A stretch of 8,951 bases of DNA. It comes from a virus (Duplodnaviria > Heunggongvirae > Uroviricota > Caudoviricetes). Every line of letters begins with the position of its first letter. Positions within the stretch are counted from its first letter, which is position 1. The stretch lies in IMG/VR virus record IMGVR_UViG_3300029107_000009, positions 1-8,951 of that record, one strand, 5' to 3'. The notes beneath the pieces were generated by a model. It was not told where the DNA came from and did no database searches. It was given only the letters and a program-made list of their open reading frames with translations. Both the position numbers and the translations under genes were made by a program. This document shows positions 1 to 8,951 of this stretch, piece by piece.

Positions 1-1
1 T

Positions 2-139
2 ATCTGGTCATTACCAGACGGAGAAATACGCCGCTATGACAGGCGTCTGAATATAATCTGTAGCGAGTGCCGGCAGAGTGAGGTTATGCAGCGTGTGCTG
101 GCGTTCTATCAGGGTAATTATCAGGAGGTGATGCTGTGA
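2..139 (+). CDS. 3' end of an upstream gene (partial, C-terminal 45 codons; hypothetical protein)
   Basis: Frame open from the window edge with no stop until TGA 137-139; the stop overlaps the GTG start of the next gene (GTGA overlap). No start codon inside the window. Confidence 0.35.
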   Translation: MWSLPDGEIRRYDRRLNIICSECRQSEVMQRVLAFYQGNYQEVML

Positions 140-609
140 GTACACCGGTAACCATTCTTGATATGTGCTGTGGCAGCCGTATGTTCTGGTTCGATAAGAA
201 TGACGACCGGGCGATATTTAGCGATATCAGAAAGGAAGAGCACACATTGTGTGATGGACGATGTCTGATTATCAGTCCTGATCTGATAGCTGATTTTCGT
301 GCACTACCATTTGCAGACGCATCTTTTTCGATGGTTATATTCGACCCTCCGCATCTTGAGCGTGTTGGTGATAACGCCTGGATGGGAAAGAAATATGGAC
401 GGCTGAATAAAGATACCTGGCGTGATGATTTGCGGCAGGGATTTAAAGAAGCCTTTCGTGTGTTGCGTCCATCCGGCGTTCTGATTTTTAAATGGAATGA
501 AACGCAAATACCTGTTCGCCAGATATTGGTACTGACCGACAGAAAACCTGTTATCGGTCAACGAACAGGAAAAAACGATAAAACCCACTGGATTATTTTT
601 ATGAAATAG
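136..609 (+). CDS. Small SAM-dependent methyltransferase (N6-adenine/N4-cytosine type, D-P-P-H motif), likely orphan phage DNA methyltransferase
   Basis: 157-aa ORF with GTG start 7 nt after AGGAGG (123-128). Translation shows a motif I-like LDMCCGSRMF near the N-terminus, an acidic IFSDIR about 20 residues later, and a motif IV-like FDPPH. No adjacent restriction endonuclease gene. Confidence 0.7.
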   Translation: MSTPVTILDMCCGSRMFWFDKNDDRAIFSDIRKEEHTLCDGRCLIISPDLIADFRALPFADASFSMVIFDPPHLERVGDNAWMGKKYGRLNKDTWRDDLRQGFKEAFRVLRPSGVLIFKWNETQIPVRQILVLTDRKPVIGQRTGKNDKTHWIIFMK

Positions 610-819
610 GCATCCAGTGAGTTGGTTCGTAAGGTTACAGATACGTATATCTGAATAATTAAATTCAGTTCTGTAAATAAAATTTAATCCTTAACCGGAG
701 GGATTTCTGCACCCTCAAATCATCAGGAGGCCGCCCGAAAGGGCGGTAGTGAAATACGAAAGTTCAAAATAATTATTGAAACAGGAATAGCTGGTGGAGA
801 TTTTGAGGATGTATTCGAA

Positions 820-936
820 GTGGACGATGACGCAACACCTGATGAAATTCATGATGAAGCAAAAGAAATTTTCTTTAACTACTGCAATTACTCATATCAC
901 GAAATAAAAGACGAGGAGGAAGAACAAAATGGCTGA
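820..936 (+). CDS. Small highly acidic protein (about 38 aa from GTG; start uncertain)
   Basis: Frame open from 688 to TGA 934-936 encoding ...DVFEVDDDATPDEIHDEAKEIFFNYCNYSYHEIKDEEEEQNG. No in-frame ATG; the only canonical in-frame start is GTG 820 with a weak GAGG 11 nt upstream. Its stop overlaps the ATG of the next ORF (AATGGCTGA). Confidence 0.3.
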   Translation: MDDDATPDEIHDEAKEIFFNYCNYSYHEIKDEEEEQNG

Positions 937-1105
937 TTTTGGTTCAACTAAATACAACGTCAGTTTTGAAGAATGGCATGAACTGTTAATGGATTATGCA
1001 GAGTTACGTGGTGGAAGTGCTGCTGATGCTGAAGCCTGGCGTGATGACTACGAAGCAGGAAAAACACCTGTCGAAGCATATTGTGATGAGTGGGGCGATG
1101 AATGA
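929..1105 (+). CDS. Small acidic protein (58 aa)
   Basis: ATG 929 preceded by GAGGAGGA (913-920). Acidic, Trp-containing product MADFGSTKYNVSFEEWHELLMDYAELRGGSAADAEAWRDDYEAGKTPVEAYCDEWGDE. Start overlaps the stop of the preceding acidic frame. Confidence 0.5.
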   Translation: MADFGSTKYNVSFEEWHELLMDYAELRGGSAADAEAWRDDYEAGKTPVEAYCDEWGDE

Positions 1106-1209
1106 GCGAGATTAATTATCAGGAAGGGCATGAAACGGTAGGGCAGGCAAAACCAGTTGCATGACGATATCGCTATGTGAAAAAGGGCGTTACGGACCTT
1201 CAGGAGAAG

Positions 1210-1617
1210 ATGTGGGTTGGTGACTGGAAATATGTACCGACAAAAGAGGATTGCAACGACAGGCCGAGCTATGAGATTCAGGCCTTATTCACTACCCCGC
1301 CAGTCCCGGTGATATCAGAAGGACTGGTTAAAGCCGCGCGCTTTTATGAACAGGTAAAGCGTGAGAATCCACCAGTCGAAACAGGAGTATGGAAAGATGC
1401 TGTTGATTGGGTTCTCAAAGAGGCCTGCTGTGCTGTCATTCTGGGTAAAGCCGACAATCCATTAGCATCCAGTAACCAAGTTGGCGAATTAACAATGTGG
1501 GTTAAACGACAGGTCAGTCAACTGAAAAAAGCTAATCCAGACTGCAAATTACCGGAGAAGGCGATGGACTACCTTAAGCGGAACGAACTGATAAGCGCGG
1601 AGGATGTTTTGCGATGA
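1210..1617 (+). CDS. Hypothetical protein (135 aa from ATG 1210; 146 aa if the GTG at 1177 is used)
   Basis: Long ORF in the supplied track (1177..1617). ATG 1210 has AGGAG 3 nt upstream; GTG 1177 has no obvious SD. Soluble-looking product with no motif I recognise. Stop TGA overlaps the ATG of the following peptide gene (ATGA). Confidence 0.6.
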   Translation: MWVGDWKYVPTKEDCNDRPSYEIQALFTTPPVPVISEGLVKAARFYEQVKRENPPVETGVWKDAVDWVLKEACCAVILGKADNPLASSNQVGELTMWVKRQVSQLKKANPDCKLPEKAMDYLKRNELISAEDVLR

Positions 1618-1697
1618 CCTGGCCTGAAGCATTCACAACGGTAGGAATTGCAATGGCGGTGGCGCTGGTGGTGTATTCGATTTGCCGCTGGGGGTAA
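1614..1697 (+). CDS. Small hydrophobic single-TM peptide (27 aa)
   Basis: ATG 1614 preceded by GGAGGA (1599-1604) at 9 nt; ATGA overlap with the upstream ORF. Product MTWPEAFTTVGIAMAVALVVYSICRWG is a single hydrophobic helix. Confidence 0.45.
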   Translation: MTWPEAFTTVGIAMAVALVVYSICRWG

Positions 1698-1858
1698 GGT
1701 ATTAAAAAACGCCCCGCACACAGACGTTGAGCGCCTGAGATGTGGGGATAGGGAGTTAGTTAAATAGTCGTACAACAATACCTGATTTTATATTGAAGCA
1801 AGAAATAGGTTGCTACATATTGAACCATGCGCGTGTACGTCAAATATGGGAGGTCATC

Positions 1859-1948
1859 GTGCTGGTTCTGAAATGTGCGCTGGCTATTGCGGCAGTAATG
1901 GCAATTTATTGTCTTGTTATCGTTCTTATGAATCACCTTTCTGATTAA
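1859..1948 (+). CDS. Small hydrophobic peptide (29 aa), candidate membrane peptide or type I toxin-like
   Basis: GTG 1859 with strong SD GGGAGG (1848-1853) at 5 nt. Product MLVLKCALAIAAVMAIYCLVIVLMNHLSD. Candidate promoter TTGAAG (1793-1798) / CATATT (1816-1821) with a 17-nt spacer. Below the size cutoff of the ORF track. Confidence 0.4.
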   Translation: MLVLKCALAIAAVMAIYCLVIVLMNHLSD

Positions 1949-1955
1949 TTTTATA

Positions 1956-1984
1956 TTGGCGAGGTGACGTGAGTTAAGTAGAAT
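1956..1984 (+). promoter_or_regulatory. Candidate sigma70 promoter of the hok-type mRNA
   Basis: -35 TTGGCG (1956-1961), 17-nt spacer, -10 TAGAAT (1979-1984). The predicted start near 1991 places the complementary box at the 5' end of the transcript. Confidence 0.4.
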
Positions 1985-1988
1985 TGCT

Positions 1989-2002
1989 GCGGGTGCTTGA
2001 GG
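1989..2002 (+). promoter_or_regulatory. Upstream complementary box of the hok mRNA (fold-back inhibition element, 5' partner)
   Basis: GCGGGTGCTTGAGG (1989-2002) can pair antiparallel with CCTCAACGCACCCGC (2365-2379) just before the 3' terminator: 14 bp with a one-nucleotide bulge. Confidence 0.5.
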
Positions 2003-2037
2003 CTATCTGCCTCGGGCATGAACACCAACGGCAGATA

Positions 2038-2111
2038 GAGAAAAGCCCCAGTTAACATTACGCGTCCTGCAAGACGCTTAACATTAATCTGAGGCCCAAT
2101 CTATGCTTCAC
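2038..2111 (-). ncRNA. Candidate Sok-like antisense RNA (boundaries approximate)
   Basis: Minus-strand -35 TTGCCT (forward 2141-2146) and -10 TAACCT (forward 2118-2123) with a 17-nt spacer. The transcript would be antisense to the mok start codon (2103) and its SD. On the minus strand an outer 7-bp stem (forward 2045-2051 with 2089-2095, one G-U pair that is a C-A mismatch on the plus strand) encloses an inner hairpin (forward 2062-2077) and is followed by UUUUCUC. Confidence 0.3.
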
Positions 2112-2315
2112 AAACGTAGGTTAGCCTCTTACGTGCCGAAAGGCAAGGAGAAGCAGGCTATGAAGCAGCAAAAGGCGATGTTAATCGCCCTGATCGTCAT
2201 CTGTTTAACCGTCATAGTGACGGCACTGGTAACGAGGAAAGACCTCTGCGAGGTACGAATCCGAACCGGCCAGACGGAGGTCGCTGTCTTCACAGCTTAC
2301 GAACCTGAGGAGTAA
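2103..2315 (+). CDS. Mok-like ORF: in-frame 19-codon N-terminal extension of hok
   Basis: 70-aa ORF MLHKRRLASYVPKGKEKQA + Hok sequence, in frame with hokD as in chromosomal mok/hok annotations; GAGG lies 10 nt upstream of ATG 2103. Confidence 0.45.
   Translation: MLHKRRLASYVPKGKEKQAMKQQKAMLIALIVICLTVIVTALVTRKDLCEVRIRTGQTEVAVFTAYEPEE
2160..2315 (+). CDS. hokD: Hok-family type I toxin (HokD/RelF-like, 51 aa)
   Basis: Product MKQQKAMLIALIVICLTVIVTALVTRKDLCEVRIRTGQTEVAVFTAYEPEE matches the Hok/Gef family and my recollection of E. coli HokD (RelF). SD AAGGAG at 9 nt; N-terminal TM helix and conserved Cys. Confidence 0.9.
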   Translation: MKQQKAMLIALIVICLTVIVTALVTRKDLCEVRIRTGQTEVAVFTAYEPEE

Positions 2316-2364
2316 GAGACCAGGCGGGGGAGGAATCCCTCGCCACCTCTGATGAGTCAGGCAT

Positions 2365-2379
2365 CCTCAACGCACCCGC
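2365..2379 (+). promoter_or_regulatory. Downstream complementary box of the hok mRNA (3' partner)
   Basis: Complementary to 1989-2002 (see above); located 50 nt after the hok stop, immediately before the terminator. Confidence 0.5.
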
Positions 2380-2384
2380 ACTTA

Positions 2385-2410
2385 ACCCGCTTCGGCGGGT
2401 TTTTGTTTTT
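2385..2410 (+). terminator. Rho-independent terminator of the hok transcript
   Basis: ACCCGC-TTCG-GCGGGT stem-loop followed by TTTTTGTTTTT. Confidence 0.8.
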
Positions 2411-2535
2411 ATTTTCAACGCGTTTGAAGTTCCGGACGGCGCCGGAATAGAATCAAAAACACTTAAGTAGCGCGCAGGGAGAAGAGGGATGGACCCCGAA
2501 CAGGGGAGTGCTATTTATCTGGAAGGATTCTGTTG

Positions 2536-2796
2536 ATGAAAATCGAAGAATTACGTGAAATTTTTAGTGAAGATGGCCTCTATACTGTGTGCGTTGAGAA
2601 GGGCGCTATTGTCAGCCACTGCCGTATTAAATGTTTACAGTCTCAACAAAGGAAGAGTGGAGCTGCGTTAATTCATTTGGTGGATGGGCTTGTGACGGAT
2701 GGTTTTATTTTGCGTGCAAATGAATTTGTCACATCGTTGCCGTCTCTGAAAGAAGCTGGGATTAAGGCTGGTTTTTCTGCTTTTGAAGATGAGTGA
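2536..2796 (+). CDS. rem: Rem-like small prophage protein (86 aa), function unknown
   Basis: ORF with GGAAGGA at 8 nt from ATG 2536. Assigned by size and by position between hokD and the ydfU-like gene, as in the Qin prophage of E. coli K-12; I cannot verify sequence identity from memory. Confidence 0.6.
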   Translation: MKIEELREIFSEDGLYTVCVEKGAIVSHCRIKCLQSQQRKSGAALIHLVDGLVTDGFILRANEFVTSLPSLKEAGIKAGFSAFEDE

Positions 2797-2862
2797 ATTC
2801 ATCTACAATTCAGCGCAGGGCTGAACCCCTGTTGAGTAACACTGTGCCACCGGAGAAAGCCG

Positions 2863-3141
2863 ATGGCGCAAAATTCCAGACTACACAATTCTGATAATTC
2901 AGCCGTCTTTGCCAGCAGGCATGGGCGGCGTTCGCGCGTATTTAAAACCGACTGGTACCAACACCCTCCATGCACTGAAGAACAGGCCGAATGGCTGATT
3001 CAGTGCTACCGCAGGCGCGGATACGAGGTTAAAAAAGCCCTTAGCCTCGACTACCGTCACTGGATAATCTCTGTCAGACTGCCTTACTCCGAACGCCCAC
3101 CGCGTCCATCCCGCACGTACCAACAACGGATCTGGAGGTAA
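2863..3141 (+). CDS. Hypothetical protein (92 aa), translationally coupled to the ydfU-like gene
   Basis: ATG 2863 with GGAG at 7 nt; the stop TAA 3139-3141 lies inside the RBS/start region of the next gene. Basic product with no recognised motif. Confidence 0.45.
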   Translation: MAQNSRLHNSDNSAVFASRHGRRSRVFKTDWYQHPPCTEEQAEWLIQCYRRRGYEVKKALSLDYRHWIISVRLPYSERPPRPSRTYQQRIWR

Positions 3142-3142
3142 C

Positions 3143-4192
3143 GTGAGGGTATTACTTCGACCTGTTCTGGTGCCGGAACTCGGGCTGGTGGTCCTTAAGC
3201 CAGGTCGTGAATCCATGCAGGTATTTCACAATCCCCGGGTGCTGGTGGCGCCTGAACCAAAAAGCATGCGCGCTCTGCCGTCAGGACCTGTTCCTGCTGT
3301 TAGCCAGCTGCTGGCAGAGGATAAAACATTACTGCCATTTTTCAGCGACGAACGAGTGATTCGTGCTGCTGGCGGCGCTGGTGCACTGTCTGACTGGCTG
3401 TTGCGCCATGTTAAATCCTGCCAGTGGCCACACGGCGACTATCACCACAGTGAAACCGTCATTCACCGTTATGGCGCTGGCGCGATGGTGTTGTGCTGGC
3501 ACTGCGACAACCAGCTGCGTGACCAGACATCCGAATCACTCGAGCAACTTGCTCATCAAAATCTGTCAGCATGGATGATTGACGTCATACGCCATGCAAT
3601 GAATGGCACGCAGGAGAGGGAGTTATCGCTGGCTGAATTATCCTGGTGGGCGGTCTGCAATCAAGTGGCGGACGCGCTTCCGGAGGCAGTATTACGTCGT
3701 TCTCTGGGGTTACGTGCGGAAAAAATCCGCTCAATGTACCGTGAAAGCGACATCGTACCGGGAGAGCAGACCGCCACCAGCATACTGAAGCAGCGCACAA
3801 AAAATCTTGCGCAGTTGCTTCACACCCACCAGCCACAGAACCCAGCACAGGAAAAGCAGGTGGTCAGCATTGCCGTTGATCCGGAGTCTCCGGAATCTTT
3901 CATGAGGCGACCTAAACGTCGCCGTTGGGTAAATGAGAAATATACGCGCTGGGTGAAGACACAGCCGTGTGCGTGTTGTGGTCAACCAGCCGACGATCCC
4001 CATCACCTGATTGGTCACGGTCAGGGAGGGATGGGAACAAAGGCCCACGATATTTTCACGCTACCGTTGTGCCGGGAACATCACAACGAACTTCATGCGG
4101 ATCCGCTGGCGTTCGAAGAAAAGCATGGTTCTCAGGTTGATTTAATTTTTCGTTTTCTTGATCACGCCTTTGCAACCGGCGTGCTTGGGTAA
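3143..4192 (+). CDS. ydfU: DUF968-family prophage protein (YdfU-like, 349 aa) with a C-terminal Cys/His-rich HNH-like motif
   Basis: GTG 3143 with GGAGG at 4 nt. The 349-aa length and the position upstream of Q match my recollection of Qin YdfU. The C-terminus contains CACCGQPADDPHHLIGHGQGG...LCREHHNELH. Confidence 0.75.
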   Translation: MRVLLRPVLVPELGLVVLKPGRESMQVFHNPRVLVAPEPKSMRALPSGPVPAVSQLLAEDKTLLPFFSDERVIRAAGGAGALSDWLLRHVKSCQWPHGDYHHSETVIHRYGAGAMVLCWHCDNQLRDQTSESLEQLAHQNLSAWMIDVIRHAMNGTQERELSLAELSWWAVCNQVADALPEAVLRRSLGLRAEKIRSMYRESDIVPGEQTATSILKQRTKNLAQLLHTHQPQNPAQEKQVVSIAVDPESPESFMRRPKRRRWVNEKYTRWVKTQPCACCGQPADDPHHLIGHGQGGMGTKAHDIFTLPLCREHHNELHADPLAFEEKHGSQVDLIFRFLDHAFATGVLG

Positions 4193-4204
4193 AAGAGGTT
4201 ACTG

Positions 4205-4564
4205 ATGCGTATAGAGTTTGTTTTGCCTTACCCGCCGACGGTGAATACCTACTGGCGACGTCATGGCAATACGTATTTCATCTCGGAGGCCGGAAAGCGT
4301 TATCGCCATGATGTGGCGCTAATTGTTCGCCAGCAGCGGTTGAAATTAAACCTGTCCGGAAGGCTGGCGATAAAGATTATTGCAGAGCCACCGGATAAGC
4401 GCCGTCGTGACCTGGACAATATCCTGAAAGCACCACTAGATGCGCTGACGCATGCCGGACTACTCATAGACGACGAGCAGTTTGATGAAATCAATATTGT
4501 GCGCGGTCAGCTCGTTCCTGGTGGGCGGCTGGGGATAAAAATCACAGAACTGGAGTGCGCATGA
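4205..4564 (+). CDS. rusA: RusA-type Holliday junction resolvase (119 aa)
   Basis: Product contains PDKRRRDLDN..LDALTHAG, closely resembling the RusA acidic catalytic-core motif (PDRRRRDLDN..FDALTKAG as I recall it). AAGAGG at 6 nt from ATG 4205. Confidence 0.85.
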   Translation: MRIEFVLPYPPTVNTYWRRHGNTYFISEAGKRYRHDVALIVRQQRLKLNLSGRLAIKIIAEPPDKRRRDLDNILKAPLDALTHAGLLIDDEQFDEINIVRGQLVPGGRLGIKITELECA

Positions 4565-5250
4565 ATAACCAGTATTTACAGTTTGTGCGTGAGCAGCTCA
4601 TTATCGCCACCGCTGATTTGAGTGGGGCAACAAAAGGTCAGCTTGAAGCCTGGCAGGAGAATGCCATGTTCGATACAGGGCGTTACAGGCGAAAAAAAAT
4701 CCGGTACCGCGATGAAGTGACTGGAAAAATGATAACGCGGAATAATCAACCAATCCCGGGAAAGCAATCGCTGGCGAAGGGGACGTCAATTCCTCTGGTC
4801 AGTCCGGTTGAGTTTTCGACATCATCGTGGCGGCGGGCTGTTCTGTCTCTTGAAGAACATCATAAAGCCTGGTTGTTGTGGTGTTACAGCGGGAGTATTT
4901 GTTGGGAATATCAGATCGCTATAACACAGTGGGCGTGGAATGAATTTAATACTCAATCCGGTACCAGAAAAATTGCAGGGAAAACGCAGGAACGCCTGAA
5001 AAAATTAATCTGGCTGGCGGCGCAGGCAGTAAAAGCAGAACTTTTTGGTGGGGAAGGTTATGAATACCAGGATCTGGCATTACTGGCGGGAGTGACAACT
5101 AAAAACTGGTCCAAAACATTTACTCGTCACTGGGTTGCAATGAAACACATTTTTCAACGACTGGATAGTGAGGCTTTATTGTTTGTAATGAGAACACGTT
5201 CAAAACAAAAGGCGGCATTTTCAAAGCAAAATGTTGCAAAAGTAGATTGA
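4561..5250 (+). CDS. Putative late-gene antiterminator Q-like protein (229 aa from ATG 4561)
   Basis: ATG 4561 overlaps the rusA stop (ATGA) with GGAG at 5 nt. Lies immediately upstream of a strong promoter plus terminator and the lysis genes, which is the canonical Q position. Assignment is positional; no Q family motif recognised with certainty. Confidence 0.55.
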   Translation: MNNQYLQFVREQLIIATADLSGATKGQLEAWQENAMFDTGRYRRKKIRYRDEVTGKMITRNNQPIPGKQSLAKGTSIPLVSPVEFSTSSWRRAVLSLEEHHKAWLLWCYSGSICWEYQIAITQWAWNEFNTQSGTRKIAGKTQERLKKLIWLAAQAVKAELFGGEGYEYQDLALLAGVTTKNWSKTFTRHWVAMKHIFQRLDSEALLFVMRTRSKQKAAFSKQNVAKVD

Positions 5251-5262
5251 AAGGCATATATT
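5234..5262 (+). promoter_or_regulatory. Candidate late promoter (PR-prime-like), overlapping the 3' end of the Q gene
   Basis: -35 TTGCAA (5234-5239), 17-nt spacer, -10 TATATT (5257-5262). Confidence 0.5.
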
Positions 5263-5316
5263 TCATGCAAATCTGATATTTTGCCGATTTTGTACGTGAT
5301 GGCAAAAGCAAACAAA

Positions 5317-5340
5317 ACCCGCCCACAAGCGGGTTTTTTT
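5317..5340 (+). terminator. Rho-independent terminator (tR-prime-like) about 70 nt downstream of the late promoter
   Basis: ACCCGC-CCACAA-GCGGGT stem-loop followed by TTTTTTT. Confidence 0.75.
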
Positions 5341-5422
5341 GTGCCACTTATCTCGGATAGACATGGTGAATGCGCTGGTGGAGGAAGTAAGGGTGATTTT
5401 TAACCAGGTGATTTTTGAATGC

Positions 5423-5451
5423 TTGCAACATTGATTTCGTAACGTTATTAT
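5423..5451 (+). promoter_or_regulatory. Candidate promoter of the tRNA cluster
   Basis: -35 TTGCAA (5423-5428), 17-nt spacer, -10 TATTAT (5446-5451); AT-rich upstream region; the first tRNA begins 10 nt after the -10. Confidence 0.45.
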
Positions 5452-5460
5452 CCTGCGCCC

Positions 5461-5536
5461 GGCCCTTTAGCTCAGTGGTGAGAGCGAGCGACTCATAATC
5501 GCCAGGTCGCTGGTTCAAATCCAGCAAGGGCCACCA
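5461..5536 (+). tRNA. tRNA with CAU anticodon, ileX/ileZ-like (Ile2 type after lysidine modification, or elongator Met)
   Basis: 76 nt; acceptor GGCCCTT/AAGGGCC; D-arm GCTCAGTGGTGAGAGC; anticodon loop CTCATAA; T-loop TTCAAAT; encoded CCA. Resembles E. coli ileX from memory. Confidence 0.8.
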
Positions 5537-5537
5537 A

Positions 5538-5614
5538 CCGCCACTAGCTCATCAGGAAAGAGCGTCAACCCTTTAAGTTGAGTGTGCGAGGTTCGAGTCC
5601 CCGGTGGCGGTCCA
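5538..5614 (+). tRNA. tRNA-like gene with atypical anticodon loop CCTTTAA (anticodon UUU if canonically numbered, but C at position 33)
   Basis: 77 nt; acceptor CCGCCAC/GTGGCGG; anticodon stem TCAAC/GTTGA; T-loop TTCGAGT with one A-C mismatch in the T-stem; encoded CCA. Confidence 0.55.
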
Positions 5615-5616
5615 GT

Positions 5617-5692
<76 letters not shown>

Positions 5693-5695
5693 TAT

Positions 5696-5770
<75 letters not shown>

Positions 5771-6129
5771 GAGAAACAAGCCTTATTGTATTGCGGCACT
5801 GGCGTATTTTTTTATTACGTGGGAGCAGGTTGTTTTGAAAAAGCATTCTGTTCTCTGGCTATGATTTGAGGCCGGGTGTAGCCTCAGTGCTGATTTTTTT
5901 ACGGCAGCAGAATGGTGCATTATCGGTGGAGGTTTTGTATTTCCTGGCAGGGTCGGTGATGCATCATTCTGGTGTTGTAAAAGCACCGCAGAGGCGTTCC
6001 TCAGTACGAGGGTGGTTTAAAGAGTCGGTTTAGCGGGAAACCACAGTGTCCATACAGAACGGAATACTTCGGGAGGCACCCGACGCCTCGATTATATTAC
6101 AATTAAAAATTCATCCCTTGCATTGACCA

Positions 6130-6155
6130 ACCGCCATATCTGGCGGTTTTTTTTT
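6130..6155 (+). terminator. Strong rho-independent terminator in the non-coding gap
   Basis: ACCGCCA-TATC-TGGCGGT followed by nine T residues. Confidence 0.8.
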
Positions 6156-6400
6156 ATTCCTTTCTCAGAACAAAAAAAGACACGAGCATCCAGGAATACT
6201 CGTGGGACAACGTCCTTTGGATAGCAATTTGCGAGAGGGTGAAAAGTAGCGCGGTCGTCGGATTAAGACCGCGGGACAAAGTCCATGAAGAATAATAAGT
6301 ATTGGCCCCCTTCCGGGGACATGTTCATACTACTAAGCTTCAGAAGTGGTTTAAATACTCAAATTAACCTTAATTTCCGATAAGTCTTATTTCATTTCTT

Positions 6401-6503
6401 TGCGCCACATCTGGCGCGCATCAAATAACGCCACGCAAAGGGCATCTGCGGATGCCGGTGCTTTTGACGGGGTGTTTTTACGGGCCGCTGGTGGCCCTTT
6501 TTT
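6401..6503 (+). promoter_or_regulatory. Structured leader upstream of the holin gene: three consecutive GC hairpins, the last followed by a T-tract
   Basis: Hairpins TGCGCCA-CATC-TGGCGCG (6401-6418), GGCATC-TGCG-GATGCC (6441-6456) and GGGCC-GCTGGT-GGCCC + TTTTTT (6482-6503), directly before the holin RBS. Confidence 0.4.
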
Positions 6504-6522
6504 ATTTACAGGAGAAAAAAGT

Positions 6523-6915
6523 ATGTCTGAACCCTTATCCGGTTCCGGCACGGCTGCGGCGCTCGGTGGGGCGACGGTGTACGGGCTGTTTACCGGAACG
6601 GATTTCGGGATTGTGTTTGGTGCGTTCGCCGGGGCGTTATTTGTGGCAACGATGCCGCAGGCGCTTTCAGCCTGGCGTGTGGCAGCACATTTTCTGGTGT
6701 CGTTCATTATCGGCGTTCTGGGCGCAGAAGTTCTGGCATCCTGGCTGGTAAAGCATACAGGGTTTGACGGTGCACCTGTCGACGCATTGTGTGCAGTACT
6801 GGTGTCAGTGGTGTCGGTGAAGATTCTCTCGTTCATCCACCAGCAGGATATAGCATCACTGGTGTCCGGTCTGTTCTCCCGCCTGCGGGGCGGAGGAGGC
6901 GGCAATGTTAAGTAA
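6523..6915 (+). CDS. Putative holin (130 aa, multi-TM membrane protein)
   Basis: ATG 6523 with AGGAG at 8 nt. Product has several Gly/Ala-rich hydrophobic segments and a charged C-terminus; first gene of a three-gene lysis cassette. Confidence 0.65.
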   Translation: MSEPLSGSGTAAALGGATVYGLFTGTDFGIVFGAFAGALFVATMPQALSAWRVAAHFLVSFIIGVLGAEVLASWLVKHTGFDGAPVDALCAVLVSVVSVKILSFIHQQDIASLVSGLFSRLRGGGGGNVK

Positions 6916-7180
6916 CCTTCCTGGATTGCTGAATGTGGCGTTATGCACGGTTATCGTGCTGACGCTCTTTTTTTATCGTCGCCGTGATTCCAGACATAAA
7001 CCGCTGGTGTCATGGCTGGCCTGGCTGCTGATGCTGCTTTATGCCTTTGCACCACTCAGCTATCTGTGTGGTCGCCCGTTAGCAACGGGCTGGCTGGAAG
7101 TGTTTTTTAACCTGCTGTTCTGCGTGCTGGTAATACGCGCACGCGGGAACGTCACAAAAATCTTTCCATTGTTGAGGTGA
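6905..7180 (+). CDS. Membrane protein of the lysis cassette (91 aa, about three TM segments)
   Basis: ATG 6905 with GGAGGAGG at 5 nt, overlapping the holin stop by 11 nt; hydrophobic product; stop overlaps the endolysin start region. Confidence 0.6.
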   Translation: MLSNLPGLLNVALCTVIVLTLFFYRRRDSRHKPLVSWLAWLLMLLYAFAPLSYLCGRPLATGWLEVFFNLLFCVLVIRARGNVTKIFPLLR

Positions 7181-7182
7181 AT

Positions 7183-7560
7183 ATGTCGGGTAAATTCAGA
7201 TTCAGCCGTCGCAGTGAAAAAAATCTGGAGGGCGTCAAACCACAGCTGGTTGCTGTCGTTCGCCGTGCGCTGGAGCTGACGGAGGTTGATTTCGGTATTA
7301 CGGAAGGCCTGCGCAGTAAGTATCGCCAGAAACAGCTGGTCGCGGAAGGGAAAAGCCAGACCATGAACAGCCGCCACCTGACCGGTGATGCTGTGGATGT
7401 TGTGGCTTATGTTGGCAGCCAGGTGTCATGGGACTGGCCTCTGTACGAGAAAATCGCGCAGGCATTTAAGCAGGCTGCCGCAGAGCTGGGGACTGCCATC
7501 GAATGGGGCGGGGACTGGAAAACACTGAAAGACGGACCTCACTTTCAGTTGAAACGATAA
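7183..7560 (+). CDS. Endolysin, peptidase M15 (VanY / L-alanyl-D-glutamate peptidase-like), 125 aa from ATG 7183 (alternative GTG 7177)
   Basis: Product carries SRHLTGDAVDV, which matches the zinc-binding SxHxxGxAxD signature of M15-type cell-wall peptidases; GAGG upstream; follows the holin-like genes. Confidence 0.75.
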   Translation: MSGKFRFSRRSEKNLEGVKPQLVAVVRRALELTEVDFGITEGLRSKYRQKQLVAEGKSQTMNSRHLTGDAVDVVAYVGSQVSWDWPLYEKIAQAFKQAAAELGTAIEWGGDWKTLKDGPHFQLKR

Positions 7561-7572
7561 GCAAAACAAAAC

Positions 7573-7600
7573 CCCCGCAGCTGGAACAGTCCGGGGTTTT
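7573..7600 (+). terminator. Probable terminator after the endolysin gene
   Basis: CCCCG...CGGGG stem with a 14-nt loop followed by TTTT; weaker than the other terminators in the window. Confidence 0.4.
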
Positions 7601-7831
7601 TAGTTTTCACGCCATGAAAAGGAACAATAAGTTGCAAAACAGCATGAGGTGAGGAAATTGTGAACAGTGAGTACGGGGAAAATCCTCGTGGGAAAGTATA
7701 AAAGATTCTTTTTGAGGTTGTCCATTATGAAAGGTATTGAAGTGGAAACTCCCGCGAGCCTTGATTTGACAAGGGCTGCGGCCTTTGCATGGCGGTCGCT
7801 GTTCTGATTTGGGCTGTGCGTTGGTGGTGAC

Positions 7832-8014
7832 ATGAGCAGAAAACACTGGACACACAGAATGCCTCGAGCGGCGGCGAAAAGGGCACTGGTAGCGATACTG
7901 GTGCCTTTTTTATTGGTGGGCTGCGTTAGCCTGGATAAGGCGCGCCAACTTTTAGATACAGCTTCTCAGGTCTGCAAAATTGTCGACAGTGTCCAGCAGT
8001 GTATGCAGAACTGA
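7832..8014 (+). CDS. Small lipoprotein (60 aa precursor; lipobox LVGC; 30-aa mature peptide with three Cys)
   Basis: ATG 7832; basic N-terminus, hydrophobic stretch LVAILVPFLLVG, then Cys: a signal peptidase II-type pattern. No overlapping Rz-like ORF. Confidence 0.5.
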   Translation: MSRKHWTHRMPRAAAKRALVAILVPFLLVGCVSLDKARQLLDTASQVCKIVDSVQQCMQN

Positions 8015-8041
8015 GCTTTGCATTTGGATGGTGCGAGTAAC

Positions 8042-8067
8042 AAAAAACGGTCAATTGACCGGTTGAT
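8042..8067 (-). terminator. Rho-independent terminator for the minus-strand gene (perfect palindrome, possibly bidirectional)
   Basis: CGGTCAATTGACCG palindrome (8048-8061) followed on the minus strand by UUUUUUG, 12 nt after the minus-strand stop codon. Confidence 0.6.
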
Positions 8068-8073
8068 TAGCGT

Positions 8074-8253
8074 TTAACGTTTGCTGTCTGGAGTTCGTTT
8101 TACAGGTACCCATGTAGCACCCGGCTTTGATGTCGGGGGAGCCGTATGGTTATCAGGAATGGTGGTGTAATTGTTTGTCGTGCCACCACGTGGGCCTTGT
8201 TGACGGTAAACGCCACCATCTTTGCCACTATTTTCACCTGGTTTTAAAGCCAT
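8074..8253 (-). CDS. Hypothetical Gly/Pro/Thr-rich hydrophilic protein (59 aa), opposite-strand moron
   Basis: ATG at 8253 on the minus strand with AGGGA SD at 7 nt; own terminator; product MALKPGENSGKDGGVYRQQGPRGGTTNNYTTIPDNHTAPPTSKPGATWVPVKRTPDSKR. The track's longer ORF to 8322 starts at TTG with no SD. Confidence 0.5.
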   Translation of the reverse strand: MALKPGENSGKDGGVYRQQGPRGGTTNNYTTIPDNHTAPPTSKPGATWVPVKRTPDSKR

Positions 8254-8414
8254 GCTAGTCCCTTTTATTAAAGTCACGATTGTGTGACAAGGTGAGTATT
8301 GGTCGTATAAGTGAAAAGACAAGATGAAATTTTTTCATGAGCCATCTGTTAGTTCATCTTAAGCACATTCTGGAAATGTGAGCTGATATTTACGGGAGTT
8401 AGAGGAAATTAACA

Positions 8415-8765
8415 ATGCCCCTGCGAACCCCAAAAGTCTGCCGTGTTCGCGGTTGCCGCCATACCACGACTGACCCGTCAGGCTACTGCGAAAGCCACAA
8501 AAGCGAAGGCTGGAAGCAATACAAACCTGGACAATCCCGTCATCAGCGCGGCTACGGTTCGAAGTGGGACAGTATCCGCGTGCGCATATTGAAGCGTGAC
8601 AAAGGCCTGTGTCAGTTATGTCTGCGTGCTGGTGTGGTGCGTGAGGCGAAAACCGTTGACCACATCATCCCTAAAGCGCATGGCGGCACTGATGCCGACA
8701 GTAATCTGCAGAGTCTGTGCTGGCCGTGTCATAAGGCGAAGACGGCCCGTGAATGGCTGAAGTAA
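8415..8765 (+). CDS. HNH endonuclease (116 aa), packaging-associated type
   Basis: Product has CxxC...HK...DHIIPKAHGGTDADSNLQSLCWPCHKAK, a classic HNH motif. GAGGAA SD. Sits immediately upstream of the terminase small subunit, as in HK97-like phages. Confidence 0.85.
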   Translation: MPLRTPKVCRVRGCRHTTTDPSGYCESHKSEGWKQYKPGQSRHQRGYGSKWDSIRVRILKRDKGLCQLCLRAGVVREAKTVDHIIPKAHGGTDADSNLQSLCWPCHKAKTAREWLK

Positions 8766-8791
8766 GAACCAGTTCCCACTGCCAGAGGGGA

Positions 8792-8851
8792 GGGGCGGGT
8801 CAAATCCCTGTGACCTGACGTCTTCCGGACTGCCCGCCCCATCGTTTTTTT
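8792..8851 (+). repeat. GC-rich inverted repeat (GGGGCGGG ... CCCGCCCC) followed by a T-tract; candidate cos/packaging element or terminator
   Basis: 8-bp perfect inverted repeat (8792-8799 with 8833-8840) separated by 33 bp, then ATCGTTTTTTT; lies between the HNH and terminase genes. Confidence 0.4.
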
Positions 8852-8890
8852 ATACCCGCGAAAAATGAAATTTAACCAGGAGTGCCGCAT

Positions 8891-8951
8891 ATGGCTGGAA
8901 CGGCGGGGCGTTCCGGGCGTCGCCCCAAGCCAACGGCGCGCAAGGCGCTGG
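8891..8951 (+). CDS. Terminase small subunit, N-terminal fragment (runs off the window)
   Basis: ATG 8891 with AGGAG at 8 nt; N-terminus MAGTAGRSGRRPKPTARKAL is typical of P27-family small terminase subunits; follows the HNH gene. Confidence 0.7.
   Translation, partial: MAGTAGRSGRRPKPTARKAL

What the first reader, a model, noticed from the sequence alone, without database searches (positions are those of the whole stretch)
136..1105. Small orphan methyltransferase followed by very acidic mini-proteins: candidate anti-restriction module
The 157-aa methyltransferase has no partner endonuclease. It is followed by two strongly acidic small ORFs (D/E-rich and Trp-rich), a composition reminiscent of DNA-mimic anti-restriction proteins. 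A self-protective methylase combined with acidic inhibitors would be a coherent anti-defence cassette at the early-late boundary of the prophage. This is inference from composition and context only.
Basis: inference. Interest (0 to 1): 0.5.

Follow-up and report, generated by a model that had tools for sequence, protein, structure and literature searches.

The report
Orphan methyltransferase beside two acidic mini-genes
This stretch of an E. coli lambda-like prophage holds a small stand-alone methyltransferase and two very acidic mini-genes, all real and already catalogued, but they move independently of each other, so there is no evidence for a joint anti-restriction cassette.

Summary
The window is 100% identical to a public assembly contig whose close relatives are all E. 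coli. It covers the right operon of a Qin/Rac-like lambdoid prophage. ORF 136-609 is an intact 157-aa class I SAM methyltransferase with an invariant DPPH motif and no target-recognition domain. No endonuclease partner is found here or in 80 other species. The family is very large and already catalogued as a putative type II or orphan DNA methyltransferase. Its substrate is not shown.

The first acidic ORF was mis-delimited. It is the 60-aa DUF7167 gene, 754-936, and its ATG is ATA in this copy. The second, 929-1105, is an intact 58-aa protein with net charge -12 and a predicted three-helix fold. Both are under purifying selection and are the most acidic small proteins in related prophage regions.

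The three genes are not a unit. Outside Escherichia and Shigella the methyltransferase never has the acidic pair beside it. The pair occurs without the methyltransferase. The 58-aa gene occurs alone in virulent phages and in about 550 plasmids. Nothing links the acidic proteins to known DNA mimics.

Verdict: ordinary accessory genes that happen to be adjacent. The anti-restriction idea is plausible only for the methyltransferase and remains untested for the acidic proteins.

The parts
2..139 (+). 3' end of the DUF977 (LygF-like) gene, cut by the window start. Its TGA stop (137-139) overlaps the methyltransferase start.
   Evidence: Pfam PF06163, E 1.8e-12. Relatives annotate a 140-aa DUF977 gene overlapping the methyltransferase gene by 4 nt.
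136..609 (+). Orphan class I SAM-dependent methyltransferase, 157 aa. It has a GTG start and a GGAGG Shine-Dalgarno sequence at 124-128. Motif I is LDMCCGS (residues 8-14). D30-x-R32 and D53 are conserved, and motif IV is DPPH (residues 70-73). There is no target-recognition domain.
610..753 (+). Intergenic spacer. It holds GGAGG at 726-730, then a 6-bp GAAA-tetraloop hairpin (ccgccc-gaaa-gggcgg, 731-746), then 7 nt before the DUF7167 start. The GGAGG-hairpin-start arrangement travels with DUF7167 in every context examined.
   Evidence: Sequence. RNA fold z-score -2.4. Homology to phage Rac begins near 651 and to ArgO145 near 723. Homology to L087 ends at 746, at the hairpin.
754..936 (+). DUF7167 gene, 60 aa, net charge -14. 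Its start codon is ATA here and ATG in most relatives. Its acidic tail coding sequence (GAGGAGGA, 913-920) also serves as the Shine-Dalgarno sequence of the next gene.
   Evidence: Pfam PF23768, 53.6 bits against a cut-off of 24.4 for the 60-aa reading and 25.0 bits for the 38-aa reading. phrog_1997, E 2.1e-30. ATG in L002, L086, L085 and L096; ATA in the window, L084 and L097-L099. pN/pS 0.05-0.28.
929..1105 (+). orf58: an intact 58-aa acidic protein (net charge -12, 3 Trp). It overlaps the DUF7167 stop by 8 nt and the next gene's start by ATGA. Predicted three-helix fold. Member of phrog_519, function unknown.
   Evidence: phrog_519, E 4.5e-23. 70 clusters of homologues. 198 phage records and 554 plasmid records. 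F13, W16, W37, Y41, G44 and A50 are invariant at 48-52% identity. AlphaFold2 pLDDT 81 with helices 13-27, 34-43 and 47-54. pN/pS 0.00-0.18.
1102..1617 (+). Downstream coupled gene (171 aa in relatives, phrog_660, function unknown). Here it is interrupted by TGA at 1162-1164 (TGG in relatives). A 146-aa remnant ORF restarts at GTG 1177.
   Evidence: An intact 171-aa gene is called in L086, L088 and L089.

Best explanation
These are three independent accessory ('moron'-type) genes that lie next to each other in the delayed-early right operon of a Qin/Rac-like lambdoid prophage. The order is replication genes, DUF1627, DUF977, the methyltransferase, DUF7167, orf58, orf171, hok/sok and, further on, DUF968, RusA and Q.

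(1) The 157-aa protein is a minimal, stand-alone class I SAM methyltransferase of the amino-methylating type. It has an N-terminal SAM loop and an invariant DPPH at the end of strand 4. It is translationally coupled to DUF977. Its most likely role is to methylate exocyclic amino groups (adenine N6 or cytosine N4) in replicating phage DNA, so that progeny DNA escapes restriction in the next host. That role is inferred, not shown. With no target-recognition domain, its specificity must be very short or relaxed.

(2) DUF7167 and orf58 form a tightly overlapping pair of very acidic mini-proteins of unknown function. In this copy DUF7167 starts at ATA, so it is probably made poorly or not at all. 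orf58 keeps its own strong Shine-Dalgarno sequence and ATG.

(3) The adjacency of the methyltransferase and the pair reflects lambdoid mosaicism, in one common E. coli prophage arrangement. It does not reflect a functional cassette.
For: Gene order and family identities.

Methyltransferase:
- D9, D30, R32 and D70-P-P-H73 are invariant across 40 homologues down to 40% identity.
- The family is catalogued as a DNA methyltransferase by PHROGs and by PADLOC restriction-modification models.
- Weak, repeated similarity of the stretch after motif IV to beta-class DNA amino-methyltransferases: 2zig E 0.99, PF01555 E 0.003 for homologue P0204, and the phage SpSL1 N6-adenine methylase E 0.007.
- It sits in the replication or early module of temperate phages of many phyla.
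- No nuclease partner.

Independence of the parts:
- 1 of 80 species loci has the pair beside the methyltransferase.
- E. coli genome counts are 855, 1749 and 489.
- Alternative contexts.
- orf58 occurs alone in Ackermannviridae, in Autographiviridae, and in IncI2, IncT and IncU plasmids. DUF7167 is in only 18 phage records.

The small genes are real: pN/pS 0.00-0.28, Pfam and PHROG families, and an in-frame 6-nt deletion in relatives.

The ATA and TGA alleles are real: the same bases are present in three assemblies.
Against: - No experiment shows the methyltransferase's substrate.
- The closest structural neighbours are generic or RNA methyltransferases, such as PH0226, Trm11 and Bud23. The only Pfam hits are the generic Methyltransf_11 and Methyltransf_25.
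- The lack of a recognition domain is unusual for a sequence-specific DNA enzyme. So is 45-65% identity across bacterial phyla, with 38% to a haloarchaeal virus.
- Within E. coli, 57% of genomes with the methyltransferase do have the pair directly downstream. A lineage-specific functional link therefore cannot be excluded.
- NCBI-type annotation still calls the 60-aa DUF7167 gene with its ATA start, so it may be translated at a low level.
Confidence: 0.6

Rival explanations
1. The methyltransferase and the two acidic proteins form one anti-restriction cassette: self-methylation of phage DNA, plus DNA-mimic inhibitors of type I, BREX or similar systems.
For: - The genes lie on the same strand in the same operon.
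- The junction is present in 489 complete E. coli genomes.
- The two small proteins are extreme acidic outliers.
- orf58 is spread across temperate and virulent phages and conjugative plasmids, a distribution typical of anti-defence genes.
Against: - The linkage is absent in 79 of 80 other species that carry the methyltransferase.
- The pair and orf58 alone occur widely without it.
- There is no sequence or fold similarity to Ocr, ArdA or any other solved protein.
- The invariant residues of orf58 are aromatic or core residues, not carboxylates.
- The DUF7167 start codon is lost in this copy.
- In IncI2 plasmids orf58 follows a CaiF/GrlA-type regulator, close to repA and upstream of the transfer genes. 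No known anti-restriction gene is among the genes annotated within 9 kb.
Confidence: 0.1
2. The methyltransferase does not act on DNA. It methylates a substrate that is conserved across bacteria, such as an rRNA or tRNA base, a protein glutamine, or a nucleotide-like small molecule. It would then reprogramme the host or blunt a defence signal rather than mark DNA.
For: - It is a minimal 150-aa core with no recognition domain.
- It is unusually conserved across phyla and into an archaeal virus.
- Profile search of the PDB finds only PH0226, Trm11 and RsmD-like HI0767, and only weakly.
- D/NPPY-type motifs also occur in RNA m2G or m6A enzymes and in HemK-type glutamine methyltransferases (established knowledge).
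Against: - PHROGs and REBASE-derived PADLOC models file it with DNA methyltransferases.
- The stretch after motif IV resembles beta-class DNA amino-methyltransferases.
- Its position in phage replication modules matches that of other phage DNA methyltransferases.
- One homologue carries a sub-threshold N-terminal HTH.
Confidence: 0.2
3. The acidic pair has nothing to do with defence. These would be small regulatory or adaptor proteins that bind a basic host or element protein involved in replication, transcription or transfer control.
For: - In IncI2 plasmids orf58 lies in an operon headed by a CaiF/GrlA-family transcription regulator, just upstream of SPFH/NfeD and type IV secretion genes.
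- In Det7 it lies just downstream of the major capsid gene on the same strand.
- In lambdoid phages it lies in the nin-like or ea22 accessory regions, which hold many regulators.
Against: There is no direct evidence. No domain or fold match indicates a partner. The neighbours in IncT and IncU plasmids are uninformative.
Confidence: 0.3

Closest known systems
Phage orphan DNA amino-methyltransferases (for example T4/T1 Dam, and the REBASE 'orphan' and type II methyltransferase classes as modelled in PADLOC PDLC03288 and PDLC03730)
   Same: It stands alone with no nuclease. It is encoded in the early or replication module of phages. It has a class I fold with a (D/N/S)PP(Y/F/H/W)-type motif IV, here DPPH. 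It gives full-length, high-scoring matches to the PADLOC models and to phrog_954.
   Different: It is only about 150 aa and has no target-recognition domain. Motif I precedes motif IV, unlike beta-class PF01555 enzymes. It gives no above-threshold Pfam match to a DNA methylase family. Its specificity and even its substrate class are untested.
RNA m2G/m6A amino-methyltransferases with D/NPPY motifs (Trm11, RsmD, RsmC, TrmN6)
   Same: They are among the nearest structural neighbours. They share the motif order (I then IV) and the same catalytic-loop chemistry.
   Different: Sequence identity is only 13-20%. The RNA enzymes carry extra RNA-binding domains (THUMP and others) or partners (Trm112). 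None is known from temperate-phage early operons (my own knowledge).
DNA-mimic anti-restriction proteins (T7 Ocr, ArdA, T7 gp5.9)
   Same: They are small, very acidic proteins encoded by mobile elements. orf58 is likewise found in both phages and conjugative plasmids.
   Different: There is no sequence or fold similarity. The orf58 model is a compact three-helix bundle, not an elongated B-DNA-like array. The conserved positions are aromatic. No functional data exist.
Pfam DUF7167 (PF23768), and PHROG families 1997 and 519
   Same: The 754-936 product matches DUF7167 and phrog_1997 end to end. The 929-1105 product matches phrog_519.
   Different: These families have no assigned function. This DUF7167 copy has an ATA start codon. 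The orf58 match covers only positions 76-137 of the 143-position phrog_519 profile.

Membership tests
Class I SAM-dependent amino-methyltransferase (N6-adenine / N4-cytosine type) | Rossmann-like class I methyltransferase fold | tested here: met
Class I SAM-dependent amino-methyltransferase (N6-adenine / N4-cytosine type) | SAM-binding motif I (glycine-rich loop after strand 1), plus an acidic residue after strand 2 | tested here: met
   LDMCCGS at residues 8-14. D9 is invariant; C12 and G13 are at least 90% conserved. D30 and R32 are invariant in 40 homologues.
Class I SAM-dependent amino-methyltransferase (N6-adenine / N4-cytosine type) | Catalytic motif IV, (D/N/S)PP(Y/F/W/H), at the end of strand 4 | tested here: met
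   D70-P71-P72-H73 is invariant in 40 homologues down to 40% identity.
Class I SAM-dependent amino-methyltransferase (N6-adenine / N4-cytosine type) | Target-recognition domain for a DNA sequence | tested here: not met
   The whole protein is the 150-aa catalytic core. Extensions in homologues are variable and unrelated to each other.
Class I SAM-dependent amino-methyltransferase (N6-adenine / N4-cytosine type) | Demonstrated methylation of DNA | not testable with these tools
   No paper on this family was found. The SpSL1 enzyme for which no m6A was detected (PMC6755750) is not a member.
Type II restriction-modification system | A cognate restriction endonuclease encoded next to the methyltransferase | tested here: not met
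   The neighbours are DUF977 and DUF7167. In 83 loci the recurrent neighbours are replication proteins, integrases and an unnamed 221-aa family upstream; no nuclease partner recurs.
DNA-mimic anti-restriction proteins (Ocr / ArdA type) | High density of surface carboxylates | tested here: met
   Net charge is -14 over 60 aa and -12 over 58 aa. These are the most acidic of the 48 small genes in related regions.
DNA-mimic anti-restriction proteins (Ocr / ArdA type) | Homology to a known mimic family | tested here: not met
   No Ocr, ArdA or other named family in Pfam, NCBIfam or PADLOC, and PHROGs gives only families of unknown function. No PDB sequence hit.
DNA-mimic anti-restriction proteins (Ocr / ArdA type) | An elongated fold presenting carboxylates with B-DNA geometry | tested here: inconclusive
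   The orf58 model is a compact three-helix bundle at pLDDT 81 with no PDB match. Its oligomeric state is unknown.
DNA-mimic anti-restriction proteins (Ocr / ArdA type) | Inhibition of type I restriction or BREX in vivo | not testable with these tools
   Needs plaque or transformation assays.
Pfam DUF7167 (PF23768) | Score above the Pfam gathering threshold over the full profile | tested here: met
   The 60-aa reading from 754 scores 53.6 bits against 24.4, covering profile positions 1-60. The 38-aa reading from 820 scores 25.0 bits and covers only profile positions 30-60.

The most novel reading that the evidence does not exclude
The 58-aa protein (929-1105, phrog_519) may represent an uncharacterised family of acidic three-helix proteins that is shared across mobile-element types. 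It is found in temperate lambdoid phages, virulent Ackermannviridae and Autographiviridae, and about 550 mostly conjugative plasmids, chiefly IncI2 plus IncT and IncU. It could be a new inhibitor of a host defence or DNA-handling protein, possibly working as a charge or DNA mimic. It would act independently of the neighbouring methyltransferase.
Probability: 0.2. Interest if true: 0.55.

Novelty: already known. Interest (0 to 1): 0.2.

Why it matters
Little changes if the main reading is right. These are common, already annotated prophage accessory genes. The exact methyltransferase sequence is on at least 193 contigs and the exact orf58 sequence on at least 1000.

Two points are useful. First, gene callers and readers should take 754, not 820, as the DUF7167 start, and should note the ATA allele and the downstream nonsense codon.

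Second, two very widespread families remain without an experimental function, and both are cheap to test. One is a methyltransferase with no recognition domain, conserved from Enterobacteria to Gram-positives and a haloarchaeal virus. The other is a small acidic protein shared by phages and conjugative plasmids. A positive result for either would add a new, broadly distributed counter-defence or host-takeover factor.

Tried and rejected
- **Literature.** Searches for DUF7167, LygF, 'DPPH motif', orphan methyltransferase with prophage, phage-encoded methyltransferase with anti-defence, and acidic DNA-mimic with lambdoid found nothing on these families. PMC12373910 had nothing relevant.
- **Other phage methyltransferases.** S. 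aureus PamA was read about but not compared by sequence, so nothing links it to this family. Phage SpSL1 cds16, for which no adenine methylation was found (PMC6755750), is a beta-class enzyme and not this family.
- **Is DUF1187, the upstream partner of orf58 in IncI2 plasmids, related to DUF7167?** No detectable similarity.
- **Known anti-restriction genes next to orf58 in IncT and IncU plasmids.** The neighbours have no informative Pfam domains.
- **Domain fusions in longer methyltransferase homologues as a clue to substrate.** Only sub-threshold HTH_23 and N6_N4_Mtase signals, plus DUF6291.
- **Are the ATA start and the TGA stop sequencing errors?** Rejected, because three assemblies share them.
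- **Is the hairpin at 731-746 an intrinsic terminator?** Rejected. No T-run follows it, and the terminator scan did not list it.

Full report
**Where the window comes from**

The 8951-base window is 100% identical over 8950 bases to contig JAKNHB010000029.1 of NCBI assembly GCA_022135225.1. Two further assemblies carry near-identical copies. The species name of that record was not shown. The exact methyltransferase and orf58 proteins are annotated on hundreds of E. coli contigs.

The window is the right-hand early-to-late part of a Qin/Rac-like lambdoid prophage. In order it holds:
- the end of a DUF977 (LygF-like) gene;
- the methyltransferase;
- three small coupled genes;
- a hok/mok/sok module;
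- two small genes, then DUF968, RusA and antiterminator Q;
- four tRNA genes;
- two holins and an M15 endolysin;
- an HNH endonuclease; in the source contig the terminase genes follow it.

This order rests. Relatives show the replication genes and DUF1627 directly upstream.

**The methyltransferase (136-609)**

The ORF is real and intact.
- Its GTG lies 7 nt after GGAGG and overlaps the DUF977 stop codon (GTGA).
- RefSeq annotates the same 474-nt gene in a close relative.
- Homologues align from this N-terminus, which carries the SAM loop LDMCCGS.

The family is very large. It has 7438 clusters at 90% identity and 2060 clusters at 50% identity with E<=0.001.

PHROGs names the family 'DNA methyltransferase' (phrog_954, E 1.5e-85). 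PADLOC's restriction-modification models match end to end: MTase_II at 6.5e-73 and orphan MTase at 4.9e-50. NCBI calls it a 'class I SAM-dependent methyltransferase'.

The stretch after DPPH resembles beta-class DNA amino-methyltransferases, weakly but repeatedly.

The family occurs in 254 phage records. They include temperate phages of Streptococcus, Listeria, Enterococcus, Staphylococcus, Lactobacillus, Gordonia, Corynebacterium, Vibrio, Acinetobacter, Porphyromonas, Bacteroides, Fusobacterium and Akkermansia, and a Halorubrum virus. Identity to the window protein is 38-93%.

No endonuclease partner exists. In 83 loci the recurrent neighbours are replication proteins, integrases and an unnamed 221-aa family upstream. 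'Orphan' is therefore confirmed. 'DNA methyltransferase' is the consensus label but is an inference. There is no recognition domain, and I found no experimental paper on the family.

**The acidic genes**

Relatives encode a 60-aa DUF7167 protein from an ATG at the position equal to window 754.
- The window has ATA there. So do two sister assemblies and phage Rac MN652886.
- The 60-aa reading matches Pfam DUF7167 over the full profile, at 53.6 bits. The 38-aa reading covers only the C-terminal half.
- One annotation pipeline still calls the ATA-start gene.
- From general knowledge, AUA is a very weak initiator in E. coli.

*orf58.* The second gene (929-1105) is intact. It has its own GAGGAGGA Shine-Dalgarno sequence, which lies inside the acidic tail coding region of DUF7167. 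It overlaps that gene by 8 nt.

*orf171.* The third gene starts at an ATGA overlap (1102). It carries a TGG to TGA change at codon 21 that is absent from relatives outside this prophage lineage.

Both small genes evolve under purifying selection, with pN/pS 0.00-0.28. They are the only small genes of four related prophage regions with net charge per residue at or below -0.15. The composition observation therefore holds.

**Is it a cassette?**

No.
- Among 80 loci from different species that carry the methyltransferase, only Shigella has DUF7167 and orf58 within 6 kb.
- In 5426 complete E. coli genomes the methyltransferase is in 855 and the pair in 1749. The methyltransferase-to-pair junction is in 489. 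The arrangement is a common E. coli prophage variant but is not obligate in either direction.
- Phage Rac has DUF977 followed directly by the pair.
- Stx phages such as ArgO145 carry the pair among ea22-like genes in the left operon.
- L087 has an identical methyltransferase followed by unrelated reverse-strand genes. Homology breaks at the 731-746 hairpin.
- DUF7167 and orf58 are separable as well. DUF7167 is in 18 phage records and orf58 in 198. The latter include virulent Ackermannviridae (Det7 gp16) and Autographiviridae (phiKDA1 ORF26).
- orf58 is also in 554 plasmids, of which 516 are conjugative and most are IncI2. There it overlaps a DUF1187 gene by the same 8 nt, downstream of a CaiF/GrlA-type regulator. 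DUF1187 shows no detectable similarity to DUF7167.

**DNA mimicry**

Nothing supports it beyond charge.
- Neither protein matches Ocr, ArdA or any other named family in Pfam, NCBIfam or PADLOC, and neither matches any PDB sequence.
- orf58 is predicted to be a compact three-helix protein, with pLDDT 81. It has no fold match in the PDB. Foldseek is weak for such small helical proteins.
- At 48-52% identity the invariant positions are F13, W16, W37, Y41, G44 and A50. These are core and turn residues, not carboxylates.
- The presence of orf58 across different kinds of mobile element is the one feature that fits an anti-defence or host-takeover role. That is a lead, not evidence.

**Conclusion**

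The cassette interpretation is not supported.

The methyltransferase is most likely an orphan DNA amino-methyltransferase that marks phage DNA. This is inferred, and about one chance in five remains that the substrate is not DNA. The acidic proteins are real, conserved and of unknown function.

All three belong to catalogued families, and the exact methyltransferase and orf58 protein sequences are already in public databases. The finding is ordinary, apart from the open functional questions listed under next steps.

Noticed in passing
window 754-756 and 1162-1164: Two G-to-A changes relative to most E. coli relatives. The DUF7167 start is ATA instead of ATG. Codon 21 of the downstream 171-aa gene is TGA instead of TGG. 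Both are present in three independent assemblies, so this accessory block is decaying in this prophage lineage. Phage Rac MN652886 also has ATA, but it has gained an in-frame ATG 51 nt upstream and a stop at codon 44.
   Followed up: yes
window 726-756: GGAGG is followed at once by a 6-bp GAAA-tetraloop hairpin (731-746), and then by 7 nt before the DUF7167 start. The linear spacing of 23 nt would shrink to about 7 nt if the hairpin forms. That is a split Shine-Dalgarno arrangement like the one reported for T4 gene 38 (from memory). The element travels with DUF7167 in every context examined, and it marks a mosaic breakpoint in L087.
   Followed up: partly
window 1991-2315: A complete hok/mok/sok type I toxin-antitoxin module. 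The Rfam sok match scores 113 bits at 1991-2165. The 70-aa ORF at 2103-2315 matches Pfam HOK_GEF in its C-terminal part, and a terminator-like hairpin lies at 2384-2401.
   Followed up: partly
window 5461-5770: Four tightly packed tRNA genes, Met(cat), Lys(ttt), Thr(tgt) and Gly(tcc). They lie just downstream of the antiterminator Q gene and upstream of the lysis genes.
   Followed up: partly
window 3143-5250: A DUF968 protein with an HNH-like C-terminus (349 aa), a RusA resolvase and a Q antiterminator form the end of the nin-like region. The RusA and Q genes overlap.
   Followed up: partly
window 6400-8765: A lysis and packaging block. It holds a Phage_holin_8 protein, a 3TM holin, an M15 peptidase endolysin, a small ORF at 7832-8014 with a lipoprotein-like signal (a possible spanin), and an HNH endonuclease just upstream of the terminase genes seen in the source contig. 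A 172-aa antisense ORF (6387-6905) mirrors the holin gene and is probably spurious.
   Followed up: partly
L093 8793-9177 (IncI2 plasmid pMFDS1339.1) and 554 plasmid records: orf58 homologues at 88% identity sit in IncI2 conjugative plasmids. There they overlap a DUF1187 gene by 8 nt, downstream of a CaiF/GrlA-family regulator and upstream of SPFH/NfeD and type IV secretion genes. More distant homologues lie in blocks of small hypothetical genes in IncT and IncU plasmids.
   Followed up: partly
loci L051-L083; phage hits H129-H173: The minimal methyltransferase is conserved at 45-65% identity across phages or prophages of Proteobacteria, Firmicutes, Actinobacteria, Bacteroidetes, Fusobacteria and Verrucomicrobia. 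Identity to a haloarchaeal tailed virus is 38%. That is unusually high for a phage accessory protein with no recognition domain. Some homologues carry an extra 88-aa C-terminal extension, or N-terminal extensions of about 60 aa.
   Followed up: partly

What the first reader, a model, noticed from the sequence alone, without database searches (positions are those of the whole stretch)
688..936. Protein-like acidic reading frame with no canonical start codon
The frame is open from 688 to 936 and encodes a convincingly protein-like acidic sequence (...DVFEVDDDATPDEIHDEAKEIFFNYCNYSYHEIKDEEEEQNG), and its stop overlaps the next ATG. It has no in-frame ATG, and its only GTG (820) has a poor SD. An AGGAGG at 724-729 is immediately followed by a GC hairpin with a GAAA loop (731-746) and then in-frame ATA/ATT codons. 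This could be non-canonical initiation, a structure-bridged RBS, a frameshift-dependent gene, or a decaying gene.
Basis: seen in the sequence. Interest (0 to 1): 0.4.

Follow-up and report, generated by a model that had tools for sequence, protein, structure and literature searches.

The report
Prophage gene with mutated start codon
The acidic reading frame is an ordinary small prophage gene (DUF7167 family) whose ATG start codon has mutated to ATA in this lineage, so it is probably almost silent; the unusual ribosome-binding leader in front of it is a conserved, reusable cassette, not a quirk of this copy.

Summary
The frame is open from 688 to 936, has no in-frame ATG, and its only GTG is at 820. 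A GAAA-loop hairpin spans 730-747.

The real gene is 754-936, a 60-codon member of Pfam DUF7167. Homologues start with ATG at 754; this window has ATA (G756A). That allele is absent from 5,426 complete E. coli genomes, IMG/VR and the GTDB species representatives. It does occur in one other, slightly diverged assembly (GCA_002522445.1), so it is inherited and not a sequencing error. The neighbouring gene (1102-1617) carries a TGG-to-TGA nonsense mutation. Together these point to a start-loss allele in decaying accessory genes, not conserved non-canonical initiation and not frameshifting. Codons 688-753 are non-coding leader that happens to be open.

The SD-hairpin-start layout (23 nt, about 6-7 nt once folded) belongs to a roughly 105-nt intergenic module. 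That module sits in front of at least five unrelated prophage gene families, always 6-11 nt before their ATG. It resembles the T4 gene 38/25 split ribosome-binding sites but is untested experimentally. Overall interest is low.

The parts
754..936 (+). DUF7167-family coding sequence (60 codons plus TGA). It is intact apart from the start codon.
   Evidence: Pfam PF23768: 53.6 bits, profile positions 1-60 aligned from residue 2. phrog_1997: profile 1-57 aligned to residues 1-57. PGAP annotates the equivalent 183-nt CDS as 'DUF7167 family protein' in NZ_CP016546 and NC_017641. Among 175 family representatives at 50% identity, most align from their own residue 1.
754..756 (+). Mutated start codon: ATA where homologues have ATG (G756A).
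   Evidence: Alignment A1. A 45-mer with ATG matches 716 places in 679 complete E. coli genomes, and the same 45-mer with ATA matches none. There is no ATA allele in IMG/VR or the GTDB representatives. The ATA allele is present in L133 (GCA_002522445.1), which differs from the window at 15 of 3,609 sites.
725..730 (+). Shine-Dalgarno sequence AGGAGG, 23 nt upstream of the start codon.
   Evidence: Read from the sequence. The GGAG core is kept in 51 of 52 leader variants. The predicted duplex with the 16S rRNA 3' end is -10.3 kcal/mol.
730..747 (+). Hairpin 2: stem G730-C736 paired with G741-U747, GAAA tetraloop. It lies between the SD and the start codon.
   Evidence: Predicted energy -15.5 kcal/mol. 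All 52 variants keep a hairpin, median -14.8 kcal/mol against -3.75 +/- 2.1 for shuffles. 95.3% of cells are paired, with one G-C to A-U compensatory change and many C-to-U wobble changes in the 5' arm.
698..716 (+). Hairpin 1: GAGGG (698-702) paired with CCCUC (712-716), 9-nt loop.
   Evidence: Predicted energy -7.2 kcal/mol. 98.8% of cells are paired across 52 variants and all changes are G.U wobbles. The 5' arm was fixed by the search pattern, so this test is partly biased.
651..753 (+). Conserved non-coding intergenic module. It starts with CTGAATAATTAA (stop codons in all three frames, within the imperfect inverted repeat 651-668) and contains UCCUU (688-692), hairpin 1, the SD and hairpin 2.
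   Evidence: The module is shared upstream of unrelated genes and homology ends at or just after hairpin 2. One-nucleotide indels and different reading frames relative to the downstream ATG show it is non-coding. There is no Rfam hit and no promoter-like or terminator-like site.
820..822 (+). The only in-frame canonical alternative start (GTG). It would give a 38-aa product lacking both predicted beta-strands.
   Evidence: ORF list. GAGG at 805-808 lies 11 nt upstream, and its predicted duplex with the 16S 3' end is -6.2 kcal/mol. The model places strands at residues 2-8 and 17-23.
929..1105 (+). Downstream 58-aa gene. It overlaps the DUF7167 stop by 8 nt and has its own SD, GAGGAGGA, at 913-920.
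   Evidence: It is annotated as a hypothetical protein in relatives and matches phrog_519.
1102..1617 (+). Neighbouring 171-codon gene, inactivated by a TGG-to-TGA nonsense mutation at 1162-1164 (codon 21).
   Evidence: Alignment with the intact 171-aa copies in L130 and L136. The mutation is also present in L133, which shows no difference from the window at 1164. It matches phrog_660.

Best explanation
Window 754-936 is a normal member of the small acidic DUF7167 / phrog_1997 protein family. These are roughly 55-60 aa proteins of unknown function, found in the early accessory-gene region of lambdoid E. coli prophages. In this lineage the ATG start codon has mutated to ATA (G756A).

Shown here:
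- The gene is a family member.
- The ancestral start is ATG at 754.
- The ATA allele is rare but inherited.
- The stretch 688-753 is non-coding.

Inferred:
- The strong SD and the leader are intact, so ribosomes should still load. Published measurements put initiation on AUA at about 0.02-3% of AUG, so the gene is effectively a severe hypomorph or young pseudogene.
- Its neighbour (1102-1617) carries a nonsense codon, which suggests both are accessory genes drifting under relaxed selection in a resident prophage.
- In the wild-type family, translation most likely starts by a split ribosome-binding site. AGGAGG (725-730) is 23 nt from the start in linear sequence. The stable GAAA hairpin (730-747) would bring it to about 6-7 nt, as in T4 genes 38 and 25.
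For: - Start codon: four-way alignment A1 shows ATG in homologues and ATA in the window. PGAP's CDS in a 98.7%-identical region starts exactly at window 754.
- Family membership: the Pfam and PHROG profiles align from residue 1-2. 175 family representatives mostly begin at profile position 1 with M[RK]K....
- Rarity of the allele: ATG:ATA is 62:2 among fetched copies. Complete E. coli genomes hold 716 ATG places and no ATA place. IMG/VR and the GTDB representatives have none.
- Inheritance: the ATA allele is in a second assembly that differs at 15 of 3,609 sites.
- Protein sequence: the window's product matches cluster representative P0005 at all 58 aligned residues, and the two differences from H1 within 754-936 are synonymous.
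- Neighbouring gene: a TGG-to-TGA nonsense mutation is present.
- Family-wide decay: one cluster has the start Met replaced by Arg (P0003), and several clusters are frameshifted or truncated.
- AUA initiation strength: bioRxiv 10.1101/063800.
- Split RBS, leader conservation: about 128 leader copies sit before at least 5 unrelated protein families, with 6-11 nt between hairpin and ATG.
- Split RBS, hairpin: it is kept in all 52 variants.
- Split RBS, precedent: the T4 gene 38/25 sites are described in PMC3014915.
Against: - The ORF behind the ATA is still perfectly intact, and the allele has persisted through some divergence. The only difference from L133 inside the gene is synonymous. Low-level functional expression from AUA therefore cannot be excluded.
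- In the second assembly, the gene record the collection holds starts at the ATA.
- The split RBS has no experimental support.
- Covariation is not statistically distinguishable from shuffles: there is only one compensatory pair.
- The 3' arm of the hairpin (GGGCGGU) is itself a weak SD-like sequence at normal spacing, with a predicted duplex of -8.1 kcal/mol. It could serve as the SD if the hairpin opens.
- The predicted MFE also pairs UCCU 688-691 with AGGA 725-728. That pairing would partly mask the SD.
Confidence: 0.85

Rival explanations
1. ATA at 754 is a selected, functional non-canonical start codon. It would keep DUF7167 expression deliberately low in this lineage, analogous to the AUU start of infC.
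For: The ORF is fully intact and the strong SD and leader are intact. The allele is shared by two prophage copies that differ at 15 sites, and the one difference inside the gene is synonymous. ATA is a permitted initiator in translation table 11, and the gene record held for the second assembly starts at it. AUA does initiate measurably.
Against: The allele is absent from 5,426 complete E. coli genomes, IMG/VR and the GTDB representatives. All other family members, including distant ones, use ATG/Met. The adjacent gene in the same lineage carries a plain nonsense mutation. The family shows many other lesions. Two copies are far too few to demonstrate selection.
Confidence: 0.1
2. Translation starts at GTG 820 and yields a 38-aa acidic peptide (MDDDATPDEIH...), as the mechanical ORF call suggests.
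For: It is the only canonical in-frame start. A GAGG lies 11 nt upstream, with a predicted duplex of -6.2 kcal/mol.
Against: It would delete residues 1-22, which hold both predicted beta-strands of a 60-residue domain whose model has pLDDT 89. The family profiles start at residue 1. Homologues have the same GTG internally (it encodes Val23) and are annotated from the upstream ATG. The spacing is suboptimal.
Confidence: 0.03
3. The gene really begins upstream, in the open frame from 688, giving a longer protein. This would happen through a non-ATG start or through a frameshift from another frame.
For: The frame is open for 22 codons upstream of 754. Some database entries-93-aa N-terminally extended versions, such as P0001, P0003, P0006 and P0010.
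Against: In the window a TAA at 685-687 closes the frame and no start codon follows it. The extended calls come from a different upstream variant (TTTATTAAATCC) that happens to carry an in-frame ATG. The same leader precedes unrelated genes at 6, 7, 8, 9 or 11 nt, which puts it in different frames. It also carries 1-nt indels. No ATG-initiated overlapping ORF or slippery site is present.
Confidence: 0.01
4. The ATA is a sequencing or assembly error, and the real sequence has ATG.
For: It is a single-base difference from hundreds of otherwise near-identical copies.
Against: The same base is present in an independently assembled genome (GCA_002522445.1, contig NOTQ01000016.1). That genome differs from the window at 15 other positions.
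Confidence: 0.01

Closest known systems
Pfam PF23768 (DUF7167) / PHROG phrog_1997 small prophage proteins
   Same: The window's product matches over the full length above the curated cut-off. It has the same length, about 60 aa. It sits in the same context, a lambdoid-prophage early region after DUF977 and a methyltransferase and before DUF551/hok/Rem/DUF968/RusA/Q. Its sequence matches widespread E. coli alleles at every residue compared.
   Different: The start codon is ATA and not ATG. The family's function is unknown. The confident model (pLDDT 89, a beta-hairpin plus a helix) has no significant match among solved structures.
Split (hairpin-bridged) ribosome-binding sites of bacteriophage T4 genes 38 and 25 (Nivinskas et al. 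1999; Malys and Nivinskas 2009; reviewed in PMC3014915)
   Same: The SD is too far from the start in linear sequence: 23 nt here, against 22 and 27 nt in T4. A stable intervening hairpin would shorten the effective spacing to 6-7 nt here, against 5 and 11 nt in T4. The arrangement is conserved among related phages.
   Different: It has not been tested experimentally. Here the element is a portable roughly 105-nt cassette found in front of at least five unrelated genes, whereas in T4 it is tied to one gene. It carries additional SD-like and anti-SD-like segments (UCCUU, GGAGGG, CCCUC) that could mask or unmask the SD.
Genes with conserved non-AUG starts (for example E. coli infC with AUU)
   Same: A near-cognate AUN codon sits at the position of the initiator, behind a good SD.
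   Different: In infC the unusual codon is conserved and regulatory. Here it is a private allele and every homologue has ATG.
Conserved boundary or linker sequences between gene modules of mosaic lambdoid phages (modular-evolution model; recalled from the literature, not tested here)
   Same: A short, highly conserved non-coding sequence lies exactly at the junction between interchangeable genes, and homology breaks right at the ATG.
   Different: Whether this leader promotes recombination is not shown. Its SD and hairpin content suggests that a translational function is what is conserved.

Membership tests
DUF7167 (Pfam PF23768) | HMM score above the curated gathering threshold (24.4 bits) | tested here: met
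   53.6 bits, E 2.4e-14, for the product of window 757-933 with Met placed at codon 754. phrog_1997 gives E 2.1e-30.
DUF7167 (Pfam PF23768) | The domain spans the whole small protein and begins at the initiator Met | tested here: met
   Profile positions 1-60 align from residue 2. Family representatives align from residue 1 to profile position 1.
DUF7167 (Pfam PF23768) | A canonical start codon at the family N-terminus | tested here: not met
   The window has ATA at 754-756. 62 of 64 fetched copies and 716 places in complete genomes have ATG.
Split / hairpin-bridged RBS (T4 gene 38/25 type) | The SD-to-start distance in linear sequence is far beyond the functional range | tested here: met
   The last G of AGGAGG (730) is separated from A754 by 23 nt.
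Split / hairpin-bridged RBS (T4 gene 38/25 type) | A stable intervening hairpin reduces the effective spacing to about 5-11 nt | tested here: met
   This rests on prediction only. The hairpin at 730-747 is -15.5 kcal/mol, leaving 6-7 nt to the start. The spacer is 6-11 nt in 116 copies across 5 gene families.
Split / hairpin-bridged RBS (T4 gene 38/25 type) | The hairpin is conserved among relatives with evidence of selection on pairing | tested here: inconclusive
   96.8% of cells are paired, with many C-to-U wobble changes and one compensatory pair. Shuffles reach the observed values in 150-184 of 500 trials. All 52 variants still fold at -5.4 kcal/mol or better.
Split / hairpin-bridged RBS (T4 gene 38/25 type) | No alternative SD at normal spacing | tested here: inconclusive
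   GGGCGGU (741-747) can pair with the 16S 3' end at -8.1 kcal/mol. It lies in the hairpin's 3' arm and its unpaired probability is 0.04.
Split / hairpin-bridged RBS (T4 gene 38/25 type) | Hairpin-destabilising mutations lower translation and compensatory ones restore it | not testable with these tools
   This needs reporter fusions or toeprinting.
Conserved non-AUG initiation (infC-like) | The non-AUG codon is conserved across homologues | tested here: not met
   ATA is found only in the window and in L133. It is absent from 5,426 complete genomes, IMG/VR and the GTDB representatives.
Programmed ribosomal frameshift gene | An upstream ATG-initiated ORF in another frame with a slippery site, conserved in homologues | tested here: not met
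   No such ORF exists. Homologues are single intact ORFs starting at the ATG.
Intrinsic terminator | A GC-rich hairpin followed by a T-run | tested here: not met
   The scan found no terminator-like site in 500-1200. The hairpin is followed by AGTGAAAT.
Any curated RNA family (Rfam 15) | A covariance-model hit at or near the gathering score | tested here: not met
   Nothing is found in 600-800 at the gathering threshold. The best relaxed hit has E 1.4 and scores 15.5 bits against a gathering score of 34.

The most novel reading that the evidence does not exclude
The roughly 105-nt intergenic module (window 651-753) may be an undescribed, portable translation-initiation cassette of lambdoid prophages. 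It would stop ribosomes in all three frames through CTGAATAATTAA. It would then present a strong SD, insulated between two stable hairpins and bridged to the start codon by the second hairpin. That would let accessory genes be swapped behind it without retuning translation. Its UCCUU and CCCUC anti-SD-like segments could also make it a conformational on/off switch or the target of a regulator.
Probability: 0.3. Interest if true: 0.45.

Novelty: new member of a known kind. Interest (0 to 1): 0.2.

Why it matters
For the finding itself, little: it is a start-codon loss in a known small prophage gene of unknown function, next to another knocked-out gene. It shows how cryptic prophage accessory genes erode. 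It also shows why mechanical ORF callers give inconsistent products here, with 38-aa, 60-aa and 84-93-aa calls all present in databases.

The by-product is mildly useful. A widespread conserved leader places its SD 23 nt from the start behind a stable tetraloop hairpin. If confirmed, it would be a natural example, outside the T-even phages, of a split ribosome-binding site. It would also be a naturally occurring insulated, reusable translation-initiation element.

Tried and rejected
- **Source genome.** I looked for the window's exact source among complete E. coli genomes and found none. The best matches were mosaic, about 93% identical over 73% of the window. The source lineage turned up only through an exact protein look-up.
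- **Rfam.** Both the gathering and the relaxed thresholds gave nothing in the leader.
- **Promoter and terminator scan of 500-1200.** It found nothing. This rejects the hairpin as an intrinsic terminator and finds no promoter-like site just upstream of the leader.
- **Covariation statistics on the two hairpins.** There is too little variation, and the result is not distinguishable from shuffles. RNAalifold added an invariant UCCU:AGGA helix with no covariation.
- **Literature search for the hairpin sequence.** It returned no papers.
- **Function of DUF7167.** NCBIfam gave no hit and the PHROG family has unknown function. The AlphaFold model is good (pLDDT 89), but the Foldseek search of the PDB gave no match below E = 1.
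- **Codon-position variability test across copies.** It was uninformative: 40/40/48 variable sites, probably because indel-bearing copies were compared without gaps. I do not use it.
- **boxA/boxB (nut-like) reading of the leader.** I considered it and dropped it. The resemblance is weak, the spacing is wrong, and the element is not placed just downstream of an early promoter.

Full report
**1. The observation**

- The frame is open from 688 (after TAA at 685-687) to TGA at 934-936.
- It has no in-frame ATG or TTG, and its only GTG is at 820.
- Its C-terminal two thirds read as an acidic, protein-like sequence.
- The GC hairpin is C731-G746 with a GAAA loop at 737-740. It extends by a G730.U747 wobble pair and has a predicted energy of -15.5 kcal/mol.
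- In-frame ATA/ATT codons follow at 754, 769, 772, 775 and 787.
- The next gene's ATG (929-931) overlaps the end of the frame by 8 nt.

**2. What the frame is**

The region is very common. A 621-nt query around it matches 2,590 of 5,426 complete E. coli genomes, as well as several temperate phages.

In the closest complete genome (98.7% identity), PGAP annotates a 183-nt CDS named 'DUF7167 family protein'. It corresponds exactly to window 754-936. Other relatives carry the same annotation.

A four-way alignment shows ATG at window 754-756 in the homologues and ATA in the window, a single G756A substitution.

With Met at that codon, the product behaves as a full family member:
- It scores 53.6 bits (E 2.4e-14, cut-off 24.4) against Pfam PF23768, with profile positions 1-60 aligned from residue 2.
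- It scores E 2.1e-30 against phrog_1997, profile 1-57 aligned to residues 1-57.
- An exhaustive HMMER search finds 175 family representatives at 50% identity. Most are 50-60 aa long and align from their own first residue with the pattern M[RK]K.K...TG.

The family N-terminus is therefore at window 754, and the ancestral start is ATG.

**3. The upstream 22 open codons are not coding**

- The sequence from about 651 to 753 recurs upstream of unrelated genes, and homology stops at or just after the hairpin.
- In 80 IMG/VR contigs and other fetched loci I found about 128 full copies of this leader.
- The downstream ATG lies 6, 7, 8, 9 or 11 nt after the hairpin, depending on the gene, so the leader sits in different frames.
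- The leader also carries 1-nt indels.
- In the window, a TAA at 685-687 closes the frame.
- Some database entries of 84-93 aa come from a different upstream variant that happens to contain an in-frame ATG. These are gene-caller artefacts. The exception may be P0003, where the normal Met is replaced by Arg.

**4. How rare is the ATA allele, and is it real?**

- A 45-mer centred on the start codon was designed so that megablast can seed only if the central base matches. With ATG it hits 716 places in 679 complete genomes. With ATA it hits none.
- Exact-pattern scans for the ATA allele find nothing in IMG/VR or in one genome per GTDB species.
- Among fetched DUF7167 copies the count is 62 ATG to 2 ATA.
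- The second ATA copy is in GCA_002522445.1, contig NOTQ01000016.1. I found it through an exact look-up of the neighbouring methyltransferase.
- That contig differs from the window at 15 of 3,609 aligned positions. One of these differences is a synonymous change inside the gene.

The allele is therefore inherited within a small lineage and is not a sequencing error.

**5. Signs of decay**

- The next-but-one gene (window 1102-1617) is 171 aa and intact in relatives. In the window it carries TGG-to-TGA at 1162-1164 (codon 21), another G-to-A transition. The second assembly shares it.
- The DUF7167 family as a whole shows many lesions in E. coli prophages. Examples are a Met-to-Arg start loss (P0003, 139 member sequences), several frameshifted or truncated clusters, an annotated internal stop in strain PC6, and a deletion that fuses its first codons to the next gene.
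- The same leader in front of a different gene also shows an ATG-to-ATA change in one locus, L063.

**6. Likely consequence in this window**

- The leader and SD are intact, so 30S subunits should still bind. Published measurements put AUA initiation at roughly 0.02-3% of AUG in E. coli (bioRxiv 10.1101/063800).
- GTG at 820 has a GAGG 11 nt upstream (predicted duplex -6.2 kcal/mol). Starting there would remove residues 1-22, which hold both beta-strands of a confidently modelled small domain: pLDDT 89, strands at 2-8 and 17-23, helix at 29-43.
- The downstream 58-aa gene has its own GAGGAGGA at 913-920, so it should not depend on coupling.
- I infer a severe hypomorph or young pseudogene. Low-level functional expression from AUA cannot be excluded, because the ORF is still perfect.

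**7. The leader and the 'structure-bridged RBS'**

Features of the leader:
- In the wild-type family the only strong SD (AGGAGG, predicted duplex -10.3 kcal/mol with the 16S 3' end) is 23 nt from the ATG.
- No start codon lies at normal spacing from it.
- The intervening hairpin would bring it to about 6-7 nt.

Conservation across the 52 distinct leader variants:
- The GGAG core is kept in 51.
- Hairpin 2 is kept in all of them (median -14.8 kcal/mol, worst -5.4, shuffles -3.75 +/- 2.1).
- 96.8% of pair cells are standard pairs.
- Changes are mostly C-to-U in the 5' arm. These preserve G.U pairing in the plus-strand RNA.
- There is one G-C to A-U compensation, and the loop switches from GAAA to GGCA, both GNRA.

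Limits of the evidence:
- The shuffle controls are not significant, so this is conservation and not proven covariation.
- In the one downstream family with an 11-nt spacer, a new GGAG sits between hairpin and ATG. This fits the idea that the other families rely on the upstream SD.

This matches the defining anatomy of the T4 gene 38 and gene 25 split ribosome-binding sites, where spacing shortens from 22 to 5 nt and from 27 to 11 nt (PMC3014915). Those sites were proven by mutagenesis. This one has not been tested.

Caveats on the mechanism:
- The hairpin's 3' arm, GGGCGGU, is a weak SD-like sequence at normal spacing (-8.1 kcal/mol), but it is almost always paired (unpaired probability 0.04).
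- The predicted MFE pairs UCCU 688-691 with AGGA 725-728 (-25.4 against -22.7 kcal/mol), so the SD may be partly masked.

The whole module:
- It begins with CTGAATAATTAA, which has stops in all three frames. In several loci this motif holds the stop codon of the upstream gene.
- It contains several SD-like and anti-SD-like segments.
- It has no Rfam match and no promoter-like or terminator-like site.
- It precedes at least five protein families that are unrelated by BLAST: DUF7167 (60 copies), an MTELT... family (25), DUF4014-like (19), an MGITKERLL... family (6) and an MLTLK... family (5).

**8. Comparison with known things and verdict**

- The gene is a known Pfam/PHROG family of unknown function. 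No NCBIfam model matches it and no solved structure resembles the model.
- The missing ATG is a private point mutation. It is not a conserved non-canonical start, not a frameshift signal and not an upstream extension.
- The SD-hairpin-start arrangement is a plausible new example of a known mechanism. It is the only part that deserves follow-up.
- Overall interest is low, about 0.2.

Noticed in passing
window 1102-1617 (nonsense codon at 1162-1164): A 171-codon gene (phrog_660, unknown function) is interrupted at codon 21 by TGG-to-TGA. It is intact in relatives L130 and L136. The same lesion is in GCA_002522445.1. ORF callers report only the 3' part (1177 or 1210 to 1617).
   Followed up: yes
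window 651-753; loci L003-L129: A roughly 105-nt conserved intergenic module (three-frame stops, two hairpins, SD) is reused in front of at least five unrelated prophage gene families. Homology ends at the hairpin, 6-11 nt before each ATG. It is not in Rfam.
   Followed up: partly
L044, L047 (IMG/VR loci), right after the motif ATCCTTAACCGGAGGG: In a few loci the first part of the leader (AATCCTTAACCGGAGGG) is followed directly by an ATG 4-8 nt later. GGAGGG there seems to serve as an ordinary SD. The full leader may therefore have grown from a simpler ribosome-binding site.
   Followed up: no
L063 (IMG/VR), leader followed by TAATAAAAATAGCTGAACTA: A second, independent ATG-to-ATA start-codon loss lies behind the same leader, but in a different gene family (MAELT...). 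Relatives have ...AAAAATGGCTGAACTA.
   Followed up: no
protein cluster P0003 (87 aa, 139 member sequences): This DUF7167 allele has the normal start Met replaced by Arg. It is called from an upstream in-frame ATG inside the leader variant TTTATTAAATCC. It could be a rescued N-terminally extended protein or another dead allele.
   Followed up: no
one fetched locus (product MRKFRKNKMADFGSTKYNV...): A deletion fuses the first four codons of DUF7167 to the downstream 58-aa gene.
   Followed up: no
window 1991-2315: A hok/sok-type type I toxin-antitoxin locus. The sok RNA (Rfam RF01794, 113 bits) lies at 1991-2165 and a Hok-family ORF ends at 2315. A Rem-like ORF follows at 2533-2796.
   Followed up: no
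window 5461-5767: Four tandem tRNA genes lie just downstream of the Q antiterminator gene (4555-5250). Relatives annotate Ile, Lys, Thr and Gly tRNAs at the equivalent place.
   Followed up: no
window 7560-8400: After the M15 endolysin gene (7177-7560) there is no long Rz-like ORF. There is only a 60-aa ORF with a lipobox-like LLVGC (7832-8014). Homology to most relatives ends at 8014, before an HNH endonuclease gene (8415-8765). The spanin arrangement may be unusual or degraded.
   Followed up: no

What the first reader, a model, noticed from the sequence alone, without database searches (positions are those of the whole stretch)
1614..1948. Two further short hydrophobic peptides with good ribosome-binding sites next to the hok locus
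A 27-aa peptide (1614-1697, MTWPEAFTTVGIAMAVALVVYSICRWG) is ATGA-coupled to the unknown upstream protein. A 29-aa peptide (1859-1948, MLVLKCALAIAAVMAIYCLVIVLMNHLSD) has a near-ideal SD (GGGAGG at 5 nt). Both are single hydrophobic helices in the size range of membrane-active type I toxins or small membrane regulators, and both are too short for standard ORF callers. Three short membrane peptides within 700 bp (these two plus Hok) is unusual. The upstream protein plus the 27-aa peptide could form a two-gene module, for example an abortive-infection or lysis-control pair.
Basis: seen in the sequence. Interest (0 to 1): 0.65.

Follow-up and report, generated by a model that had tools for sequence, protein, structure and literature searches.

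The report
Two conserved unannotated prophage membrane micro-genes
Both short hydrophobic reading frames beside the hok toxin gene are very likely real genes for tiny membrane proteins, kept intact across many E. coli and Shigella prophages, Shiga-toxin phages and plasmids but missed by standard annotation, and their function is still unknown.

Summary
They are the two most hydrophobic of 224 short ORFs in the window.

Both behave as protein-coding genes.
- A: 145 of 153 copies intact, dN/dS about 0.17 against a clade at 71% nucleotide identity, substitutions by codon position 49/45/124.
- B: 127 of 127 copies intact, positions 38/19/80, with diverged 29-34 aa relatives.

Neither matches Pfam, NCBIfam, PHROGs or PADLOC, and RefSeq annotates neither.

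- A is not paired with this upstream protein. It is the translationally coupled last cistron behind at least three unrelated Ea-type genes, including in Stx phages 933W and BP-4795 and in P1-like plasmids, often without hok.
- B is a separate micro-gene with an invariant -10-like CATATT. About 90% of copies sit just upstream of the hok promoter, but it survives without hok, for example on Shigella pINV upstream of icsP.
- A type I toxin reading lacks support, because no conserved antisense promoter was found.

Function is inferred only: small inner-membrane modulators expressed with Hok on induction.

The parts
1102..1617 (+). Upstream Ea-type accessory gene (phrog_660-like, function unknown). 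It is interrupted by TGA at 1162-1164 in this window, with a possible restart at GTG 1177.
   Evidence: the SMS-3-5 homologue WP_001289982.1 is 171 aa and uninterrupted; the window has W21 changed to a stop.
1599..1604 (+). Shine-Dalgarno-like GGAGGA for ORF A, lying inside the 3' end of the upstream gene.
   Evidence: An SD-like motif is present upstream of all 153 A copies examined.
1614..1697 (+). ORF A: 27-aa micro-protein MTWPEAFTTVGIAMAVALVVYSICRWG, ATGA-coupled, the last cistron of the Ea-type gene block.
   Evidence: 145 of 153 copies intact; dN/dS 0.17 against the A' clade; codon-position changes 49/45/124; 151 of 153 copies have the xTGA overlap.
1704..1747 (-). Terminator-like hairpin (CCCCGCACA...TGTGGGG) whose T-run lies on the minus strand. 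It marks a module boundary between A and B.
   Evidence: In other loci A is followed directly by other terminator-like GC-rich hairpins, several flanked by A- and T-runs (read by eye, not scanned).
1793..1821 (+). Promoter-like element for B: -35 TTGAAG (1793-1798), 17-nt spacer, -10 CATATT (1816-1821).
   Evidence: CATATT is invariant in 49 unique upstream sequences while the spacer and -35 vary. In L003 and L004 the upstream neighbour is divergently oriented, so B needs its own promoter there. At 8 of 12 consensus matches (my count) it falls below the 9-of-12 threshold of the scan.
1833..1841 (+). Conserved 5'-UTR motif GTGTACGTC upstream of B's SD, function unknown.
   Evidence: BLAST homology with the common B module starts here.
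1848..1853 (+). Shine-Dalgarno GGGAGG for B, 5 nt before the GTG.
   Evidence: It is AGGAGG in most relatives.
1859..1948 (+). ORF B: 29-aa micro-protein (M)LVLKCALAIAAVMAIYCLVIVLMNHLSD, GTG start.
   Evidence: 127 of 127 copies intact; codon-position changes 38/19/80; diverged homologues of 29-34 aa. The antisense 58-aa ORF is not conserved.
1956..1984 (+). hok promoter-like site (TTGGCG, 17 nt, TAGAAT), starting 8 nt after B's stop codon.
   Evidence: The distance from B's stop to the -10 region is 29 nt in nearly all B copies.
1991..2165 (+). hok mRNA leader and sok region (Rfam RF01794).
   Evidence: 113 bits, E = 8.6e-26.
2103..2315 (+). mok (2103-2315) and hok (2160-2315), a HokD/HokW-type toxin.
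   Evidence: PF01848, E = 3e-23.
2384..2401 (+). Intrinsic terminator of the hok transcript. No other convincing terminator lies between B and this point; the scan's only other plus-strand site is a weak hairpin inside the B ORF (1883-1902).

Best explanation
A and B are two distinct, genuine protein-coding micro-genes of temperate enterobacterial phages. Each encodes a peptide that is little more than one hydrophobic helix and most likely sits in the inner membrane.

A (27-28 aa; signature M-x-WPEAF, then a G/A-rich helix, then Y-x-I-C-R-W-G):
- It is the translationally coupled last cistron of the Ea-type early-accessory gene block (ead/Ea22, DUF551, eaa).
- It is made when that block is transcribed from the early promoters after infection or induction.
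- It belongs to that block, not to the particular upstream protein in this window and not to hok.

B (29-34 aa; signature ALA-x-x-AV-x-x-IYCL-x-x-x-LM-D/E-R-L-S-D):
- It is a separate micro-gene with its own strong SD and, in this window, its own promoter-like element (1793-1821).
- It sits immediately upstream of the hok promoter with no convincing terminator in between, so its transcript should run on into hok.

Shown here: the ORFs, their signals, their conservation as coding sequence, their genomic contexts and their absence from curated families.

Inferred, not shown: translation, membrane insertion and function.

My best functional guess is that both act by helix-helix contact with a membrane partner. 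On this guess they tune membrane state or lysis timing in induced cells together with Hok. HokW was reported to assist lysis and phage release after induction of prophage Sp5 (PMC8621323).

The confidence given (0.75) is for the claim that both are real, conserved small membrane-protein genes with the contexts described. The functional guess on its own I would put at about 0.2-0.3.
For: Coding signature of A:
- 153 copies and 66 unique sequences; 145 copies intact.
- The diverged A' clade (MNWPEAFAITGVAMAIAFLVYVICRWG) has 71% nucleotide identity but the same start, stop and length.
- NG86 dN/dS is 0.228/1.331, about 0.17. pN/pS is 0.32 in frame against 0.72 and 2.1 in the other two frames.
- Minimum-spanning-tree nucleotide changes by codon position are 49/45/124, p = 1.5e-12.
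- An SD-like motif is present in 153 of 153 copies and the xTGA overlap in 151 of 153, behind several unrelated upstream genes.
- Further members are in 933W (MTWPEAFANVGTVMAVVLVVYSICRWR) and BP-4795 (MMNWPEAF..., which keeps ATGA by adding a codon), and in IncY P1-like plasmids.

Coding signature of B:
- 127 copies and 36 unique sequences, all intact. Codon positions are 38/19/80, p = 5e-10.
- B' (MSDDISLAMEGALAVIAVVGVYCLVVFLMDRLGN) has 60% nucleotide and about 50% amino-acid identity, with the stop in register. dN/dS is 0.27-0.40.
- More diverged members keep the core with many synonymous changes: P0068 (its DNA read at locus L248), P0070 (protein only) and the pINV copy, which has an ATG start.
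- The antisense ORF is broken in many variants.
- The -10-like CATATT is invariant in 49 unique upstream sequences.
- Hok lies within 700 nt downstream in 48 of 53 loci fetched independently of hok.
- B survives without hok in L183, L197 and pINV.

Hydrophobicity: A and B are the top 2 of 224 short ORFs in the window.

Both have been called 'membrane protein', 'bacteriophage protein' or 'hypothetical' in some GenBank records.

Context: HokW acts in lysis after induction (PMC8621323).
Against: - There is no direct evidence of translation. The supplementary files of the O157:H7 Sakai Ribo-seq small-gene study (PMC5597208) do not contain either peptide string. That study used uninduced cultures, and these are repeated prophage sequences.
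- 8 of 153 A copies are broken. These include three independent stop mutations at Trp3, one stop at Trp26 and a 1-nt deletion after the ATG.
- Some loci were fetched with patterns that require parts of the ORFs. This inflates the intact fractions. The hok-anchored, ORF-blind sample still gave about 64 of 70 A copies intact and about 20 of 20 readable B copies intact.
- B uses GTG, and its SD is weak in one lineage (AGAAGA in L197). A's SD is weaker in 933W (AGAAGG).
- Distribution is narrow. A scan of GTDB species representatives found A only in E. coli and S. flexneri. A profile search of 1.84 billion proteins found 15 B hits.
- Codon-position patterns in very hydrophobic ORFs can be partly compositional.
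- The functional link to Hok rests on adjacency only. B exists without hok, and hok exists widely without B or A.
Confidence: 0.75

Rival explanations
1. B (and perhaps A) is a new type I toxin. On this reading it is a membrane-depolarising peptide whose translation is held in check by a cis-antisense RNA, making a second toxin-antitoxin locus next to hok/sok.
For: - B is short and very hydrophobic, and has its own promoter-like element and a strong SD.
- In the window a minus-strand promoter-like site (TTAACT, 18 nt, TAAAAT; 1977-1948) and a minus-strand terminator-like hairpin (1728-1708) would frame an antisense RNA of about 235 nt covering B and its SD.
- Recurrent stop mutations at Trp3 of A could reflect counter-selection of a toxic product.
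Against: - The antisense -10 is not conserved: TAAAAT becomes TGAAAT in many variants.
- The minus-strand terminator is present only in the window-type module.
- B' follows A' after 25 nt, with no room for its own promoter or an antisense unit, and it is net acidic. By my recollection most membrane type I toxins are cationic.
- B mRNA and antisense folds are not unusually stable (z = -0.46 and -1.61).
- No Rfam hit falls in 1698-1990 apart from one weak minus-strand sok match (16.2 bits against a gathering score of 59, E 0.47) at 1913-2049.
- No toxin family matches.
- A is an operon-internal coupled cistron.
Confidence: 0.12
2. B is a cis-acting leader or upstream ORF of hok. On this reading its translation or transcription, not its peptide, sets how much read-through transcript enters hok or interferes with the hok and sok promoters.
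For: - The distance between B's stop and the hok promoter is fixed: 8 nt to the -35, and 29 nt to the -10 region in nearly all copies.
- No convincing terminator lies between B and hok.
- At least 90% of B copies are linked to hok.
Against: - The amino-acid sequence itself is conserved through many synonymous changes.
- B stays intact where hok is deleted or absent (pINV, L183, L197).
- In B' loci a 22-nt palindrome is inserted between B' and hok, so the spacing is not fixed there.
Confidence: 0.1
3. One reading: the upstream 146-aa protein and the 27-aa peptide form a dedicated two-gene module, such as an abortive-infection or lysis-control pair.
For: - The ATGA overlap implies co-translation.
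- A is never found with a promoter of its own and always follows an Ea-type gene.
Against: - The partner is interchangeable: DUF551-type...EDILR-type and ...IEQEVNR-type C-termini, on proteins of 50 to 300 aa.
- The partner in this very window carries a premature stop.
- There are no defence-system hits.
Confidence: 0.07
4. One or both ORFs are not translated. On this reading the conservation reflects DNA- or RNA-level constraints near the hok promoter, or simply the recent common ancestry of prophage modules.
For: - Many copies are nearly identical E. coli prophage sequences.
- Taxonomic range is narrow.
- There is no proteomic or Ribo-seq evidence.
- RefSeq does not call them.
Against: - Third-position excess and low dN/dS are specific to the proposed frames.
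- Start, stop and length are preserved at 60-71% nucleotide identity.
- The SD is preserved behind unrelated upstream genes.
- A occurs far from hok (BP-4795, P1-like plasmids) and B occurs without hok.
Confidence: 0.08

Closest known systems
Hok/Gef family type I toxins (PF01848), including hokW-sokW of Stx prophage Sp5/933W
   Same: They are small hydrophobic inner-membrane peptides of the same prophages, and they are immediate neighbours. B's transcript should run into hok. HokW is reported to act in lysis after induction (PMC8621323).
   Different: There is no sequence relationship. A and B are half the size and lack the periplasmic Cys-containing domain. They have no mok-like coupling frame, no fold-back mRNA architecture and no demonstrated antisense RNA.
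Short membrane type I toxins of E. coli (IbsC, ShoB, TisB, DinQ, ZorO, Ldr); comparison drawn from my own knowledge
   Same: The size range (19-35 aa) and a single hydrophobic helix. B has its own promoter-like element.
   Different: No conserved antisense or divergent sRNA gene was found. B' is acidic. A is translationally coupled inside an operon. No toxicity data exist.
Small inner-membrane regulator proteins (MgrB, MgtS, AcrZ, KdpF, CydX, PmrR); comparison drawn from my own knowledge
   Same: They are proteins of under 50 aa with a single transmembrane helix, they were missed by annotation, and they act by binding larger membrane proteins. A carries small-residue spacing (G11xxxA15, A13xxxA17) of the kind used for helix packing. 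The only, sub-threshold, NCBIfam hit for A is KdpF (E 0.024).
   Different: No homology, no known partner, and phage-borne rather than chromosomal core genes.
Small accessory ORFs of the lambda and Stx-phage exo-xis / Ea region (ea22, ea8.5, orf60a, orf61, orf63, orf73)
   Same: A sits at the distal end of this early, non-essential block in 933W and BP-4795. Ea22 proteins are mosaic with swappable C-terminal domains, including DUF551 (PMC10834534), which matches the variable partners seen upstream of A.
   Different: From my own knowledge, the characterised exo-xis products are soluble proteins. A is a 27-aa hydrophobic peptide. The one exo-xis paper text-searched for small or hydrophobic ORFs (PMC10789677) returned no mention of one.

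Membership tests
Hok/Gef toxin family (PF01848) | Match to the Hok/Gef profile | tested here: not met
   only the 2103-2315 product matches (E 3e-23). A and B give no hit.
Type I toxin-antitoxin toxin | Small hydrophobic ORF with its own translation signals | tested here: met
   both are under 30 aa, rank top 2 of 224 for hydropathy, and have an SD.
Type I toxin-antitoxin toxin | Cognate antisense or divergent sRNA gene with a conserved promoter and terminator | tested here: not met
   One search finds a minus-strand promoter-like site and a terminator-like site in the window. The -10 is not conserved, the terminator is module-specific, B' has no room for such a unit, and Rfam finds nothing. 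A sequence-only test cannot exclude an unrecognised sRNA.
Type I toxin-antitoxin toxin | Toxicity on expression, relieved by the RNA antitoxin | not testable with these tools
   Needs inducible expression and growth or membrane-potential assays.
Bacterial/phage small membrane proteins (50 aa or fewer, single transmembrane helix) | Length of 50 aa or fewer with one hydrophobic segment long enough to span or embed in the membrane | tested here: met
   best 17-residue KD window is 2.11 for A and 2.92 for B (Hok 3.22). This is hydropathy only; no dedicated topology predictor was available.
Bacterial/phage small membrane proteins (50 aa or fewer, single transmembrane helix) | Evolutionary signature of protein coding | tested here: met
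   dN/dS 0.17 (A) and 0.27-0.40 (B), with third-position excess at p below 1e-9 for both.
Bacterial/phage small membrane proteins (50 aa or fewer, single transmembrane helix) | Demonstrated translation and membrane localisation | not testable with these tools
   No peptide string was found in the literature library or in the supplements of the Sakai Ribo-seq paper.
Translationally coupled operon-terminal cistron (for A) | Start codon overlapping the upstream stop, with an SD inside the upstream gene, conserved across contexts | tested here: met
   151 of 153 copies have the xTGA overlap and 153 of 153 have an SD-like motif. BP-4795 keeps ATGA by adding a codon.
Anti-phage defence / abortive-infection module | Match of the peptide or its neighbours to known defence-system proteins | tested here: not met
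   no PADLOC hit apart from one chance-level match.

The most novel reading that the evidence does not exclude
B, possibly together with A, is a dedicated membrane partner of Hok. This would be a third, protein-level component of prophage hok/sok loci, acting as an anti-Hok immunity peptide or as a co-factor, and setting when Hok permeabilises the membrane after induction. It would be analogous to an antiholin for a toxin co-opted into phage lysis.

Its survival on Shigella pINV upstream of icsP would then be either a relic or a second, hok-independent role.
Probability: 0.12. Interest if true: 0.75.

Novelty: new member of a known kind. Interest (0 to 1): 0.45.

Why it matters
If translated, these are two uncatalogued micro-protein families carried by thousands of E. 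coli and Shigella genomes. Carriers include Shiga-toxin phages 933W and VT2-Sakai (Sp5), P1-like plasmids and the Shigella virulence plasmid.

A lies in the exo-xis / Ea region, whose effects on the lysis-lysogeny decision of Stx phages are studied without this ORF being considered. It also lies directly beside hokW, whose deletion phenotype has been measured. Constructs and deletions in those studies may or may not include A.

B is the nearest neighbour of most prophage hokD-type loci. On pINV it sits inside the upstream region of icsP.

Both are cheap to test and would add to the short list of phage-encoded membrane micro-proteins. The finding also shows a systematic annotation gap, since ORFs of 84 and 90 nt are dropped by RefSeq.

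Tried and rejected
Searches that found nothing:
- Pfam, NCBIfam, PHROGs and PADLOC scans of A, B, A', B' and N-terminally extended B gave nothing above chance.
- Rfam at gathering and at relaxed thresholds found only sok and the tRNAs. Nothing fell in 1698-1990 except one weak sub-threshold minus-strand sok match at 1913-2049.
- Literature search for the peptide strings gave 0 papers. The supplements of the Sakai Ribo-seq small-gene paper gave 0 occurrences.
- A CFT073 Ribo-seq preprint was listed in the search results but could not be read.

- The search for related loci and the search for homologous proteins refuse queries under 40 aa. I worked round this with degenerate DNA patterns and a 42-aa extended B.

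Ideas considered and rejected:
- The 90% cluster that joins A to 121-aa DUF551 proteins is a clustering artefact. Those proteins end ...PPQEVNQ and do not contain the peptide, so there is no fusion.
- Frameshift fusion of A to the upstream protein: I saw no slippery heptamer in the sequences I read, and the open frame upstream of the ATG is short.
- The 58-aa antisense ORF (1760-1936, called in some phage annotations) as the real gene: it is broken in many variants.
- A LexA box in B's 5' region: none seen by eye.
- A lipoprotein signal in B: no lipobox.
- The RNA folds of B's mRNA and of the putative antisense RNA are not more stable than shuffles.
Full report
**The observation**

The window is the early region of a lambdoid E. 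coli prophage. It is 97% identical to a prophage of strain SMS-3-5. In order it carries:
- a DNA methyltransferase and several small Ea-type accessory genes;
- the two ORFs in question;
- hok/sok, then rem-like, DUF968, RusA and Q genes, and four tRNAs.

ORF A (1614-1697) reads MTWPEAFTTVGIAMAVALVVYSICRWG. Its ATG overlaps the upstream TGA as ATGA, and GGAGGA lies 10 nt upstream.

ORF B (1859-1948) reads (M)LVLKCALAIAAVMAIYCLVIVLMNHLSD. It starts with GTG, not ATG, and GGGAGG lies 5 nt upstream.

Among 224 start-to-stop ORFs of 20-40 aa in all six frames of the window, A and B are the two most hydrophobic. They are the only ones that combine an SD-like motif with a 17-residue hydropathy of at least 2.0.

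One detail was missed. The upstream gene carries a TGG-to-TGA change at 1162-1164 relative to its 171-aa SMS-3-5 homologue. It is therefore interrupted here.

**Sampling of relatives**

I fetched relatives in three ways.
- ORF-blind: 120 viral contigs anchored on the hok leader.
- ORF-anchored: degenerate patterns for A and for B.
- Annotated records of E. coli genomes, phages and plasmids.

The ORF-anchored sets are biased toward intact copies in the codons the pattern specifies. The hok-anchored set is not.

**A is a coding gene**

- In the hok-anchored set, 70 loci carry A in 33 nucleotide variants. Six copies are broken: stops at Trp3 arose three times, there is one stop at Trp26, and a 1-nt deletion occurs after the ATG in two copies.
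- Over all loci, 145 of 153 copies (66 unique sequences) are intact.
- A diverged clade, A' (MNWPEAFAITGVAMAIAFLVYVICRWG), is only 71% identical in DNA. It keeps the start, stop and length, and its changes are conservative or synonymous.
- NG86 gives dN 0.228 and dS 1.331, so dN/dS is about 0.17. pN/pS is 0.32 in frame against 0.72 and 2.1 in the other frames.
- Along a minimum spanning tree of the unique sequences, substitutions fall 49/45/124 on codon positions 1/2/3, p = 1.5e-12.

**Context of A**

A never stands alone. In 151 of 153 copies its start overlaps the stop of an upstream gene (xTGA), and an SD-like motif is always present inside that gene.

The upstream gene varies. About 75 copies end ...PLPEPPQEV(N/R)Q (DUF551 type), about 55 end ...RNGLISVEDILR (the type in this window) and 7 end ...NDLKNIEQEVNR. 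These C-termini sit on proteins of roughly 50 to 300 aa.

- In O157:H7 strain JEONG-1266, the same A (97.6% DNA identity) follows a DUF551 gene and is joined directly to hok.
- In Stx phage 933W, A (MTWPEAFANVGTVMAVVLVVYSICRWR) lies unannotated between ST933Wp77 and sokW/hokW, in the Ea22 region.
- In BP-4795, a 28-aa form (MMNWPEAF...) follows DUF551 ORF5 and precedes DUF4222-xis-int, with no hok. It keeps the ATGA overlap by adding a codon.
- On an IncY, P1-like plasmid of Salmonella, A follows an 'eaa' gene.

Downstream of A one finds any of the following:
- hok;
- B' followed by hok;
- the window-type spacer;
- in about half of the loci fetched independently of hok (24 of 48), no Hok ORF within 700 nt, and several of these hok-less loci show a terminator-like hairpin followed by a converging gene.

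A is therefore the coupled last cistron of the Ea-type accessory block. It is not the partner of this particular upstream protein and not a part of hok. Published work describes Ea22 proteins of Stx phages as mosaics with swappable C-terminal domains, including DUF551 (PMC10834534). That fits the variable partners.

**B is a coding gene**

- All 127 copies (36 unique sequences) are intact.
- Close variants differ mostly at third positions in the N-terminal half, and by V/A, I/V, M/T, N/D/E and H/R exchanges in the C-terminal half.
- A second subfamily, B' (MSDDISLAMEGALAVIAVVGVYCLVVFLMDRLGN, 34 aa, ATG start, SD AAGGAGG), lies 25 nt after A' and upstream of hok. It shares 60% DNA and about 50% protein identity with B, with the stop in register. 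dN/dS is 0.27-0.40.
- A profile search of 1.84 billion representative proteins returned only 15 hits. They include more diverged 29-36 aa members that keep ...AIYCLVVVLMDRLSD.
- One of these sits between an ORF6N gene and hok and carries many synonymous differences.
- Substitutions fall 38/19/80 by codon position, p = 5e-10.
- The 58-aa antisense ORF that some phage annotations call instead is broken in many variants.

**Context of B**

B's stop lies 8 nt before the hok -35. The distance to the -10 region is 29 nt in nearly all B copies and 61-63 nt in B' copies, where a 22-nt palindrome intervenes.

In loci fetched independently of hok, 48 of 53 have a Hok ORF within 700 nt. No convincing terminator separates B from hok.

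B also occurs without hok.
- In L183 and L197 it is followed by a converging gene.
- On the Shigella/EIEC virulence plasmid it is intact in at least the two copies read (pCP301 and one other), with an ATG start. There the hok promoter and about 80 nt of hok leader remain but hok is gone. The ORF lies about 290 nt upstream of icsP, and 138 plasmid records show this 60-80%-identity form of B.

Upstream of B a -10-like CATATT is invariant in 49 unique sequences, while the -35 and the spacer vary. Where the upstream neighbour is divergent (an AbiH-like gene in L003, a hypothetical gene in L004), B must have its own promoter. In B' loci and in L248 it is co-oriented with, and close behind, an upstream gene.

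**What they are not**

- Neither peptide matches Pfam, NCBIfam, PHROGs or PADLOC.
- RefSeq annotates neither. Some GenBank records call them 'bacteriophage protein', 'membrane protein' or 'hypothetical'.
- The apparent clustering of A with 121-aa DUF551 proteins is an artefact.
- A type I toxin reading of B has one attraction in the window: a minus-strand promoter-like site (1977-1948) and a terminator-like hairpin (1728-1708).
- That attraction does not hold up. The -10 is not conserved, the hairpin belongs only to the window-type spacer and B' has no room for such a unit. The folds are unremarkable and Rfam finds nothing significant.

**Mechanism**

Shown: both have the signals and the evolutionary signature of translated genes, and both are little more than one hydrophobic helix.

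Inferred: A is made with the early Ea transcripts after infection or induction. B is made from its own promoter and/or from read-through, on a transcript that continues into hok. Both insert in the inner membrane and act through helix-helix contacts.

HokW of Sp5 was reported to accumulate in the inner membrane after mitomycin C in a RecA-dependent way, and to double phage release (PMC8621323). My best guess is therefore that A and B modulate membrane state or lysis timing alongside Hok. This rests on adjacency only.

**Distribution and novelty**

- A occurs in E. coli and Shigella prophages, in 90 phage records including many Stx phages, and on about 180 plasmids. These plasmids are mostly non-mobilizable and about 90-100 kb, and the one inspected was IncY/P1-like. 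They come from E. coli, Salmonella and one Klebsiella.
- B was named only in Escherichia and Shigella sources, plus pINV.

They are new families of a known kind, phage-borne membrane micro-proteins. The interest is moderate: a clean annotation gap in medically important phages and plasmids, and a testable link to hok, but no function yet.

Noticed in passing
window 1162-1164 (gene 1102-1617): The Ea-type gene upstream of A carries TGG changed to TGA at codon 21, relative to the uninterrupted 171-aa homologue in SMS-3-5. It is a pseudogene or is re-initiated at GTG 1177. Translational coupling of A may therefore be weakened in this particular prophage.
   Followed up: partly
L251 1601-1690 (pCP301 NC_004851.1 219920-220006); 138 Shigella/EIEC plasmid records: A B-family ORF (MLVLKGTLAIAAVMTIYCLIVVLMERFSD, ATG start, AGGAGG SD, CATATT kept) is intact on the virulence plasmid pINV, about 290 nt upstream of icsP/sopA. 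It is followed by the hok promoter and only about 80 nt of hok leader. The region looks like a prophage relic inside the icsP upstream region.
   Followed up: partly
L249 2501-2584 (933W NC_000924.1 about 58826-58909): An unannotated A-family ORF lies between ST933Wp77 and sokW/hokW in Stx phage 933W. tblastn matches to the same ORF are also listed for VT2-Sakai (Sp5) and Min27, but I did not inspect those loci. In 933W it sits beside the locus whose deletion phenotype was published (PMC8621323).
   Followed up: partly
related loci, e.g. L028, L066 and others: The Trp3 codon of A was independently mutated to a stop (TAG, TGA, TAG) in three different sequence backgrounds. There is also one stop at Trp26. 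This could be ordinary decay, or counter-selection of the peptide.
   Followed up: no
L002 3585-3695 (phage vB_EcoS-689R5): The annotated 36-aa 'hypothetical protein' there is the out-of-frame reading of A after a 1-nt deletion right behind its ATG. This is either a frameshift or a sequencing error.
   Followed up: partly
related loci, e.g. L127, L043, L090, L106, L018 (upstream of hok): A perfect 22-nt palindrome, CCGATATGGGAATTCCCATATCGG, lies between B' and hok. It also lies upstream of hok in loci that lack both A and B. Its role is unknown; it could be a protein site, an RNA hairpin or a recombination joint.
   Followed up: no
window 1704-1747: A hairpin with its T-run on the minus strand lies directly after A. 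It looks like the terminator of a converging minus-strand unit, yet no conserved minus-strand gene lies between it and B. It may be a leftover of an earlier moron insertion.
   Followed up: partly
L007 and L010 (upstream of hok): B is truncated to its last six codons (MDHLSD*) by a junction with a QueH-like (DUF208) gene. This shows that module exchange can cut inside B.
   Followed up: no
window 1833-1841 and homologues: The motif GTRTACGTC in B's 5' UTR is conserved across diverged lineages, and BLAST homology of the common B module begins there. Its function is unknown.
   Followed up: no
window 5461-5767: A cluster of four tRNA genes lies here (Rfam). In the SMS-3-5 relative the equivalent cluster (Ile, Lys, Thr, Gly) lies downstream of the Q antiterminator homologue.
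   Followed up: no

What the first reader, a model, noticed from the sequence alone, without database searches (positions are those of the whole stretch)
1956..2410. Apparently intact hok/sok-type type I toxin-antitoxin locus built around a HokD-like toxin
The locus shows the full architecture expected of a functional hok/sok system. It has a candidate promoter (TTGGCG-17-TAGAAT), a 5' box (1989-2002) that can pair over 14 bp with a 3' box (2365-2379) just before the terminator, an in-frame mok-like extension, and a stem-loop-plus-U-tract that folds better on the minus strand, as expected for a Sok antisense RNA. As I recall it, the hokD locus of E. coli K-12 sits downstream of relBE and is regarded as degenerate. 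Here there is no relBE and the regulatory elements look complete, so this may be an active post-segregational killing or phage-defence module.
Basis: partly seen in the sequence, partly recalled or inferred. Interest (0 to 1): 0.6.

Follow-up and report, generated by a model that had tools for sequence, protein, structure and literature searches.

The report
Intact prophage hok/sok (hokD/hokW-type) toxin-antitoxin

Summary
- a hok promoter;
- a 5' tac box that pairs with a 3' fbi box;
- a ucb box that masks the mok Shine-Dalgarno sequence (SD);
- an in-frame mok ORF;
- an antisense Sok gene with its own promoter and terminator;
- the hok ORF;
- an intrinsic terminator.

Rfam RF01794 scores 113 bits (gathering score 59) and Pfam HOK_GEF scores 82 bits (cut-off 22). 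The toxin is 100% identical to K-12 HokD.

The leader and Sok gene are about 95% identical to mokW/hokW/sokW of phage 933W/Sp5. That locus was annotated in 1999 and shown to be a working type I TA in 2021 (PMC8621323).

The 5'/3' pairing recurs at +340 to +382 nt in about 45 related loci from seven or more genera, with compensatory changes. The leader alone is present in 4284 of 5426 complete E. coli genomes.

Verdict: real, apparently intact and already known. Whether it is active is inferred from homology and was not shown here.

Side observation: a conserved 29-codon membrane-peptide ORF (1859-1948), which current annotation omits, travels with the cassette.

The parts
1956..1984 (+). hok/mok promoter: -35 TTGGCG (1956-1961), 17-nt spacer, -10 TAGAAT (1979-1984)
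   Evidence: The -10 box is conserved at a fixed distance from the mRNA 5' end in about 45 loci. Function is inferred.
1991..2405 (+). Full-length hok (mok-hok) mRNA, about 415 nt
   Evidence: The 5' end is taken from Rfam model position 1 and the conserved GGGYGC. The 3' end is taken from the terminator. The ends were not mapped experimentally.
1991..2002 (+). tac (translational activator) box GGGUGCUUGAGG. It pairs with fbi in the full-length RNA and with ucb in the 3'-truncated RNA.
   Evidence: Folds; covariation.
1993..2019 (+). Predicted 5' metastable hairpin of the nascent transcript (11 bp, -18.8 kcal/mol), which sequesters tac
   Evidence: folds of 1991-2020 to 1991-2040. The role is inferred from the R1 model (PMC9841398).
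2042..2049 (+). ucb / anti-SD box AAGCCCC. It pairs with the mok SD in the full-length fold and with tac in the truncated fold. On the minus strand it forms the Sok terminator tail.
   Evidence: the Rfam consensus helix; conserved in all loci.
2041..2111 (-). Sok antisense RNA (71 nt): a 14-nt single-stranded 5' tail covering the mok start codon, a long hairpin, and GGGGCUUUU
   Evidence: Maps onto the annotated sokW of 933W. Fold -29.2 kcal/mol. Same geometry as K-12 sokC, with the 5' end 8 nt past the first base of the mok start.
2118..2146 (-). Sok promoter: -35 TTGCCT (2146-2141), 17-nt spacer, -10 TAACCT (2123-2118); start at G2111
   Evidence: Identical to 933W. The -10 is the hexamer mutated in the sokW 'pro-less' construct (primer YO-421). 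Conserved across genera.
2091..2094 (+). mok Shine-Dalgarno sequence GAGG
   Evidence: conserved. Paired to ucb in the full-length fold.
2103..2315 (+). mok ORF (70 codons), in frame with hok and sharing its stop codon
   Evidence: PHROG 251 'MokW-like host killing' 7.7e-33. The exact 70-aa sequence is on 735 public contigs.
2105..2110 (+). dcb-like box GCUUCA, which pairs with the mok SD region in the truncated-mRNA fold
   Evidence: fold of 1991-2362. The assignment is by analogy to R1 (PMC9841398) and is tentative.
2146..2151 (+). hok Shine-Dalgarno sequence AAGGAG
   Evidence: Identical in 933W and K-12.
2160..2315 (+). hok ORF (51 aa), Hok/Gef membrane toxin
   Evidence: Pfam PF01848 3e-23. 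100% identical to K-12 HokD and 92% to HokW.
2298..2301 (+). UACG (TadA A-to-I editing motif), in frame at the Tyr47 codon
   Evidence: The homologous K-12 hokD site is reported as edited Tyr->Cys (PMC5630033). Editing was not shown for this locus.
2365..2377 (+). fbi (fold-back inhibition) box CCUCAACGCACCC
2384..2410 (+). Intrinsic terminator of the hok mRNA (7-bp GC-rich stem plus T run)
   Evidence: Identical in K-12 hokD.

Best explanation
[quoted passage not shown] That region lies between the replication and methyltransferase genes on one side and the DUF968, RusA, antiterminator Q, tRNA and lysis genes on the other.

Mechanism, following the plasmid R1 paradigm:
1. A constitutive promoter makes a stable mRNA of about 415 nt. 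While the transcript is nascent, a 5' hairpin hides tac.
2. In the finished RNA, tac (1991-2002) pairs with fbi (2365-2377) and ucb masks the mok SD. The full-length RNA is therefore neither translated nor bound by Sok.
3. Slow 3' trimming removes fbi. tac then switches to ucb, and the mok SD and start codon and the Sok target become exposed.
4. The short-lived 71-nt Sok RNA (2111->2041, from its own promoter inside mok) pairs over the mok start. This blocks mok translation, and with it the coupled hok translation, and marks the duplex for RNase III.
5. When Sok supply stops, because the element is lost or the prophage is induced, Hok (51 aa) is made and damages the inner membrane.

Shown here: all the sequence elements, their predicted pairings, their conservation and covariation, and near-identity to a tested locus. 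Inferred: transcription, processing, toxicity control and biological role. The most likely role, by analogy to hokW-sokW of Sp5, is to speed lysis and phage release after prophage induction. Prophage stabilisation is a secondary possibility.
For: - Rfam RF01794 hits 1991-2165 on the + strand at 113.1 bits against a gathering score of 59. The same model hits 933W (113.5 bits) and an R1-type plasmid locus (87.2 bits) but not K-12 hokD.
- Pfam HOK_GEF scores 81.6 bits. Hok is 100% identical to K-12 HokD and 92% to HokW.
- DNA alignment: the leader and Sok gene match 933W mokW/hokW/sokW, and the ORF, 3' UTR and terminator match K-12 hokD.
- The Sok promoter hexamers are identical to those of sokW. 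Mutating that -10 released HokW toxicity.
- Folds reproduce the R1 scheme: tac/fbi plus ucb/SD-mok in the full-length RNA, tac/ucb in the truncated RNA, and a 5' metastable hairpin (model from PMC9841398).
- tac/fbi pairing is found at +340 to +382 nt in about 45 loci from Escherichia, Shigella, Kluyvera, Photorhabdus, Pantoea, Citrobacter, Erwinia and other genera. Compensatory pairs occur at 5' positions 4 (U-A 13, C-G 7), 7, 10 and 12 (G-C 13, A-U 8).
- The pairing is missing in K-12 hokC and hokE, which both have an IS186 copy close downstream.
- Prophage context.
- Ubiquity: the leader is in 4284 of 5426 E. coli genomes, and the exact Mok sequence is on 735 contigs.
Against: - No expression data exist for this copy.
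- The Sok promoter is a poor consensus match (7/12), and the simple promoter scan does not find it.
[quoted passage not shown] An intact sequence therefore does not guarantee activity.
- The NCBIfam Hok subfamily model scores 48.5 bits, below its 73-bit cut-off.
- Five bases of Sok differ from SokW, four of them in the 5' recognition tail. They are matched automatically in cis, but kinetics could differ.
Confidence: 0.87

Rival explanations
1. The cassette is structurally intact but physiologically silent, like other chromosomal hok loci. It is transcribed, but Hok is never released at harmful levels. It persists by hitch-hiking with the prophage or as an anti-addiction copy that supplies Sok.
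For: The chromosomal hokA (E. coli C), hokB (K-12) and hokC (ECOR24) loci gave no post-segregational killing and no rifampicin activation (summary). E. coli genomes carry a median of 2 and up to 10 copies of the leader, so redundancy or cross-protection is conceivable. Deleting hokW-sokW had no effect on growth without induction.
Against: In Sp5, HokW protein is made after mitomycin C and the deletion halves phage release. Regulatory boxes are strongly conserved and compensatory changes are maintained across genera. Decay is seen elsewhere when constraint is lost: the K-12 relBE-hokD truncation and the pINV stump.
Confidence: 0.25
2. Its main role is prophage maintenance by post-segregational killing: cells that excise and lose the prophage are killed by the stable hok mRNA.
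For: This is the classical role of R1 hok/sok. 933W and several records annotate the gene as 'prophage maintenance'. The mRNA architecture that gives delayed activation is complete.
Against: This has never been shown for hokW/hokD-type loci. The tested relative acts during induction. The chromosomal homologues that were tested failed post-segregational killing assays.
Confidence: 0.2
3. It is an abortive-infection or superinfection-exclusion module. Shut-off of host transcription by an invading phage depletes Sok, and Hok kills the cell before the invader matures.
For: [quoted passage not shown] Many prophages carry defence genes. The unstable antitoxin RNA fits this logic.
Against: No PADLOC model matches Hok/Mok or its neighbours. 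The large survey found no enrichment of hok near defence systems. There are no data for hokD/W-type loci.
Confidence: 0.15
4. The pattern is a chance resemblance or a decayed pseudogene-like remnant.
For: Each promoter hexamer match is individually weak.
Against: Rfam E-value 8.6e-26 and Pfam E-value 3e-23. The ORF and all boxes are intact. The locus is about 95-98% identical to thousands of loci. The real remnants (K-12 hokD, pINV L066) look different.
Confidence: 0.01

Closest known systems
mokW/hokW/sokW of Stx2 phage 933W and Sakai prophage Sp5 (AF125520; PMC8621323)
   Same: Same lambdoid-prophage setting. The cassette is 94.7% identical over window 1971-2387. The Sok promoter hexamers, hairpin, ucb, SDs, in-frame mok and tac/fbi boxes are identical. 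Hok is 92% identical.
   Different: Homology ends at about 1970 on the left and 2379 on the right, so the -35 region and the terminator differ. Five of 71 Sok bases differ, four of them in the 5' tail. Four Hok C-terminal residues differ (TAYEPEE vs VDYESEK). 933W lacks the upstream 29-codon ORF.
hokD (relF) of E. coli K-12, Qin prophage
   Same: The Hok protein is identical. The hok SD, ORF, 3' UTR, fbi and terminator are nearly identical. The downstream neighbours are the same (rem-like ORF, DUF968/ydfU, antiterminator Q).
   Different: K-12 has relBE fused directly upstream and lacks the promoter, tac, ucb, the Sok target, mok and the Sok gene. It has no Rfam hit. The window holds the complete form. 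The truncated relBE form also occurs in other E. coli and in a Kluyvera genome.
hok/sok (parB) of plasmid R1, represented here by an R1-type IncFII locus with an identical Hok
   Same: Same order of elements, same Rfam family (87 bits), the same Sok promoter layout (TTGCGC-17-TATCCT against TTGCCT-17-TAACCT) and a tac GGCGCUUGAGG box.
   Different: Hok is only 39% identical. The Sok target hairpin is shorter: the hokD/W type has an insertion of about 18-20 nt, giving a 71-nt Sok. It sits on a plasmid rather than a prophage, and post-segregational killing has been demonstrated only for the plasmid locus.
hokC/mokC/sokC (gef) of E. coli K-12
   Same: Hok is 82% identical. mok is in frame and shares the hok stop codon. 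The Sok 5' end lies 8 nt past the first base of the mok start, as in the window. It is in the same Rfam family at 118 bits.
   Different: It is a core-chromosome locus with an IS186 copy close downstream, and it shows no canonical tac/fbi duplex. Its Sok is shorter (59 nt).

Membership tests
[quoted passage not shown] | A Hok/Gef toxin ORF of about 50 aa with an N-terminal transmembrane helix and a conserved Cys | tested here: met
   Pfam PF01848 scores 81.6 bits against a cut-off of 22. 100% identical to K-12 HokD. PHROG 251. The NCBIfam Hok subfamily HMM scores only 48.5 bits against its 73-bit cut-off.
[quoted passage not shown] | A conserved hok mRNA leader fold (tac/ucb stem, Sok target hairpin, downstream hairpins) | tested here: met
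   Rfam RF01794 scores 113.1 bits against a gathering score of 59 and covers model positions 1-157. This 'sok' model matches the hok-sense strand: in K-12 it hits the hokC strand, while the annotated sokC is on the opposite strand.
[quoted passage not shown] | An overlapping mok reading frame with its own SD, whose start region is the antisense target | tested here: met
   GAGG at 2091-2094 and ATG at 2103; 70 codons in frame with hok, as for mokW and mokC. The Sok region 2041-2111 covers the ATG.
[quoted passage not shown] | A cis-encoded antisense Sok gene: a promoter inside mok, a single-stranded 5' tail, and a terminator hairpin with a U tract | tested here: met
   TTGCCT-17-TAACCT is identical to sokW. 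The fold is -29.2 kcal/mol with a 14-nt free 5' tail and a GGGGCUUUU end. The boxes are conserved across genera. This is sequence-level evidence only.
[quoted passage not shown] | Long-range 5'-3' (tac/fbi) pairing that locks the full-length mRNA | tested here: met
   12 bp with one bulge; pair probabilities 0.97-1.0. Present at +340 to +382 nt in about 45 loci with compensatory changes.
[quoted passage not shown] | 3' processing to a truncated, translatable, Sok-binding mRNA | not testable with these tools
   Only the predicted refolding of 1991-2362 into tac/ucb is available.
[quoted passage not shown] | Hok is toxic and Sok neutralises it | not testable with these tools
   By homology only. 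This was shown for hokW-sokW (PMC8621323). The HokD coding sequence is reported as toxic on overexpression.
[quoted passage not shown] | A post-segregational killing phenotype | not testable with these tools
   Not shown for any hokD/W-type locus in the papers read.
K-12-type degenerate relBE-hokD locus | relE directly upstream of the hok SD; promoter, tac, mok and Sok absent | tested here: not met
   The window has a full leader. K-12 diverges upstream of AGGAGAAGCAGGCT and has no Rfam hit in Qin. relBE is found in L012, L033 and L049 but not in intact loci.
Catalogued anti-phage defence systems (PADLOC-DB v2) | A match to a defence-system protein model | tested here: not met
   No PADLOC hit for Mok/Hok, the small upstream ORF, or the neighbours at 1177-1614 and 3143-4189. 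The absence of a model does not exclude a defence role.

The most novel reading that the evidence does not exclude
In this lineage the hok/sok cassette may really be a three-gene module. A conserved 29-codon single-helix membrane peptide ORF (1859-1948, GTG start, SD GGGAGG) ends 8 nt before the hok -35 box. Current annotation omits it. It co-travels with hok/sok in about a third of E. coli genomes. It could be a second small membrane toxin, or a modulator of Hok or of hok transcription.

Separately, the hot spot of variation in the Sok 5' tail and mok start (2090-2119) may reflect selection for mutually orthogonal Sok specificities among the 2-10 cassettes per genome.
Probability: 0.2. Interest if true: 0.4.

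Novelty: already known. Interest (0 to 1): 0.1.

Why it matters
It matters little as a discovery. The cassette is a textbook type I toxin-antitoxin system, it is common in E. coli prophages, and a near-identical copy has already been dissected. Three points are still useful.
- It shows what the complete form of the K-12 'hokD/relF' fragment looks like.
- RefSeq annotation (PGAP) marks only the 51-aa ORF and omits mok, Sok and the regulatory RNA.
- The true role of such cassettes in prophages (lysis timing, maintenance or defence) is still open and could be tested with this intact copy.

Tried and rejected
- Plasmid R1 accession KY749247 is not in the plasmid collection. I used an IncFII plasmid whose Hok is identical to the R1 Hok sequence as I recalled it.
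The single-protein scan worked.
- A hard-constraint fold meant to forbid tac/fbi gave an implausible -100 kcal/mol. The constraint was probably mis-specified, so I discarded the number and used pair probabilities.
- The simple promoter scan does not detect the Sok promoter. I accepted that promoter on homology to sokW and on the published -10 mutation.
- The NCBIfam models fall below their cut-offs and PADLOC gives nothing.
- L011 has a leader 87% identical by BLAST but no Rfam hit at the gathering score. I did not pursue this.
- Minus-strand ORFs 2129-2293 and 2290-2418 overlap hok and its 3' UTR. I treated them as spurious.
- A minus-strand promoter-like site at 1977->1948 overlaps the conserved hok promoter spacer. 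I judged it probably a chance match.
- The whole window matches complete E. coli genomes only as a mosaic of about 93% identity, so the source strain was not identified. Exact protein matches point to E. coli.

Full report
**What is in the sequence**

- TTGGCG (1956-1961), a 17-nt spacer and TAGAAT (1979-1984) precede a conserved GGGUGCUUGAGG that starts at 1991.
- The 5' box (1989-2002) and the 3' box (2365-2379) are complementary over 14 bp with one bulged C. Twelve of these pairs lie inside the probable transcript.
- An ATG at 2103, preceded by GAGG at 2091-2094, opens a 70-codon frame that runs in frame into the 51-codon hok ORF (2160-2315).
- A 7-bp GC-rich stem (2384-2401) followed by a T run ends the unit.
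- The minus strand of 2041-2111 folds into a long hairpin with a free 14-nt 5' tail and a GGGGCUUUU end. It folds at -29.2 kcal/mol, against -17.8 for the plus strand of the same stretch.

**Is it more than chance?**

Yes.
- Rfam's hok/sok model RF01794 matches 1991-2165 at 113.1 bits (gathering score 59, E = 8.6e-26).
- Pfam HOK_GEF matches the ORF at 81.6 bits (cut-off 22).
- The promoter hexamers alone are weak evidence: the region has 4 promoter-like sites against 0.9 expected. However, a TAnnAT box sits 6-7 nt upstream of the conserved GGGYGC in about 45 loci whose upstream sequences are otherwise unrelated.
- The Rfam 'sok' model matches the hok-sense strand. In K-12 it hits the hokC strand, while the curated sokC RNA is on the opposite strand. 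The hit therefore certifies the hok mRNA leader, not the antisense RNA as such.

**What it is**

The window is the early-right to late region of a lambdoid prophage. It holds a DNA methyltransferase, the hok cassette, a rem-like ORF, DUF968, RusA, antiterminator Q, four tRNAs, two holin-family genes, an M15 endolysin and an HNH endonuclease. Gene order matches a prophage of E. coli SMS-3-5.

- The cassette is 94.7% identical to the mokW/hokW/sokW locus annotated in phage 933W and in VT2-Sakai (Sp5).
- It is 96-98% identical to loci that PGAP calls hokD in thousands of E. coli chromosomes.
- Alignment A1 shows a mosaic. The leader and Sok region match 933W. The hok ORF, 3' UTR and terminator match K-12 hokD.
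- K-12 loses all similarity upstream of the hok SD, where relE lies, and it has no Rfam leader hit.
- The encoded Hok is 100% identical to K-12 HokD and 92% to HokW.

So the window holds the complete form of the locus that survives in K-12 only as the relBE-hokD fragment. The truncated relBE form also exists in other E. coli and in a Kluyvera genome.

**The antisense gene**

The annotated sokW (71 nt) maps to window 2041-2111 on the minus strand.
- Upstream on that strand lie TTGCCT (2146-2141), a 17-nt spacer and TAACCT (2123-2118). Both hexamers are identical in 933W.
- In the study of hokW-sokW, the 'promoter-less' construct was made with a primer that changes this AGGTTA to CCGGCT. That change released HokW toxicity, which sokW supplied in trans partly reversed.
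- The Sok 5' end lies 8 nt past the first base of the mok start codon, the same geometry as the curated K-12 sokC/mokC pair.
- These boxes (AAAGCCCC, GAGG, ATG, TAGCCTCTTAC, GAAAGGCAAGGAG) are conserved from Escherichia to Photorhabdus and Erwinia. The hairpin between them covaries.

**mRNA switching**

The folds reproduce the R1 model as summarised in PMC9841398.
- Nascent RNA (1991 to about 2040) forms a 5' hairpin that hides tac (-18.8 kcal/mol).
- In the full-length RNA (1991-2404, -172 kcal/mol), 1991-2002 pairs with 2365-2377 at probabilities of 0.97-1.00. The ucb box GCC.CAG pairs with CUG.AGGC and so buries the mok SD.
- In RNA truncated at about 2362, the 5' end switches to AAGCCCC (2042-2049), the helix used by the Rfam consensus. 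The mok SD then sits in a small weak hairpin with GCUUCA (2105-2110).

These are predictions. Processing itself was not tested.

It is not absent.
- I collected 53 loci from one genome per species and placed the mRNA 5' end in each with Rfam.
- I then searched 300-470 nt downstream for a partner of the first 14 nt. Almost every locus has a 12-13-bp duplex at +340 to +382 nt.
- Among 24 distinct 5'/3' combinations, position 4 is U-A in 13 and C-G in 7. Position 12 is G-C in 13 and A-U in 8. Positions 7 and 10 also show double changes.
- The canonical duplex is missing in K-12 hokC and hokE, which both have an IS186 copy close downstream, and in one Shigella locus.

**How common and how well known**

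- The leader alone (1985-2159) is present at 80% coverage or more in 4284 of 5426 complete E. coli genomes. The median is 2 places per genome and the maximum is 10.
- The exact 70-aa Mok sequence is on 735 public contigs, under names such as 'phage maintenance protein' and 'Hok family toxin'.
- A 2025-26 survey reports thousands of hok homologues in prophages and phages, an enrichment in prophages, and HokD toxicity.
[quoted passage not shown] After mitomycin C its Sok disappears and HokW is then made. HokW reaches the inner membrane about 1 h before endolysin appears. Deleting the locus halves phage release.

The finding is therefore already known. What remains unproven for this copy is expression and activity. 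Caution is warranted because the apparently intact chromosomal hokA, hokB and hokC loci failed post-segregational killing and rifampicin tests.

**Function**

I rank the roles as follows.
1. A lysis and release helper on induction. This is the only role with direct evidence, and it comes from a 95%-identical locus.
2. A silent or anti-addiction copy.
3. Prophage maintenance.
4. Abortive infection.

No PADLOC model matches Hok/Mok or its neighbours, and the survey found no association with defence islands.

**Differences from hokW that might matter**

- Five of the 71 Sok positions differ, four of them within the 16-nt 5' end (2096, 2102, 2108, 2109).
- Among ten distinct hokD/W-type loci, the transcribed region is nearly invariant except for patches at 2016-2029, 2090-2119 and 2327-2351. 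The 2090-2119 patch is the Sok tail, the mok start and the stretch just upstream of the Sok start site.
- This pattern is compatible with diversification of antisense specificity among co-resident cassettes, but I did not test that.

**Side observations**

A 29-codon ORF (1859-1948) lies directly upstream of the hok promoter and encodes MLVLKCALAIAAVMAIYCLVIVLMNHLSD.
- Its length is conserved at 90 nt, with a conserved SD, a GTG or ATG start and a conserved stop.
- Codon changes are 36 synonymous to 28 non-synonymous in this frame, against 9:47 and 16:48 in the other two frames.
- It is present in 1884 of 5426 E. coli genomes without RefSeq annotation. Older records sometimes call longer versions 'hypothetical' or 'membrane protein'.
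- It has no PHROG, NCBIfam or PADLOC match.
- It accompanies hok/sok in the phages HannyBb, Tritos, mEp460 and Evi and in chromosomal loci, but not in 933W.

The TadA editing motif UACG sits in frame at Tyr47 (2298-2301). This is the position reported as edited to Cys in K-12 hokD mRNA (PMC5630033).

Noticed in passing
window 1859-1948 (+); SD at 1848-1853: A conserved 29-codon ORF that current annotation omits, encoding a single-helix hydrophobic peptide (MLVLKCALAIAAVMAIYCLVIVLMNHLSD). It ends 8 nt before the hok -35 box. It has a coding-type substitution pattern (36 synonymous: 28 non-synonymous, against 9:47 and 16:48 in the other frames) and no indels. It is in 1884/5426 E. coli genomes and co-travels with hok/sok, but 933W lacks it. 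It has no PHROG, NCBIfam or PADLOC match.
   Followed up: partly
window 2090-2119: A hot spot of variation among otherwise near-identical hokD/W-type loci. It coincides with the single-stranded 5' tail of Sok, the mok start and the stretch just upstream of the Sok start site. Four of the five Sok differences from SokW lie here. It may set antisense specificity among the 2-10 cassettes per genome.
   Followed up: partly
window 2298-2301: A TadA A-to-I editing motif, UACG, in frame at the Tyr47 codon of hok. The homologous site in K-12 hokD mRNA is reported as edited Tyr->Cys (PMC5630033).
   Followed up: partly
window 5461-5770: A cluster of four tRNA genes between antiterminator Q and the lysis genes: CAT (ARAGORN calls it Met; PGAP calls the SMS-3-5 counterpart Ile), Lys-TTT, Thr-TGT and Gly-TCC.
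   Followed up: no
window 2424-2453: A promoter-like site, TTGAAG-18-TAGAAT, just after the hok terminator and upstream of the rem-like ORF 2533-2796.
   Followed up: no
window 1991-2165 and K-12 loci L005, L006: Rfam RF01794, named 'sok antitoxin', matches the hok-sense strand (the mRNA leader through the hok AUG), not the strand of the annotated Sok RNAs. RefSeq (PGAP) annotation of E. coli genomes shows nothing under the leader.
   Followed up: yes
L056 250-397 and L058 362-389 (Erwinia sp., Kalamiella sp.): CRISPR-DR4 repeats lie about 100-250 nt upstream of hok leaders in these genomes.
   Followed up: no
L042 (556 and 1185) and L034 (1-140 and 533): Tandem hok leaders about 600 nt apart in a Photorhabdus genome and in an Enterobacteriaceae genome. 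Photorhabdus species carry many hok copies.
   Followed up: no
L023 (275 nt, 'Acinetobacter idrijaensis') and L028 (431 nt, 'Xanthomonas pisi'): Fragments 96-100% identical to E. coli HokD on tiny contigs of unrelated genera. These are most likely E. coli contamination of the assemblies.
   Followed up: no
L066 700-910 (E. coli pINV plasmid, next to icsP): A copy of the small ORF, followed by a decayed stump of about 60 nt of the hok leader and no hok gene. This is a remnant of the module on an invasion plasmid.
   Followed up: partly
L011 536-700 (E. coli ECMA0423): A HokD-encoding locus with a leader 87% identical by BLAST that gave no Rfam hit at the gathering score. It may be a degraded or divergent leader.
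   Followed up: no

What the first reader, a model, noticed from the sequence alone, without database searches (positions are those of the whole stretch)
2863..4192. DUF968 YdfU-like protein with a C-terminal Cys/His HNH-like signature and a coupled upstream 92-aa ORF
The YdfU-like protein ends in CACCGQPADDPHH...LCREHHNELH, the pattern of a metal-binding HNH-type nuclease fold, which suggests a nucleic-acid-processing role for this uncharacterised family. The preceding 92-aa ORF stops inside its RBS, implying co-translation as a pair. Together with rusA immediately downstream this may form a recombination or DNA-processing cluster.
Basis: partly seen in the sequence, partly recalled or inferred. 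Interest (0 to 1): 0.4.

Follow-up and report, generated by a model that had tools for sequence, protein, structure and literature searches.

The report
Prophage YdfU nuclease and small partner
This is the common E. coli prophage gene ydfU, whose tail end is a zinc-stabilised HNH-type DNA-cutting domain as already published, preceded by a real but uncharacterised small gene that turns out to sit in front of three different nuclease families in related phages.

Summary
A 92-aa ORF (2863-3141) stops 1 nt before the GTG of a 349-aa DUF968/YdfU protein (3143-4192), and its last codons carry that gene's GGAGG. rusA and Q follow.

Two points go beyond the finding.
- The small ORF is under purifying selection, and its 66-aa core lies 1-2 nt before, or 4 nt into, DUF968, NinG or YbcO in 183 of 185 viral loci.

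Identical cores precede different nucleases, and most DUF968 genes outside Escherichia lack it, so it is not a DUF968-specific partner. Tight stop/start packing is general in this region. No activity of YdfU or the small protein has been tested.

The parts
2863..3141 (+). 92-aa small basic protein. It consists of the PHROG 1212 core (residues 27-92) plus a 26-residue N-terminal extension found only in Escherichia. Function unknown.
   Evidence: PHROG 1212 E = 2.9e-36 over residues 27-92; no Pfam, NCBIfam or PADLOC hit. dN/dS is 0.09-0.33 overall, lower in the core and higher in the extension. 157 protein clusters, all named ones Escherichia or Shigella. SD GGAG at 2852-2855.
3134..3145 (+). 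Junction GGAGG-TAA-C-GTG. The SD for the DUF968 gene lies inside the last codons of the small ORF, and the stop is 1 nt before the start codon.
   Evidence: Read directly from the sequence. GGAGGTAA[CT]GTG is unchanged in the window and 9 Escherichia/Shigella loci. The gap is +1 in 77 of 77 IMG/VR loci.
3143..4192 (+). 349-aa DUF968/YdfU-family protein, 85% identical to E. coli K-12 YdfU.
   Evidence: Pfam PF06147 5.6e-78; PHROG 96 'HNH endonuclease' 5.3e-175 over the full length; BLASTP against K-12 YdfU 295/349 identical.
3308..3622 (+). N-terminal globular domain (residues 56-160): three helices, a beta-hairpin (105-110 and 113-118), a short helix (119-125) and a long helix. Proposed to be a degenerate, non-catalytic zinc HNH-like domain.
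3419..3511 (+). Conserved Cys/His cluster of the N-domain: C93-Q, H101, C118-W-H-C121-D122-N123. Putative structural zinc site.
   Evidence: C93 and C118 are invariant. Q94, W119 and D122 are conserved in at least 90% of representatives down to 26% identity. Positions 101 and 121 are Cys or His. Position 110, where a catalytic His would sit at the end of strand 1, is Tyr here and is not conserved.
3722..3880 (+). Low-confidence, length-variable linker (residues 194-246).
   Evidence: pLDDT below 50 for 194-210 and 223-246. About 20 residues are deleted here in the 329-aa relatives.
3890..3958 (+). Conserved basic segment PESFMRRPKRRRWVNEKYTRWVK directly before the HNH core.
   Evidence: P257 and K258 are invariant across the whole family, and the segment is nearly invariant in Enterobacterales. 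By analogy with the basic DNA-binding N-terminus of P1 Ref (PMC4330346); this is inference.
3959..4189 (+). C-terminal zinc-finger HNH (His-Me finger) nuclease domain. Proposed zinc ligands are C276, C279, C310 and H313. The proposed catalytic centre is D284/D285, H287/H288, H314 and H318.
4205..4564 (+). RusA Holliday-junction resolvase gene, 12 nt after the DUF968 stop.
   Evidence: Pfam RusA 1.1e-15; PHROG 34 5.8e-56. It follows DUF968 in 69 of 77 IMG/VR loci.
4555..5250 (+). Antiterminator Q gene, overlapping rusA by 10 nt. It marks the end of the nin-type region.
   Evidence: Pfam Phage_antiter_Q 1.9e-91.
2533..2796 (+). rem-like 87-aa gene upstream of the small ORF. This, not the 92-aa ORF, is the gene that K-12 and phage records call rem.
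   Evidence: PHROG 340. Annotated rem in LC567822 and in K-12.

Best explanation
The 349-aa protein belongs to the widespread prophage YdfU/DUF968 family.

Shown here or published:
- Its last ~85 residues form a zinc-stabilised HNH (His-Me finger, beta-beta-alpha-metal) domain with a complete set of catalytic-type residues.
- The gene sits in the delayed-early 'nin' region of a lambdoid prophage, between the replication genes and Q.

Inferred:
- The protein is a divalent-metal-dependent DNA nickase/endonuclease. It acts on recombination or replication intermediates such as D-loops and branched DNA.
- It feeds or complements the RusA resolvase encoded 12 nt downstream. DUF968 or YbcO plus RusA would then fill the slot that NinG/Rap fills alone in other phages.
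- The conserved basic RPKRRRW segment and the N-terminal domain supply DNA or partner binding. The N-terminal domain is probably a second, catalytically dead zinc HNH-like fold.

The 92-aa ORF is a genuine protein-coding gene of unknown function. Its stop/SD/start junction should give termination-reinitiation coupling, so the two proteins are made from one message in a fixed order. Evolution treats it as a portable nin-region gene that precedes whichever His-Me nuclease is present, not as a dedicated YdfU subunit.
For: Family and fold:
- Pfam DUF968 5.6e-78; PHROG 96 'HNH endonuclease' 5.3e-175.
- Published assignment to His-Me finger group 7 together with YbcO (PDB 3g27), with RusA and Q noted as neighbours (PMC5714182). 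A C-terminal zinc-finger HNH is described in PMC4118853.
- AF2 model: C-terminal 10-residue blocks have mean pLDDT 76-91, apart from a low-confidence loop at residues 292-299.

Catalytic motif:
- CxxC, then His after 9 residues, then C-R-E-H-H-x3-H. This is the pattern whose Cys/His residues were mutated in phage NM1 Gp16, an in-vitro nickase that interacts with RecA (PMC12817073).
- These residues are conserved down to about 30% identity.

Synteny:
- RusA is immediately downstream in 69 of 77 viral loci and upstream in 10 species-level loci.
- Of 31 viral loci with YbcO downstream of the small gene, RusA (either type) follows YbcO in 30. It follows NinG in none of 76.

Small ORF:
- dN/dS 0.09-0.33.
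- Junction conserved.
- The core precedes DUF968, NinG or YbcO in 183 of 185 loci.
Against: - No nuclease activity has been measured for any YdfU-type protein. YdfU and rem were still listed as uncharacterised in 2024 (PMC11551758).
- Foldseek against the PDB found nothing significant (best E = 2.5). The sequence match to YbcO is E = 0.55 with a profile.
- Pfam HNHc_6 and RecA_dep_nuc hits are below their cut-offs.
- Nin-region gene order is inherited as blocks and the sampled loci are related. High adjacency counts therefore overstate the independent evidence for a functional link to RusA or to the small ORF.
- Identical small-protein cores precede different nucleases, and 19 of 34 species-level DUF968 loci lack the small gene.
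Confidence: 0.55

Rival explanations
1. YdfU is mainly a host-directed nuclease, not a recombination enzyme. Like staphylococcal phage NM1 Gp16, it would nick host DNA, possibly with RecA, to arrest host replication and favour lytic growth. The small upstream protein or tight transcriptional control would keep it harmless in the lysogen.
For: - Same HNH motif as Gp16, which inhibits growth and interacts with RecA (PMC12817073).
- The closest solved fold is the RecA-dependent nuclease Ref.
- A very strong Rho-dependent terminator is reported upstream of K-12 ydfU and is described as suppressing toxic prophage genes (PMC9160355).
Against: - The gene survives intact in cryptic prophages in thousands of E. 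coli genomes.
- It is consistently placed with RusA, NinB-type and Q genes, not with early host-takeover genes.
- No toxicity data exist for YdfU.
Confidence: 0.2
2. The small ORF and the downstream His-Me nuclease form a functional two-protein unit. The small protein would be an adaptor, activator or inhibitor that recognises the shared HNH core or the same DNA substrate, and translational coupling would set the stoichiometry.
For: - The small-gene core is 1-2 nt before, or 4 nt overlapping, the start of DUF968 (77 loci), NinG (75) or YbcO (30) in 183 of 185 viral loci.
- The association survives replacement of the upstream neighbour: NinB/DUF1367 in other phages, rem or others in Escherichia.
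- The small protein is strongly basic and under purifying selection.
Against: - Identical cores occur in front of NinG and of YbcO, so there is no co-evolution with a partner.
- Most DUF968 genes outside Escherichia have no such gene and are instead abutted by antirepressor-type genes.
- In Kosakonia and Phytobacter a RusA gene lies between the core and DUF968.
- In N15 the gene downstream of the core is an RNase_T/Lar exonuclease gene. In PY54 the downstream ORF has no Pfam match and the upstream gene is annotated as an exonuclease. Neither neighbour is an HNH gene.
- The loci are phylogenetically related, so the counts are inflated.
Confidence: 0.2
3. YdfU is a non-catalytic DNA-binding or regulatory protein. 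Both zinc beta-beta-alpha modules would serve only as nucleic-acid or protein-binding fingers, for example modulating late transcription next to Q.
For: - The gene lies immediately upstream of Q (or of RusA then Q) in nearly all loci.
- One family member is annotated as a 'phage transcriptional regulator' in the literature listing.
- The N-domain appears to have lost its catalytic His.
Against: - The C-terminal domain keeps every residue expected for catalysis (D-D-P-H-H, H-x3-H) across the family, except in a few very divergent members.
- The nearest folds are all active nucleases.
Confidence: 0.07
4. YdfU is the terminase-associated HNH that assists cos cleavage and packaging, as with HK97 gp74.
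For: HNH fold. PHROGs and some phage records label it simply 'HNH endonuclease'.
Against: - The window has a separate canonical HNH (8415-8765; Pfam HNH 2.3e-16; PHROG 144) beyond the lysis genes, where packaging HNH genes lie.
- YdfU is in the early nin region upstream of Q, far from the terminase genes.
Confidence: 0.03

Closest known systems
E. coli K-12 YdfU (Qin cryptic prophage; Pfam DUF968, PF06147)
   Same: 85% identical over all 349 residues, with the same two-domain layout and motifs. The gene order hok - rem - unannotated 92-aa ORF - ydfU - Q is the same.
   Different: Qin has no rusA between ydfU and Q, and its Q is of another type (PF03589). K-12 has N97 where the window has H97. 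The 92-aa ORF is not annotated in the K-12 record.
YbcO (DLP12 prophage; Pfam PF07102, formerly DUF1364; PDB 3g27)
   Different: YbcO is a ~96-aa single domain. It lacks the N-terminal domain, linker and basic segment. Sequence similarity is marginal (profile E = 0.55). It uses CxxC/CxxC where YdfU uses CxxC/CxxH.
Phage P1 Ref, RecA-dependent HNH nuclease (PDB 3plw; Pfam RecA_dep_nuc)
   Different: The Pfam RecA_dep_nuc score is below its cut-off (14.2 against 26.9 bits). Ref is 186 aa with a disordered N-terminus and no second zinc domain. RecA dependence of YdfU is untested.
Staphylococcus phage NM1 Gp16 and phiETA Orf20-type NinB-HNH proteins (HNH subclass 6 / HNHc_6)
   Same: Identical zinc and catalytic motif architecture. 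Gp16 has C145xxC148, H157, C181-R-E-H184, H185 and H189. The window protein has C276xxC279, H288, C310-R-E-H313, H314 and H318. Gp16 is the only relative with mutational and in-vitro nickase data (PMC12817073).
   Different: Gp16's N-terminal domain is NinB/Orf-like. YdfU's is a different fold. The Pfam HNHc_6 hit is sub-threshold (22-24 against 26.6 bits). Gram-positive host and a different genomic context.
Lambda Rap/NinG structure-specific endonuclease (Pfam NinG)
   Same: His-Me finger superfamily (group 24 in PMC5714182). It occupies the equivalent nin-region slot and is preceded by the same small-protein family, with the same 2-nt stop-start gap, in 75 viral loci.
   Different: No detectable sequence similarity to YdfU. 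NinG loci lack RusA (0 of 76) while DUF968 and YbcO loci carry it.

Membership tests
Pfam DUF968 (PF06147) | Score above the curated gathering threshold over the whole profile | tested here: met
   261.3 bits against a cut-off of 27.8; profile positions 1-171 of 171 aligned to residues 160-346.
His-Me finger / HNH superfamily | Beta-beta-alpha-metal fold | tested here: met
His-Me finger / HNH superfamily | Catalytic His at the end of strand 1, plus metal-binding His/Asn on the helix | tested here: met
   D284-D285-P-H287-H288 and H314-x3-H318 are present and conserved. They are positionally equivalent to Gp16 H157, H185 and H189. The assignment is by motif and model, not by experiment.
His-Me finger / HNH superfamily | Structural zinc site (CxxC ... 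CxxH/C) in the zinc-finger subclass | tested here: met
   C276xxC279 and C310xxH313. C276 is invariant in the 26 representatives down to 26% identity. C276, C279 and C310 are invariant, and H313 is conserved in at least 90%, among 75 Enterobacterales sequences.
His-Me finger / HNH superfamily | Metal-dependent nuclease activity | not testable with these tools
   No biochemical data for YdfU were found. It is listed as uncharacterised in PMC11551758.
Pfam HNHc_6 (PF16784) | Score above the gathering threshold | tested here: not met
   22.4-23.6 bits against a cut-off of 26.6. Many close relatives carry a precomputed PF16784 hit.
RecA-dependent nuclease (Ref; Pfam PF16786) | Score above the gathering threshold | tested here: not met
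   14.2 bits against a cut-off of 26.9, E = 0.05. Ref is nevertheless the best structural match.
RecA-dependent nuclease (Ref; Pfam PF16786) | Cleavage only of RecA-bound DNA | not testable with these tools
   Requires biochemistry.
NinG/Rap (PF05766) | Sequence membership | tested here: not met
   No Pfam NinG hit even at E up to 10.
Translationally coupled gene pair | Upstream stop within a few nucleotides of the downstream start, with the SD inside the upstream ORF | tested here: met
   GGAGG-TAA-C-GTG at 3134-3145. Conserved.
Translationally coupled gene pair | Downstream translation depends on upstream translation | not testable with these tools
   Needs reporter fusions.
Dedicated two-gene module (small ORF + DUF968) | Co-occurrence across the DUF968 family | tested here: not met
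   Directly adjacent only in Escherichia/Shigella (11 of 34 species-level loci) and absent in 19 of 34. Identical small-protein cores pair with NinG or with YbcO.
Anti-phage defence systems (PADLOC) | Match to any defence-protein model | tested here: not met
   No hits for the small ORF, DUF968, rem-like gene or RusA.

The most novel reading that the evidence does not exclude
YdfU-type proteins are tandem His-Me finger proteins: a catalytically dead zinc HNH-like N-domain that targets branched DNA or a partner, fused through a flexible basic linker to an active Ref-like HNH nickase. Together with RusA they form a two-enzyme replacement for Rap/NinG in lambdoid phages. The PHROG-1212 small protein, unannotated in K-12, is a shared, translationally coupled accessory factor of all three nin-region His-Me nucleases (DUF968, YbcO, NinG).
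Probability: 0.2. Interest if true: 0.5.

Novelty: already known. Interest (0 to 1): 0.25.

Why it matters
YdfU-like genes are present in over 80% of complete E. coli genomes, yet remain in the uncharacterised 'y-ome'. Confirming that the protein carries an intact Ref/Gp16-type HNH centre gives a concrete assay to run: nicking of D-loop or branched DNA, with or without RecA and RusA.

Three side observations are cheap, testable leads into how lambdoid phages process recombination intermediates:
- a probable second, dead HNH-like domain;
- the pattern that YbcO or DUF968 comes with RusA while NinG comes without it;
- a conserved small gene, unannotated in K-12, in front of three nuclease families.

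The central claim of the finding itself, that DUF968 looks like an HNH nuclease next to rusA, adds nothing to what is already published.

Tried and rejected
- Direct sequence search of the PDB with the protein found nothing. With a 75-sequence profile it gave only YbcO at E = 0.55.
- Internal duplication test: hhalign of the N-domain against the C-domain gave the expected register but P = 0.19. It is not counted as evidence.
- Pfam, NCBIfam and PADLOC scans of the 92-aa ORF gave no hits. Both structure-prediction jobs went to YdfU, so the small protein was not modelled.
- Database proteins that fuse the YdfU N-domain to tail-tip or tail-fibre domains were treated as likely prophage-deletion or assembly chimeras, not as informative architectures.
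- A profile scan of viral contigs with the divergent 66-aa forms failed because no conserved stretch was available. It was replaced by two single-sequence scans.
- My first ORF-based classification of downstream genes was misled by over-extended starts. It was redone with tblastn.
- Opposite-strand ORFs overlapping the locus (for example 2899-3216 on the minus strand) were dismissed because the codon-position pattern fits the plus-strand frame.
Full report
WHAT IS THERE

The window is a stretch of a lambdoid prophage of the Escherichia type. Reading left to right on the + strand:
- a DNA methyltransferase (136-609);
- a hok/sok toxin-antitoxin locus (1991-2315);
- a rem-like 87-aa gene (2533-2796);
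- the 92-aa ORF (2863-3141);
- the 349-aa DUF968 gene (3143-4192);
- rusA (4205-4564);
- the antiterminator gene Q (4555-5250);
- four tRNA genes (5461-5770);
- lysis genes;
- a separate canonical HNH gene (8415-8765).

The 2.3-kb block around the finding is 89% identical to PPompW/Stx2a-type phages and up to 94% identical to E. coli chromosomes. DNA similar to the DUF968 gene occurs in 4474 of 5426 complete E. coli genomes. DNA similar to the small ORF occurs in at least 2834. The protein is 85% identical to K-12 YdfU.

THE OBSERVATION

The motifs are C276-A-C-C279-GQPADDPHH288 and L-C310-REH313-H314-NELH318. The junction reads GGAGG (3134-3138), TAA (3139-3141), C, GTG (3143-3145).

The GTG start is supported in two ways. 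PHROG 96 aligns from residue 1. A conserved M-R-[AV]-L opening appears in all 34 species-level homologous loci.

One naming point: the gene called rem in K-12 and in phage records is the 87-aa ORF further upstream, not the 92-aa ORF.

THE HNH CLAIM

The claim is correct and already published.
- Jablonska et al. 2017 (PMC5714182) place DUF968 together with DUF1364/YbcO (PDB 3g27) in group 7 of the His-Me finger superfamily. They name YdfU, list RusA and Q as neighbours, and propose a recombination role.
- Curtis et al. 2014 (PMC4118853) describe the C-terminal zinc-finger HNH of DUF968 proteins and its fusions to Erf, Rad52 and RusA.
- PHROG 96, which matches at 5.3e-175, is labelled 'HNH endonuclease'.

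An AlphaFold2 model built on 75 sequences spanning 49-93% identity has mean pLDDT 73. Confidence is good at residues 60-190 and over most of the C-terminal domain (10-residue block means 76-91 outside a low-confidence loop at 292-299), and low in the linker at 194-246.

- IscB: 5.7;
- Cap5: 5.7 and 4.9;
- YbcO: 4.5;
- EcoKMcrA: 4.3;
- GVE2 HNH: 4.1.

At the sequence level the Pfam HNHc_6 and RecA_dep_nuc hits stay below their cut-offs. A profile search of PDB sequences finds YbcO only at E = 0.55.

The motif corresponds residue for residue to Staphylococcus phage NM1 Gp16. Gp16 has CxxC at 145-148, H157, C181-R-E-H184, H185 and H189. The window protein has C276-C279, H288 (also 9 residues after the CxxC), C310-R-E-H313, H314 and H318. 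Gp16 was shown in 2026 to be an in-vitro nickase that interacts with RecA. Its zinc-site mutants lose the growth-inhibition phenotype (PMC12817073). YdfU was still listed as uncharacterised in 2024.

THE REST OF THE PROTEIN

Pfam DUF968 covers only residues 160-346. Residues 1-160 have no Pfam match.

The conservation pattern in this region is distinctive. C93 and C118 are invariant, and Q94, W119 and D122 are conserved in at least 90% of representatives, down to 26% identity. Positions 101 and 121 are always Cys or His.

A separate model of residues 56-160 has pLDDT 86 and pTM 0.77. It shows three helices, a beta-hairpin (105-110 and 113-118), a short helix that begins at C118-W-H-C121-D-N, and a long helix. 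The topology and ligand placement are those of a zinc-finger HNH.

The position where a catalytic His would sit is residue 110. It is Tyr here and is not conserved. A profile-profile N-versus-C alignment has the expected register but is not significant (P = 0.19).

I therefore regard a second, degenerate and probably non-catalytic zinc HNH-like domain as likely (about 0.65) but not established. I found no published mention of it.

Between the two domains lies a variable disordered linker. It is followed by a strongly conserved basic segment, RPKRRRW, in which P257 and K258 are invariant. This recalls the basic DNA-binding N-terminus of Ref (PMC4330346). That comparison is inference.

THE 92-AA ORF

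It is a real gene. Pairwise dN/dS is 0.09-0.33. The 66-aa core is much more constrained than the 26-residue N-terminal extension. Third codon positions vary most: 51 variable sites against 21 and 27 at positions 1 and 2. It has its own SD, GGAG, 7 nt before the ATG.

The full-length form is restricted to Escherichia and Shigella: 157 clusters at 90% identity. The core (residues 27-92, PHROG 1212) occurs as a ~66-aa protein in phages of Klebsiella, Salmonella, Cronobacter, Yersinia, Erwinia, Edwardsiella and others.

From the DUF968 side (34 loci, one genome per species):
- the small gene is directly adjacent only in Escherichia/Shigella (11 loci, two of them degraded);
- in Kosakonia and Phytobacter (4 loci) it lies about 360 nt upstream, with a RusA gene in between in at least one of them;
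- it is absent in 19 loci, where an ANT, KilA-N or ORF6N antirepressor-type gene or a LexA-like gene abuts or overlaps the DUF968 start.

Tight stop/start packing is therefore general and not special to this pair.

From the small-gene side, in 191 IMG/VR loci:
- the gene immediately downstream is DUF968 (77), NinG/Rap (76), YbcO (31), RusA (1) or unknown (2); the other 4 loci end at a contig edge;
- in 183 of the 185 loci where both ends could be placed, the stop lies 1-2 nt before, or 4 nt inside, the nuclease start;
- the terminal Trp-Arg or Trp-Gly codons supply a GGAGG or GGGGG Shine-Dalgarno.

Seed identities were verified with Pfam.

Identical small-protein cores precede NinG in one contig and YbcO in another. 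The small protein therefore does not co-evolve with a particular nuclease. The junction behaves as a mosaic boundary.

A by-product of the analysis: RusA follows DUF968 in 69 of 77 loci. Of the 31 loci with YbcO downstream of the small gene, RusA (either type) follows YbcO in 30. It follows NinG in none of 76. This fits 'group-7 HNH plus RusA' being an alternative to Rap alone.

All these loci are related by descent. The counts show strict synteny, not independent events.

MECHANISM

Shown:
- family membership;
- HNH fold and an intact catalytic-type motif in the C-domain;
- the coupled-type junction;
- purifying selection on the small ORF;
- synteny with RusA and Q.

Inferred:
- YdfU is a metal-dependent nickase acting on recombination or replication intermediates during lytic growth, working with RusA;
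- the N-domain and basic segment bind DNA or a partner;
- translation of the small ORF delivers ribosomes to the YdfU start.

The main rival is a Gp16-like host-directed, RecA-linked nickase. It gains some colour from the report that one of the strongest Rho-dependent terminators in K-12 lies upstream of ydfU and silences toxic prophage genes (PMC9160355). A defence role has no support. A packaging role is unlikely given the second HNH near the late genes.

VERDICT

The finding is accurate but describes a known family with a known fold assignment and known neighbours. The translational coupling is ordinary operon packing. What is modestly new is the probable tandem HNH-like architecture and the recurring small gene in front of DUF968, NinG and YbcO, which is unannotated in K-12 MG1655. 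Interest 0.25.

Noticed in passing
L234 3307-3585, minus strand (NC_000913.3 about 1644306-1644584): E. coli K-12 MG1655 carries an intact 92-aa homolog of the small ORF, 1 nt upstream of ydfU. The reference record has no feature between rem and ydfU. A paper reports a very strong Rho-dependent terminator 'upstream of ydfU', which would be in or near this stretch (PMC9160355).
   Followed up: partly
IMG/VR loci L043-L233; phage loci L037, L039, L041, L042: In the sampled phage contigs RusA follows DUF968 in 69 of 77 loci. Of 31 loci with YbcO downstream of the small gene, RusA follows YbcO in 30. It follows NinG/Rap in none of 76. This suggests that a group-7 HNH plus RusA is an alternative to Rap alone.
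   Followed up: partly
window 1991-2315: Complete hok/sok-type type I toxin-antitoxin locus: Rfam sok 113 bits at 1991-2165 and a Hok/Gef ORF at 2103-2315. A terminator-like hairpin follows at 2384-2401 and a promoter-like site at 2424-2453, ahead of the rem-like gene.
   Followed up: no
window 5461-5770: Four tandem tRNA genes (anticodons CAT, TTT, TGT, TCC) immediately downstream of Q. Related loci carry varying tRNA sets at the same place (Met-Lys-Arg in PPompW; Ile-Lys-Thr-Gly as annotated in E. coli EC332).
   Followed up: no
window 8415-8765: A second, canonical HNH endonuclease (Pfam HNH 2.3e-16; PHROG 144) beyond the lysis genes. This is the position typical of terminase-associated packaging HNH proteins. 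It is unrelated to the DUF968 HNH.
   Followed up: no
proteins P0382, P0430, P0431, P0490: Database proteins in which the YdfU N-terminal 150-270 residues are fused to phage tail-tip (J-like) or tail-fibre domains. These are most likely products of prophage deletions or misassemblies that join the nin region to tail genes.
   Followed up: partly
phage records NC_050152.1 (P7 upf95.7), ON470617.2 ('PdcB'), MF356679.1 (D6), Vibrio phage H20 and relatives: P1-like phages and Vibrio phages encode near-full-length homologs of YdfU at 26-31% identity. The two-domain architecture therefore extends well beyond lambdoid prophages, and P1-type phages may carry both Ref and a YdfU-like protein.
   Followed up: no
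L038 4001-4213 (phage N15, between gp40 and gp41): An unannotated homolog of the small-protein core lies in N15 directly upstream of gp41, an RNase_T-type exonuclease fused to a Lar domain. An older partial record calls it 'orf QD1'.
   Followed up: partly
window 4555-4564: rusA and Q overlap by 10 nt, and DUF968 and rusA are 12 nt apart with AAGAGG between them. The run from the 92-aa ORF through Q is packed like a single translation unit.
   Followed up: no

What the first reader, a model, noticed from the sequence alone, without database searches (positions are those of the whole stretch)
5771..6522. 750-bp structured non-coding gap at the position where Stx phages carry stx
There is no plausible ORF on either strand between the tRNAs and the holin. 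The region contains a very strong terminator (6130-6155), a second copy of the same hairpin motif about 270 bp downstream (CGCCA-YATC-TGGCG at 6131-6146 and 6403-6416), two GAGGC-N7/8-GCCTC hairpins (5868-5885 and 6074-6088), and a run of three GC hairpins directly before the holin RBS. Possible explanations are a long tRNA-operon trailer processed into small RNAs, an sRNA moron, attenuator-like control of late-gene entry, or the scar of a lost cargo gene.
Basis: seen in the sequence. Interest (0 to 1): 0.5.

Follow-up and report, generated by a model that had tools for sequence, protein, structure and literature searches.

The report
Convergent small-RNA genes before phage holin
The 750-base "empty" stretch between the phage tRNA genes and the lysis genes holds two facing small-RNA genes plus stop signals, an arrangement known from Shiga-toxin phages, and one of the two RNAs appears undescribed.

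Summary
Window 5771-6522 has no credible ORF and is more structured than chance. It is conserved in about 8% of complete E. coli genomes, next to different Q and holin types.

It is three independent modules, not a scar.

**A (5771-6157, + strand).** The tRNA-operon trailer is followed by a ~30-bp hairpin that only pairs well on the + strand. Then comes a domain with the topology and core motif (CGGGAGGCACCCG) of STnc100/PasD, the sRNA found just downstream of stx2 in Stx phages. The match is below Rfam's threshold but reciprocal. The module ends in the strong terminator.

**B (6322-6172, minus strand).** This is a ~150-nt sRNA gene with its own conserved promoter, five covarying helices and an intrinsic terminator facing A's. 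It has no Rfam family and no detectable similarity to PasA or PasC. Rfam's AsxR, AgvB and Esr41 models do not match it either.

**C (6395-6522, + strand).** This is a terminator-bearing leader kept in front of two unrelated holin types.

The layout matches the "convergent sRNA pair at the PR' moron site" of Tree et al. 2014. Structure, strand and modularity are shown. Expression, Hfq dependence, RNase III processing and targets are inferred. Verdict: a new variant of a known kind, of moderate interest.

The parts
5234..5343 (+). Context: PR'-like late promoter (TTGCAA-17-TATATT, 5234-5262) at the end of the Q gene, and the first intrinsic terminator (CCCGC-CCACAA-GCGGG plus T7, about 5318-5343). 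This is the Q-antitermination entry point.
   Evidence: Promoter scan; Q is Pfam PF06323 at 1.9e-91; sequence read directly. The role is inferred by analogy with lambda PR'/tR'.
5423..5770 (+). Context: tRNA promoter (TTGCAA-17-TATTAT, followed by the GC-rich stretch CCTGCGCCC) and four tRNA genes: CAT (ileZ-like), Lys, Thr and Gly.
   Evidence: ARAGORN, Rfam tRNA hits, promoter scan.
5771..5895 (+). Block A1: the tRNA-Gly 3' trailer domain. It is closed by GCACUG (5796-5801) paired with CAGUGC (5885-5890), contains the GAGGC hairpin at 5868-5885, and is followed by a U7 run.
   Evidence: Fold; GCACTG...CAGTGC plus the T-run is kept in both sequence variants of this segment. Block A follows tRNA-Gly in 120 of 123 assessable copies.
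5896..5983 (+). Block A2: a long hairpin of 34 pairs, with an apical part that is almost invariant among the E. coli prophage copies (about 5927-5953). It is a candidate RNase III processing site.
   Evidence: Inverted repeat I1; z = -8.2. In alignment A5, 98.5% of cells are paired against 33-56% in slid controls. About 160 of 748 cells are G-U pairs that would be A-C mismatches on the other strand. The hairpin is kept with compensatory changes in the 70%-identical plasmid copy and in L181.
5984..6157 (+). Block A3: the STnc100/PasD-like sRNA domain. A closing stem (5991-5996 with 6084-6089) surrounds four hairpins, including UCGGG-AGGCA-CCCGA at 6069-6083. An AU-rich linker follows, then the intrinsic terminator at 6129-6148 plus U9.
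   Evidence: Rfam RF02076 gives a full-length match at 19.1 bits, below the gathering score of 47. Covarying consensus structure. In the reciprocal search with model R1, the top non-self hits were true STnc100 (35 bits, E = 7e-7), PasD2 (E = 0.011) and PasD1 (E = 0.054). Terminator scan.
6172..6322 (-). Block B: the minus-strand sRNA ("sRNA-B").

- hairpin 1 at 6320-6305
- conserved single-stranded stretch CAAUACUUAUUAUUCUUCAUG at 6304-6284
- small hairpin at 6284-6274
- hairpin 2 at 6273-6250, followed by a U-run
- a variable 3' module
- terminator at 6204-6181 plus U7 at 6178-6172
   Evidence: Terminator scan; z = -4.2. Alignment A3 has five helices, 96.7% of cells paired (0 of 500 shuffles reach this), 61 double-change cells against 24 expected, and slid controls at 33-47%. 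About 56 G-U cells favour the minus strand. The opposite-strand ORF is frameshifted in many copies. Model R2 scores 171 bits here and 165 bits in E. ruysiae.
6323..6400 (-). Promoter of sRNA-B: -10 TAGTAT (6332-6327), -35 TTTAAA (6355-6350), and an AT-rich upstream stretch reaching about 6400.
   Evidence: TTTAAACCA and TAnTAT are invariant across 14 loci that include both alleles of the 3' module and across the 33 cluster representatives listed from 73 unique copies. The transcription start near 6322 is inferred from spacing.
6395..6522 (+). Block C: the holin leader. It has hairpin 6402-6417, hairpin 6441-6456 (plus GGUGCUUUUG), terminator 6482-6497 plus U6, and then the RBS GGAG followed by ATG at 6523.
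   Evidence: Terminator scan. Alignment A6 shows the C3 terminator nearly invariant, found upstream of both the P27-type holin and the lambda-S/essD-type holin. The variants GGCAUC/GGUGCC and GGUAUC/GGUGCC pair only on the + strand. It follows sRNA-B in 109 of 124 assessable copies.

Best explanation
The gap is a mosaic of three non-coding modules at the cargo ("moron") site downstream of the Q-dependent late promoter of a lambdoid prophage.

**Module A (+ strand).** It is transcribed as the 3' continuation of the phage tRNA operon, and from PR' during induction. It has a structured trailer, a ~30-bp hairpin and an STnc100/PasD-type sRNA domain that ends at a strong intrinsic terminator. I infer that RNase P/E processing of tRNA-Gly, and RNase III cleavage in the long hairpin, release a ~170-260-nt terminator-ended sRNA. 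That sRNA would act in trans like its relatives: PasD is an Hfq-bound, base-pairing sRNA, and EcOnc27, the Hfq-bound sRNA that overlaps STnc100 downstream of stx2B, is another such case.

**Module B (minus strand).** It is a free-standing sRNA gene with its own sigma-70 promoter. It has a 5' hairpin, a conserved U/C-rich single-stranded stretch, a GC hairpin plus U-run, an exchangeable 3' module and an intrinsic terminator. It converges on module A, so the two terminators sit back to back. It most likely makes an Hfq-type regulatory RNA in the lysogen. It is also perfectly antisense to any late transcript that reads toward the holin.

**Module C (+ strand).** It is a leader with two terminator hairpins directly before the holin RBS. 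Together with the terminators of A, these block transcripts from the constitutive tRNA promoter. Only Q-modified polymerase would reach the lysis genes.

**Shown:** the structures, their strands, the conservation, the modularity, the lack of coding capacity, and the distant homology of A to STnc100.

**Inferred:** transcription, processing, Hfq binding, targets, and the insulation role.
For: **Conservation.**

- The gap is found in 424 of 5426 complete E. coli genomes.
- It occurs next to a different Q (DUF1133) and a different holin (essD).

**Modularity.**

- SerU-LTIIb copy 2 and locus L009 lack B.
- A and B occur together 82 times, A alone 41 times and B alone 38 times.
- In L014, B sits upstream of a tRNA.

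**RNA structure and strand.** Covariation and G-U evidence hold for all three structured parts.

**Coding rejected**.

**STnc100 relationship.**

- Rfam gives a full-length sub-threshold hit that shares CGGGAGGCACCCG and the closing-stem topology.
- The reciprocal covariance-model search recovers STnc100, PasD2 and PasD1 as the three best non-self hits in 38 kb.

**Known precedent.**

- Convergent sRNA pairs lie 3' of PR' in O157 prophages (Tree 2014, PMC4104026).
- STnc100 lies 75 nt downstream of stx2, and an Hfq-bound sRNA, EcOnc27, partially overlaps it (PMC12370729 and PMC12711010). I confirmed STnc100 in phiSTEC1575-Stx2k at 64.9 bits.
- PasA, PasC and PasD1 lie directly beside the holin/lysozyme operon (bioRxiv 10.64898/2026.05.13.724894). 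PasA and PasC are on the minus strand in E2348/69, opposite to the holins there (PMC8550237 supplement).

**Selection outside phage context.** The hairpin plus STnc100-like unit is kept at ~70% identity on 161 plasmids, most of them conjugative; the one inspected, pVir68, is IncF.
Against: - There is no expression data for this locus. Promoters, the start site and processing are predicted only.
- The STnc100 match (19.1 bits) is far below Rfam's gathering score of 47. The covariance-model E-values are roughly calibrated.
- The alignments come from closely related Escherichia prophages (about 78-97% identical). Part of the "covariation" is a few allele swaps inherited by many sequences. The measure "pairs with a change on both sides" does not exceed the shuffles (221 of 500, 58 of 500 and 90 of 500).
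- The apparent invariance of the hairpin loop among IMG/VR copies is partly imposed by the search pattern I used.
- No target was found for sRNA-B inside the window beyond its own antisense partner.
- The terminator series could be the only functional aspect of modules A and C.
Confidence: 0.72

Rival explanations
1. The conserved hairpins work only in cis on the late transcript. They would be a terminator barrier plus RNase III/RNase E processing sites that set Q-dependence, timing and stability of the holin mRNA. No trans-acting sRNAs would be made.
For: - Seven terminator-like sites in 1.4 kb against 1.7 expected.
- The C3 terminator is almost invariant and always directly before the holin RBS.
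- The long hairpin is a textbook double-stranded substrate.
- No trans target was found in the window.
Against: - Module B has its own conserved promoter, and its terminator points away from the holin.
- Module A's hairpin plus STnc100-like unit survives on plasmids with no holin downstream.
- The relatives PasD and EcOnc27 are Hfq-bound sRNAs.
- A and B are gained and lost independently of C.
Confidence: 0.15
2. The gap encodes small proteins: the 32-aa + strand ORF at 6285-6383 (MKNNKYWPPSGDMFILLSFRSGLNTQINLNFR), a peptide starting at GTG 5887, or both. Several genome annotations imply this.
For: - The 32-aa ORF keeps its length and an ATG/GTG start in both main alleles.
- Relatives carry annotated "hypothetical proteins" here.
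Against: - Roughly a fifth of the copies have the 32-aa ORF truncated to 16-19 aa, including by 1-nt indels in the hairpin loop that preserve the RNA helix.
- There is no Shine-Dalgarno sequence, and most substitutions change the amino acid.
- The annotated ORFs run straight through the terminator U-runs and end at different places.
- The GTG-5887 ORF has a stop at 6031 in the window and an insertion in the commonest variant.
- No Pfam match.
Confidence: 0.04
3. The gap is the decayed remnant of a lost cargo gene such as stx, nanS-p esterase or TerB/DUF3927. The hairpins would be leftover terminators.
For: - The site is the known cargo position.
- Some relatives carry TerB plus DUF3927 between B and C.
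- The C block abuts DUF3927 in STEC strains.
Against: - Nothing in the gap matches stx or its flanks in 50,697 phage records in distant mode.
- The gap ORFs match no Pfam family.
- The CDS-free A-B-C order is the commonest state.
- All three blocks show strand-specific RNA-structure conservation, which a decaying remnant would not keep.
Confidence: 0.04
4. The conserved blocks are DNA-level elements. They would be boundary sequences that promote homologous exchange of lambdoid modules, or hairpins acting in single-stranded DNA, and would not be RNA genes.
For: - There is strong mosaicism with sharp module borders.
- A copy is present on conjugative plasmids, which transfer as single strands.
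Against: - G-U wobble pairs make up about 21% of cells in the long hairpin and about 8% in sRNA-B. They make the helices good on one strand only, which points to RNA.
- Intrinsic-terminator U-runs and a conserved promoter fit transcription units.
Confidence: 0.03

Closest known systems
Convergent sRNA pairs at the PR' "moron" site of lambdoid prophages (Tree et al. 2014, Mol Cell; EcOnc27 with AsxR/EcOnc02 downstream of stx2B in Sp5; AgvB in Sp10/Sp17)
   Same: - The position is the same: after Q/PR' and any tRNAs, before the lysis genes.
- One sRNA lies on the late-transcript strand and one converges on it, with back-to-back intrinsic terminators.
- The sense partner belongs to the STnc100 lineage.
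   Different: - No cargo CDS lies between the tRNAs and the pair.
- The antisense partner is ~150 nt (or ~75 nt) and is not matched by the AsxR or AgvB Rfam models. The published anti-sRNAs are 51-60 nt with a shared 42-nt 3' region.
- The sense partner is fused to a tRNA operon through a long hairpin.
STnc100 (Rfam RF02076) and PasD1/PasD2 (Pearl Mizrahi 2021; Zhu, Shabalina and Storz 2026)
   Same: - A ~190-nt + strand RNA with a closing stem around several hairpins.
- The last hairpin is YCGGG-AGGCA-CCCGR, followed by the 3' strand of the closing stem, an AU-rich linker and a terminator.
- The prophage location is between Q and the holin.
- The covariance-model hits are reciprocal.
   Different: - It scores 19 bits against a gathering score of 47, lower than PasD (38-41 bits).
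- blastn finds no similarity.
- The published PasD seed (UGUGAG) is not evident here.
- It is preceded by a tRNA trailer and long hairpin instead of DUF3927 or stx2B.
PasA/PasC and Esr41: sRNA genes in prophage regions near the holin. The two Pas genes lie on the opposite strand directly upstream of it.
   Same: - The position matches, and for PasA/PasC so does the orientation relative to the holin.
- All are terminator-ended and probably Hfq-type.
- All are part of the same recombining cassette region.
   Different: - There is no sequence or structure similarity. Model R2 finds nothing at the PasA or PasC sites, and only 4.9 bits (E = 6.8) at the Esr41-like site.
- The Rfam Esr41 model does not hit the window.
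- The length and fold differ.
tRNA 3' external transcribed spacer sRNAs (3'ETS-leuZ of glyW-cysT-leuZ; Lalaouna et al. 2015, recalled from my own knowledge), and the stable "species 1/2" RNAs in the phage T4 tRNA cluster
   Same: A functional small RNA is made from the tail of a polycistronic tRNA transcript and ends at the operon's intrinsic terminator.
   Different: - The trailer here is ~390 nt and carries a recognisable prophage sRNA domain.
- Processing and sponge activity are untested.
Lambda OOP and anti-Q (paQ) antisense RNAs (recalled from my own knowledge)
   Same: A short constitutive antisense RNA converges on a key lytic transcript. It could trigger RNase III cleavage or transcriptional interference.
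   Different: - Those RNAs overlap coding regions (cII, Q). This one overlaps only the untranslated spacer upstream of the holin.
- There is no evidence here for any effect on lysis.

Membership tests
STnc100 (Rfam RF02076) / PasD | Scores at or above the Rfam gathering threshold (47 bits) | tested here: not met
   Window 5964-6159 scores 19.1 bits. For comparison, PasD2 scores 41.4 and PasD1 37.7 (also below threshold), true STnc100 in E2348/69 PP5 scores 123.6, and the Stx2k phage copy scores 64.9.
STnc100 (Rfam RF02076) / PasD | Consensus architecture: closing stem, internal hairpins, CCGGGAGGCACCCGG hairpin, 3' closing strand, linker, terminator | tested here: met
   The full-length model alignment shares CGGGAGGCACCCG and the terminator. 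An independent RNAalifold run on 21 relatives gives the same topology, with CG/UA covariation in the closing stem.
STnc100 (Rfam RF02076) / PasD | Reciprocal detectability: a model of the window's family finds STnc100 and PasD | tested here: met
   R1 over 38 kb with filters off gives L012 STnc100 at 35 bits (E = 7e-7), PasD2 at 17.1 bits (E = 0.011) and PasD1 at 14.2 bits (E = 0.054). These are the top three non-self hits. E-values are rough.
STnc100 (Rfam RF02076) / PasD | Hfq-dependent stable transcript | not testable with these tools
   Known for PasD (PMC8550237) and for EcOnc27. No data exist for this locus.
Convergent sRNA pair at the PR' moron site (Tree 2014) | Located downstream of Q/PR' and upstream of the lysis cassette | tested here: met
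   Q (PF06323) ends at 5250, the holin (PF16931) starts at 6523, and the pair lies at 5984-6322.
Convergent sRNA pair at the PR' moron site (Tree 2014) | Two sRNA genes on opposite strands converging on adjacent terminators | tested here: met
   The + terminator is at 6129-6148 plus U9 and the - terminator at 6204-6181 plus U7, with 32 bases between the two stems. Both RNAs are supported by strand-specific covariation.
Anti-sRNA family AsxR/AgvB (RF02703/RF02702) | 51-60 nt, with a conserved ~42-nt 3' region shared by EcOnc01-03 | tested here: not met
   No AsxR or AgvB hit appeared even at E <= 10 on either strand of 5200-6600. sRNA-B is about 150 nt.
PasA/PasC | Sequence and structure similarity to the 84-nt PasA/PasC consensus | tested here: not met
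   blastn finds nothing. The sRNA-B model R2 gives no hit at PasA (L010 about 5400-5480) or PasC (L012 about 2832-2884) at E <= 10.
Esr41 (RF02676) | Match to the Rfam model | tested here: not met
   No hit in the window at E <= 10. R2 scores only 4.9 bits at the Esr41-like site of E2348/69 PP4.
Intrinsic (Rho-independent) terminators | GC-rich stem-loop directly followed by a U-run | tested here: met
   Sites 6129-6148 plus T9, 6482-6497 plus T6 and 6204-6181 (-) plus T7. Termination activity itself was not tested.
RNase III processing hairpin | About two turns (20 bp or more) of near-continuous double-stranded RNA, cleaved by RNase III | tested here: inconclusive
   There are 28 stem pairs plus 6 apical pairs at 98.5% conservation, and a perfect 26-bp stem in L181. 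Cleavage is not testable here.

The most novel reading that the evidence does not exclude
sRNA-B founds an undescribed, Escherichia-restricted family of prophage sRNAs with a double role. In the lysogen it would act in trans through its invariant U/C-rich stretch, as an Hfq-dependent regulator or as an anti-sRNA. Being fully antisense to the spacer of the late transcript, it would also act in cis as a safety catch: pairing with leaky read-through RNA, triggering RNase III cleavage and preventing premature holin expression. In parallel, the tRNA operon's tail would be a dedicated delivery system, through the long hairpin, for an STnc100-type sRNA. That would make phage tRNA clusters sRNA launch pads.
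Probability: 0.2. Interest if true: 0.6.

Novelty: new variant of a known kind. Interest (0 to 1): 0.42.

Why it matters
The spacer between Q and the lysis genes of lambdoid prophages is where Shiga toxin and other cargo are carried. It is already known to hide Hfq-bound sRNAs that rewire host regulation (AsxR, AgvB, EcOnc27/STnc100, PasA-D).

This window shows three things:

- The same "convergent sRNA pair" design exists in toxin-free prophages of commensal and ETEC-type E. coli.
- The STnc100 lineage is broader than Rfam's threshold captures. It extends to a tRNA-linked form and to a copy on 161 plasmids, most of them conjugative.
- There is at least one further sRNA family at this hot spot, absent from Rfam 15 and currently mis-annotated as "hypothetical protein" in some genomes.

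It gives concrete, cheap experiments (northern blot, Term-seq, RIL-seq in a lysogen). It also gives a covariance model that could clean up annotation. It does not overturn any concept.

Tried and rejected
- **IpeX-like RNA of DLP12.** I compared the window with the K-12 quuD-nmpC-essD region. No similarity was found.
- **Primary-sequence homology to Pas loci of E2348/69.** blastn at word size 7 gave nothing significant. Only covariance models link block A to STnc100/PasD.
- **Protein coding.** I translated the annotated "hypothetical proteins" of relatives, tested ORF integrity over 126 copies and ran Pfam. Rejected.
The match is real, but the two hairpins vary independently in relatives. I treat it as coincidental similarity of two GC hairpins.
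- **A local GAGGC...GCCUC hairpin at 6073-6089.** Covariation supports the long-range closing stem instead.
- **In-window trans targets of the sRNA-B seed.** The best non-self duplexes (-16 to -17 kcal/mol) fall within the range of shuffled seeds (-15 to -23) (the first attempt timed out).
- **A partner for the invariant hairpin loop.** No complementary site was found in the window.
- **A promoter inside block A for the STnc100-like domain.** Reading the sequence directly, I found nothing convincing.
- **Literature search for the exact sequences.** No paper contains them.
- **A weak R2 hit in the K-12 DLP12 ybcV-ybcW spacer** (15.2 bits). The alignment is mostly a hairpin plus U-rich stretch, so I treat it as noise.
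- **Similarity of phiP27 to blocks A and B.** None was found; only the last ~95 nt (C3 terminator and RBS) is shared.
Full report
**Context**

The window is the late-regulatory and lysis region of a lambdoid prophage. In order it contains:

- hok/sok (Rfam sok, 113 bits)
- a DUF968 protein
- RusA
- a Q antiterminator (PF06323, 1.9e-91)
- four tRNA genes at 5461-5770
- the 752-base gap
- a P27-type holin (PF16931), a second holin (PF05449) and an M15 endolysin

A PR'-like promoter (5234-5262) and a first terminator (about 5318-5343) sit at the end of Q. A separate promoter, TTGCAA-17-TATTAT followed by a GC-rich stretch, precedes the tRNAs. No complete E. coli genome holds the whole window as one place. 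The best match covers 73% at 93% identity.

Yes. ORFs in the gap are 67 aa or shorter and match no Pfam family.

- The region has 7 terminator-like sites against 1.7 +/- 1.3 in shuffles.
- Folding z-scores are -4.7 for 5771-6160 (+), -4.2 for 6160-6345 (-) and -8.2 for the long hairpin.

**Conservation and modularity**

The gap is found in 424 of 5426 complete E. coli genomes, and 216 of them hold at least 80% of it. It sits next to unrelated Q proteins (DUF1133) and holins (essD). Alignment of ten copies (A1) splits it into three blocks:

- Block A, 5771 to about 6160
- Block B, about 6160-6395
- Block C, about 6395-6522

Block B is absent from locus L009 and from the second of two tandem copies in phage SerU-LTIIb.

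- A follows tRNA-Gly in 120 of 123 assessable copies.
- A and B occur together 82 times, A alone 41 times and B alone 38 times.
- B is followed by the C terminator in 109 of 124 cases, about 200 nt away in 97 of them.
- In ten cases the spacing is about 880 nt; in locus L015 a TerB plus DUF3927 insert lies between B and C.

The CDS-free layout is therefore the common state, not a relic.

**Block B is a minus-strand sRNA gene**

On the minus strand the alignment (A2; 73 unique copies) shows the following, in order:

- an AT-rich upstream region
- an invariant TTTAAACCA (-35) and TAnTAT (-10)
- a GC hairpin whose stem changes by compensation (CCCC/GGGG versus CUCC/GGAG)
- a conserved single-stranded stretch, CAAUACUUAUUAUUCUUCAUG
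- a small hairpin
- a second GC hairpin followed by a U-run (U4 in the window, U7-9 in other alleles)
- an exchangeable 3' module in three unrelated versions
- an intrinsic terminator

RNAalifold on 25 distinct sequences gives five helices.

- 96.7% of cells are paired, against 90.8% in shuffles (0 of 500 shuffles reach this).
- There are 61 double-change cells against 24 expected.
- Slid controls give 33-47% paired.
- About 56 G-U cells would be A-C mismatches on the + strand.

The only ORF that looked conserved is the 32-aa + strand ORF at 6285-6383. It is truncated to 16-19 aa in roughly a fifth of the copies, including by 1-nt indels in the hairpin loop that keep the RNA helix. I conclude this is an sRNA gene running from about 6322 to 6172, with a possible ~75-nt short form.

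It has no Rfam match at E <= 10, which rules out the AsxR, AgvB and Esr41 models. A covariance model of it (R2) finds nothing at the PasA or PasC sites of E2348/69. Its core pattern occurs in only one of 185,579 species-representative genomes, Escherichia ruysiae. R2 scores 165 bits there.

**Block A is a + strand RNA continuous with the tRNA operon**

It has three parts.

*A1, 5771-5895.* This is a trailer domain closed by GCACUG/CAGUGC and followed by U7.

*A2, 5896-5983.* This is a 34-pair hairpin.

- In 22 distinct sequences, 98.5% of cells pair, against 33-56% when slid.
- 17 stem pairs vary on one side only while staying paired.
- About 21% of cells are G-U pairs, so the helix is good only on the + strand.
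- It persists with many compensatory changes in a 70%-identical plasmid copy.
- It is a perfect 26-bp stem in L181.
- Its apical part is nearly invariant among the E. coli prophage copies, for reasons I cannot explain.

*A3, 5984-6157.* This domain folds as a closing stem (5991-5996 with 6084-6089; CG 11, UA 10) around four hairpins. The last hairpin is UCGGG-AGGCA-CCCGA. An AU-rich linker and the strong terminator follow.

This is the topology of Rfam STnc100.

- The Rfam model aligns full length and shares CGGGAGGCACCCG, but at only 19.1 bits against a gathering score of 47.
- In the reciprocal direction, a model built from 21 relatives (R1) was run with filters off over 38 kb. Its three best non-self hits were the genuine STnc100 of E2348/69 PP5 (35 bits, E = 7e-7), PasD2 (E = 0.011) and PasD1 (E = 0.054).
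- PasD is itself sub-threshold to STnc100, at 38-41 bits.

I therefore file A3 as a distant relative of the STnc100/PasD lineage, not as a formal Rfam member. About a quarter of unique copies (17 of 73) replace A3 with a short ~95-nt variant that keeps a terminator.

**Block C**

Block C has three + strand hairpins. The last, GGGCCGCUGGUGGCCC plus U6, is nearly invariant and lies directly before the RBS of both holin types. G-U variants of the middle hairpin pair only on the + strand. The last ~95 nt are also found upstream of the holin of the Stx2e phage phiP27.

**Comparison with what is known**

- Tree et al. 2014 (PMC4104026) showed that O157 prophages carry convergent, Hfq-bound sRNA pairs at the moron site 3' of PR'. 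One example is EcOnc27 with the antisense AsxR downstream of stx2B.
- EcOnc27 overlaps STnc100 (PMC12711010).
- STnc100 lies 75 nt after stx2 (PMC12370729). I confirmed it in phiSTEC1575-Stx2k at 64.9 bits, directly after stx2B.
- Pearl Mizrahi 2021 and Zhu, Shabalina and Storz 2026 describe PasD (STnc100-like, + strand) in prophage regions and PasA, PasC and PasD1 directly beside the holin/lysozyme operon. PasA and PasC are on the minus strand in E2348/69, opposite to the holins there.

The window has the same design without a cargo CDS: tRNAs, an STnc100-like RNA, a convergent sRNA, a terminator leader and the holin.

It differs in three ways:

- the tRNA linkage through a long hairpin
- the strong divergence of the sense RNA
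- an antisense partner that belongs to none of the described families

The hairpin plus STnc100-like unit also occurs at ~70% identity on 161 plasmids, most of them conjugative. In the IncF plasmid pVir68 it lies beside a DMT transporter gene (R1 117.7 bits). This argues it is useful outside a phage lysis context.

**Mechanism**

*Shown:*

- strand-specific conserved RNA structures
- a conserved promoter and terminators
- independence of the three modules
- no coding capacity
- distant homology of A3 to STnc100

*Inferred, from established knowledge of Q antitermination, tRNA 3' processing, RNase III substrates and Hfq sRNAs:*

- In the lysogen, the tRNA promoter drives tRNAs plus module A up to the terminator at 6129-6157.
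- tRNA maturation and RNase III cleavage of the long hairpin release an STnc100-type sRNA.
- sRNA-B is made from its own promoter and stops at 6172.
- The stacked terminators (A, C2, C3) keep this constitutive transcription out of the holin.
- Only Q-modified polymerase from PR' reads through, and that transcript is then antisense-matched by sRNA-B.

Targets are unknown. No significant in-window target was found.

**Caveats**

- There is no expression evidence.
- All alignments are from closely related Escherichia elements, so several "compensatory" events are single allele swaps counted many times. The pair-count measures do not exceed the shuffles.
- IMG/VR copies were retrieved with patterns that enforce conservation of the hairpin loop and of the sRNA-B core.
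- Covariance-model E-values are roughly calibrated.

**Verdict**

The finding is real and is now largely explained. It is a new variant of a known kind: the convergent sRNA cassette at the PR' cargo site. It contains one apparently undescribed sRNA family and a divergent, tRNA-linked STnc100 relative. Interest is moderate.

Noticed in passing
window 1991-2315: A complete hok/sok type I toxin-antitoxin locus: Rfam sok at 113 bits, and a Hok-like ORF at 2103-2315.
   Followed up: no
window 5234-5343: The PR'-like promoter plus first terminator would give a ~70-nt short RNA, an analogue of lambda 6S or StxS. It has weak sub-threshold Rfam similarity to the Salmonella prophage sRNAs isrK and isrJ (E = 0.02-0.06).
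   Followed up: partly
window 5461-5614: The tRNA called Met(CAT) by ARAGORN is annotated tRNA-Ile in RefSeq relatives (ileZ-like). The second tRNA is Lys(TTT) here, with a low Rfam score of 44 bits, but Arg in L013. The first two tRNAs vary between relatives, whereas Thr-Gly travels with block A in most loci inspected.
   Followed up: partly
L001 (KU052038.1, phage SerU-LTIIb) 1117-2461 and 3026-4373: The LT-IIb enterotoxin phage has two tandem copies of tRNA-Thr/Gly, block A, block C and the holin. The second copy lacks sRNA-B, and the first holin copy is followed by only a fragment of holin 2.
   Followed up: partly
L007 2612-3010; L008 2613-2924 and 3023-3148; L009 2612-2872; L002 4192-4509 and 4617-4742: Annotated "hypothetical proteins" (WP_064226585.1, WP_001741616.1, WP_000904532.1, WP_001298832.1, URC09393.1, URC09394.1) overlie these RNA modules. 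Those on the + strand read through terminator U-runs. They look like annotation artefacts.
   Followed up: yes
L180 (pVir68, NC_012944.1) 3816-4290, and 160 other plasmids: 161 plasmids, most of them conjugative (146 Escherichia, 15 Salmonella), carry a ~70%-identical copy of the long hairpin plus STnc100-like domain plus terminator. In the IncF plasmid pVir68 it is preceded by a degenerate tRNA and followed, 18 nt later, by a DMT-family transporter gene.
   Followed up: partly
L015 1660-2454: The junction between sRNA-B and the holin leader is an insertion point. Here it holds TerB-family and DUF3927 genes. These are the same "PasA/PasC conserved genes" described by Zhu et al.
   Followed up: no
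L014 1501-1694: In strain FDAARGOS_1262 the sRNA-B module sits between Q and a tRNA-Ile, upstream of the tRNA and without block A. This shows it moves as an independent cassette.
   Followed up: no
L004 (K-12 DLP12) 8819-8923, minus strand: A weak hit of the sRNA-B model (15.2 bits) in the ybcV-ybcW spacer. The alignment is mainly a hairpin plus a U-rich stretch, so it is probably noise.
   Followed up: partly
window 7561-8014: No overlapping Rz/Rz1-type spanin pair follows the endolysin. After a terminator-like hairpin (about 7571-7597), a 60-aa ORF at 7832-8014 has a lipobox-like LLVGC. It could be a unimolecular spanin or a Bor-like lipoprotein.
   Followed up: no

What the first reader, a model, noticed from the sequence alone, without database searches (positions are those of the whole stretch)
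6523..8014. Lysis cassette with no recognisable Rz/Rz1 spanin pair, followed by a lone short lipoprotein
The cassette is holin, a three-TM membrane protein and an M15 peptidase endolysin, closed by a terminator. No ORF encodes an Rz-like inner-membrane spanin with an embedded Rz1. Instead, after a 270-bp gap there is a separate 60-aa lipoprotein precursor (lipobox LVGC) whose 30-aa mature part has three cysteines and is not proline-rich like lambda Rz1. It could be a minimal outer-membrane spanin component, a superinfection-exclusion lipoprotein, or an unrelated moron.
Basis: partly seen in the sequence, partly recalled or inferred. Interest (0 to 1): 0.5.

Follow-up and report, generated by a model that had tools for sequence, protein, structure and literature searches.

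The report
Lone lipoprotein in the phage spanin slot
A conserved 60-residue lipoprotein gene sits exactly where phiP27-like prophages of E. coli and its relatives would normally carry the two-protein Rz/Rz1 spanin that breaks the outer membrane, and it has no inner-membrane partner, so it may break the outer membrane on its own; no experiment has tested this.

Summary
Window 6523-8014 carries a Phage_holin_8 holin, a 3-TM holin, an M15_4 endolysin and a 60-aa lipoprotein (lipobox LVGC, 30-aa Pro-free mature part, three Cys). No Rz/Rz1-like pair is present.

Two corrections:
- The "270-bp gap" is a small membrane-protein gene broken here by a 10-bp deletion.
- In many relatives the lipoprotein gene starts 6-14 nt after the endolysin stop, so it belongs to the cassette.

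The gene is real: about 118 protein clusters and dN/dS about 0.25. It is always the last gene of the lysis module, whichever holin or endolysin precedes it.

In Stx-phage relatives the same small membrane gene ends in ...GGTGGTGAnATG followed by Rz/Rz1; here the identical junction is followed by the lipoprotein. Of 80 loci anchored on that gene:
- 55 have an intact lipoprotein and no Rz.
- 23 have Rz, with the lipoprotein absent or decayed.
- None has both intact.

Kongari et al. 2018 already listed the phiP27 homologue as an o-spanin. Their paired "i-spanin" is an antisense shadow ORF found in 3 of 5426 E. coli genomes.

Best reading: a spanin-slot lysis lipoprotein that works without a phage i-spanin. 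The mechanism is inferred only.

The parts
6523..6915 (+). Holin, Phage_holin_8 family, 130 aa
   Evidence: PF16931 E 2.8e-22 and phrog_198 E 7.8e-43.
6905..7180 (+). Second holin or antiholin, 3-TM Phage_holin_3_7 family, 91 aa. It overlaps the first holin by 11 nt.
   Evidence: PF05449 E 1.2e-21 and phrog_217 E 1.5e-38.
7177..7560 (+). Endolysin, Peptidase_M15_4. The likely start is ATG 7183, after GAGGTG. It has no signal or SAR segment.
   Evidence: PF13539 E 1.5e-12 and phrog_465 E 1.7e-75. Relatives are annotated as 125 aa.
7571..7600 (.). Hairpin with flanking A- and T-runs (bidirectional terminator-like). It is conserved in relatives as part of the 'small gene + lipoprotein' module.
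   Evidence: Terminator scan, stem 7581-7594; alignment A2. Read-through by Q-antiterminated late transcription is inferred from lambdoid biology, not shown.
7667..7830 (+). Decayed small membrane-protein gene (phrog_4493/1115 family). The ORF 7667-7807 has lost its C-terminal TMD through a 10-bp deletion between 7789 and 7790. The TMD remnant (AVAVLIWAVRWW*) is out of frame at 7791-7830.
   Evidence: Alignment A2 against L002, L015, L027 and L079. PHROG hits. The intact gene shows mostly synonymous differences between contexts.
7819..7834 (+). Junction GTTGGTGGTGAcATG: stop of the small gene, an SD-like GGTGG, and the start codon. The same junction precedes Rz in GER2 and in the HUSEC2011 Stx2a prophage.
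   Evidence: Alignment A6; upstream sequences in all architectures.
7832..7921 (+). Lipoprotein signal peptide. It has a long basic n-region (MSRKHWTHRMPRAAAKR) and an h-region plus lipobox ALVAILVPFLLVG. It is the most conserved part of the protein.
   Evidence: Alignments A1 and A5. dN/dS is 0.25 for the n-region and 0.09 for the h-region plus lipobox. Against divergent homologues pN is about 0.1 at pS about 0.5.
7922..8014 (+). Mature lipoprotein, 30 aa plus stop. The acylated Cys31 is at 7922-7924; +2 is Val, which predicts outer-membrane sorting. It is a predicted amphipathic helix. Cys48 (7973-7975) and Cys57 (8000-8002) are invariant. There is no Pro.
   Evidence: AF2 single helix, pLDDT 64; hydrophobic moment about 0.6 over 18 residues. 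Similarity to all relatives ends exactly at 8014.

Best explanation
ORF 7832-8014 encodes a genuine late-expressed phage lysis protein. It is a small outer-membrane lipoprotein that takes the place of the Rz/Rz1 spanin in phiP27-type lysis cassettes and has no phage-encoded inner-membrane subunit.

Proposed sequence of events:
1. It is translated from the Q-dependent late transcript, coupled to the upstream gene through a GGTGG...ATG junction.
2. It is exported, acylated at Cys31 and cleaved by signal peptidase II.
3. It is sorted to the inner leaflet of the outer membrane, because +2 is Val, Ala or Thr and not Asp.
4. The 29-residue amphipathic helix, with its two invariant Cys (C-x8/9-C), waits there, probably as disulfide-linked oligomers.
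5. When the holins and the M15 endolysin remove the peptidoglycan, it destabilises the outer membrane or fuses it to the inner membrane, and virions are released.

What is shown:
- The gene is real and under purifying selection.
- It has lipoprotein features.
- It is the invariant last gene of the lysis module.
- It occupies the Rz/Rz1 junction and is mutually exclusive with Rz/Rz1.
- No i-spanin is present.

What is inferred: late expression, outer-membrane localisation, disulfide oligomers, and the membrane-disrupting activity itself.
For: 1. Real gene. There are 118 clusters, and only 23 hits among 1.84 billion representatives, all of them short lipoproteins. F26, G30, C31, L34, C48 and C57 are invariant. 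dN/dS is about 0.25. An SD-like motif precedes the first ATG everywhere.

2. Lysis linkage.
- It lies on the same strand, 6 or 14 nt after the M15 endolysin, or 1 nt after a small TM gene.
- It also follows a GH108 endolysin, and in other loci an inserted antirepressor gene with an ATGA overlap.
- The holins vary: Phage_holin_8 plus Phage_holin_3_7, Phage_holin_3_1, or others.
- L005 and L006 have minimal three-gene cassettes: holin, endolysin, lipoprotein.

3. Slot equivalence. The small TM gene ends in GTTGGTGGTGAnATG and is followed by Rz/Rz1 in GER2, HUSEC2011 and PhiR12_2. Here and in L015 the same junction is followed by the lipoprotein.

4. Exclusivity.
- None of 90 lipoprotein loci has an Rz or Rz1 homologue within 4 kb.
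- Of 80 loci anchored on the small TM gene, 55 have an intact lipoprotein without Rz, 17 have Rz without the lipoprotein, and 6 have Rz plus a lipoprotein copy with three in-frame stops. None has both intact.

5. No partner.
- No type-II membrane ORF is present in the window or in representative loci.
- phiP27 and phiSTEC1575-Stx2k have no annotated spanin and no other small lipoprotein. The only membrane proteins they share are the two holins, the lipoprotein and the signal peptides of the two Shiga-toxin subunits.
- The published phiP27 'i-spanin' is absent from 349 of 352 lipoprotein-carrying E. coli genomes. It is antisense to a conserved 90-aa gene, and its frame is broken in that gene's homologues.

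6. The invariant periplasmic Cys pair recalls the Cys requirement reported for spanins (PMC6139136).
Against: - There is no experiment on any family member.
- There is no detectable homology to any known spanin. The weak hits (phrog_1275 E 0.066; NF037950 15.5 bits against a cut-off of 100) vanish when the signal peptide or the mature part is scanned alone.
- A 30-aa mature part cannot span the periplasm, and lambda Rz1 alone is inactive (established knowledge). A new mode of action must therefore be assumed.
- The region distal to a lysis cassette is also a classic moron site (lambda bor).
- The exclusivity counts come from related prophage lineages, so they represent few independent events.
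- Spanins are dispensable under some laboratory conditions, so these phages could simply lack the function.
- The AF2 model is of low confidence (pLDDT 64).
Confidence: 0.5

Rival explanations
1. It is an ordinary o-spanin subunit of a two-component spanin whose inner-membrane partner has not been recognised. Candidates are a non-canonical phage protein, such as the small tail-anchored TM protein or one of the holins, or a host periplasm-spanning inner-membrane protein.
For: Kongari et al. list phiP27 as a 'separated' two-component spanin. They also note that type-I or other topologies could serve as i-spanins (PMC6139136). A small TM gene abuts the lipoprotein gene in most loci. An invariant Cys pair is present.
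Against: - The published i-spanin is an antisense shadow ORF, present in 3 of 5426 genomes.
- The small TM gene is absent from the 6-nt and 14-nt architectures, is frameshifted in the window, and also occurs upstream of a complete Rz/Rz1.
- The holin type varies among loci.
- phiP27 and phiSTEC1575 share no membrane-anchored protein other than the two holins and the lipoprotein; the two secreted Shiga-toxin subunits are also flagged, through their signal peptides.
- A host partner cannot be tested here.
Confidence: 0.17
2. It is not a lysis protein. It is a moron or superinfection-exclusion lipoprotein (Cor-, Llp- or Bor-like in role) that happens to sit at the distal end of the lysis module.
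For: The region between lysis genes and terminase is a known moron hot spot. In this window a minus-strand moron lies right next to it at 8074-8253. The protein is small and has no functional annotation. Some loci carry a terminator between the endolysin and the lipoprotein module.
Against: - No Pfam, PHROG, NCBIfam or PADLOC hit to exclusion or defence families.
- No sigma-70 promoter consensus on the + strand.
- It is co-oriented with the endolysin or small gene and starts 1-14 nt after it.
- GC is 0.51, like the cassette.
- It is decayed or absent exactly where Rz/Rz1 is present. A host-benefit moron has no reason to be.
- It is not located near tail or receptor-binding genes, as cor and llp are (established knowledge).
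Confidence: 0.18
3. It is a colicin-lysis-protein-like (BRP-like) or entericidin-like small lipoprotein. It permeabilises the envelope indirectly, for example by activating outer-membrane phospholipase A. Its unusually conserved signal peptide would act as a second, stable, membrane-active product.
For: It falls in the same size class (60-aa precursor, 30-aa mature). The signal peptide, including a basic 17-residue n-region, is more conserved than the mature part. That recalls the functional stable signal peptides of BRPs (recalled from the colicin literature, not tested here).
Against: No hit to PF02402 (Lysis_col) or to the entericidin family at E<=1. The mature part is helical and contains Cys, unlike BRPs. 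There is no colicin context.
Confidence: 0.1

Closest known systems
phiP27 'o-spanin' in the spanin census of Kongari et al. 2018 (PMC6139136; SpaninDB, separated two-component class, singleton family)
   Same: It is the same protein family: 83% identity to the window protein, 51/60 aa, 30-aa mature part, at coordinates 20706-20861 of NC_003356. It has the same position after the holin-holin-M15 cassette.
   Different: The census paired it with a 64-aa TTG-start 'i-spanin' at 20348-20542. That ORF lies in a phiP27-specific insert found in 3 of 5426 E. coli genomes. It is antisense to a conserved 90-aa gene and is not conserved. The window and nearly all relatives have no such ORF.
Lambda Rz1 and other o-spanins of two-component spanins
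   Same: It is an SPII lipoprotein predicted to sort to the outer membrane. It is the last gene of the lysis cassette and has conserved periplasmic Cys. It occupies the same junction as Rz/Rz1 in related Stx phages.
   Different: There is no i-spanin. The mature part is 30 aa, helical and Pro-free, whereas Rz1 is 40 aa with 10 Pro. The gene is not embedded in another gene. There is no sequence similarity.
Unimolecular spanin gp11 of phage T1
   Same: It is a single gene with an N-terminal lipoprotein signal at the end of a lysis cassette.
   Different: It has no C-terminal TMD and cannot bridge the two membranes. It has 60 aa against about 131. The NF037950 score is 15.5 bits against a cut-off of 100.
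Disruptin gp28 of phage phiKT (bioRxiv 10.1101/515445)
   Same: It would be a small amphipathic single-component substitute for a spanin.
   Different: gp28 is a cationic peptide. This protein is acylated and outer-membrane-tethered by prediction, and net charge across the family is -4 to +3.
Colicin lysis proteins (BRPs, PF02402)
   Same: They are very small lipoproteins that cause envelope permeabilisation. A functional role for the signal peptide is plausible here too.
   Different: No HMM match, a different composition, and a phage lysis-cassette context.

Membership tests
o-spanin of a two-component spanin | N-terminal signal peptidase II signal with a lipobox Cys | tested here: met
   L-V-G-C fits [LVI][ASTVI][GAS]C. 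It follows a basic n-region and a 13-residue h-region. G30 and C31 are invariant in 26 sequences. This is pattern-based; no LipoP run and no lipidation experiment.
o-spanin of a two-component spanin | Outer-membrane sorting (no Asp at +2) | tested here: met
   +2 is Val, Ala or Thr in nearly all aligned members; two representatives from the profile search carry Gly or Glu. Localisation itself is not testable here.
o-spanin of a two-component spanin | Cognate i-spanin gene (type II N-in/C-out membrane protein with a periplasmic domain), embedded, overlapping or adjacent | tested here: not met
   None in the window, none in representative loci of each architecture, and no Rz homologue in 90 loci. 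None is shared between two complete phages. The published phiP27 candidate is refuted.
o-spanin of a two-component spanin | Location in, or at the end of, the lysis cassette | tested here: met
o-spanin of a two-component spanin | Periplasmic cysteine(s) for intermolecular disulfides | tested here: met
   C48 and C57 are invariant. Disulfide formation itself is not testable here.
o-spanin of a two-component spanin | Sequence membership in a known o-spanin family | tested here: not met
   Only phrog_1275 at E 0.066, which is lost when the halves are scanned separately. Kongari et al. class it as a singleton.
o-spanin of a two-component spanin | Complements a lambda RzamRz1am lysis defect together with its partner | not testable with these tools
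   This requires an experiment.
Unimolecular spanin (T1 gp11 type) | [quoted passage not shown] | tested here: not met
   The lipobox is present. The C-terminus (…VDSVQQCMQN) is polar, and no TMD lies after residue 31. NF037950 scores 15.5 bits against a cut-off of 100.
Colicin lysis protein / BRP (PF02402) | Match to the Lysis_col profile | tested here: not met
   No Pfam family at E<=1.
Cor / Llp-type superinfection-exclusion lipoproteins | Sequence match to an exclusion family, with the gene next to tail or receptor-binding genes | tested here: not met
   No such hit in PHROGs, Pfam, NCBIfam or PADLOC. The gene is always in the lysis module. Exclusion activity itself was not tested.
Disruptin (phiKT gp28 type) | Cationic amphipathic peptide | tested here: not met
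   Net charge of the mature part is 0 in the window and -4 to +3 across the family. An SPII signal is present.
phrog_7528 (unknown function) | Full-length match to the profile | tested here: met
   E 1.1e-34, residues 1-60 on profile positions 1-60 of 60.

The most novel reading that the evidence does not exclude
The family would be a further class of phage outer-membrane disruptor: a single-gene lipoprotein with no transmembrane domain and only 30 mature residues that does the spanin's job alone.

One sub-variant would explain why the signal peptide is the most conserved part. Slowly processed precursor stays anchored in the inner membrane by its basic, invariant signal peptide, in i-spanin topology. 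It then pairs through the amphipathic helix and the Cys pair with mature copies in the outer membrane. One gene would thus supply both ends of a homotypic bridge once the peptidoglycan is gone.
Probability: 0.33. Interest if true: 0.7.

Novelty: new variant of a known kind. Interest (0 to 1): 0.52.

Why it matters
Outer-membrane disruption is the least understood step of phage lysis. About 13% of phages of Gram-negative hosts have no recognisable spanin (PMC6139136), and only one alternative, disruptin, has been described.

This family is present in 352 of 5426 complete E. coli genomes. It is also found in Stx2e and Stx2k converting phages, where lysis controls toxin release. It is small and easy to handle genetically, and a standard lambda RzamRz1am complementation assay would test it directly.

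If it works alone, it sets a lower limit on what is needed to breach the outer membrane, and it could be used as an outer-membrane-permeabilising tool. The analysis also corrects a published two-component assignment and several mis-annotations.

Tried and rejected
- Pfam, NCBIfam and PADLOC scans of the lipoprotein gave nothing above threshold. The weak spanin hits (phrog_1275, NF037950) disappeared when the signal peptide and the mature part were scanned separately, so I do not count them as homology.
- A profile search of 1.84 billion representatives found only the same narrow family. The PDB sequence search found nothing.
- AF2 gave one long low-confidence helix (pLDDT 64), so a fold search was not worth running.
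- Rfam found no RNA family in 7450-8450. A possible minus-strand transcript between the promoter-like site at 7724-7695 and the hairpin does not fold better than shuffles (z -1.2).
- I rejected four candidate partners:
  - the 72-aa acidic gene that overlaps the lipoprotein stop in L003 and L004: no TMD and not conserved elsewhere;
  - the small TM protein: absent or broken in many loci, and also found with a complete Rz/Rz1;
  - the holins: they vary among loci;
  - Kongari's phiP27 i-spanin: an antisense shadow ORF.
- I rejected Met10 as the start. It is not conserved, and the SD-like motif precedes Met1.
- The source organism could not be identified. No complete E. coli genome matches 7561-8100 better than about 92%.
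Full report
**What is in the window**

The window is the late region of a phiP27-like lambdoid prophage of an enterobacterium. In order it carries:
- a NinG-like gene, RusA and a Q-like gene;
- four tRNA genes;
- a Phage_holin_8 holin at 6523-6915;
- a 3-TM Phage_holin_3_7 holin at 6905-7180;
- an M15_4 endolysin at 7177/7183-7560;
- a hairpin with a T-run at about 7571-7600;
- the 60-aa ORF at 7832-8014;
- a minus-strand 59-aa gene;
- an HNH endonuclease at 8415-8765.

Megablast finds the cassette in phiP27 at 93.6% identity, in phiSTEC1575-Stx2k, and in 648 of 5426 complete E. coli genomes. Similarity to every relative stops exactly at 8014, the last base of the lipoprotein stop codon.

The ORF reads MSRKHWTHRMPRAAAKRALVAILVPFLLVGC|VSLDKARQLLDTASQVCKIVDSVQQCMQN.
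- It has a consensus lipobox.
- +2 is Val.
- The mature part is 30 residues, with three Cys and no Pro.

Nothing in 6400-8400 on either strand looks like an Rz-type protein.

**It is a real gene**

- It matches phrog_7528 over its full length (E 1e-34).
- It has 118 homologous 90%-identity clusters, in E. coli, Salmonella, Citrobacter and Enterobacter. A related locus was also found in Lelliottia.
- A profile search of 1.84 billion representatives finds only 23 proteins, almost all short lipoproteins of the same design.
- F26, G30, C31, L34, C48 and C57 are invariant.
- Over 43 distinct gene sequences, dN/dS is 0.25 in the n-region, 0.09 in the h-region plus lipobox, and 0.26 in the mature part.
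- Against the most divergent members, the signal peptide has pN about 0.1 at pS about 0.5, and the mature part has pN about 0.4. The signal peptide, including the odd basic n-region RKHWTHRxPR, is therefore the most constrained part.
- An SD-like GGTGG, AGGTG or GAGGTG precedes the first ATG in every architecture. Met10 is not conserved, so the 60-aa form is the product.

**The gap is not a gap**

Relatives encode a 50-60-aa protein (phrog_4493/1115) in this interval. It has a basic N-terminus and a C-terminal TMD (…AAAFAIRLVAVAVLIWAVRWW*). Its stop is one base before the lipoprotein ATG. In the window a 10-bp deletion between 7789 and 7790 frameshifts it and removes the TMD.

**Context across the family**

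The lipoprotein gene is always the last gene of the lysis module, on the same strand. The arrangements seen are:
- 6 nt after an M15 endolysin (L004-L006);
- 14 nt after an M15 endolysin (many IMG/VR loci);
- 1 nt after the small TM gene;
- after a GH108 endolysin (L009, L010, L015, L024, L083);
- overlapping (ATGA) an inserted antirepressor gene (L003, L007).

The holins also differ: Phage_holin_8 plus Phage_holin_3_7, Phage_holin_3_1, or others. L005 and L006 are three-gene cassettes: holin, endolysin, lipoprotein.

**It occupies the Rz/Rz1 slot**

The same small TM gene lies between the lysozyme and a canonical Rz with embedded Rz1 in three relatives: phage PhiR12_2, phage GER2, and the Stx2a prophage of E. 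coli O104:H4 HUSEC2011.

A DNA alignment shows that the small gene is homologous in both contexts, with mostly synonymous differences, up to GTTGGTGGTGAnATG. After that point the sequence is Rz in one set and the lipoprotein in the other.

| Loci anchored on the small TM gene (80 IMG/VR loci) | Count |
|---|---|
| Intact lipoprotein, no Rz | 55 |
| Degenerate lipoprotein, no Rz | 2 |
| Rz, no lipoprotein | 17 |
| Rz plus a lipoprotein copy with three in-frame stops, 1.2 kb downstream | 6 |
| Both intact | 0 |

The decayed copies were checked by translation. None of 90 lipoprotein-anchored loci has an Rz or Rz1 homologue within 4 kb. These counts come from related prophages and so reflect few independent events.

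**No partner**

- Neither phiP27 nor phiSTEC1575-Stx2k has an annotated spanin, although they have different virion modules.
- A lipobox scan of all reading frames finds no other small lipoprotein in either genome.
- The only membrane proteins the two genomes share are the two holins and the lipoprotein, apart from the Stx signal peptides.

**Relation to the literature**

Kongari et al. 2018 already list phiP27 as a 'separated' two-component spanin. Both subunits are singletons, and the pair has the shortest combined periplasmic length in their set: 62 residues, made up of a 32-aa i-spanin part and a 30-aa o-spanin part (PMC6139136). Their o-spanin (20706-20861) is the homologue of the window ORF.

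Their i-spanin (20348-20542, TTG start, 64 aa) does not stand up:
- It lies in an insert found in only 3 of 5426 E. coli genomes, against 352 with the lipoprotein.
- It matches no family, and it is antisense to a 90-aa ORF that matches phrog_36812 at E 5e-20.
- That 90-aa protein has homologues of 62-78% identity and constant length in Salmonella and Serratia prophages, where it is an opposite-strand moron.
- In those homologues the antisense frame is broken by stops.

The two-component assignment is therefore not supported. The same paper notes 31 genomes with a lipoprotein but no linked i-spanin, and leaves them unexplained.

**Mechanism**

What the data show is position, conservation and exclusivity. 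What the protein does is inferred.
- The mature part is predicted helical (AF2 gives one helix, pLDDT 64).
- It is amphipathic, with a hydrophobic moment of about 0.5-0.6 over 18 residues.
- Cys positions are conserved at 1, 18 and 27/28.
- Net charge varies from -4 to +3, so it is not a cationic disruptin-like peptide.
- Thirty residues cannot bridge the periplasm.

I propose that it acts from the outer membrane after the peptidoglycan is removed. The unusually conserved signal peptide suggests an extra role, such as a retained precursor or a stable signal peptide as in colicin lysis proteins. That is speculation.

**Rivals**

- An unrecognised phage or host partner (0.17).
- A non-lysis moron or exclusion lipoprotein (0.18). 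This is disfavoured by tight coupling to the preceding gene, the lack of a promoter consensus, cassette-like GC, the absence of exclusion-family hits, and decay exactly where Rz/Rz1 is present.
- A BRP-like indirect mechanism (0.10; no PF02402 hit).

**Verdict**

- The gene is already catalogued as a putative o-spanin, but its lone status is a new variant that a standard complementation assay can test directly.

Noticed in passing
window 7667-7830 (intact in L002 3705-3878, L015 3826-3999, L094 1630-1782, L093 2501-2683): A family of 50-60-aa tail-anchored membrane proteins (phrog_4493/1115) sits between the endolysin and the outer-membrane-disruption gene, which is either Rz/Rz1 or the lipoprotein, in many E. 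coli prophages including Stx phages. It is under purifying selection (mostly synonymous differences) and has no known function. In the window a 10-bp deletion breaks it. A second small TM gene (phrog_4906) follows it in L024 and L093.
   Followed up: partly
window 1991-2315: A hok/sok-type type I toxin-antitoxin locus lies in the nin region. Rfam sok scores 113 bits at 1991-2165, and a Hok-like ORF (MKQQKAMLIALIVICLTVIVTALVTRKDLCEVRIRTGQTEVAVFTAYEPEE) lies at about 2160-2315.
   Followed up: no
window 8048-8414: A minus-strand 59-aa gene at 8074-8253 (phrog_3202, unknown function, Gly/Pro/Thr-rich) has its own terminator hairpin at 8048-8061 and an AT-rich upstream region (8254-8414, GC 0.36). 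It looks like a moron inserted right after the conserved lysis module. It is absent from all relatives examined.
   Followed up: partly
L001 3749-4021 (phiP27 20332-20604, minus strand): This is a conserved 90-aa protein (phrog_36812; homologues in Salmonella and Serratia prophages) and it is unannotated in phiP27 RefSeq. RefSeq L32 (20630-20785) is in the wrong frame relative to the real lipoprotein gene (20673/20706-20861). The lipoprotein is also unannotated in vB_Apl-pPE4 and in some E. coli RefSeq genomes.
   Followed up: yes
window 7695-7724 (minus strand) with hairpin 7571-7600: The only sigma-70-like site in 6000-8951 (TGGACA-18-TATACT, 10 of 12) points antisense, towards a hairpin that has U-runs on both strands. 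That would give a minus-strand transcript of about 110 nt opposite the small gene's 5' region. There is no Rfam match and no unusual folding energy.
   Followed up: partly
PP818812.1 (hits H4, H47): 'Actinobacillus phage vB_Apl-pPE4' carries a lysis cassette about 90% identical in DNA to E. coli prophages, including the lipoprotein at 86.7% amino-acid identity. That is unexpected for a Pasteurellaceae host, and the host assignment may deserve a check.
   Followed up: no
window 5461-5770 and 8415-8765: Four tRNA genes (Met-CAT, Lys-TTT, Thr-TGT, Gly-TCC) lie upstream of the lysis cassette, where related phages carry stx or other toxin genes. An HNH endonuclease lies just before the terminase region.
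   Followed up: no
L100 (SerU-LTIIb, KU052038.1) 3108-5732: In the LT-IIb prophage the holin-holin-GH108 cassette is followed directly by the eltIIb toxin genes. Neither a lipoprotein nor an Rz is annotated, so the toxin genes occupy the position of the outer-membrane-disruption gene.
   Followed up: no
L009 3456-4168: In one Citrobacter braakii locus the GH108 endolysin reading frame runs on into the lipoprotein region. The lipoprotein frame there has ATT in place of ATG and a shortened n-region. It is probably a decayed copy.
   Followed up: no

What the first reader, a model, noticed from the sequence alone, without database searches (positions are those of the whole stretch)
8042..8414. 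Opposite-strand moron at the classical bor position encoding a Gly/Pro/Thr-rich 59-aa protein
The only convincing minus-strand gene in the window has its own SD, a perfect-palindrome terminator and divergent placement relative to the HNH gene, which are hallmarks of an independently expressed moron. The product is hydrophilic and low-complexity with no signal peptide, and matches nothing I can name. Lambda carries bor on the opposite strand at the equivalent position, so this is a different cargo gene at a known moron site.
Basis: partly seen in the sequence, partly recalled or inferred. Interest (0 to 1): 0.5.

Follow-up and report, generated by a model that had tools for sequence, protein, structure and literature searches.

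The report
P22 gene-59a-like (YjzC-like) prophage moron
This is a real 59-codon gene inserted backwards, with its own terminator and probable promoter, between the lysis and DNA-packaging genes of an E. coli phiP27-like prophage; it is a homolog of phage P22 gene 59a and a divergent member of the widespread YjzC-like small-protein family, whose function is still unknown, so the finding is correct but ordinary.

Summary
A minus-strand ORF (ATG 8253, stop 8074-8076, 59 aa) has an SD and a 14-nt perfect-palindrome hairpin followed by T6. It lies divergent to the HNH gene.

It is under strong purifying selection. Against a Pantoea homolog, pS is 0.95 and pN 0.08.

It does match known proteins:
- It is 61% identical over its full length to phage P22 orf59a (PHROG 3202, E = 5e-23).
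- Profile searches and a fold match link it to Pfam PF14168 (YjzC-like).
- UniRef already calls this exact E. coli protein "YjzC family protein".

It is not disordered. AlphaFold2 gives a compact three-stranded β-sheet (pLDDT 84). The protein is basic (pI 10.1).

The roughly 380-bp cassette (8015-8396) is bounded by homology breakpoints and has lower GC than its flanks. Related phages carry other cargo in the same slot: phiP27 L33, a YodC-family gene, and other hypothetical genes.

Relatives at 50-88% identity occur as lone genes in other phage moron slots and on small plasmids across Proteobacteria. They have no conserved partner.

Function remains unknown. I infer expression from the resident prophage and a small, probably nucleic-acid-binding, protein. 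This is a known family in a known kind of site, so interest is low to moderate.

The parts
8015..8396 (.). Extent of the inserted cassette (moron), between two homology breakpoints
   Evidence: phiP27 and Stx2k-phage homology ends at 8014. E. coli/SfV-like prophage homology resumes at 8397-8415. GC is 0.437 against 0.51-0.56 in the flanks.
8042..8061 (-). Intrinsic-terminator-like element: perfect palindrome CGGTCAATTGACCG (8048-8061) followed by T6 (8047-8042)
   Evidence: The fold is -7.2 kcal/mol, z = -1.65. The sister allele (L002) has an 8-bp stem, -12.7 kcal/mol, z = -4.1. A hairpin plus T-run directly after the stop occurs in 13/33 homologs against 8% of random windows. DNA homology between cassettes runs through it, from +1 to about +212-217.
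8074..8253 (-). CDS, 59 aa plus stop: P22 gene 59a homolog, a YjzC-like small basic β-sheet protein
8259..8264 (-). Shine-Dalgarno AAGGGA, 5 nt upstream of the ATG
   Evidence: Sequence read directly.
8273..8288 (.). Inverted repeat GTCAC-N6-GTGAC between the putative promoter and the SD; candidate operator or 5'-terminal mRNA hairpin (weak evidence)
   Evidence: Similar IRs with half-site G[TC]CACAA lie 17-26 nt before the ATG in several homologs. Arms of at least 6 bp occur in 8/33 loci against 9% of random windows, but a 5-bp IR occurs in 26% of random windows. Fold z-scores are weak.
8295..8322 (-). Putative sigma-70 promoter TTGTCT-16 nt-AATACT (8/12 matches)
   Evidence: Below the scan threshold. 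The -10 ends 41 nt before the ATG, the same position as stronger promoter-like sites in P22 (36), Pantoea (42), Xenorhabdus (39), Enterobacter (38) and an Acinetobacter plasmid (48).
7832..8014 (+). Left flank: 60-aa lipoprotein gene (phiP27 L32 homolog), last gene of the lysis region
   Evidence: The lipobox LLVGC is read from the translation.
8415..8765 (+). Right flank: HNH endonuclease gene that precedes cos and the P27-family small terminase

Best explanation
Shown:
- The segment 8015-8396 is a self-contained accessory-gene cassette (a 'moron'). It is inserted in reverse orientation into the variable slot between the lysis genes and the HNH-terminase packaging genes of a phiP27-like E. 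coli prophage.
- Its single gene encodes a 6.3-kDa basic protein (pI 10.1) that is a homolog of phage P22 gene 59a (PHROG 3202) and a divergent member of the YjzC-like (PF14168) superfamily.
- The protein is under strong purifying selection and is predicted to fold as a three-stranded antiparallel β-sheet with a conserved C-terminal RTPDSKR tail.
- The same gene travels as a lone unit, without any conserved partner gene. It occurs in the P22 'ant moron', in a P2-like variable slot, on small plasmids and in genomic islands across Proteobacteria.

Inferred:
- It is transcribed from its own weak sigma-70 promoter (8322-8295) and terminated at 8061-8042.
- Q-dependent late transcription runs antisense through it, so it is expressed mainly from the resident, uninduced prophage.
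- The product acts alone on a highly conserved cellular target. Given its charge, this is most plausibly nucleic acid or a nucleic-acid machine. The effect would benefit the resident element or its host.
- The short inverted repeat between the promoter and the SD may be a control site.

My separate confidences:
- identity and moron status: about 0.95
- independent, lysogen-phase expression: about 0.6
- nucleic-acid-binding mode of action: about 0.25
For: Identity:
- 61% identity over 59/59 aa to P22 orf59a.
- PHROG 3202, E = 5e-23.
- A family profile retrieves 100 proteins at E <= 1e-3 from 1.84 billion representatives. Of 25 distant ones, 20 match Pfam YjzC (best 1.5e-11).
- hhalign gives 99.5% probability.
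- The top BFVD structural hit is a 'YjzC-like protein' (prob 1.0, TMq 0.68).
- UniRef names the exact protein 'YjzC family protein'.

Real gene:
- pS 0.95 against pN 0.08, and codon-position variability 34/27/57.
- 19-20 invariant residues.

Folded:
- pLDDT 84, with all five models at 81-84.

Moron status:
- Homology breakpoints at 8014 and about 8397-8415.
- The slot holds other genes in phiP27 (L33), APEC O78 (YodC-family), another E. coli prophage and Salmonella phage 118970_sal3.
- Deviant GC and GC3.
- The exact protein always sits in this slot in 8 independent contigs.
- The P22 homolog lies in the 'ant moron' and is listed there as a gene of unknown function (PMC2629481).

Stand-alone unit:
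- 72 Pfam families among 109 neighbouring ORFs, with no recurrent partner.
- Carried on 8-18 kb Acinetobacter plasmids and other plasmids.
- Found in a P2-like gpA-ogr slot.

Signals:
- Terminator and promoter enrichment, and a conserved promoter position.
- ORF-plus-terminator is the unit of DNA homology between cassettes.

Lysogen expression:
- In P22 the gene lies inside the annotated mnt (maintenance repressor) transcription unit, with the mnt terminator after it.
- The same arrangement occurs in E. coli P22-like prophages.
Against: - No expression data were found for this gene in any phage.
- The window's own promoter match is only 8/12, and its terminator stem is only 5 bp. Neither is above chance on its own.
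- The window protein itself gives no Pfam or NCBIfam hit at E <= 10, so YjzC membership is transitive.
- The inverted repeat is statistically weak.
- In P22, sieA alone accounts for the exclusion phenotype of the sieA-orf59a-mnt fragment, so no phenotype is attached to 59a.
Confidence: 0.6

Rival explanations
1. The product is a small transcription regulator, Cro-like or an autoregulator. It binds the palindrome in front of its own gene or related operators and modulates the resident element's genetic switch.
For: - The protein is basic and 59 aa long.
- A palindrome with a shared half-site G[TC]CACAA lies 17-26 nt before the ATG in several homologs.
- In Acinetobacter and Nitrosospira plasmids and in three MAG loci, the gene sits divergent from an HTH + ImmA/IrrE repressor-protease module, the position a cro or xis gene would have.
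- In P22-like phages it follows the Mnt/Arc-family repressor gene.
Against: - The palindrome is absent from most homologs and is barely above chance.
- The protein is 50-88% identical across hosts while the palindromes differ. This is odd for a sequence-specific regulator.
- Many copies have no regulator or switch nearby.
Confidence: 0.12
2. It is an anti-defence (anti-CRISPR-like or anti-restriction) protein, expressed from a repressor-controlled promoter of the mobile element.
For: - It is a small single-gene cassette in variable slots of phages and plasmids.
- It has an operator-like palindrome in its promoter region, and an HTH gene is adjacent in some loci. This resembles acr-aca architecture (my knowledge).
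- Restriction-modification, Abi and DndB genes are neighbours in some loci.
Against: - Anti-defence proteins are usually narrowly distributed and fast-evolving. This family keeps 50-88% identity from Enterobacteriaceae to Alphaproteobacteria and Desulfovibrio.
- It has chromosomal YjzC relatives in Firmicutes and Actinobacteria.
- It is basic, not an acidic DNA mimic.
- In P22 it sits in a unit annotated as lysogen-expressed rather than early.
Confidence: 0.1
3. It is a lysogenic-conversion or superinfection-exclusion (defence) factor that protects the lysogen from other phages.
For: - It occupies slots that typically carry such cargo: next to sieA in the P22 ant moron, the P2-like gpA-ogr variable region, and a position analogous to lambda bor.
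- It sits next to Abi and R-M genes on the Nitrosospira plasmid.
Against: - There is no match to any PADLOC defence model, for it or for its relatives.
- sieA alone is sufficient for P22 exclusion.
- A 6-kDa soluble protein with no enzymatic motif, no membrane segment and no partner gene is an unlikely stand-alone defence system.
Confidence: 0.1
4. It is not a functional protein gene: a chance antisense ORF, or a disordered low-complexity peptide with no folded state.
For: - The G/P/T-rich composition looks low-complexity.
- There are no Pfam or NCBIfam hits.
Against: - Purifying selection is strong.
- More than 100 homologs of constant length exist.
- 19-20 residues are invariant.
- The β-sheet model is confident.
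- Public pipelines annotate it as a CDS.
Confidence: 0.01

Closest known systems
Phage P22 gene 59a (orf59a; UniProt 'Uncharacterized 6.4 kDa protein in sieA-mnt intergenic region'; PHROG 3202)
   Same: Same length (59 aa), 61% identity with no gaps, and the same conserved motifs: KPGE, GG[IV]Y, GPRGG, PDN, PPT, W, RTPDSK. Both are followed directly by an intrinsic terminator, have a promoter-like site 36-41 nt before the ATG, and are cargo of a moron of unknown function.
   Different: The location differs. In P22 the gene lies in the 'ant moron' between genes 16 and 9, co-oriented with and just downstream of the mnt repressor gene. Here it lies alone between the lysis genes and HNH/terminase of a phiP27-like phage, divergent from HNH. 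The DNA is about 67% identical within the ORF only.
YjzC-like protein family (Pfam PF14168; B. subtilis YjzC; M. tuberculosis Rv1954A)
   Same: Small (about 55-75 aa) proteins sharing the pattern KPGE..G.Y.E.GPRGG...V....PPT..G..W. Distant relatives found with this family's profile are Pfam YjzC members (20/25). hhalign gives 99.5%, and the top viral structural match is annotated YjzC-like. Function is unknown in all cases. Rv1954A, like several members here, sits next to an HTH-controlled toxin-antitoxin module (PMC3912914).
   Different: The window protein itself does not reach the Pfam model (no hit at E <= 10). The 59a subfamily has its own features: GG before the aromatic residue, a PDN motif and the C-terminal RTPDSKR tail. 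It is found on mobile elements of Proteobacteria rather than on Firmicute or Actinobacterial chromosomes.
Lambda bor (opposite-strand lysogenic-conversion gene downstream of Rz)
   Same: It is an opposite-strand, single-gene insert immediately downstream of the lysis cassette with its own signals. This is the classic moron arrangement (my knowledge of lambda; the arrangement here is shown).
   Different: There is no sequence or family relationship. Bor is a lipoprotein, whereas this product has no signal peptide or lipobox and no Pfam hit. The host phage is phiP27-like, with HNH + P27-type terminase to the right rather than lambda's cos/nu1.
Other cargo in the same slot of phiP27-like/SfV-like prophages: phiP27 L33, the APEC O78 'YodC family protein', and two hypothetical genes in E. 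coli muskdeer13-4
   Same: The insertion point is the same, between the lysis region and HNH-TerS(P27). In APEC O78 the cargo is also a roughly 60-aa opposite-strand gene.
   Different: The sequences are unrelated; nothing aligns between the breakpoints. phiP27 L33 is on the late-operon strand.

Membership tests
P22 gene 59a family (PHROG 3202) | Full-length significant match to the family profile and to P22 orf59a | tested here: met
   phrog_3202 E = 5.1e-23, residues 1-58 on profile positions 3-61 of 61. tblastn gives 61% identity over 59/59 aa, E = 3e-17, to 53 P22-like phage records.
P22 gene 59a family (PHROG 3202) | Same size and conserved motifs (KPG, GG[IV][YF], GPRGG, PDN, PPT, W, RTPDS) | tested here: met
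   Alignments A1 and A2 have 19-20 invariant columns. All homologs are 59-65 aa.
YjzC-like (Pfam PF14168) | Score above the Pfam gathering threshold (25 bits) for the protein itself | tested here: not met
   No Pfam family at E <= 10 for the window protein.
YjzC-like (Pfam PF14168) | Homology to bona fide members shown by profile or structure (superfamily level) | tested here: met
   The family profile retrieves proteins of which 20/25 match PF14168 (best 1.5e-11). hhalign gives 99.5%, E = 5e-23, which is partly circular. The BFVD top hit is a 'YjzC-like protein', prob 1.0, TMq 0.68, 38% identity. UniRef names the exact protein 'YjzC family protein'.
Moron (Juhala/Hendrix sense) | Present between two genes that are adjacent or differently separated in related phages | tested here: met
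   Breakpoints lie at 8014 and about 8397-8415. The slot holds other genes in phiP27, APEC O78, E. coli muskdeer13-4 and Salmonella phage 118970_sal3.
Moron (Juhala/Hendrix sense) | Own terminator | tested here: met
   Hairpin plus T6 lies 12 nt after the stop. It is weak here (-7.2 kcal/mol), stronger in the sister allele (-12.7, z = -4.1), and conserved in 13/33 homologs against 8% of random windows.
Moron (Juhala/Hendrix sense) | Own promoter | tested here: inconclusive
   The best site, TTGTCT-16-AATACT, scores 8/12, below the scan threshold. Its position matches stronger sites in six homologs, and promoter-like sites are enriched 3-5 fold in the family.
Moron (Juhala/Hendrix sense) | Base composition different from the flanks | tested here: met
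   Cassette GC is 0.437 against 0.51-0.56. ORF GC3 is 0.34 against 0.57-0.61 in the neighbours.
Moron (Juhala/Hendrix sense) | Expressed from the repressed prophage | not testable with these tools
   Support is indirect only. The P22 homolog lies inside the annotated mnt transcription unit. No transcript data were found.
Lambda Bor lipoprotein | Signal peptide with lipobox and a match to the Bor family | tested here: not met
   No Pfam hit. The sequence is hydrophilic, has no Cys and has no N-terminal hydrophobic segment.
   No Pfam family at E <= 10.
Known anti-phage defence systems (PADLOC) | Match to any defence-system component model | tested here: not met
   No hit at E <= 1 for the protein, P22 59a, five relatives or the alternative slot cargo genes.

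The most novel reading that the evidence does not exclude
The 59a/YjzC-like proteins may be a pan-proteobacterial class of small effectors borne by mobile elements. They would bind a universally conserved host machine, such as the ribosome, RNA polymerase or the nucleoid. In some elements they would be released by an XRE/ImmA-IrrE or TA-type HTH switch. This would be a new mode of host manipulation or anti-defence shared by phages and plasmids. The conserved C-terminal RTPDSKR tail would be the docking motif.
Probability: 0.12. Interest if true: 0.6.

Novelty: already known. Interest (0 to 1): 0.22.

Why it matters
In itself it matters little. It adds one more example of a moron slot with exchangeable cargo, and it corrects the impression that the gene is an orphan.

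The wider point is that a 59-aa protein first seen in P22 decades ago is kept at 50-88% identity on phages, plasmids and islands across Alpha-, Beta-, Gamma- and Deltaproteobacteria. It always occurs as a lone gene carrying its own terminator and often a promoter-like site, and it still has no known function or solved structure.

That degree of conservation in a stand-alone mobile-element gene implies a conserved target. This makes P22 gene 59a an easy and genetically tractable entry point for finding out what YjzC-like proteins do.

Tried and rejected
- Pfam and NCBIfam on the protein itself gave nothing. The KGG-repeat and Bor ideas were dropped.
- PADLOC defence models gave nothing.
- Profile searches of PDB sequences did not recover 4h4n or anything significant.
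- The afdb50 library was unavailable.
- A search for a conserved partner gene failed. Neighbours of 28 non-redundant loci fall in 72 Pfam families.
- The only recurrences are positional or occasional: HNH upstream in 4-5 lineages; phrog_1365 downstream in 5 prophages; HTH + ImmA/IrrE in about 5 lineages.
- The 82-aa TTG-start reading was rejected on homolog starts.
- The upstream inverted repeat as an RNA structure was not supported. Individual folds are not significant, and a 5-bp IR is common by chance.
- One further near-copy of the IR, at 8799-8814 near cos, is within chance.
- Rfam found no RNA family at the cassette.
- The literature reports no function or expression data for orf59a/59a or YjzC.

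Full report
**The observation**

The window's right end reads, on the + strand:
- Q antiterminator (4555-5250)
- four tRNAs (5461-5770)
- two holins (6400-6915, 6905-7180)
- an M15 endolysin (7177-7560)
- a 60-aa lipoprotein gene (7832-8014)
- an HNH endonuclease (8415-8765) followed by the start of the packaging genes

Between the lipoprotein gene and HNH, on the minus strand, lies an ORF listed as 8074..8322 (82 aa from TTG). The following features are all as described:
- an AAGGGA Shine-Dalgarno at 8264-8259
- the perfect palindrome CGGTCAATTGACCG at 8048-8061
- a T6 run at 8047-8042, 12 nt past the stop codon

The product has 8 Gly, 8 Pro and 8 Thr, GRAVY -1.27 and pI 10.1.

**It is a real gene, and the ATG at 8253 is its start**

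The exact protein occurs on many public contigs (89 index blocks). In all eight places inspected it lies in this same slot.

Thirty-four further loci from one genome per species encode relatives at 51-88% identity. They include Pantoea, Enterobacter, Citrobacter, Serratia, Xenorhabdus, Vibrio, Pseudomonas, Pasteurellaceae, Betaproteobacteria, Alphaproteobacteria, Desulfovibrio relatives and two MAG lineages.

All are 59-65 aa and start just before the conserved KPG motif.

Against the homologs that are 83-88% identical in protein, synonymous sites are saturated (pS 0.76-0.95) while pN is 0.08-0.12. Variable alignment columns fall 34/27/57 on codon positions 1/2/3. Nineteen to twenty residues are invariant.

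**What the protein is**

Pfam and NCBIfam give no hit for the protein itself. It is nevertheless a full-length member of PHROG 3202 (E = 5e-23). It is 61% identical, without gaps, to orf59a of phage P22 and 52 other P22-like phage records.

A profile of the family, searched against 1.84 billion representative proteins, finds 100 relatives at E <= 1e-3. Of 25 distant ones, 20 are bona fide Pfam PF14168 'YjzC-like' proteins. Supporting evidence:
- Profile-profile comparison gives 99.5% probability, though this is partly circular.
- The best structural match among predicted viral proteins is annotated 'YjzC-like protein' (prob 1.0, TMq 0.68).
- UniRef already calls this exact E. coli sequence 'YjzC family protein'. 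The P22 protein is 'Uncharacterized 6.4 kDa protein in sieA-mnt intergenic region'.

So the gene is not an orphan. It belongs to a known family of unknown function.

**It is not disordered**

With 18 close homologs, AlphaFold2 gave pLDDT 68. With 54 diverse relatives it gave pLDDT 84, and all five models were at 81-84. The model is a three-stranded antiparallel β-sheet (strands 14-19, 25-32, 47-53).

**It is a moron in a variable slot**

The late region is that of phiP27: holin L28, holin L29, endolysin L30, L31, L32 (the lipoprotein), L33, HNH L34, cos, TerS L35.

DNA homology to phiP27 and a Stx2k phage ends exactly at the lipoprotein stop codon (8014). Homology to SfV/SfI/ST64B-like phages and to 1415 of 5426 complete E. 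coli genomes begins at 8397-8415. Nothing between aligns.

Other elements carry different cargo in the same slot:
- phiP27 carries L33, 115 aa, on the late strand.
- E. coli APEC O78 carries an opposite-strand 60-aa 'YodC family protein'.
- Another E. coli prophage carries two opposite-strand hypothetical genes.
- Salmonella phage 118970_sal3 carries two same-strand hypothetical genes.

The cassette is also compositionally foreign. Its GC is 0.44 against 0.51-0.56 in the flanks, and its GC3 is 0.34 against 0.57-0.61.

**Transcription signals**

In this window alone the signals are weak:
- The terminator stem is 5 bp (-7.2 kcal/mol, z = -1.65). A sister allele differing by one base has an 8-bp stem (-12.7 kcal/mol, z = -4.1).
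- The best promoter match, TTGTCT-16-AATACT at 8322-8295, scores 8/12 and is below the scan threshold.

Comparison across loci supports them:
- A hairpin plus T-run follows the stop codon directly in 13 of 33 non-redundant homologs, against 8% of random windows.
- Promoter-like sites at >= 9/12 occur upstream in 7 of 42 loci, against 3.5% of random windows.
- In six unrelated contexts the -10 element ends 36-48 nt before the ATG. These are the window, P22, Pantoea, Enterobacter, Xenorhabdus and an Acinetobacter plasmid. In the window the distance is 41 nt.
- Between cassettes in unrelated contexts, DNA homology covers the ORF and the terminator (+1 to about +212-217). In P22 against Xenorhabdus it starts at -42.

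A short inverted repeat (8288-8273) lies between the putative -10 and the SD. Similar repeats with half-site G[TC]CACAA occur at the same distance in several homologs. Statistically this is only suggestive.

**Where else the gene travels**

- In P22 and in 115 of 5426 complete E. coli genomes, a diverged copy lies in the 'ant moron' of P22-like prophages. It sits directly downstream of, and co-oriented with, the Mnt/Arc-family repressor gene.
- The ε34 genome paper lists '59a' as one of two genes of unknown function in that moron (PMC2629481).
- In P22 the annotated mnt terminator follows orf59a, which implies expression with the maintenance repressor.
- A plasmid carrying sieA, orf59a and mnt excludes P22, but sieA alone suffices.
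- Other members lie in the gpA-ogr variable slot of an Aeromonas P2-like prophage.
- Others lie on 8-18 kb Acinetobacter plasmids and on Shewanella, Nitrosospira and Polaromonas plasmids. A 40%-identical relative lies on roughly 5-kb mobilizable Enterobacter/E. coli plasmids.

Neighbours are otherwise heterogeneous: 72 Pfam families among 109 ORFs. The recurrences are:
- an HNH gene upstream, a positional effect of the same slot in HK97-like prophages
- phrog_1365 downstream in five prophages
- a divergent HTH + ImmA/IrrE module in about five lineages
- toxin-antitoxin modules nearby. This echoes M. tuberculosis Rv1954A, a YjzC-like gene at the head of the HigA-repressed higBA operon (PMC3912914).

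No PADLOC defence model matches.

**How it most likely works**

Shown: it is a lone, horizontally mobile cassette encoding a strongly conserved, folded, basic 6-kDa protein.

Inferred:
- It is transcribed from its own weak promoter.
- Q-antiterminated late transcription must cross it antisense to reach HNH and the terminase genes. It should therefore be expressed mainly when the late operon is silent, that is, from the resident prophage. This is consistent with the P22 arrangement.
- Conservation across very different hosts, together with the absence of any partner gene, argues for a direct interaction with a conserved cellular component. The charge makes nucleic acid the first guess.

The rivals are a small regulator acting on the palindrome, an anti-defence protein, and an exclusion factor. 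None is excluded, and none has direct support.

**Verdict**

The gene is not an orphan, not low-complexity in the structural sense, and not new. It is a known family of unknown function sitting in a known kind of site. Interest is low to moderate. The residual curiosity is the unexplained, unusually strong conservation of this tiny mobile-element protein.

Noticed in passing
window 1991-2315: A hok/sok type I toxin-antitoxin locus. Rfam sok (RF01794) scores 113 bits at 1991-2165. The ORF at 2103-2315 ends in a typical Hok/Gef sequence, and homologous genes in sister loci carry Pfam HOK_GEF. Its antisense RNA would be another opposite-strand element in the window.
   Followed up: partly
window 5461-5770: Four tRNA genes (Met-CAT, Lys-TTT, Thr-TGT, Gly-TCC) lie in tandem between the Q antiterminator gene and the holins. 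In phiP27 the stx2e genes lie just upstream of the same lysis cassette. This looks like a stx-less phiP27-like prophage.
   Followed up: no
window 7832-8014 (and the 7561-7831 gap): A 60-aa lipoprotein (lipobox LLVGC; phiP27 L32 homolog) is the only spanin-like gene after the endolysin. No i-spanin was recognised, and there is a 270-nt apparently non-coding gap before it. Sister loci of the L002 type lack most of this gap.
   Followed up: no
L050 2056-2238 (E. coli APEC O78, NC_020163.1): The same lysis-HNH slot holds a different opposite-strand 60-aa gene annotated 'YodC family protein'. So two unrelated families of roughly 60-aa proteins are used as cargo at one site. There is no PADLOC hit.
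   Followed up: partly
L001 3181-3407 (P22) vs L025 (Xenorhabdus hominickii prophage): DNA homology between P22 and a Xenorhabdus prophage extends about 230 nt beyond the orf59a terminator. In Xenorhabdus this stretch is the 3' part of a convergent phrog_1365 gene. In the P22 RefSeq record it is unannotated; the ε34 paper mentions a gene 'hkcC' in this moron. It may be a gene or a gene remnant.
   Followed up: no
L010 4975-5000, L011 4975-5000, L044 4975-5000; window 8254-8293: In several homologs the SD lies in a small hairpin with an upstream CCUC/CCUU anti-SD: CCCUUAAGGG, CCUCUCGGAGG, ACCUAUGGGGGU. In the window's minimum-energy fold CCUU pairs with AAGG of the SD. This may be translational damping. 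It was not tested statistically.
   Followed up: no
window 8799-8814: A near-copy (1 mismatch) of the cassette's inverted repeat, GTCAAATCCCTGTGAC, lies between HNH and the small terminase gene, close to where phiP27 has cos. It is within chance expectation.
   Followed up: partly
L052 5628-7133 (Acinetobacter plasmid), L054 1653-3171 (Nitrosospira plasmid 2), L017, L019, L042: The family member is divergently adjacent to an HTH + ImmA/IrrE (Peptidase_M78) pair or fusion in about five independent lineages. This suggests that in those elements it is the first gene released by a repressor-protease switch.
   Followed up: partly
window 8048-8061 vs L002 6190-6210: The window's terminator allele differs from that of sister contigs by one base (GACCGT vs GACCGG). 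This shortens the stem from 8 to 5 bp and lengthens the U-tract.
   Followed up: yes

What the first reader, a model, noticed from the sequence alone, without database searches (positions are those of the whole stretch)
8766..8890. GC-rich inverted repeat with a T-tract between the HNH endonuclease and the terminase small subunit
The arrangement of an HNH gene, an intergenic element and a small terminase subunit is where cos lies in HK97-like phages, which makes this the prime candidate for the packaging site of the prophage. The same element could instead be an intrinsic terminator: an 8-bp G/C stem with a long loop and a T-run. The two readings make different predictions.
Basis: inference. 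Interest (0 to 1): 0.4.

Follow-up and report, generated by a model that had tools for sequence, protein, structure and literature searches.

The report
Prophage cos packaging site, already mapped
The GC-rich inverted repeat between the HNH nuclease gene and the small terminase gene is the cos site where this HK97-like prophage cuts its DNA for packaging; the same sequence was mapped experimentally in Shigella phage SfI, so the finding is correct but ordinary.

Summary
GGGGCGGG (8792-8799) and CCCGCCCC (8833-8840) form a perfect 8-bp inverted repeat with a 33-nt loop; a T7 run follows at 8845-8851.

The cos reading is supported. The intergenic region is almost identical in phages SfI, SfV, SfIV, SfII and ST64B. 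SfI virion ends were mapped by run-off sequencing to a 10-nt gap, TGCCCGCCCC, which is window 8831-8840. The cohesive end is therefore the right arm of the repeat plus TG.

Eighteen representative cos sites next to HNH genes, including HK97, D3 and Bacillus phage Gamma, share one layout:
- a G-box (8787-8799) and a TCAAATC heptamer (8800-8806);
- about 24 bp ending in AC (8807-8830);
- a C-rich 9-10-nt end, then an A/T-tract region.

The left half travels with the HNH gene and the right half with the small terminase gene.

The 8-bp pairing is not conserved outside the SfV group. The T-run is kept where no stem exists. The terminator reading is therefore unsupported, though not excluded as a secondary role.

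Novelty: already known. The fixed-distance G-box and the AC|YG nick motif are the only possibly new details.

The parts
8415..8765 (+). HNH endonuclease gene (116 aa) with an N-terminal zinc ribbon (CRVRGC...CESH). It is the packaging-associated nickase partner of terminase.
   Evidence: Pfam HNH PF01844, E 2e-16. 36% identity to HK97 gp74 over 69 aa. End-to-end match to the GVE2 HNH endonuclease 5h0m (E 5e-12). 35% identity to the phage Gamma HNH (H76).
8787..8799 (+). G-box GGGGAGGGGCGGG. Its last 8 nt are the left arm of the inverted repeat. It is a conserved upstream cos element; a role like lambda cosQ is inferred.
   Evidence: A G-run of this type lies at the same position in all 18 representative cos sites, including HK97, D3, Klebsiella, Vibrio, Moraxella, Burkholderia, Bacillus Gamma, Paenibacillus and Streptomyces phages.
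8800..8806 (+). Heptamer TCAAATC directly after the G-box.
   Evidence: The consensus across the 18 representatives is TCAAAtc. G-box plus heptamer is present in 76/80 window-type loci and 76/80 HK97-type loci.
8807..8830 (+). 24-bp spacer ending in GGAC. The predicted bottom-strand nick lies between 8830 and 8831 (AC|TG).
   Evidence: The spacer is 24 nt in the window, HK97 and the Klebsiella types, and 23-25 nt in Vibrio, D3 and Paenibacillus. AC|YG lies within 1 nt of this position in 16/18 representatives. Related HNH nickases cut at AC^CG, with AC^TG as a star site (PMC3592412).
8831..8840 (+). Cohesive-end sequence TGCCCGCCCC, analogous to cosN. It is inferred to be a 10-nt 3' single-stranded extension. 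The right arm of the inverted repeat is 8833-8840. The predicted top-strand nick lies between 8840 and 8841.
   Evidence: Identical to the 10-nt gap found by run-off sequencing of SfI virion DNA (PMC3636060). The SfI record ends at the base equivalent to 8840. The position aligns with the HK97 10-nt 3' end CGCCGCCAAA and with the D3 end.
8845..8851 (+). T7 tract. It is part of the downstream half of cos (an A/T tract), not primarily a terminator tail.
   Evidence: A T-tract 3-6 nt after the cohesive end is present in most of the proteobacterial cos types sampled, including ones without the 8-bp stem: Kp4884-1, Kp4875-4, L269, Vibrio K311, D3 and Mcat18. HK97, BgVeeders33 and the Gram-positive representatives have none at that offset. 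In HK97 the T/A tract sits at +24 to +29 and is essential for TerS binding (PMC11331095).
8852..8875 (+). ATACCCGCGAAAAATGAAATTTAA, the putative TerS recognition region (analogous to cosB). The core ACCCGCGAAAAA is 8854-8865.
   Evidence: This half co-varies with the TerS type and not with the HNH type. Window versus Kp4884-1: right half 37/40, TerS 88%, HNH 66%. L093 versus L094: HNH 89%, right half 15/40, TerS 32%. It resembles the HK97 TerS site CTAACCCGATTTTTT at +15 to +29.
8878..8951 (+). Ribosome-binding site AGGAG (8878-8882) and the start of the small terminase gene (ATG 8891), cut off by the end of the window.
   Evidence: Read from the sequence. In L286, which is 100% identical to the window, the gene is 164 aa and matches PF05119 Terminase_4. 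RefSeq annotates the E. coli homologues as 'phage terminase small subunit P27 family'.

Best explanation
Region 8787-8875 is the cos (cohesive end) site of an SfV/SfI-type lambdoid prophage that has an HK97-like, HNH-dependent packaging machine.

What is shown or follows by sequence identity:
- During packaging, concatemeric DNA is cut here to give virion DNA with the 10-nt end TGCCCGCCCC (8831-8840). This was shown for SfI, and the window has the identical sequence.
- A 3'-protruding polarity is inferred. The SfI run-off reads left a gap rather than an overlap, and the aligned HK97 end is a 10-nt 3' overhang.

The site has three parts.
1. Upstream module, which travels with the HNH gene: the G-box GGGGAGGGGCGGG, the heptamer TCAAATC and a 24-bp spacer ending in AC. 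I infer that it positions or triggers cutting at termination, much as lambda cosQ does, because it lies on the last-packaged side of the cut.
2. The nick sites. I infer that the bottom strand is cut at AC|TG (8830/8831) by the HNH nickase, whose relatives cut AC^CG. I infer that the top strand is cut 10 nt downstream (8840/8841) by TerL.
3. Downstream module, which travels with the TerS gene: T7 plus ATACCCGCGAAAAA. I infer that this is the TerS binding site, by analogy with the mapped HK97 site at +15 to +29.

The 8-bp inverted repeat arises because the G-box and the C-rich cohesive end happen to be complementary in this lineage. The pairing itself is probably not the functional feature.
For: -: SfI, SfV, SfIV, SfII and ST64B carry the same intergenic sequence. 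The SfI record ends at the base equivalent to 8840.
- (PMC3636060): SfI virion termini were mapped to a 10-nt gap, TGCCCGCCCC.
- HK97 has 10-nt 3' overhangs. Its record ends GAC-CGCCGCCAAA, and its TerS site is at +15 to +29.
- the G-box, the heptamer, a spacer of about 24 nt, AC|YG and a C-rich end are conserved in 18 representative cos types from Proteobacteria, Firmicutes and Actinobacteria.
- the HNH and TerL proteins are homologous to HK97 gp74 and gp2. An HK97-type head module lies downstream.
- the left half plus the cohesive end co-vary with HNH, and the right half co-varies with TerS. Natural recombinants have breakpoints at the cohesive end.
- homologous zinc-ribbon HNH enzymes nick at AC^CG, with AC^TG as a star site.
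- gp74 binds TerL and stimulates cos cleavage.
Against: - No virion DNA from this particular prophage has been examined, so it could be defective.
- The SfV and SfIV records are linearised 17 bp further upstream (8823|8824), and I could not read the SfV paper to see why.
- The 3' polarity for SfI is my inference from the word 'gap'.
- HK97 gp74 is described as a non-specific nuclease with no known nicking specificity.
- In vitro, gp74 only stimulates cleavage by terminase. Assigning the bottom-strand nick to HNH is therefore unproven.
- SfV-type TerS shows no sequence similarity to HK97 TerS, so the resemblance between their sites may be coincidence.
- No experiment bears on the G-box. The HK97 TerS binding assays used fragments from -20 to +80, which exclude it.
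Confidence: 0.9

Rival explanations
1. The element is an intrinsic (Rho-independent) terminator. The RNA hairpin 8792-8840 plus the U7 tail would stop transcripts leaving the lysis/HNH genes, either instead of or in addition to cos function. For example, it could insulate the head genes in the lysogen and be overridden by Q antitermination in lytic growth.
For: An 8-bp all-G/C stem with further pairing inside the loop gives about -24 kcal/mol for 8792-8840. A U7 run follows. The window encodes a Q antiterminator at 4555-5250, which could read through such a site.
Against: - The loop is 33 nt and 4 nt (AUCG) separate the stem from the U-run, so the terminator scan does not report it. Canonical terminators in the same window have 4-nt loops and adjacent T-runs.
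- Folding energy is not clearly better than shuffles: z -0.78 for the region and -1.49 for the core.
- The in-register stem is absent from the HK97, Klebsiella, D3 and Burkholderia cos sites (2-4 of 8 pairs). No compensatory double changes were seen.
- A T-tract in the same position is kept in relatives without the 8-bp stem (Klebsiella, L269, Vibrio K311, D3, Mcat18), and the ST64B-type variant shortens it to AATTTTT.
- Lambdoid late transcription must cross cos to reach the head genes (established lambda biology; my own knowledge).
Confidence: 0.1
2. The inverted repeat itself is the functional unit within cos. The two arms would be extruded as a hairpin or cruciform, or bound symmetrically by a dimeric protein, to mark the cleavage site.
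For: The repeat is perfect and conserved in about 75 loci of the SfV/SfI type. The only arm changes seen keep G-T wobble pairing: GGGGTGGG in one locus and CCCGCCTC in another. D3 (GGGGCG/CGCCCC) and Vibrio K311 (GGGGTG/CACCCC) also show 6-bp complementarity between the G-box and the cohesive end, slightly out of register.
Against: In register, only 2-4 of 8 positions pair in the HK97, Klebsiella, Burkholderia and D3 cos types. A G-run and a C-rich end will often be partly complementary by composition alone. The nick sites (8830/31 and 8840/41) are not symmetric about the centre of the repeat (about 8816). The sequence around the nicks has no two-fold symmetry.
Confidence: 0.12
3. The site is a relic: a correct cos sequence in a prophage that can no longer be induced or packaged, so it has no present function in this genome.
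For: Nothing in the window shows inducibility. The window holds only the late-gene part of the prophage. Many enterobacterial prophages are defective (general knowledge).
Against: L286 and L289 are 100% identical to the window over the shared 6.5 kb. They continue into intact-looking genes for TerS (164 aa), TerL (577 aa), portal, S78 protease, capsid and connector. The cos core is identical to that of the viable phages SfI and SfIV.
Confidence: 0.15

Closest known systems
cos of Shigella flexneri serotype-converting phages SfI, SfV, SfIV and SfII (also Salmonella ST64B)
   Same: The 10-nt cohesive end TGCCCGCCCC is identical. The sequence from the G-box to the terS start codon is nearly identical. 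The HNH-cos-TerS(P27 family)-TerL order is the same.
   Different: About 20 nt just after the HNH stop codon come in two variants. The rest of the prophage (Q region, tRNAs, lysis genes) differs. The window's 7600-8396 segment is not found in complete E. coli genomes. No termini have been mapped for this prophage itself.
cos of coliphage HK97 (HNH gp74-dependent, 10-nt 3' overhang)
   Same: The gene order is HNH-cos-TerS-TerL. The HNH and TerL proteins are homologous. Both have a G-run plus TCAAATC, then exactly 24 nt ending in GAC, then a C-rich 10-mer. Downstream, both have an ACCCG motif followed by a homopolymer A/T tract.
   Different: The cohesive end is CGCCGCCAAA, not TGCCCGCCCC. There is no inverted repeat between the G-box and the end (3 of 8 in register). 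The TerS proteins show no detectable sequence similarity. The HK97 intergenic region is about 320 nt long, against 125 nt here.
Bacteriophage lambda cos (cosQ-cosN-cosB)
   Same: The tripartite logic matches: an element upstream of the nicks on the last-packaged side, the nick site itself, and a TerS binding region downstream next to the TerS gene. This rests on established lambda biology (my own knowledge) and on cosQ references cited in PMC10359639 and PMC11331095.
   Different: Lambda has 12-nt 5' overhangs, gpNu1/gpA terminase and IHF, and no HNH protein. Its sequences are unrelated. The cosQ-like role of the G-box here is only an inference.
Recognition sites of cos-adjacent zinc-ribbon HNH nickases (N.phiGamma, N.phiE2/GVE2)
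   Same: The window HNH aligns end to end with GVE2 HNHE. Those enzymes nick CG^GT, which is AC^CG on the other strand, with AC^TG as a star site. The predicted bottom-strand nick here is AC|TG, and it is AC|CG in most relatives.
   Different: Those specificities were measured on plasmid DNA, outside a terminase complex and for Gram-positive phage enzymes. The specificity of this enzyme is untested.
Intrinsic (Rho-independent) terminators
   Same: A G/C-rich stem followed by a T-run on the coding strand at the end of a gene.
   Different: The loop is 33 nt, a 4-nt gap precedes the T-run, the scan does not detect it, and neither covariation nor conservation of the stem is seen across related cos sites.

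Membership tests
SfV/SfI-group cos site | 10-nt cohesive-end sequence TGCCCGCCCC with conserved flanks | tested here: met
   Window 8831-8840 is identical to the SfI cos 10-mer. The sequence from the G-box to the terS ATG matches SfIV exactly and differs from SfI and SfV by 1-2 bases.
SfV/SfI-group cos site | Virion DNA ends map to this site | not testable with these tools
   This was shown for SfI by run-off sequencing (PMC3636060). No virion data exist for this prophage.
HK97-type HNH-dependent cos packaging system | cos lies between an HNH endonuclease gene and the small terminase gene | tested here: met
   HNH 8415-8765 (PF01844). terS starts at 8891. The HK97 and D3 records show the same layout.
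HK97-type HNH-dependent cos packaging system | The large terminase and the HNH protein are homologous to HK97 gp2 and gp74 | tested here: met
   TerL of SfI (the same type as in L286) versus HK97 gp2: 26% identity over 522 aa, E 1e-30. HNH versus gp74: 36% over 69 aa, E 3e-11.
HK97-type HNH-dependent cos packaging system | 10-nt 3'-protruding cohesive ends | tested here: inconclusive
   The length of 10 nt comes from SfI. The 3' polarity is inferred from the 'gap' in the run-off reads and from alignment with the HK97 end. It was not measured directly.
HK97-type HNH-dependent cos packaging system | TerS binding site with an essential A/T tract about 15-30 bp downstream of the cut | tested here: inconclusive
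   ACCCGCGAAAAA at +14 to +25 resembles HK97 ACCCGATTTTTT at +18 to +29. The right half co-varies with TerS type. However, the TerS proteins show no sequence similarity, and there are no binding data.
HK97-type HNH-dependent cos packaging system | HK97-like head module downstream (portal, S78 protease, HK97-fold capsid) | tested here: met
   L286, which is 100% identical to the window, carries PF04860, PF04586 and PF05065 genes after TerL.
Rho-independent terminator | Compact G/C-rich hairpin with a short loop (about 3-8 nt) | tested here: not met
   The loop is 33 nt. The element is not among the 19 terminator-like sites found in the window.
Rho-independent terminator | U-tract within 0-2 nt of the stem | tested here: not met
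   Four bases (ATCG) separate the stem from T7. In the ST64B-type variant the tail is CTCGAATTTTT.
Rho-independent terminator | Stem maintained by selection (covariation or conservation among relatives) | tested here: not met
   No compensatory double substitutions were seen. Only 2-4 of 8 in-register pairs form in other cos types, although they keep the G-box and, in the Klebsiella, L269, Vibrio, D3 and Moraxella types, the T-tract.
Lambda-type cos | 12-nt 5' overhang and gpNu1/gpA-type terminase | tested here: not met
   TerS is PF05119 Terminase_4 and TerL is PF03354/PF20441. The end is 10 nt long and inferred to be 3'-protruding.

The most novel reading that the evidence does not exclude
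The left arm of the repeat belongs to a deeply conserved cos signal that I did not find described in the papers I could search. The signal is a G-box (consensus GGGGaGGGGgGGG) plus a TCAAAtc heptamer, placed about 24 bp upstream of an AC|YG nick. It is shared by HNH-associated cos phages with 3' overhangs from Proteobacteria (HK97, SfV, D3), Firmicutes (Bacillus Gamma, Paenibacillus) and Actinobacteria (Streptomyces). If functional, it would be the cosQ-like or measuring element that fixes where the HNH nickase cuts the bottom strand, with TerL cutting the top strand 9-10 nt downstream. That would settle the open question of which nuclease cuts which strand in HK97-type packaging.
Probability: 0.4. 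Interest if true: 0.55.

Novelty: already known. Interest (0 to 1): 0.27.

Why it matters
For this genome, the result fixes where packaging starts and ends: virion ends are predicted at 8830/8831 and 8840/8841. That helps in predicting prophage integrity, transduction behaviour and the orientation of the phage map.

More generally, the comparison gives a concrete, testable anatomy for HNH-dependent cos sites. An upstream module (G-box, heptamer, 24-bp spacer, AC|YG) is inherited with the HNH gene. A downstream module is inherited with the small terminase gene. Natural recombination joints lie at the cohesive end.

This bears on a question the HK97 structural papers leave open: whether gp74 or TerL makes each of the two staggered nicks (PMC11331095). 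It also offers a sequence signature for finding cos sites in prophages that have 3'-overhang packaging systems.

Tried and rejected
1. tRNA-like or other RNA element. The motif GGGTCAAATCCC looks like a tRNA T-arm. ARAGORN found tRNAs only at 5461-5770, and Rfam at E<=10 gave no hit in 8766-8890. Rejected.

2. Promoter. No sigma-70-like site was found in the region.

3. Terminator. See the rival explanations.

4. Covariation of the stem. The in-register pair count across about 70 distinct cos variants shows that the stem is specific to the SfV type. The apparent compensatory change in Vibrio K311 (GGGGTG/CACCCC) is out of register and is a single case.

5. Global correlation of left and right half identity with HNH and TerS identity. 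Spearman values were right-TerS 0.70, right-HNH 0.51, left-HNH 0.49 and left-TerS 0.41. Group structure and start-codon calls blur this, so I rely on the four explicit recombinant pairs.

6. Literature. The SfV genome paper (J Bacteriol 2002) and Kala et al. 2014 (PMC4000778) are not held. Searches for the motif strings and for 'G-rich' together with cos and HNH found no description of the G-box.

7. E. coli complete genomes. Only the HNH-cos-terS part matches, in 1412 of 5426 genomes at 94-97% identity. The source is therefore not a complete RefSeq E. coli genome. The exact source contigs were found through the HNH protein instead.

8. Solved structures. There is no solved relative of the SfV-type TerS by sequence, so the analogy with the HK97 TerS-DNA structure could not be tested.

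9. Minus-strand ORF 8729-8890 (53 aa). It spans the whole site and was treated as spurious. It was not tested further.

Full report
**Observation.** Region 8766-8890 is exactly the gap between two genes.
- Upstream is a 116-aa HNH endonuclease ORF at 8415-8765 (PF01844, E 2e-16).
- Downstream is the start of a small terminase (TerS) ORF. Its ATG is at 8891, it reads MAGTAGRSGRRPKPTARKAL, and it is cut by the end of the window.
- The gap holds GGGGCGGG (8792-8799) and CCCGCCCC (8833-8840), which are 8/8 complementary and 33 nt apart. ATCG and a T7 run (8845-8851) follow.
- It is the only all-G/C perfect 8-bp inverted repeat with a 3-40-nt loop in the window. Dinucleotide shuffles of the window give 0.03 on average. 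Of shuffles of the 125-nt region, 5.7% contain some perfect 8-bp inverted repeat.

**Context.** The window is the late region of a lambdoid prophage. It contains:
- a hok/sok-like locus (Rfam sok, 113 bits, 1991-2165);
- DUF968 and RusA genes and a Q antiterminator (4555-5250);
- four tRNA genes (5461-5770);
- two holin-family genes and an M15 endolysin;
- then HNH, the element in question, and terS.

The HNH protein occurs with exactly this sequence in NCBI assemblies. Loci L286 and L289 are 100% identical to window 2415-8950. They continue with TerS (164 aa, PF05119 Terminase_4), TerL (577 aa), portal, S78 prohead protease, an HK97-fold capsid protein and a connector. The packaging and head module is therefore HK97-like and looks intact.

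**Direct identification.** Megablast against phage records shows the HNH-intergenic-terS stretch at 84-95% identity in Shigella phages SfI, SfIV, SfV and SfII, in Salmonella ST64B and in others.
- Joining the record ends shows that the whole element, from the G-rich box to the terS ATG, is essentially the same sequence in all of them.
- The linear SfI record ends at the base equivalent to window 8840.
- The SfI paper reports direct sequencing of virion DNA ends from primers in the HNH and terS genes. Compared with the prophage, it found 'a 10 nucleotide (5'-TGCCCGCCCC-3') gap', and it concluded that packaging is cos-type (PMC3636060). The SfIV paper states that the cos site is identical in SfI, SfII, SfV and SfIV (PMC3851460).
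- TGCCCGCCCC occurs once in the window, at 8831-8840. The cohesive end is thus the right arm of the repeat plus the preceding TG.
- A gap in both run-off reads, rather than an overlap, is what a 3' overhang produces. This is my inference.

**Comparison with HK97.**
- The HK97 genome record ends ...GGGGGGGGA TCAAATC ttcaaaacctttgccccaaatgac CGCCGCCAAA and begins GTTTGAATTTAACGCTAACCCGATTTTTTTAG.
- HK97 ends carry 10-nt 3' overhangs (PMC9410871).
- Its TerS binds positions +15 to +29, CTAACCCGATTTTTT, where the C:G pair at position 21 and the A/T tract are essential (PMC11331095).
- The window reads GGGGCGGG TCAAATC, then 24 nt ending in GGAC, then TGCCCGCCCC, then ATCG TTTTTTT ATACCCGCGAAAAAT.
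- Both therefore have the same G-run and heptamer, the same 24-nt spacing to the 10-mer, and a similar ACCCG-plus-homopolymer motif downstream.
- The HNH proteins are homologous (36% over 69 aa) and so are the TerL proteins (26% over 522 aa, E 1e-30). The TerS proteins show no detectable similarity.

**Wider survey.** I collected loci around relatives of the HNH proteins of the window, HK97, Vibrio K311, Burkholderia BgVeeders33, Bacillus Gamma and a Streptomyces phage. I also took the ends of linear records that finish at cos: D3, Gamma, Dragolir and Sebastisaurus.

An anchored alignment of 18 representative cos types gives this consensus: GGGGaGGGGgGGG, TCAAAtc, 24 nt ending in ggAC, then cgCCgCCcca.

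Examples:
- D3: GGGGTGGGGCGGG TCAAAAC ...ggacac|CGCGCCCCCA, at the end of the record.
- Bacillus phage Gamma: GGGTAGGGGCGGG TCGAAAA ...ccgtac|CGCCGCCCC. The record's last 10 nt are annotated 'cos site'.
- Bacillales prophages carry the same 13-mer as the window, GGGGAGGGGCGGG, followed by TCAAAAA.

Counts:
- G-box plus heptamer is present in 76/80 window-type loci and 76/80 HK97-type loci.
- In the Gamma group it is present downstream of HNH in 20/44 loci, against 4 control hits in 112 kb.
- AC|YG lies within 1 nt of the 24-nt position in 16 of the 18 representatives. The chance expectation for three positions is about 2% per sequence, although the sequences are not independent.

**Is the repeat itself functional?**
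- In register, all 8 pairs form only in the SfV/SfI/ST64B/window type.
- Two variants have one G-T in place of G-C, and none has a compensatory double change.
- The HK97, Klebsiella, Burkholderia and D3 types form 2-4 of 8 pairs.
- The G-box and the C-rich end are each conserved in their own right. Their complementarity in this lineage looks like a by-product.
- The nicks are not symmetric about the centre of the repeat.

**Modularity.**

| Pair | HNH identity | Left half | Cohesive end | Right half | TerS identity |
|---|---|---|---|---|---|
| Window vs Klebsiella phage Kp4884-1 | 66% | 27/44 | 5/10 | 37/40 | 88% |
| Kp4884-1 vs Kp4875-4 | 89% | 39/44 | 9/10 | 15/40 | 32% |
| L186 vs L188 | 97% | 42/44 | 10/10 | 16/40 | 25% |
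| L146 vs HK97 | 97% | 40/44 | 6/10 | 13/40 | 26% |

The upstream half and the cohesive end are inherited with the HNH gene. The downstream half is inherited with the TerS gene. Recombination joints lie at or inside the cohesive end. This supports reading 8845-8875 (T7 plus ATACCCGCGAAAAA...) as the TerS recognition region.

**Which nuclease cuts where (inference).**
- The window HNH has an N-terminal zinc ribbon and aligns end to end with the GVE2 HNH endonuclease (5h0m, E 5e-12). It is 35% identical to the phage Gamma enzyme.
- Those enzymes are strand-specific nickases that cut CG^GT, which is AC^CG on the other strand. AC^TG is a star site (PMC3592412).
- For a 10-nt 3' overhang, the bottom-strand nick must fall at GGAC|TGCC (8830/8831). 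That is an AC^TG site, and most relatives have AC^CG there.
- This fits the option raised for HK97 that one strand is cut by gp74 and the other by TerL (PMC11331095).
- Against it, gp74 is described as non-specific, and in vitro it only stimulates terminase cleavage.

**Role of the G-box (speculation).**
- It lies 31-44 bp upstream of the bottom-strand nick, on the DNA that enters the capsid last.
- This is the position of cosQ in lambda. cosQ is needed for nicking at termination, and its mutations are suppressed by portal mutations (references cited in PMC10359639 and PMC11331095).
- Herpesvirus pac1 is a loose parallel: a T-rich core flanked by G-rich runs, with cleavage at a fixed distance (PMC13595911).

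**Terminator reading.**
- The RNA hairpin 8792-8840 is stable (-24.3 kcal/mol).
- Against the terminator reading:
  - The loop is 33 nt.
  - The U-run starts 4 nt after the stem.
  - The scan that finds 19 terminator-like sites in the window does not report it.
  - Folding is not clearly better than shuffles (z -0.78 and -1.49).
  - The stem is not conserved across related cos sites, while in several of them (Klebsiella, L269, Vibrio, D3, Moraxella) the T-tract is.
- In HK97 the corresponding A/T tract is a demonstrated TerS-binding determinant.
- A weak terminator that Q antitermination can override remains possible as a secondary property.

**Verdict.**
- The cos interpretation is supported at high confidence by identity with an experimentally mapped site.
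- The kind of element is already known.
- The residual interest lies in the G-box and heptamer at a fixed distance, the AC|YG nick motif, and the two-module structure of HNH-associated cos sites. I did not find these described in the accessible literature. They are directly testable.

Noticed in passing
window 8787-8806; L290, L291, L292, L284, L012, L293-L316: The G-box plus TCAAATC-like heptamer upstream of the cohesive end is conserved across phyla. It appears in HK97, D3, Vibrio, Burkholderia and Moraxella phages, Bacillus Gamma, Paenibacillus Dragolir and Streptomyces phages. Some Bacillales prophages carry the same 13-mer as the window, GGGGAGGGGCGGG. What binds it is unknown.
   Followed up: partly
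L146, L093/L094, L186/L188 (IMG/VR and Klebsiella phage loci): These are natural cos mosaics. One left half (with its HNH gene) is joined to different right halves (with different TerS genes), and the breakpoints lie at or inside the 10-nt cohesive end. For example, L146 is HK97-type up to CGCCGC and then switches.
   Followed up: yes
NC_003444 (SfV) and NC_022749 (SfIV) record ends, equivalent to window 8823|8824: The SfV and SfIV GenBank records are linearised 17 bp upstream of the SfI-mapped end (8840|8841). ST64B and SfII are cut at yet other points. The record boundaries in this phage group are therefore not all true termini.
   Followed up: partly
L076 (IMGVR_UViG_2630968705_000007); several HK97-type IMG/VR contigs (L100-L111, L134-L139): Some assembled contigs stop at or within a few bases of cos. 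L076 ends at ...CTTCCGGACTG, 2 nt into the cohesive end. HK97-type genomes end at ...GACCGCCGCCAAA, and one ends at ...AAATGAC. This fits physical DNA ends at cos in the sequenced material.
   Followed up: no
window 1991-2165 (+), ORF 2103-2315: A full-length match to the Rfam sok antitoxin RNA (113 bits, E 9e-26), with an overlapping 70-aa ORF. This is a hok/sok-type toxin-antitoxin locus inside the prophage.
   Followed up: no
window 5461-5770 (+): Four tandem tRNA genes (Met-CAT, Lys-TTT, Thr-TGT, Gly-TCC) lie between the Q antiterminator gene and the lysis genes. This is the position where SfI and Stx-type phages also carry tRNAs.
   Followed up: no
window 5314-5344 and 6129-6157: Two strong canonical hairpin-plus-T-run terminators lie downstream of Q. 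The first overlaps weak sub-threshold Rfam hits (isrK, isrJ and OrzO-P types). It may be the short pR'-tR'-like transcript region on which Q acts.
   Followed up: no
window 7600-8396: This segment, which includes the minus-strand ORF 8074-8322 with no Pfam hit, has no counterpart covering it in 5426 complete E. coli genomes. The adjacent HNH-cos-terS segment occurs in 1412 of them at 94-97% identity. This is another mosaic joint just upstream of the HNH gene.
   Followed up: no
window 8729-8890 (-): A 53-aa ATG ORF on the minus strand spans the whole cos region. It is probably spurious, because conservation here follows DNA motifs rather than a reading frame. This was not tested formally.
   Followed up: no
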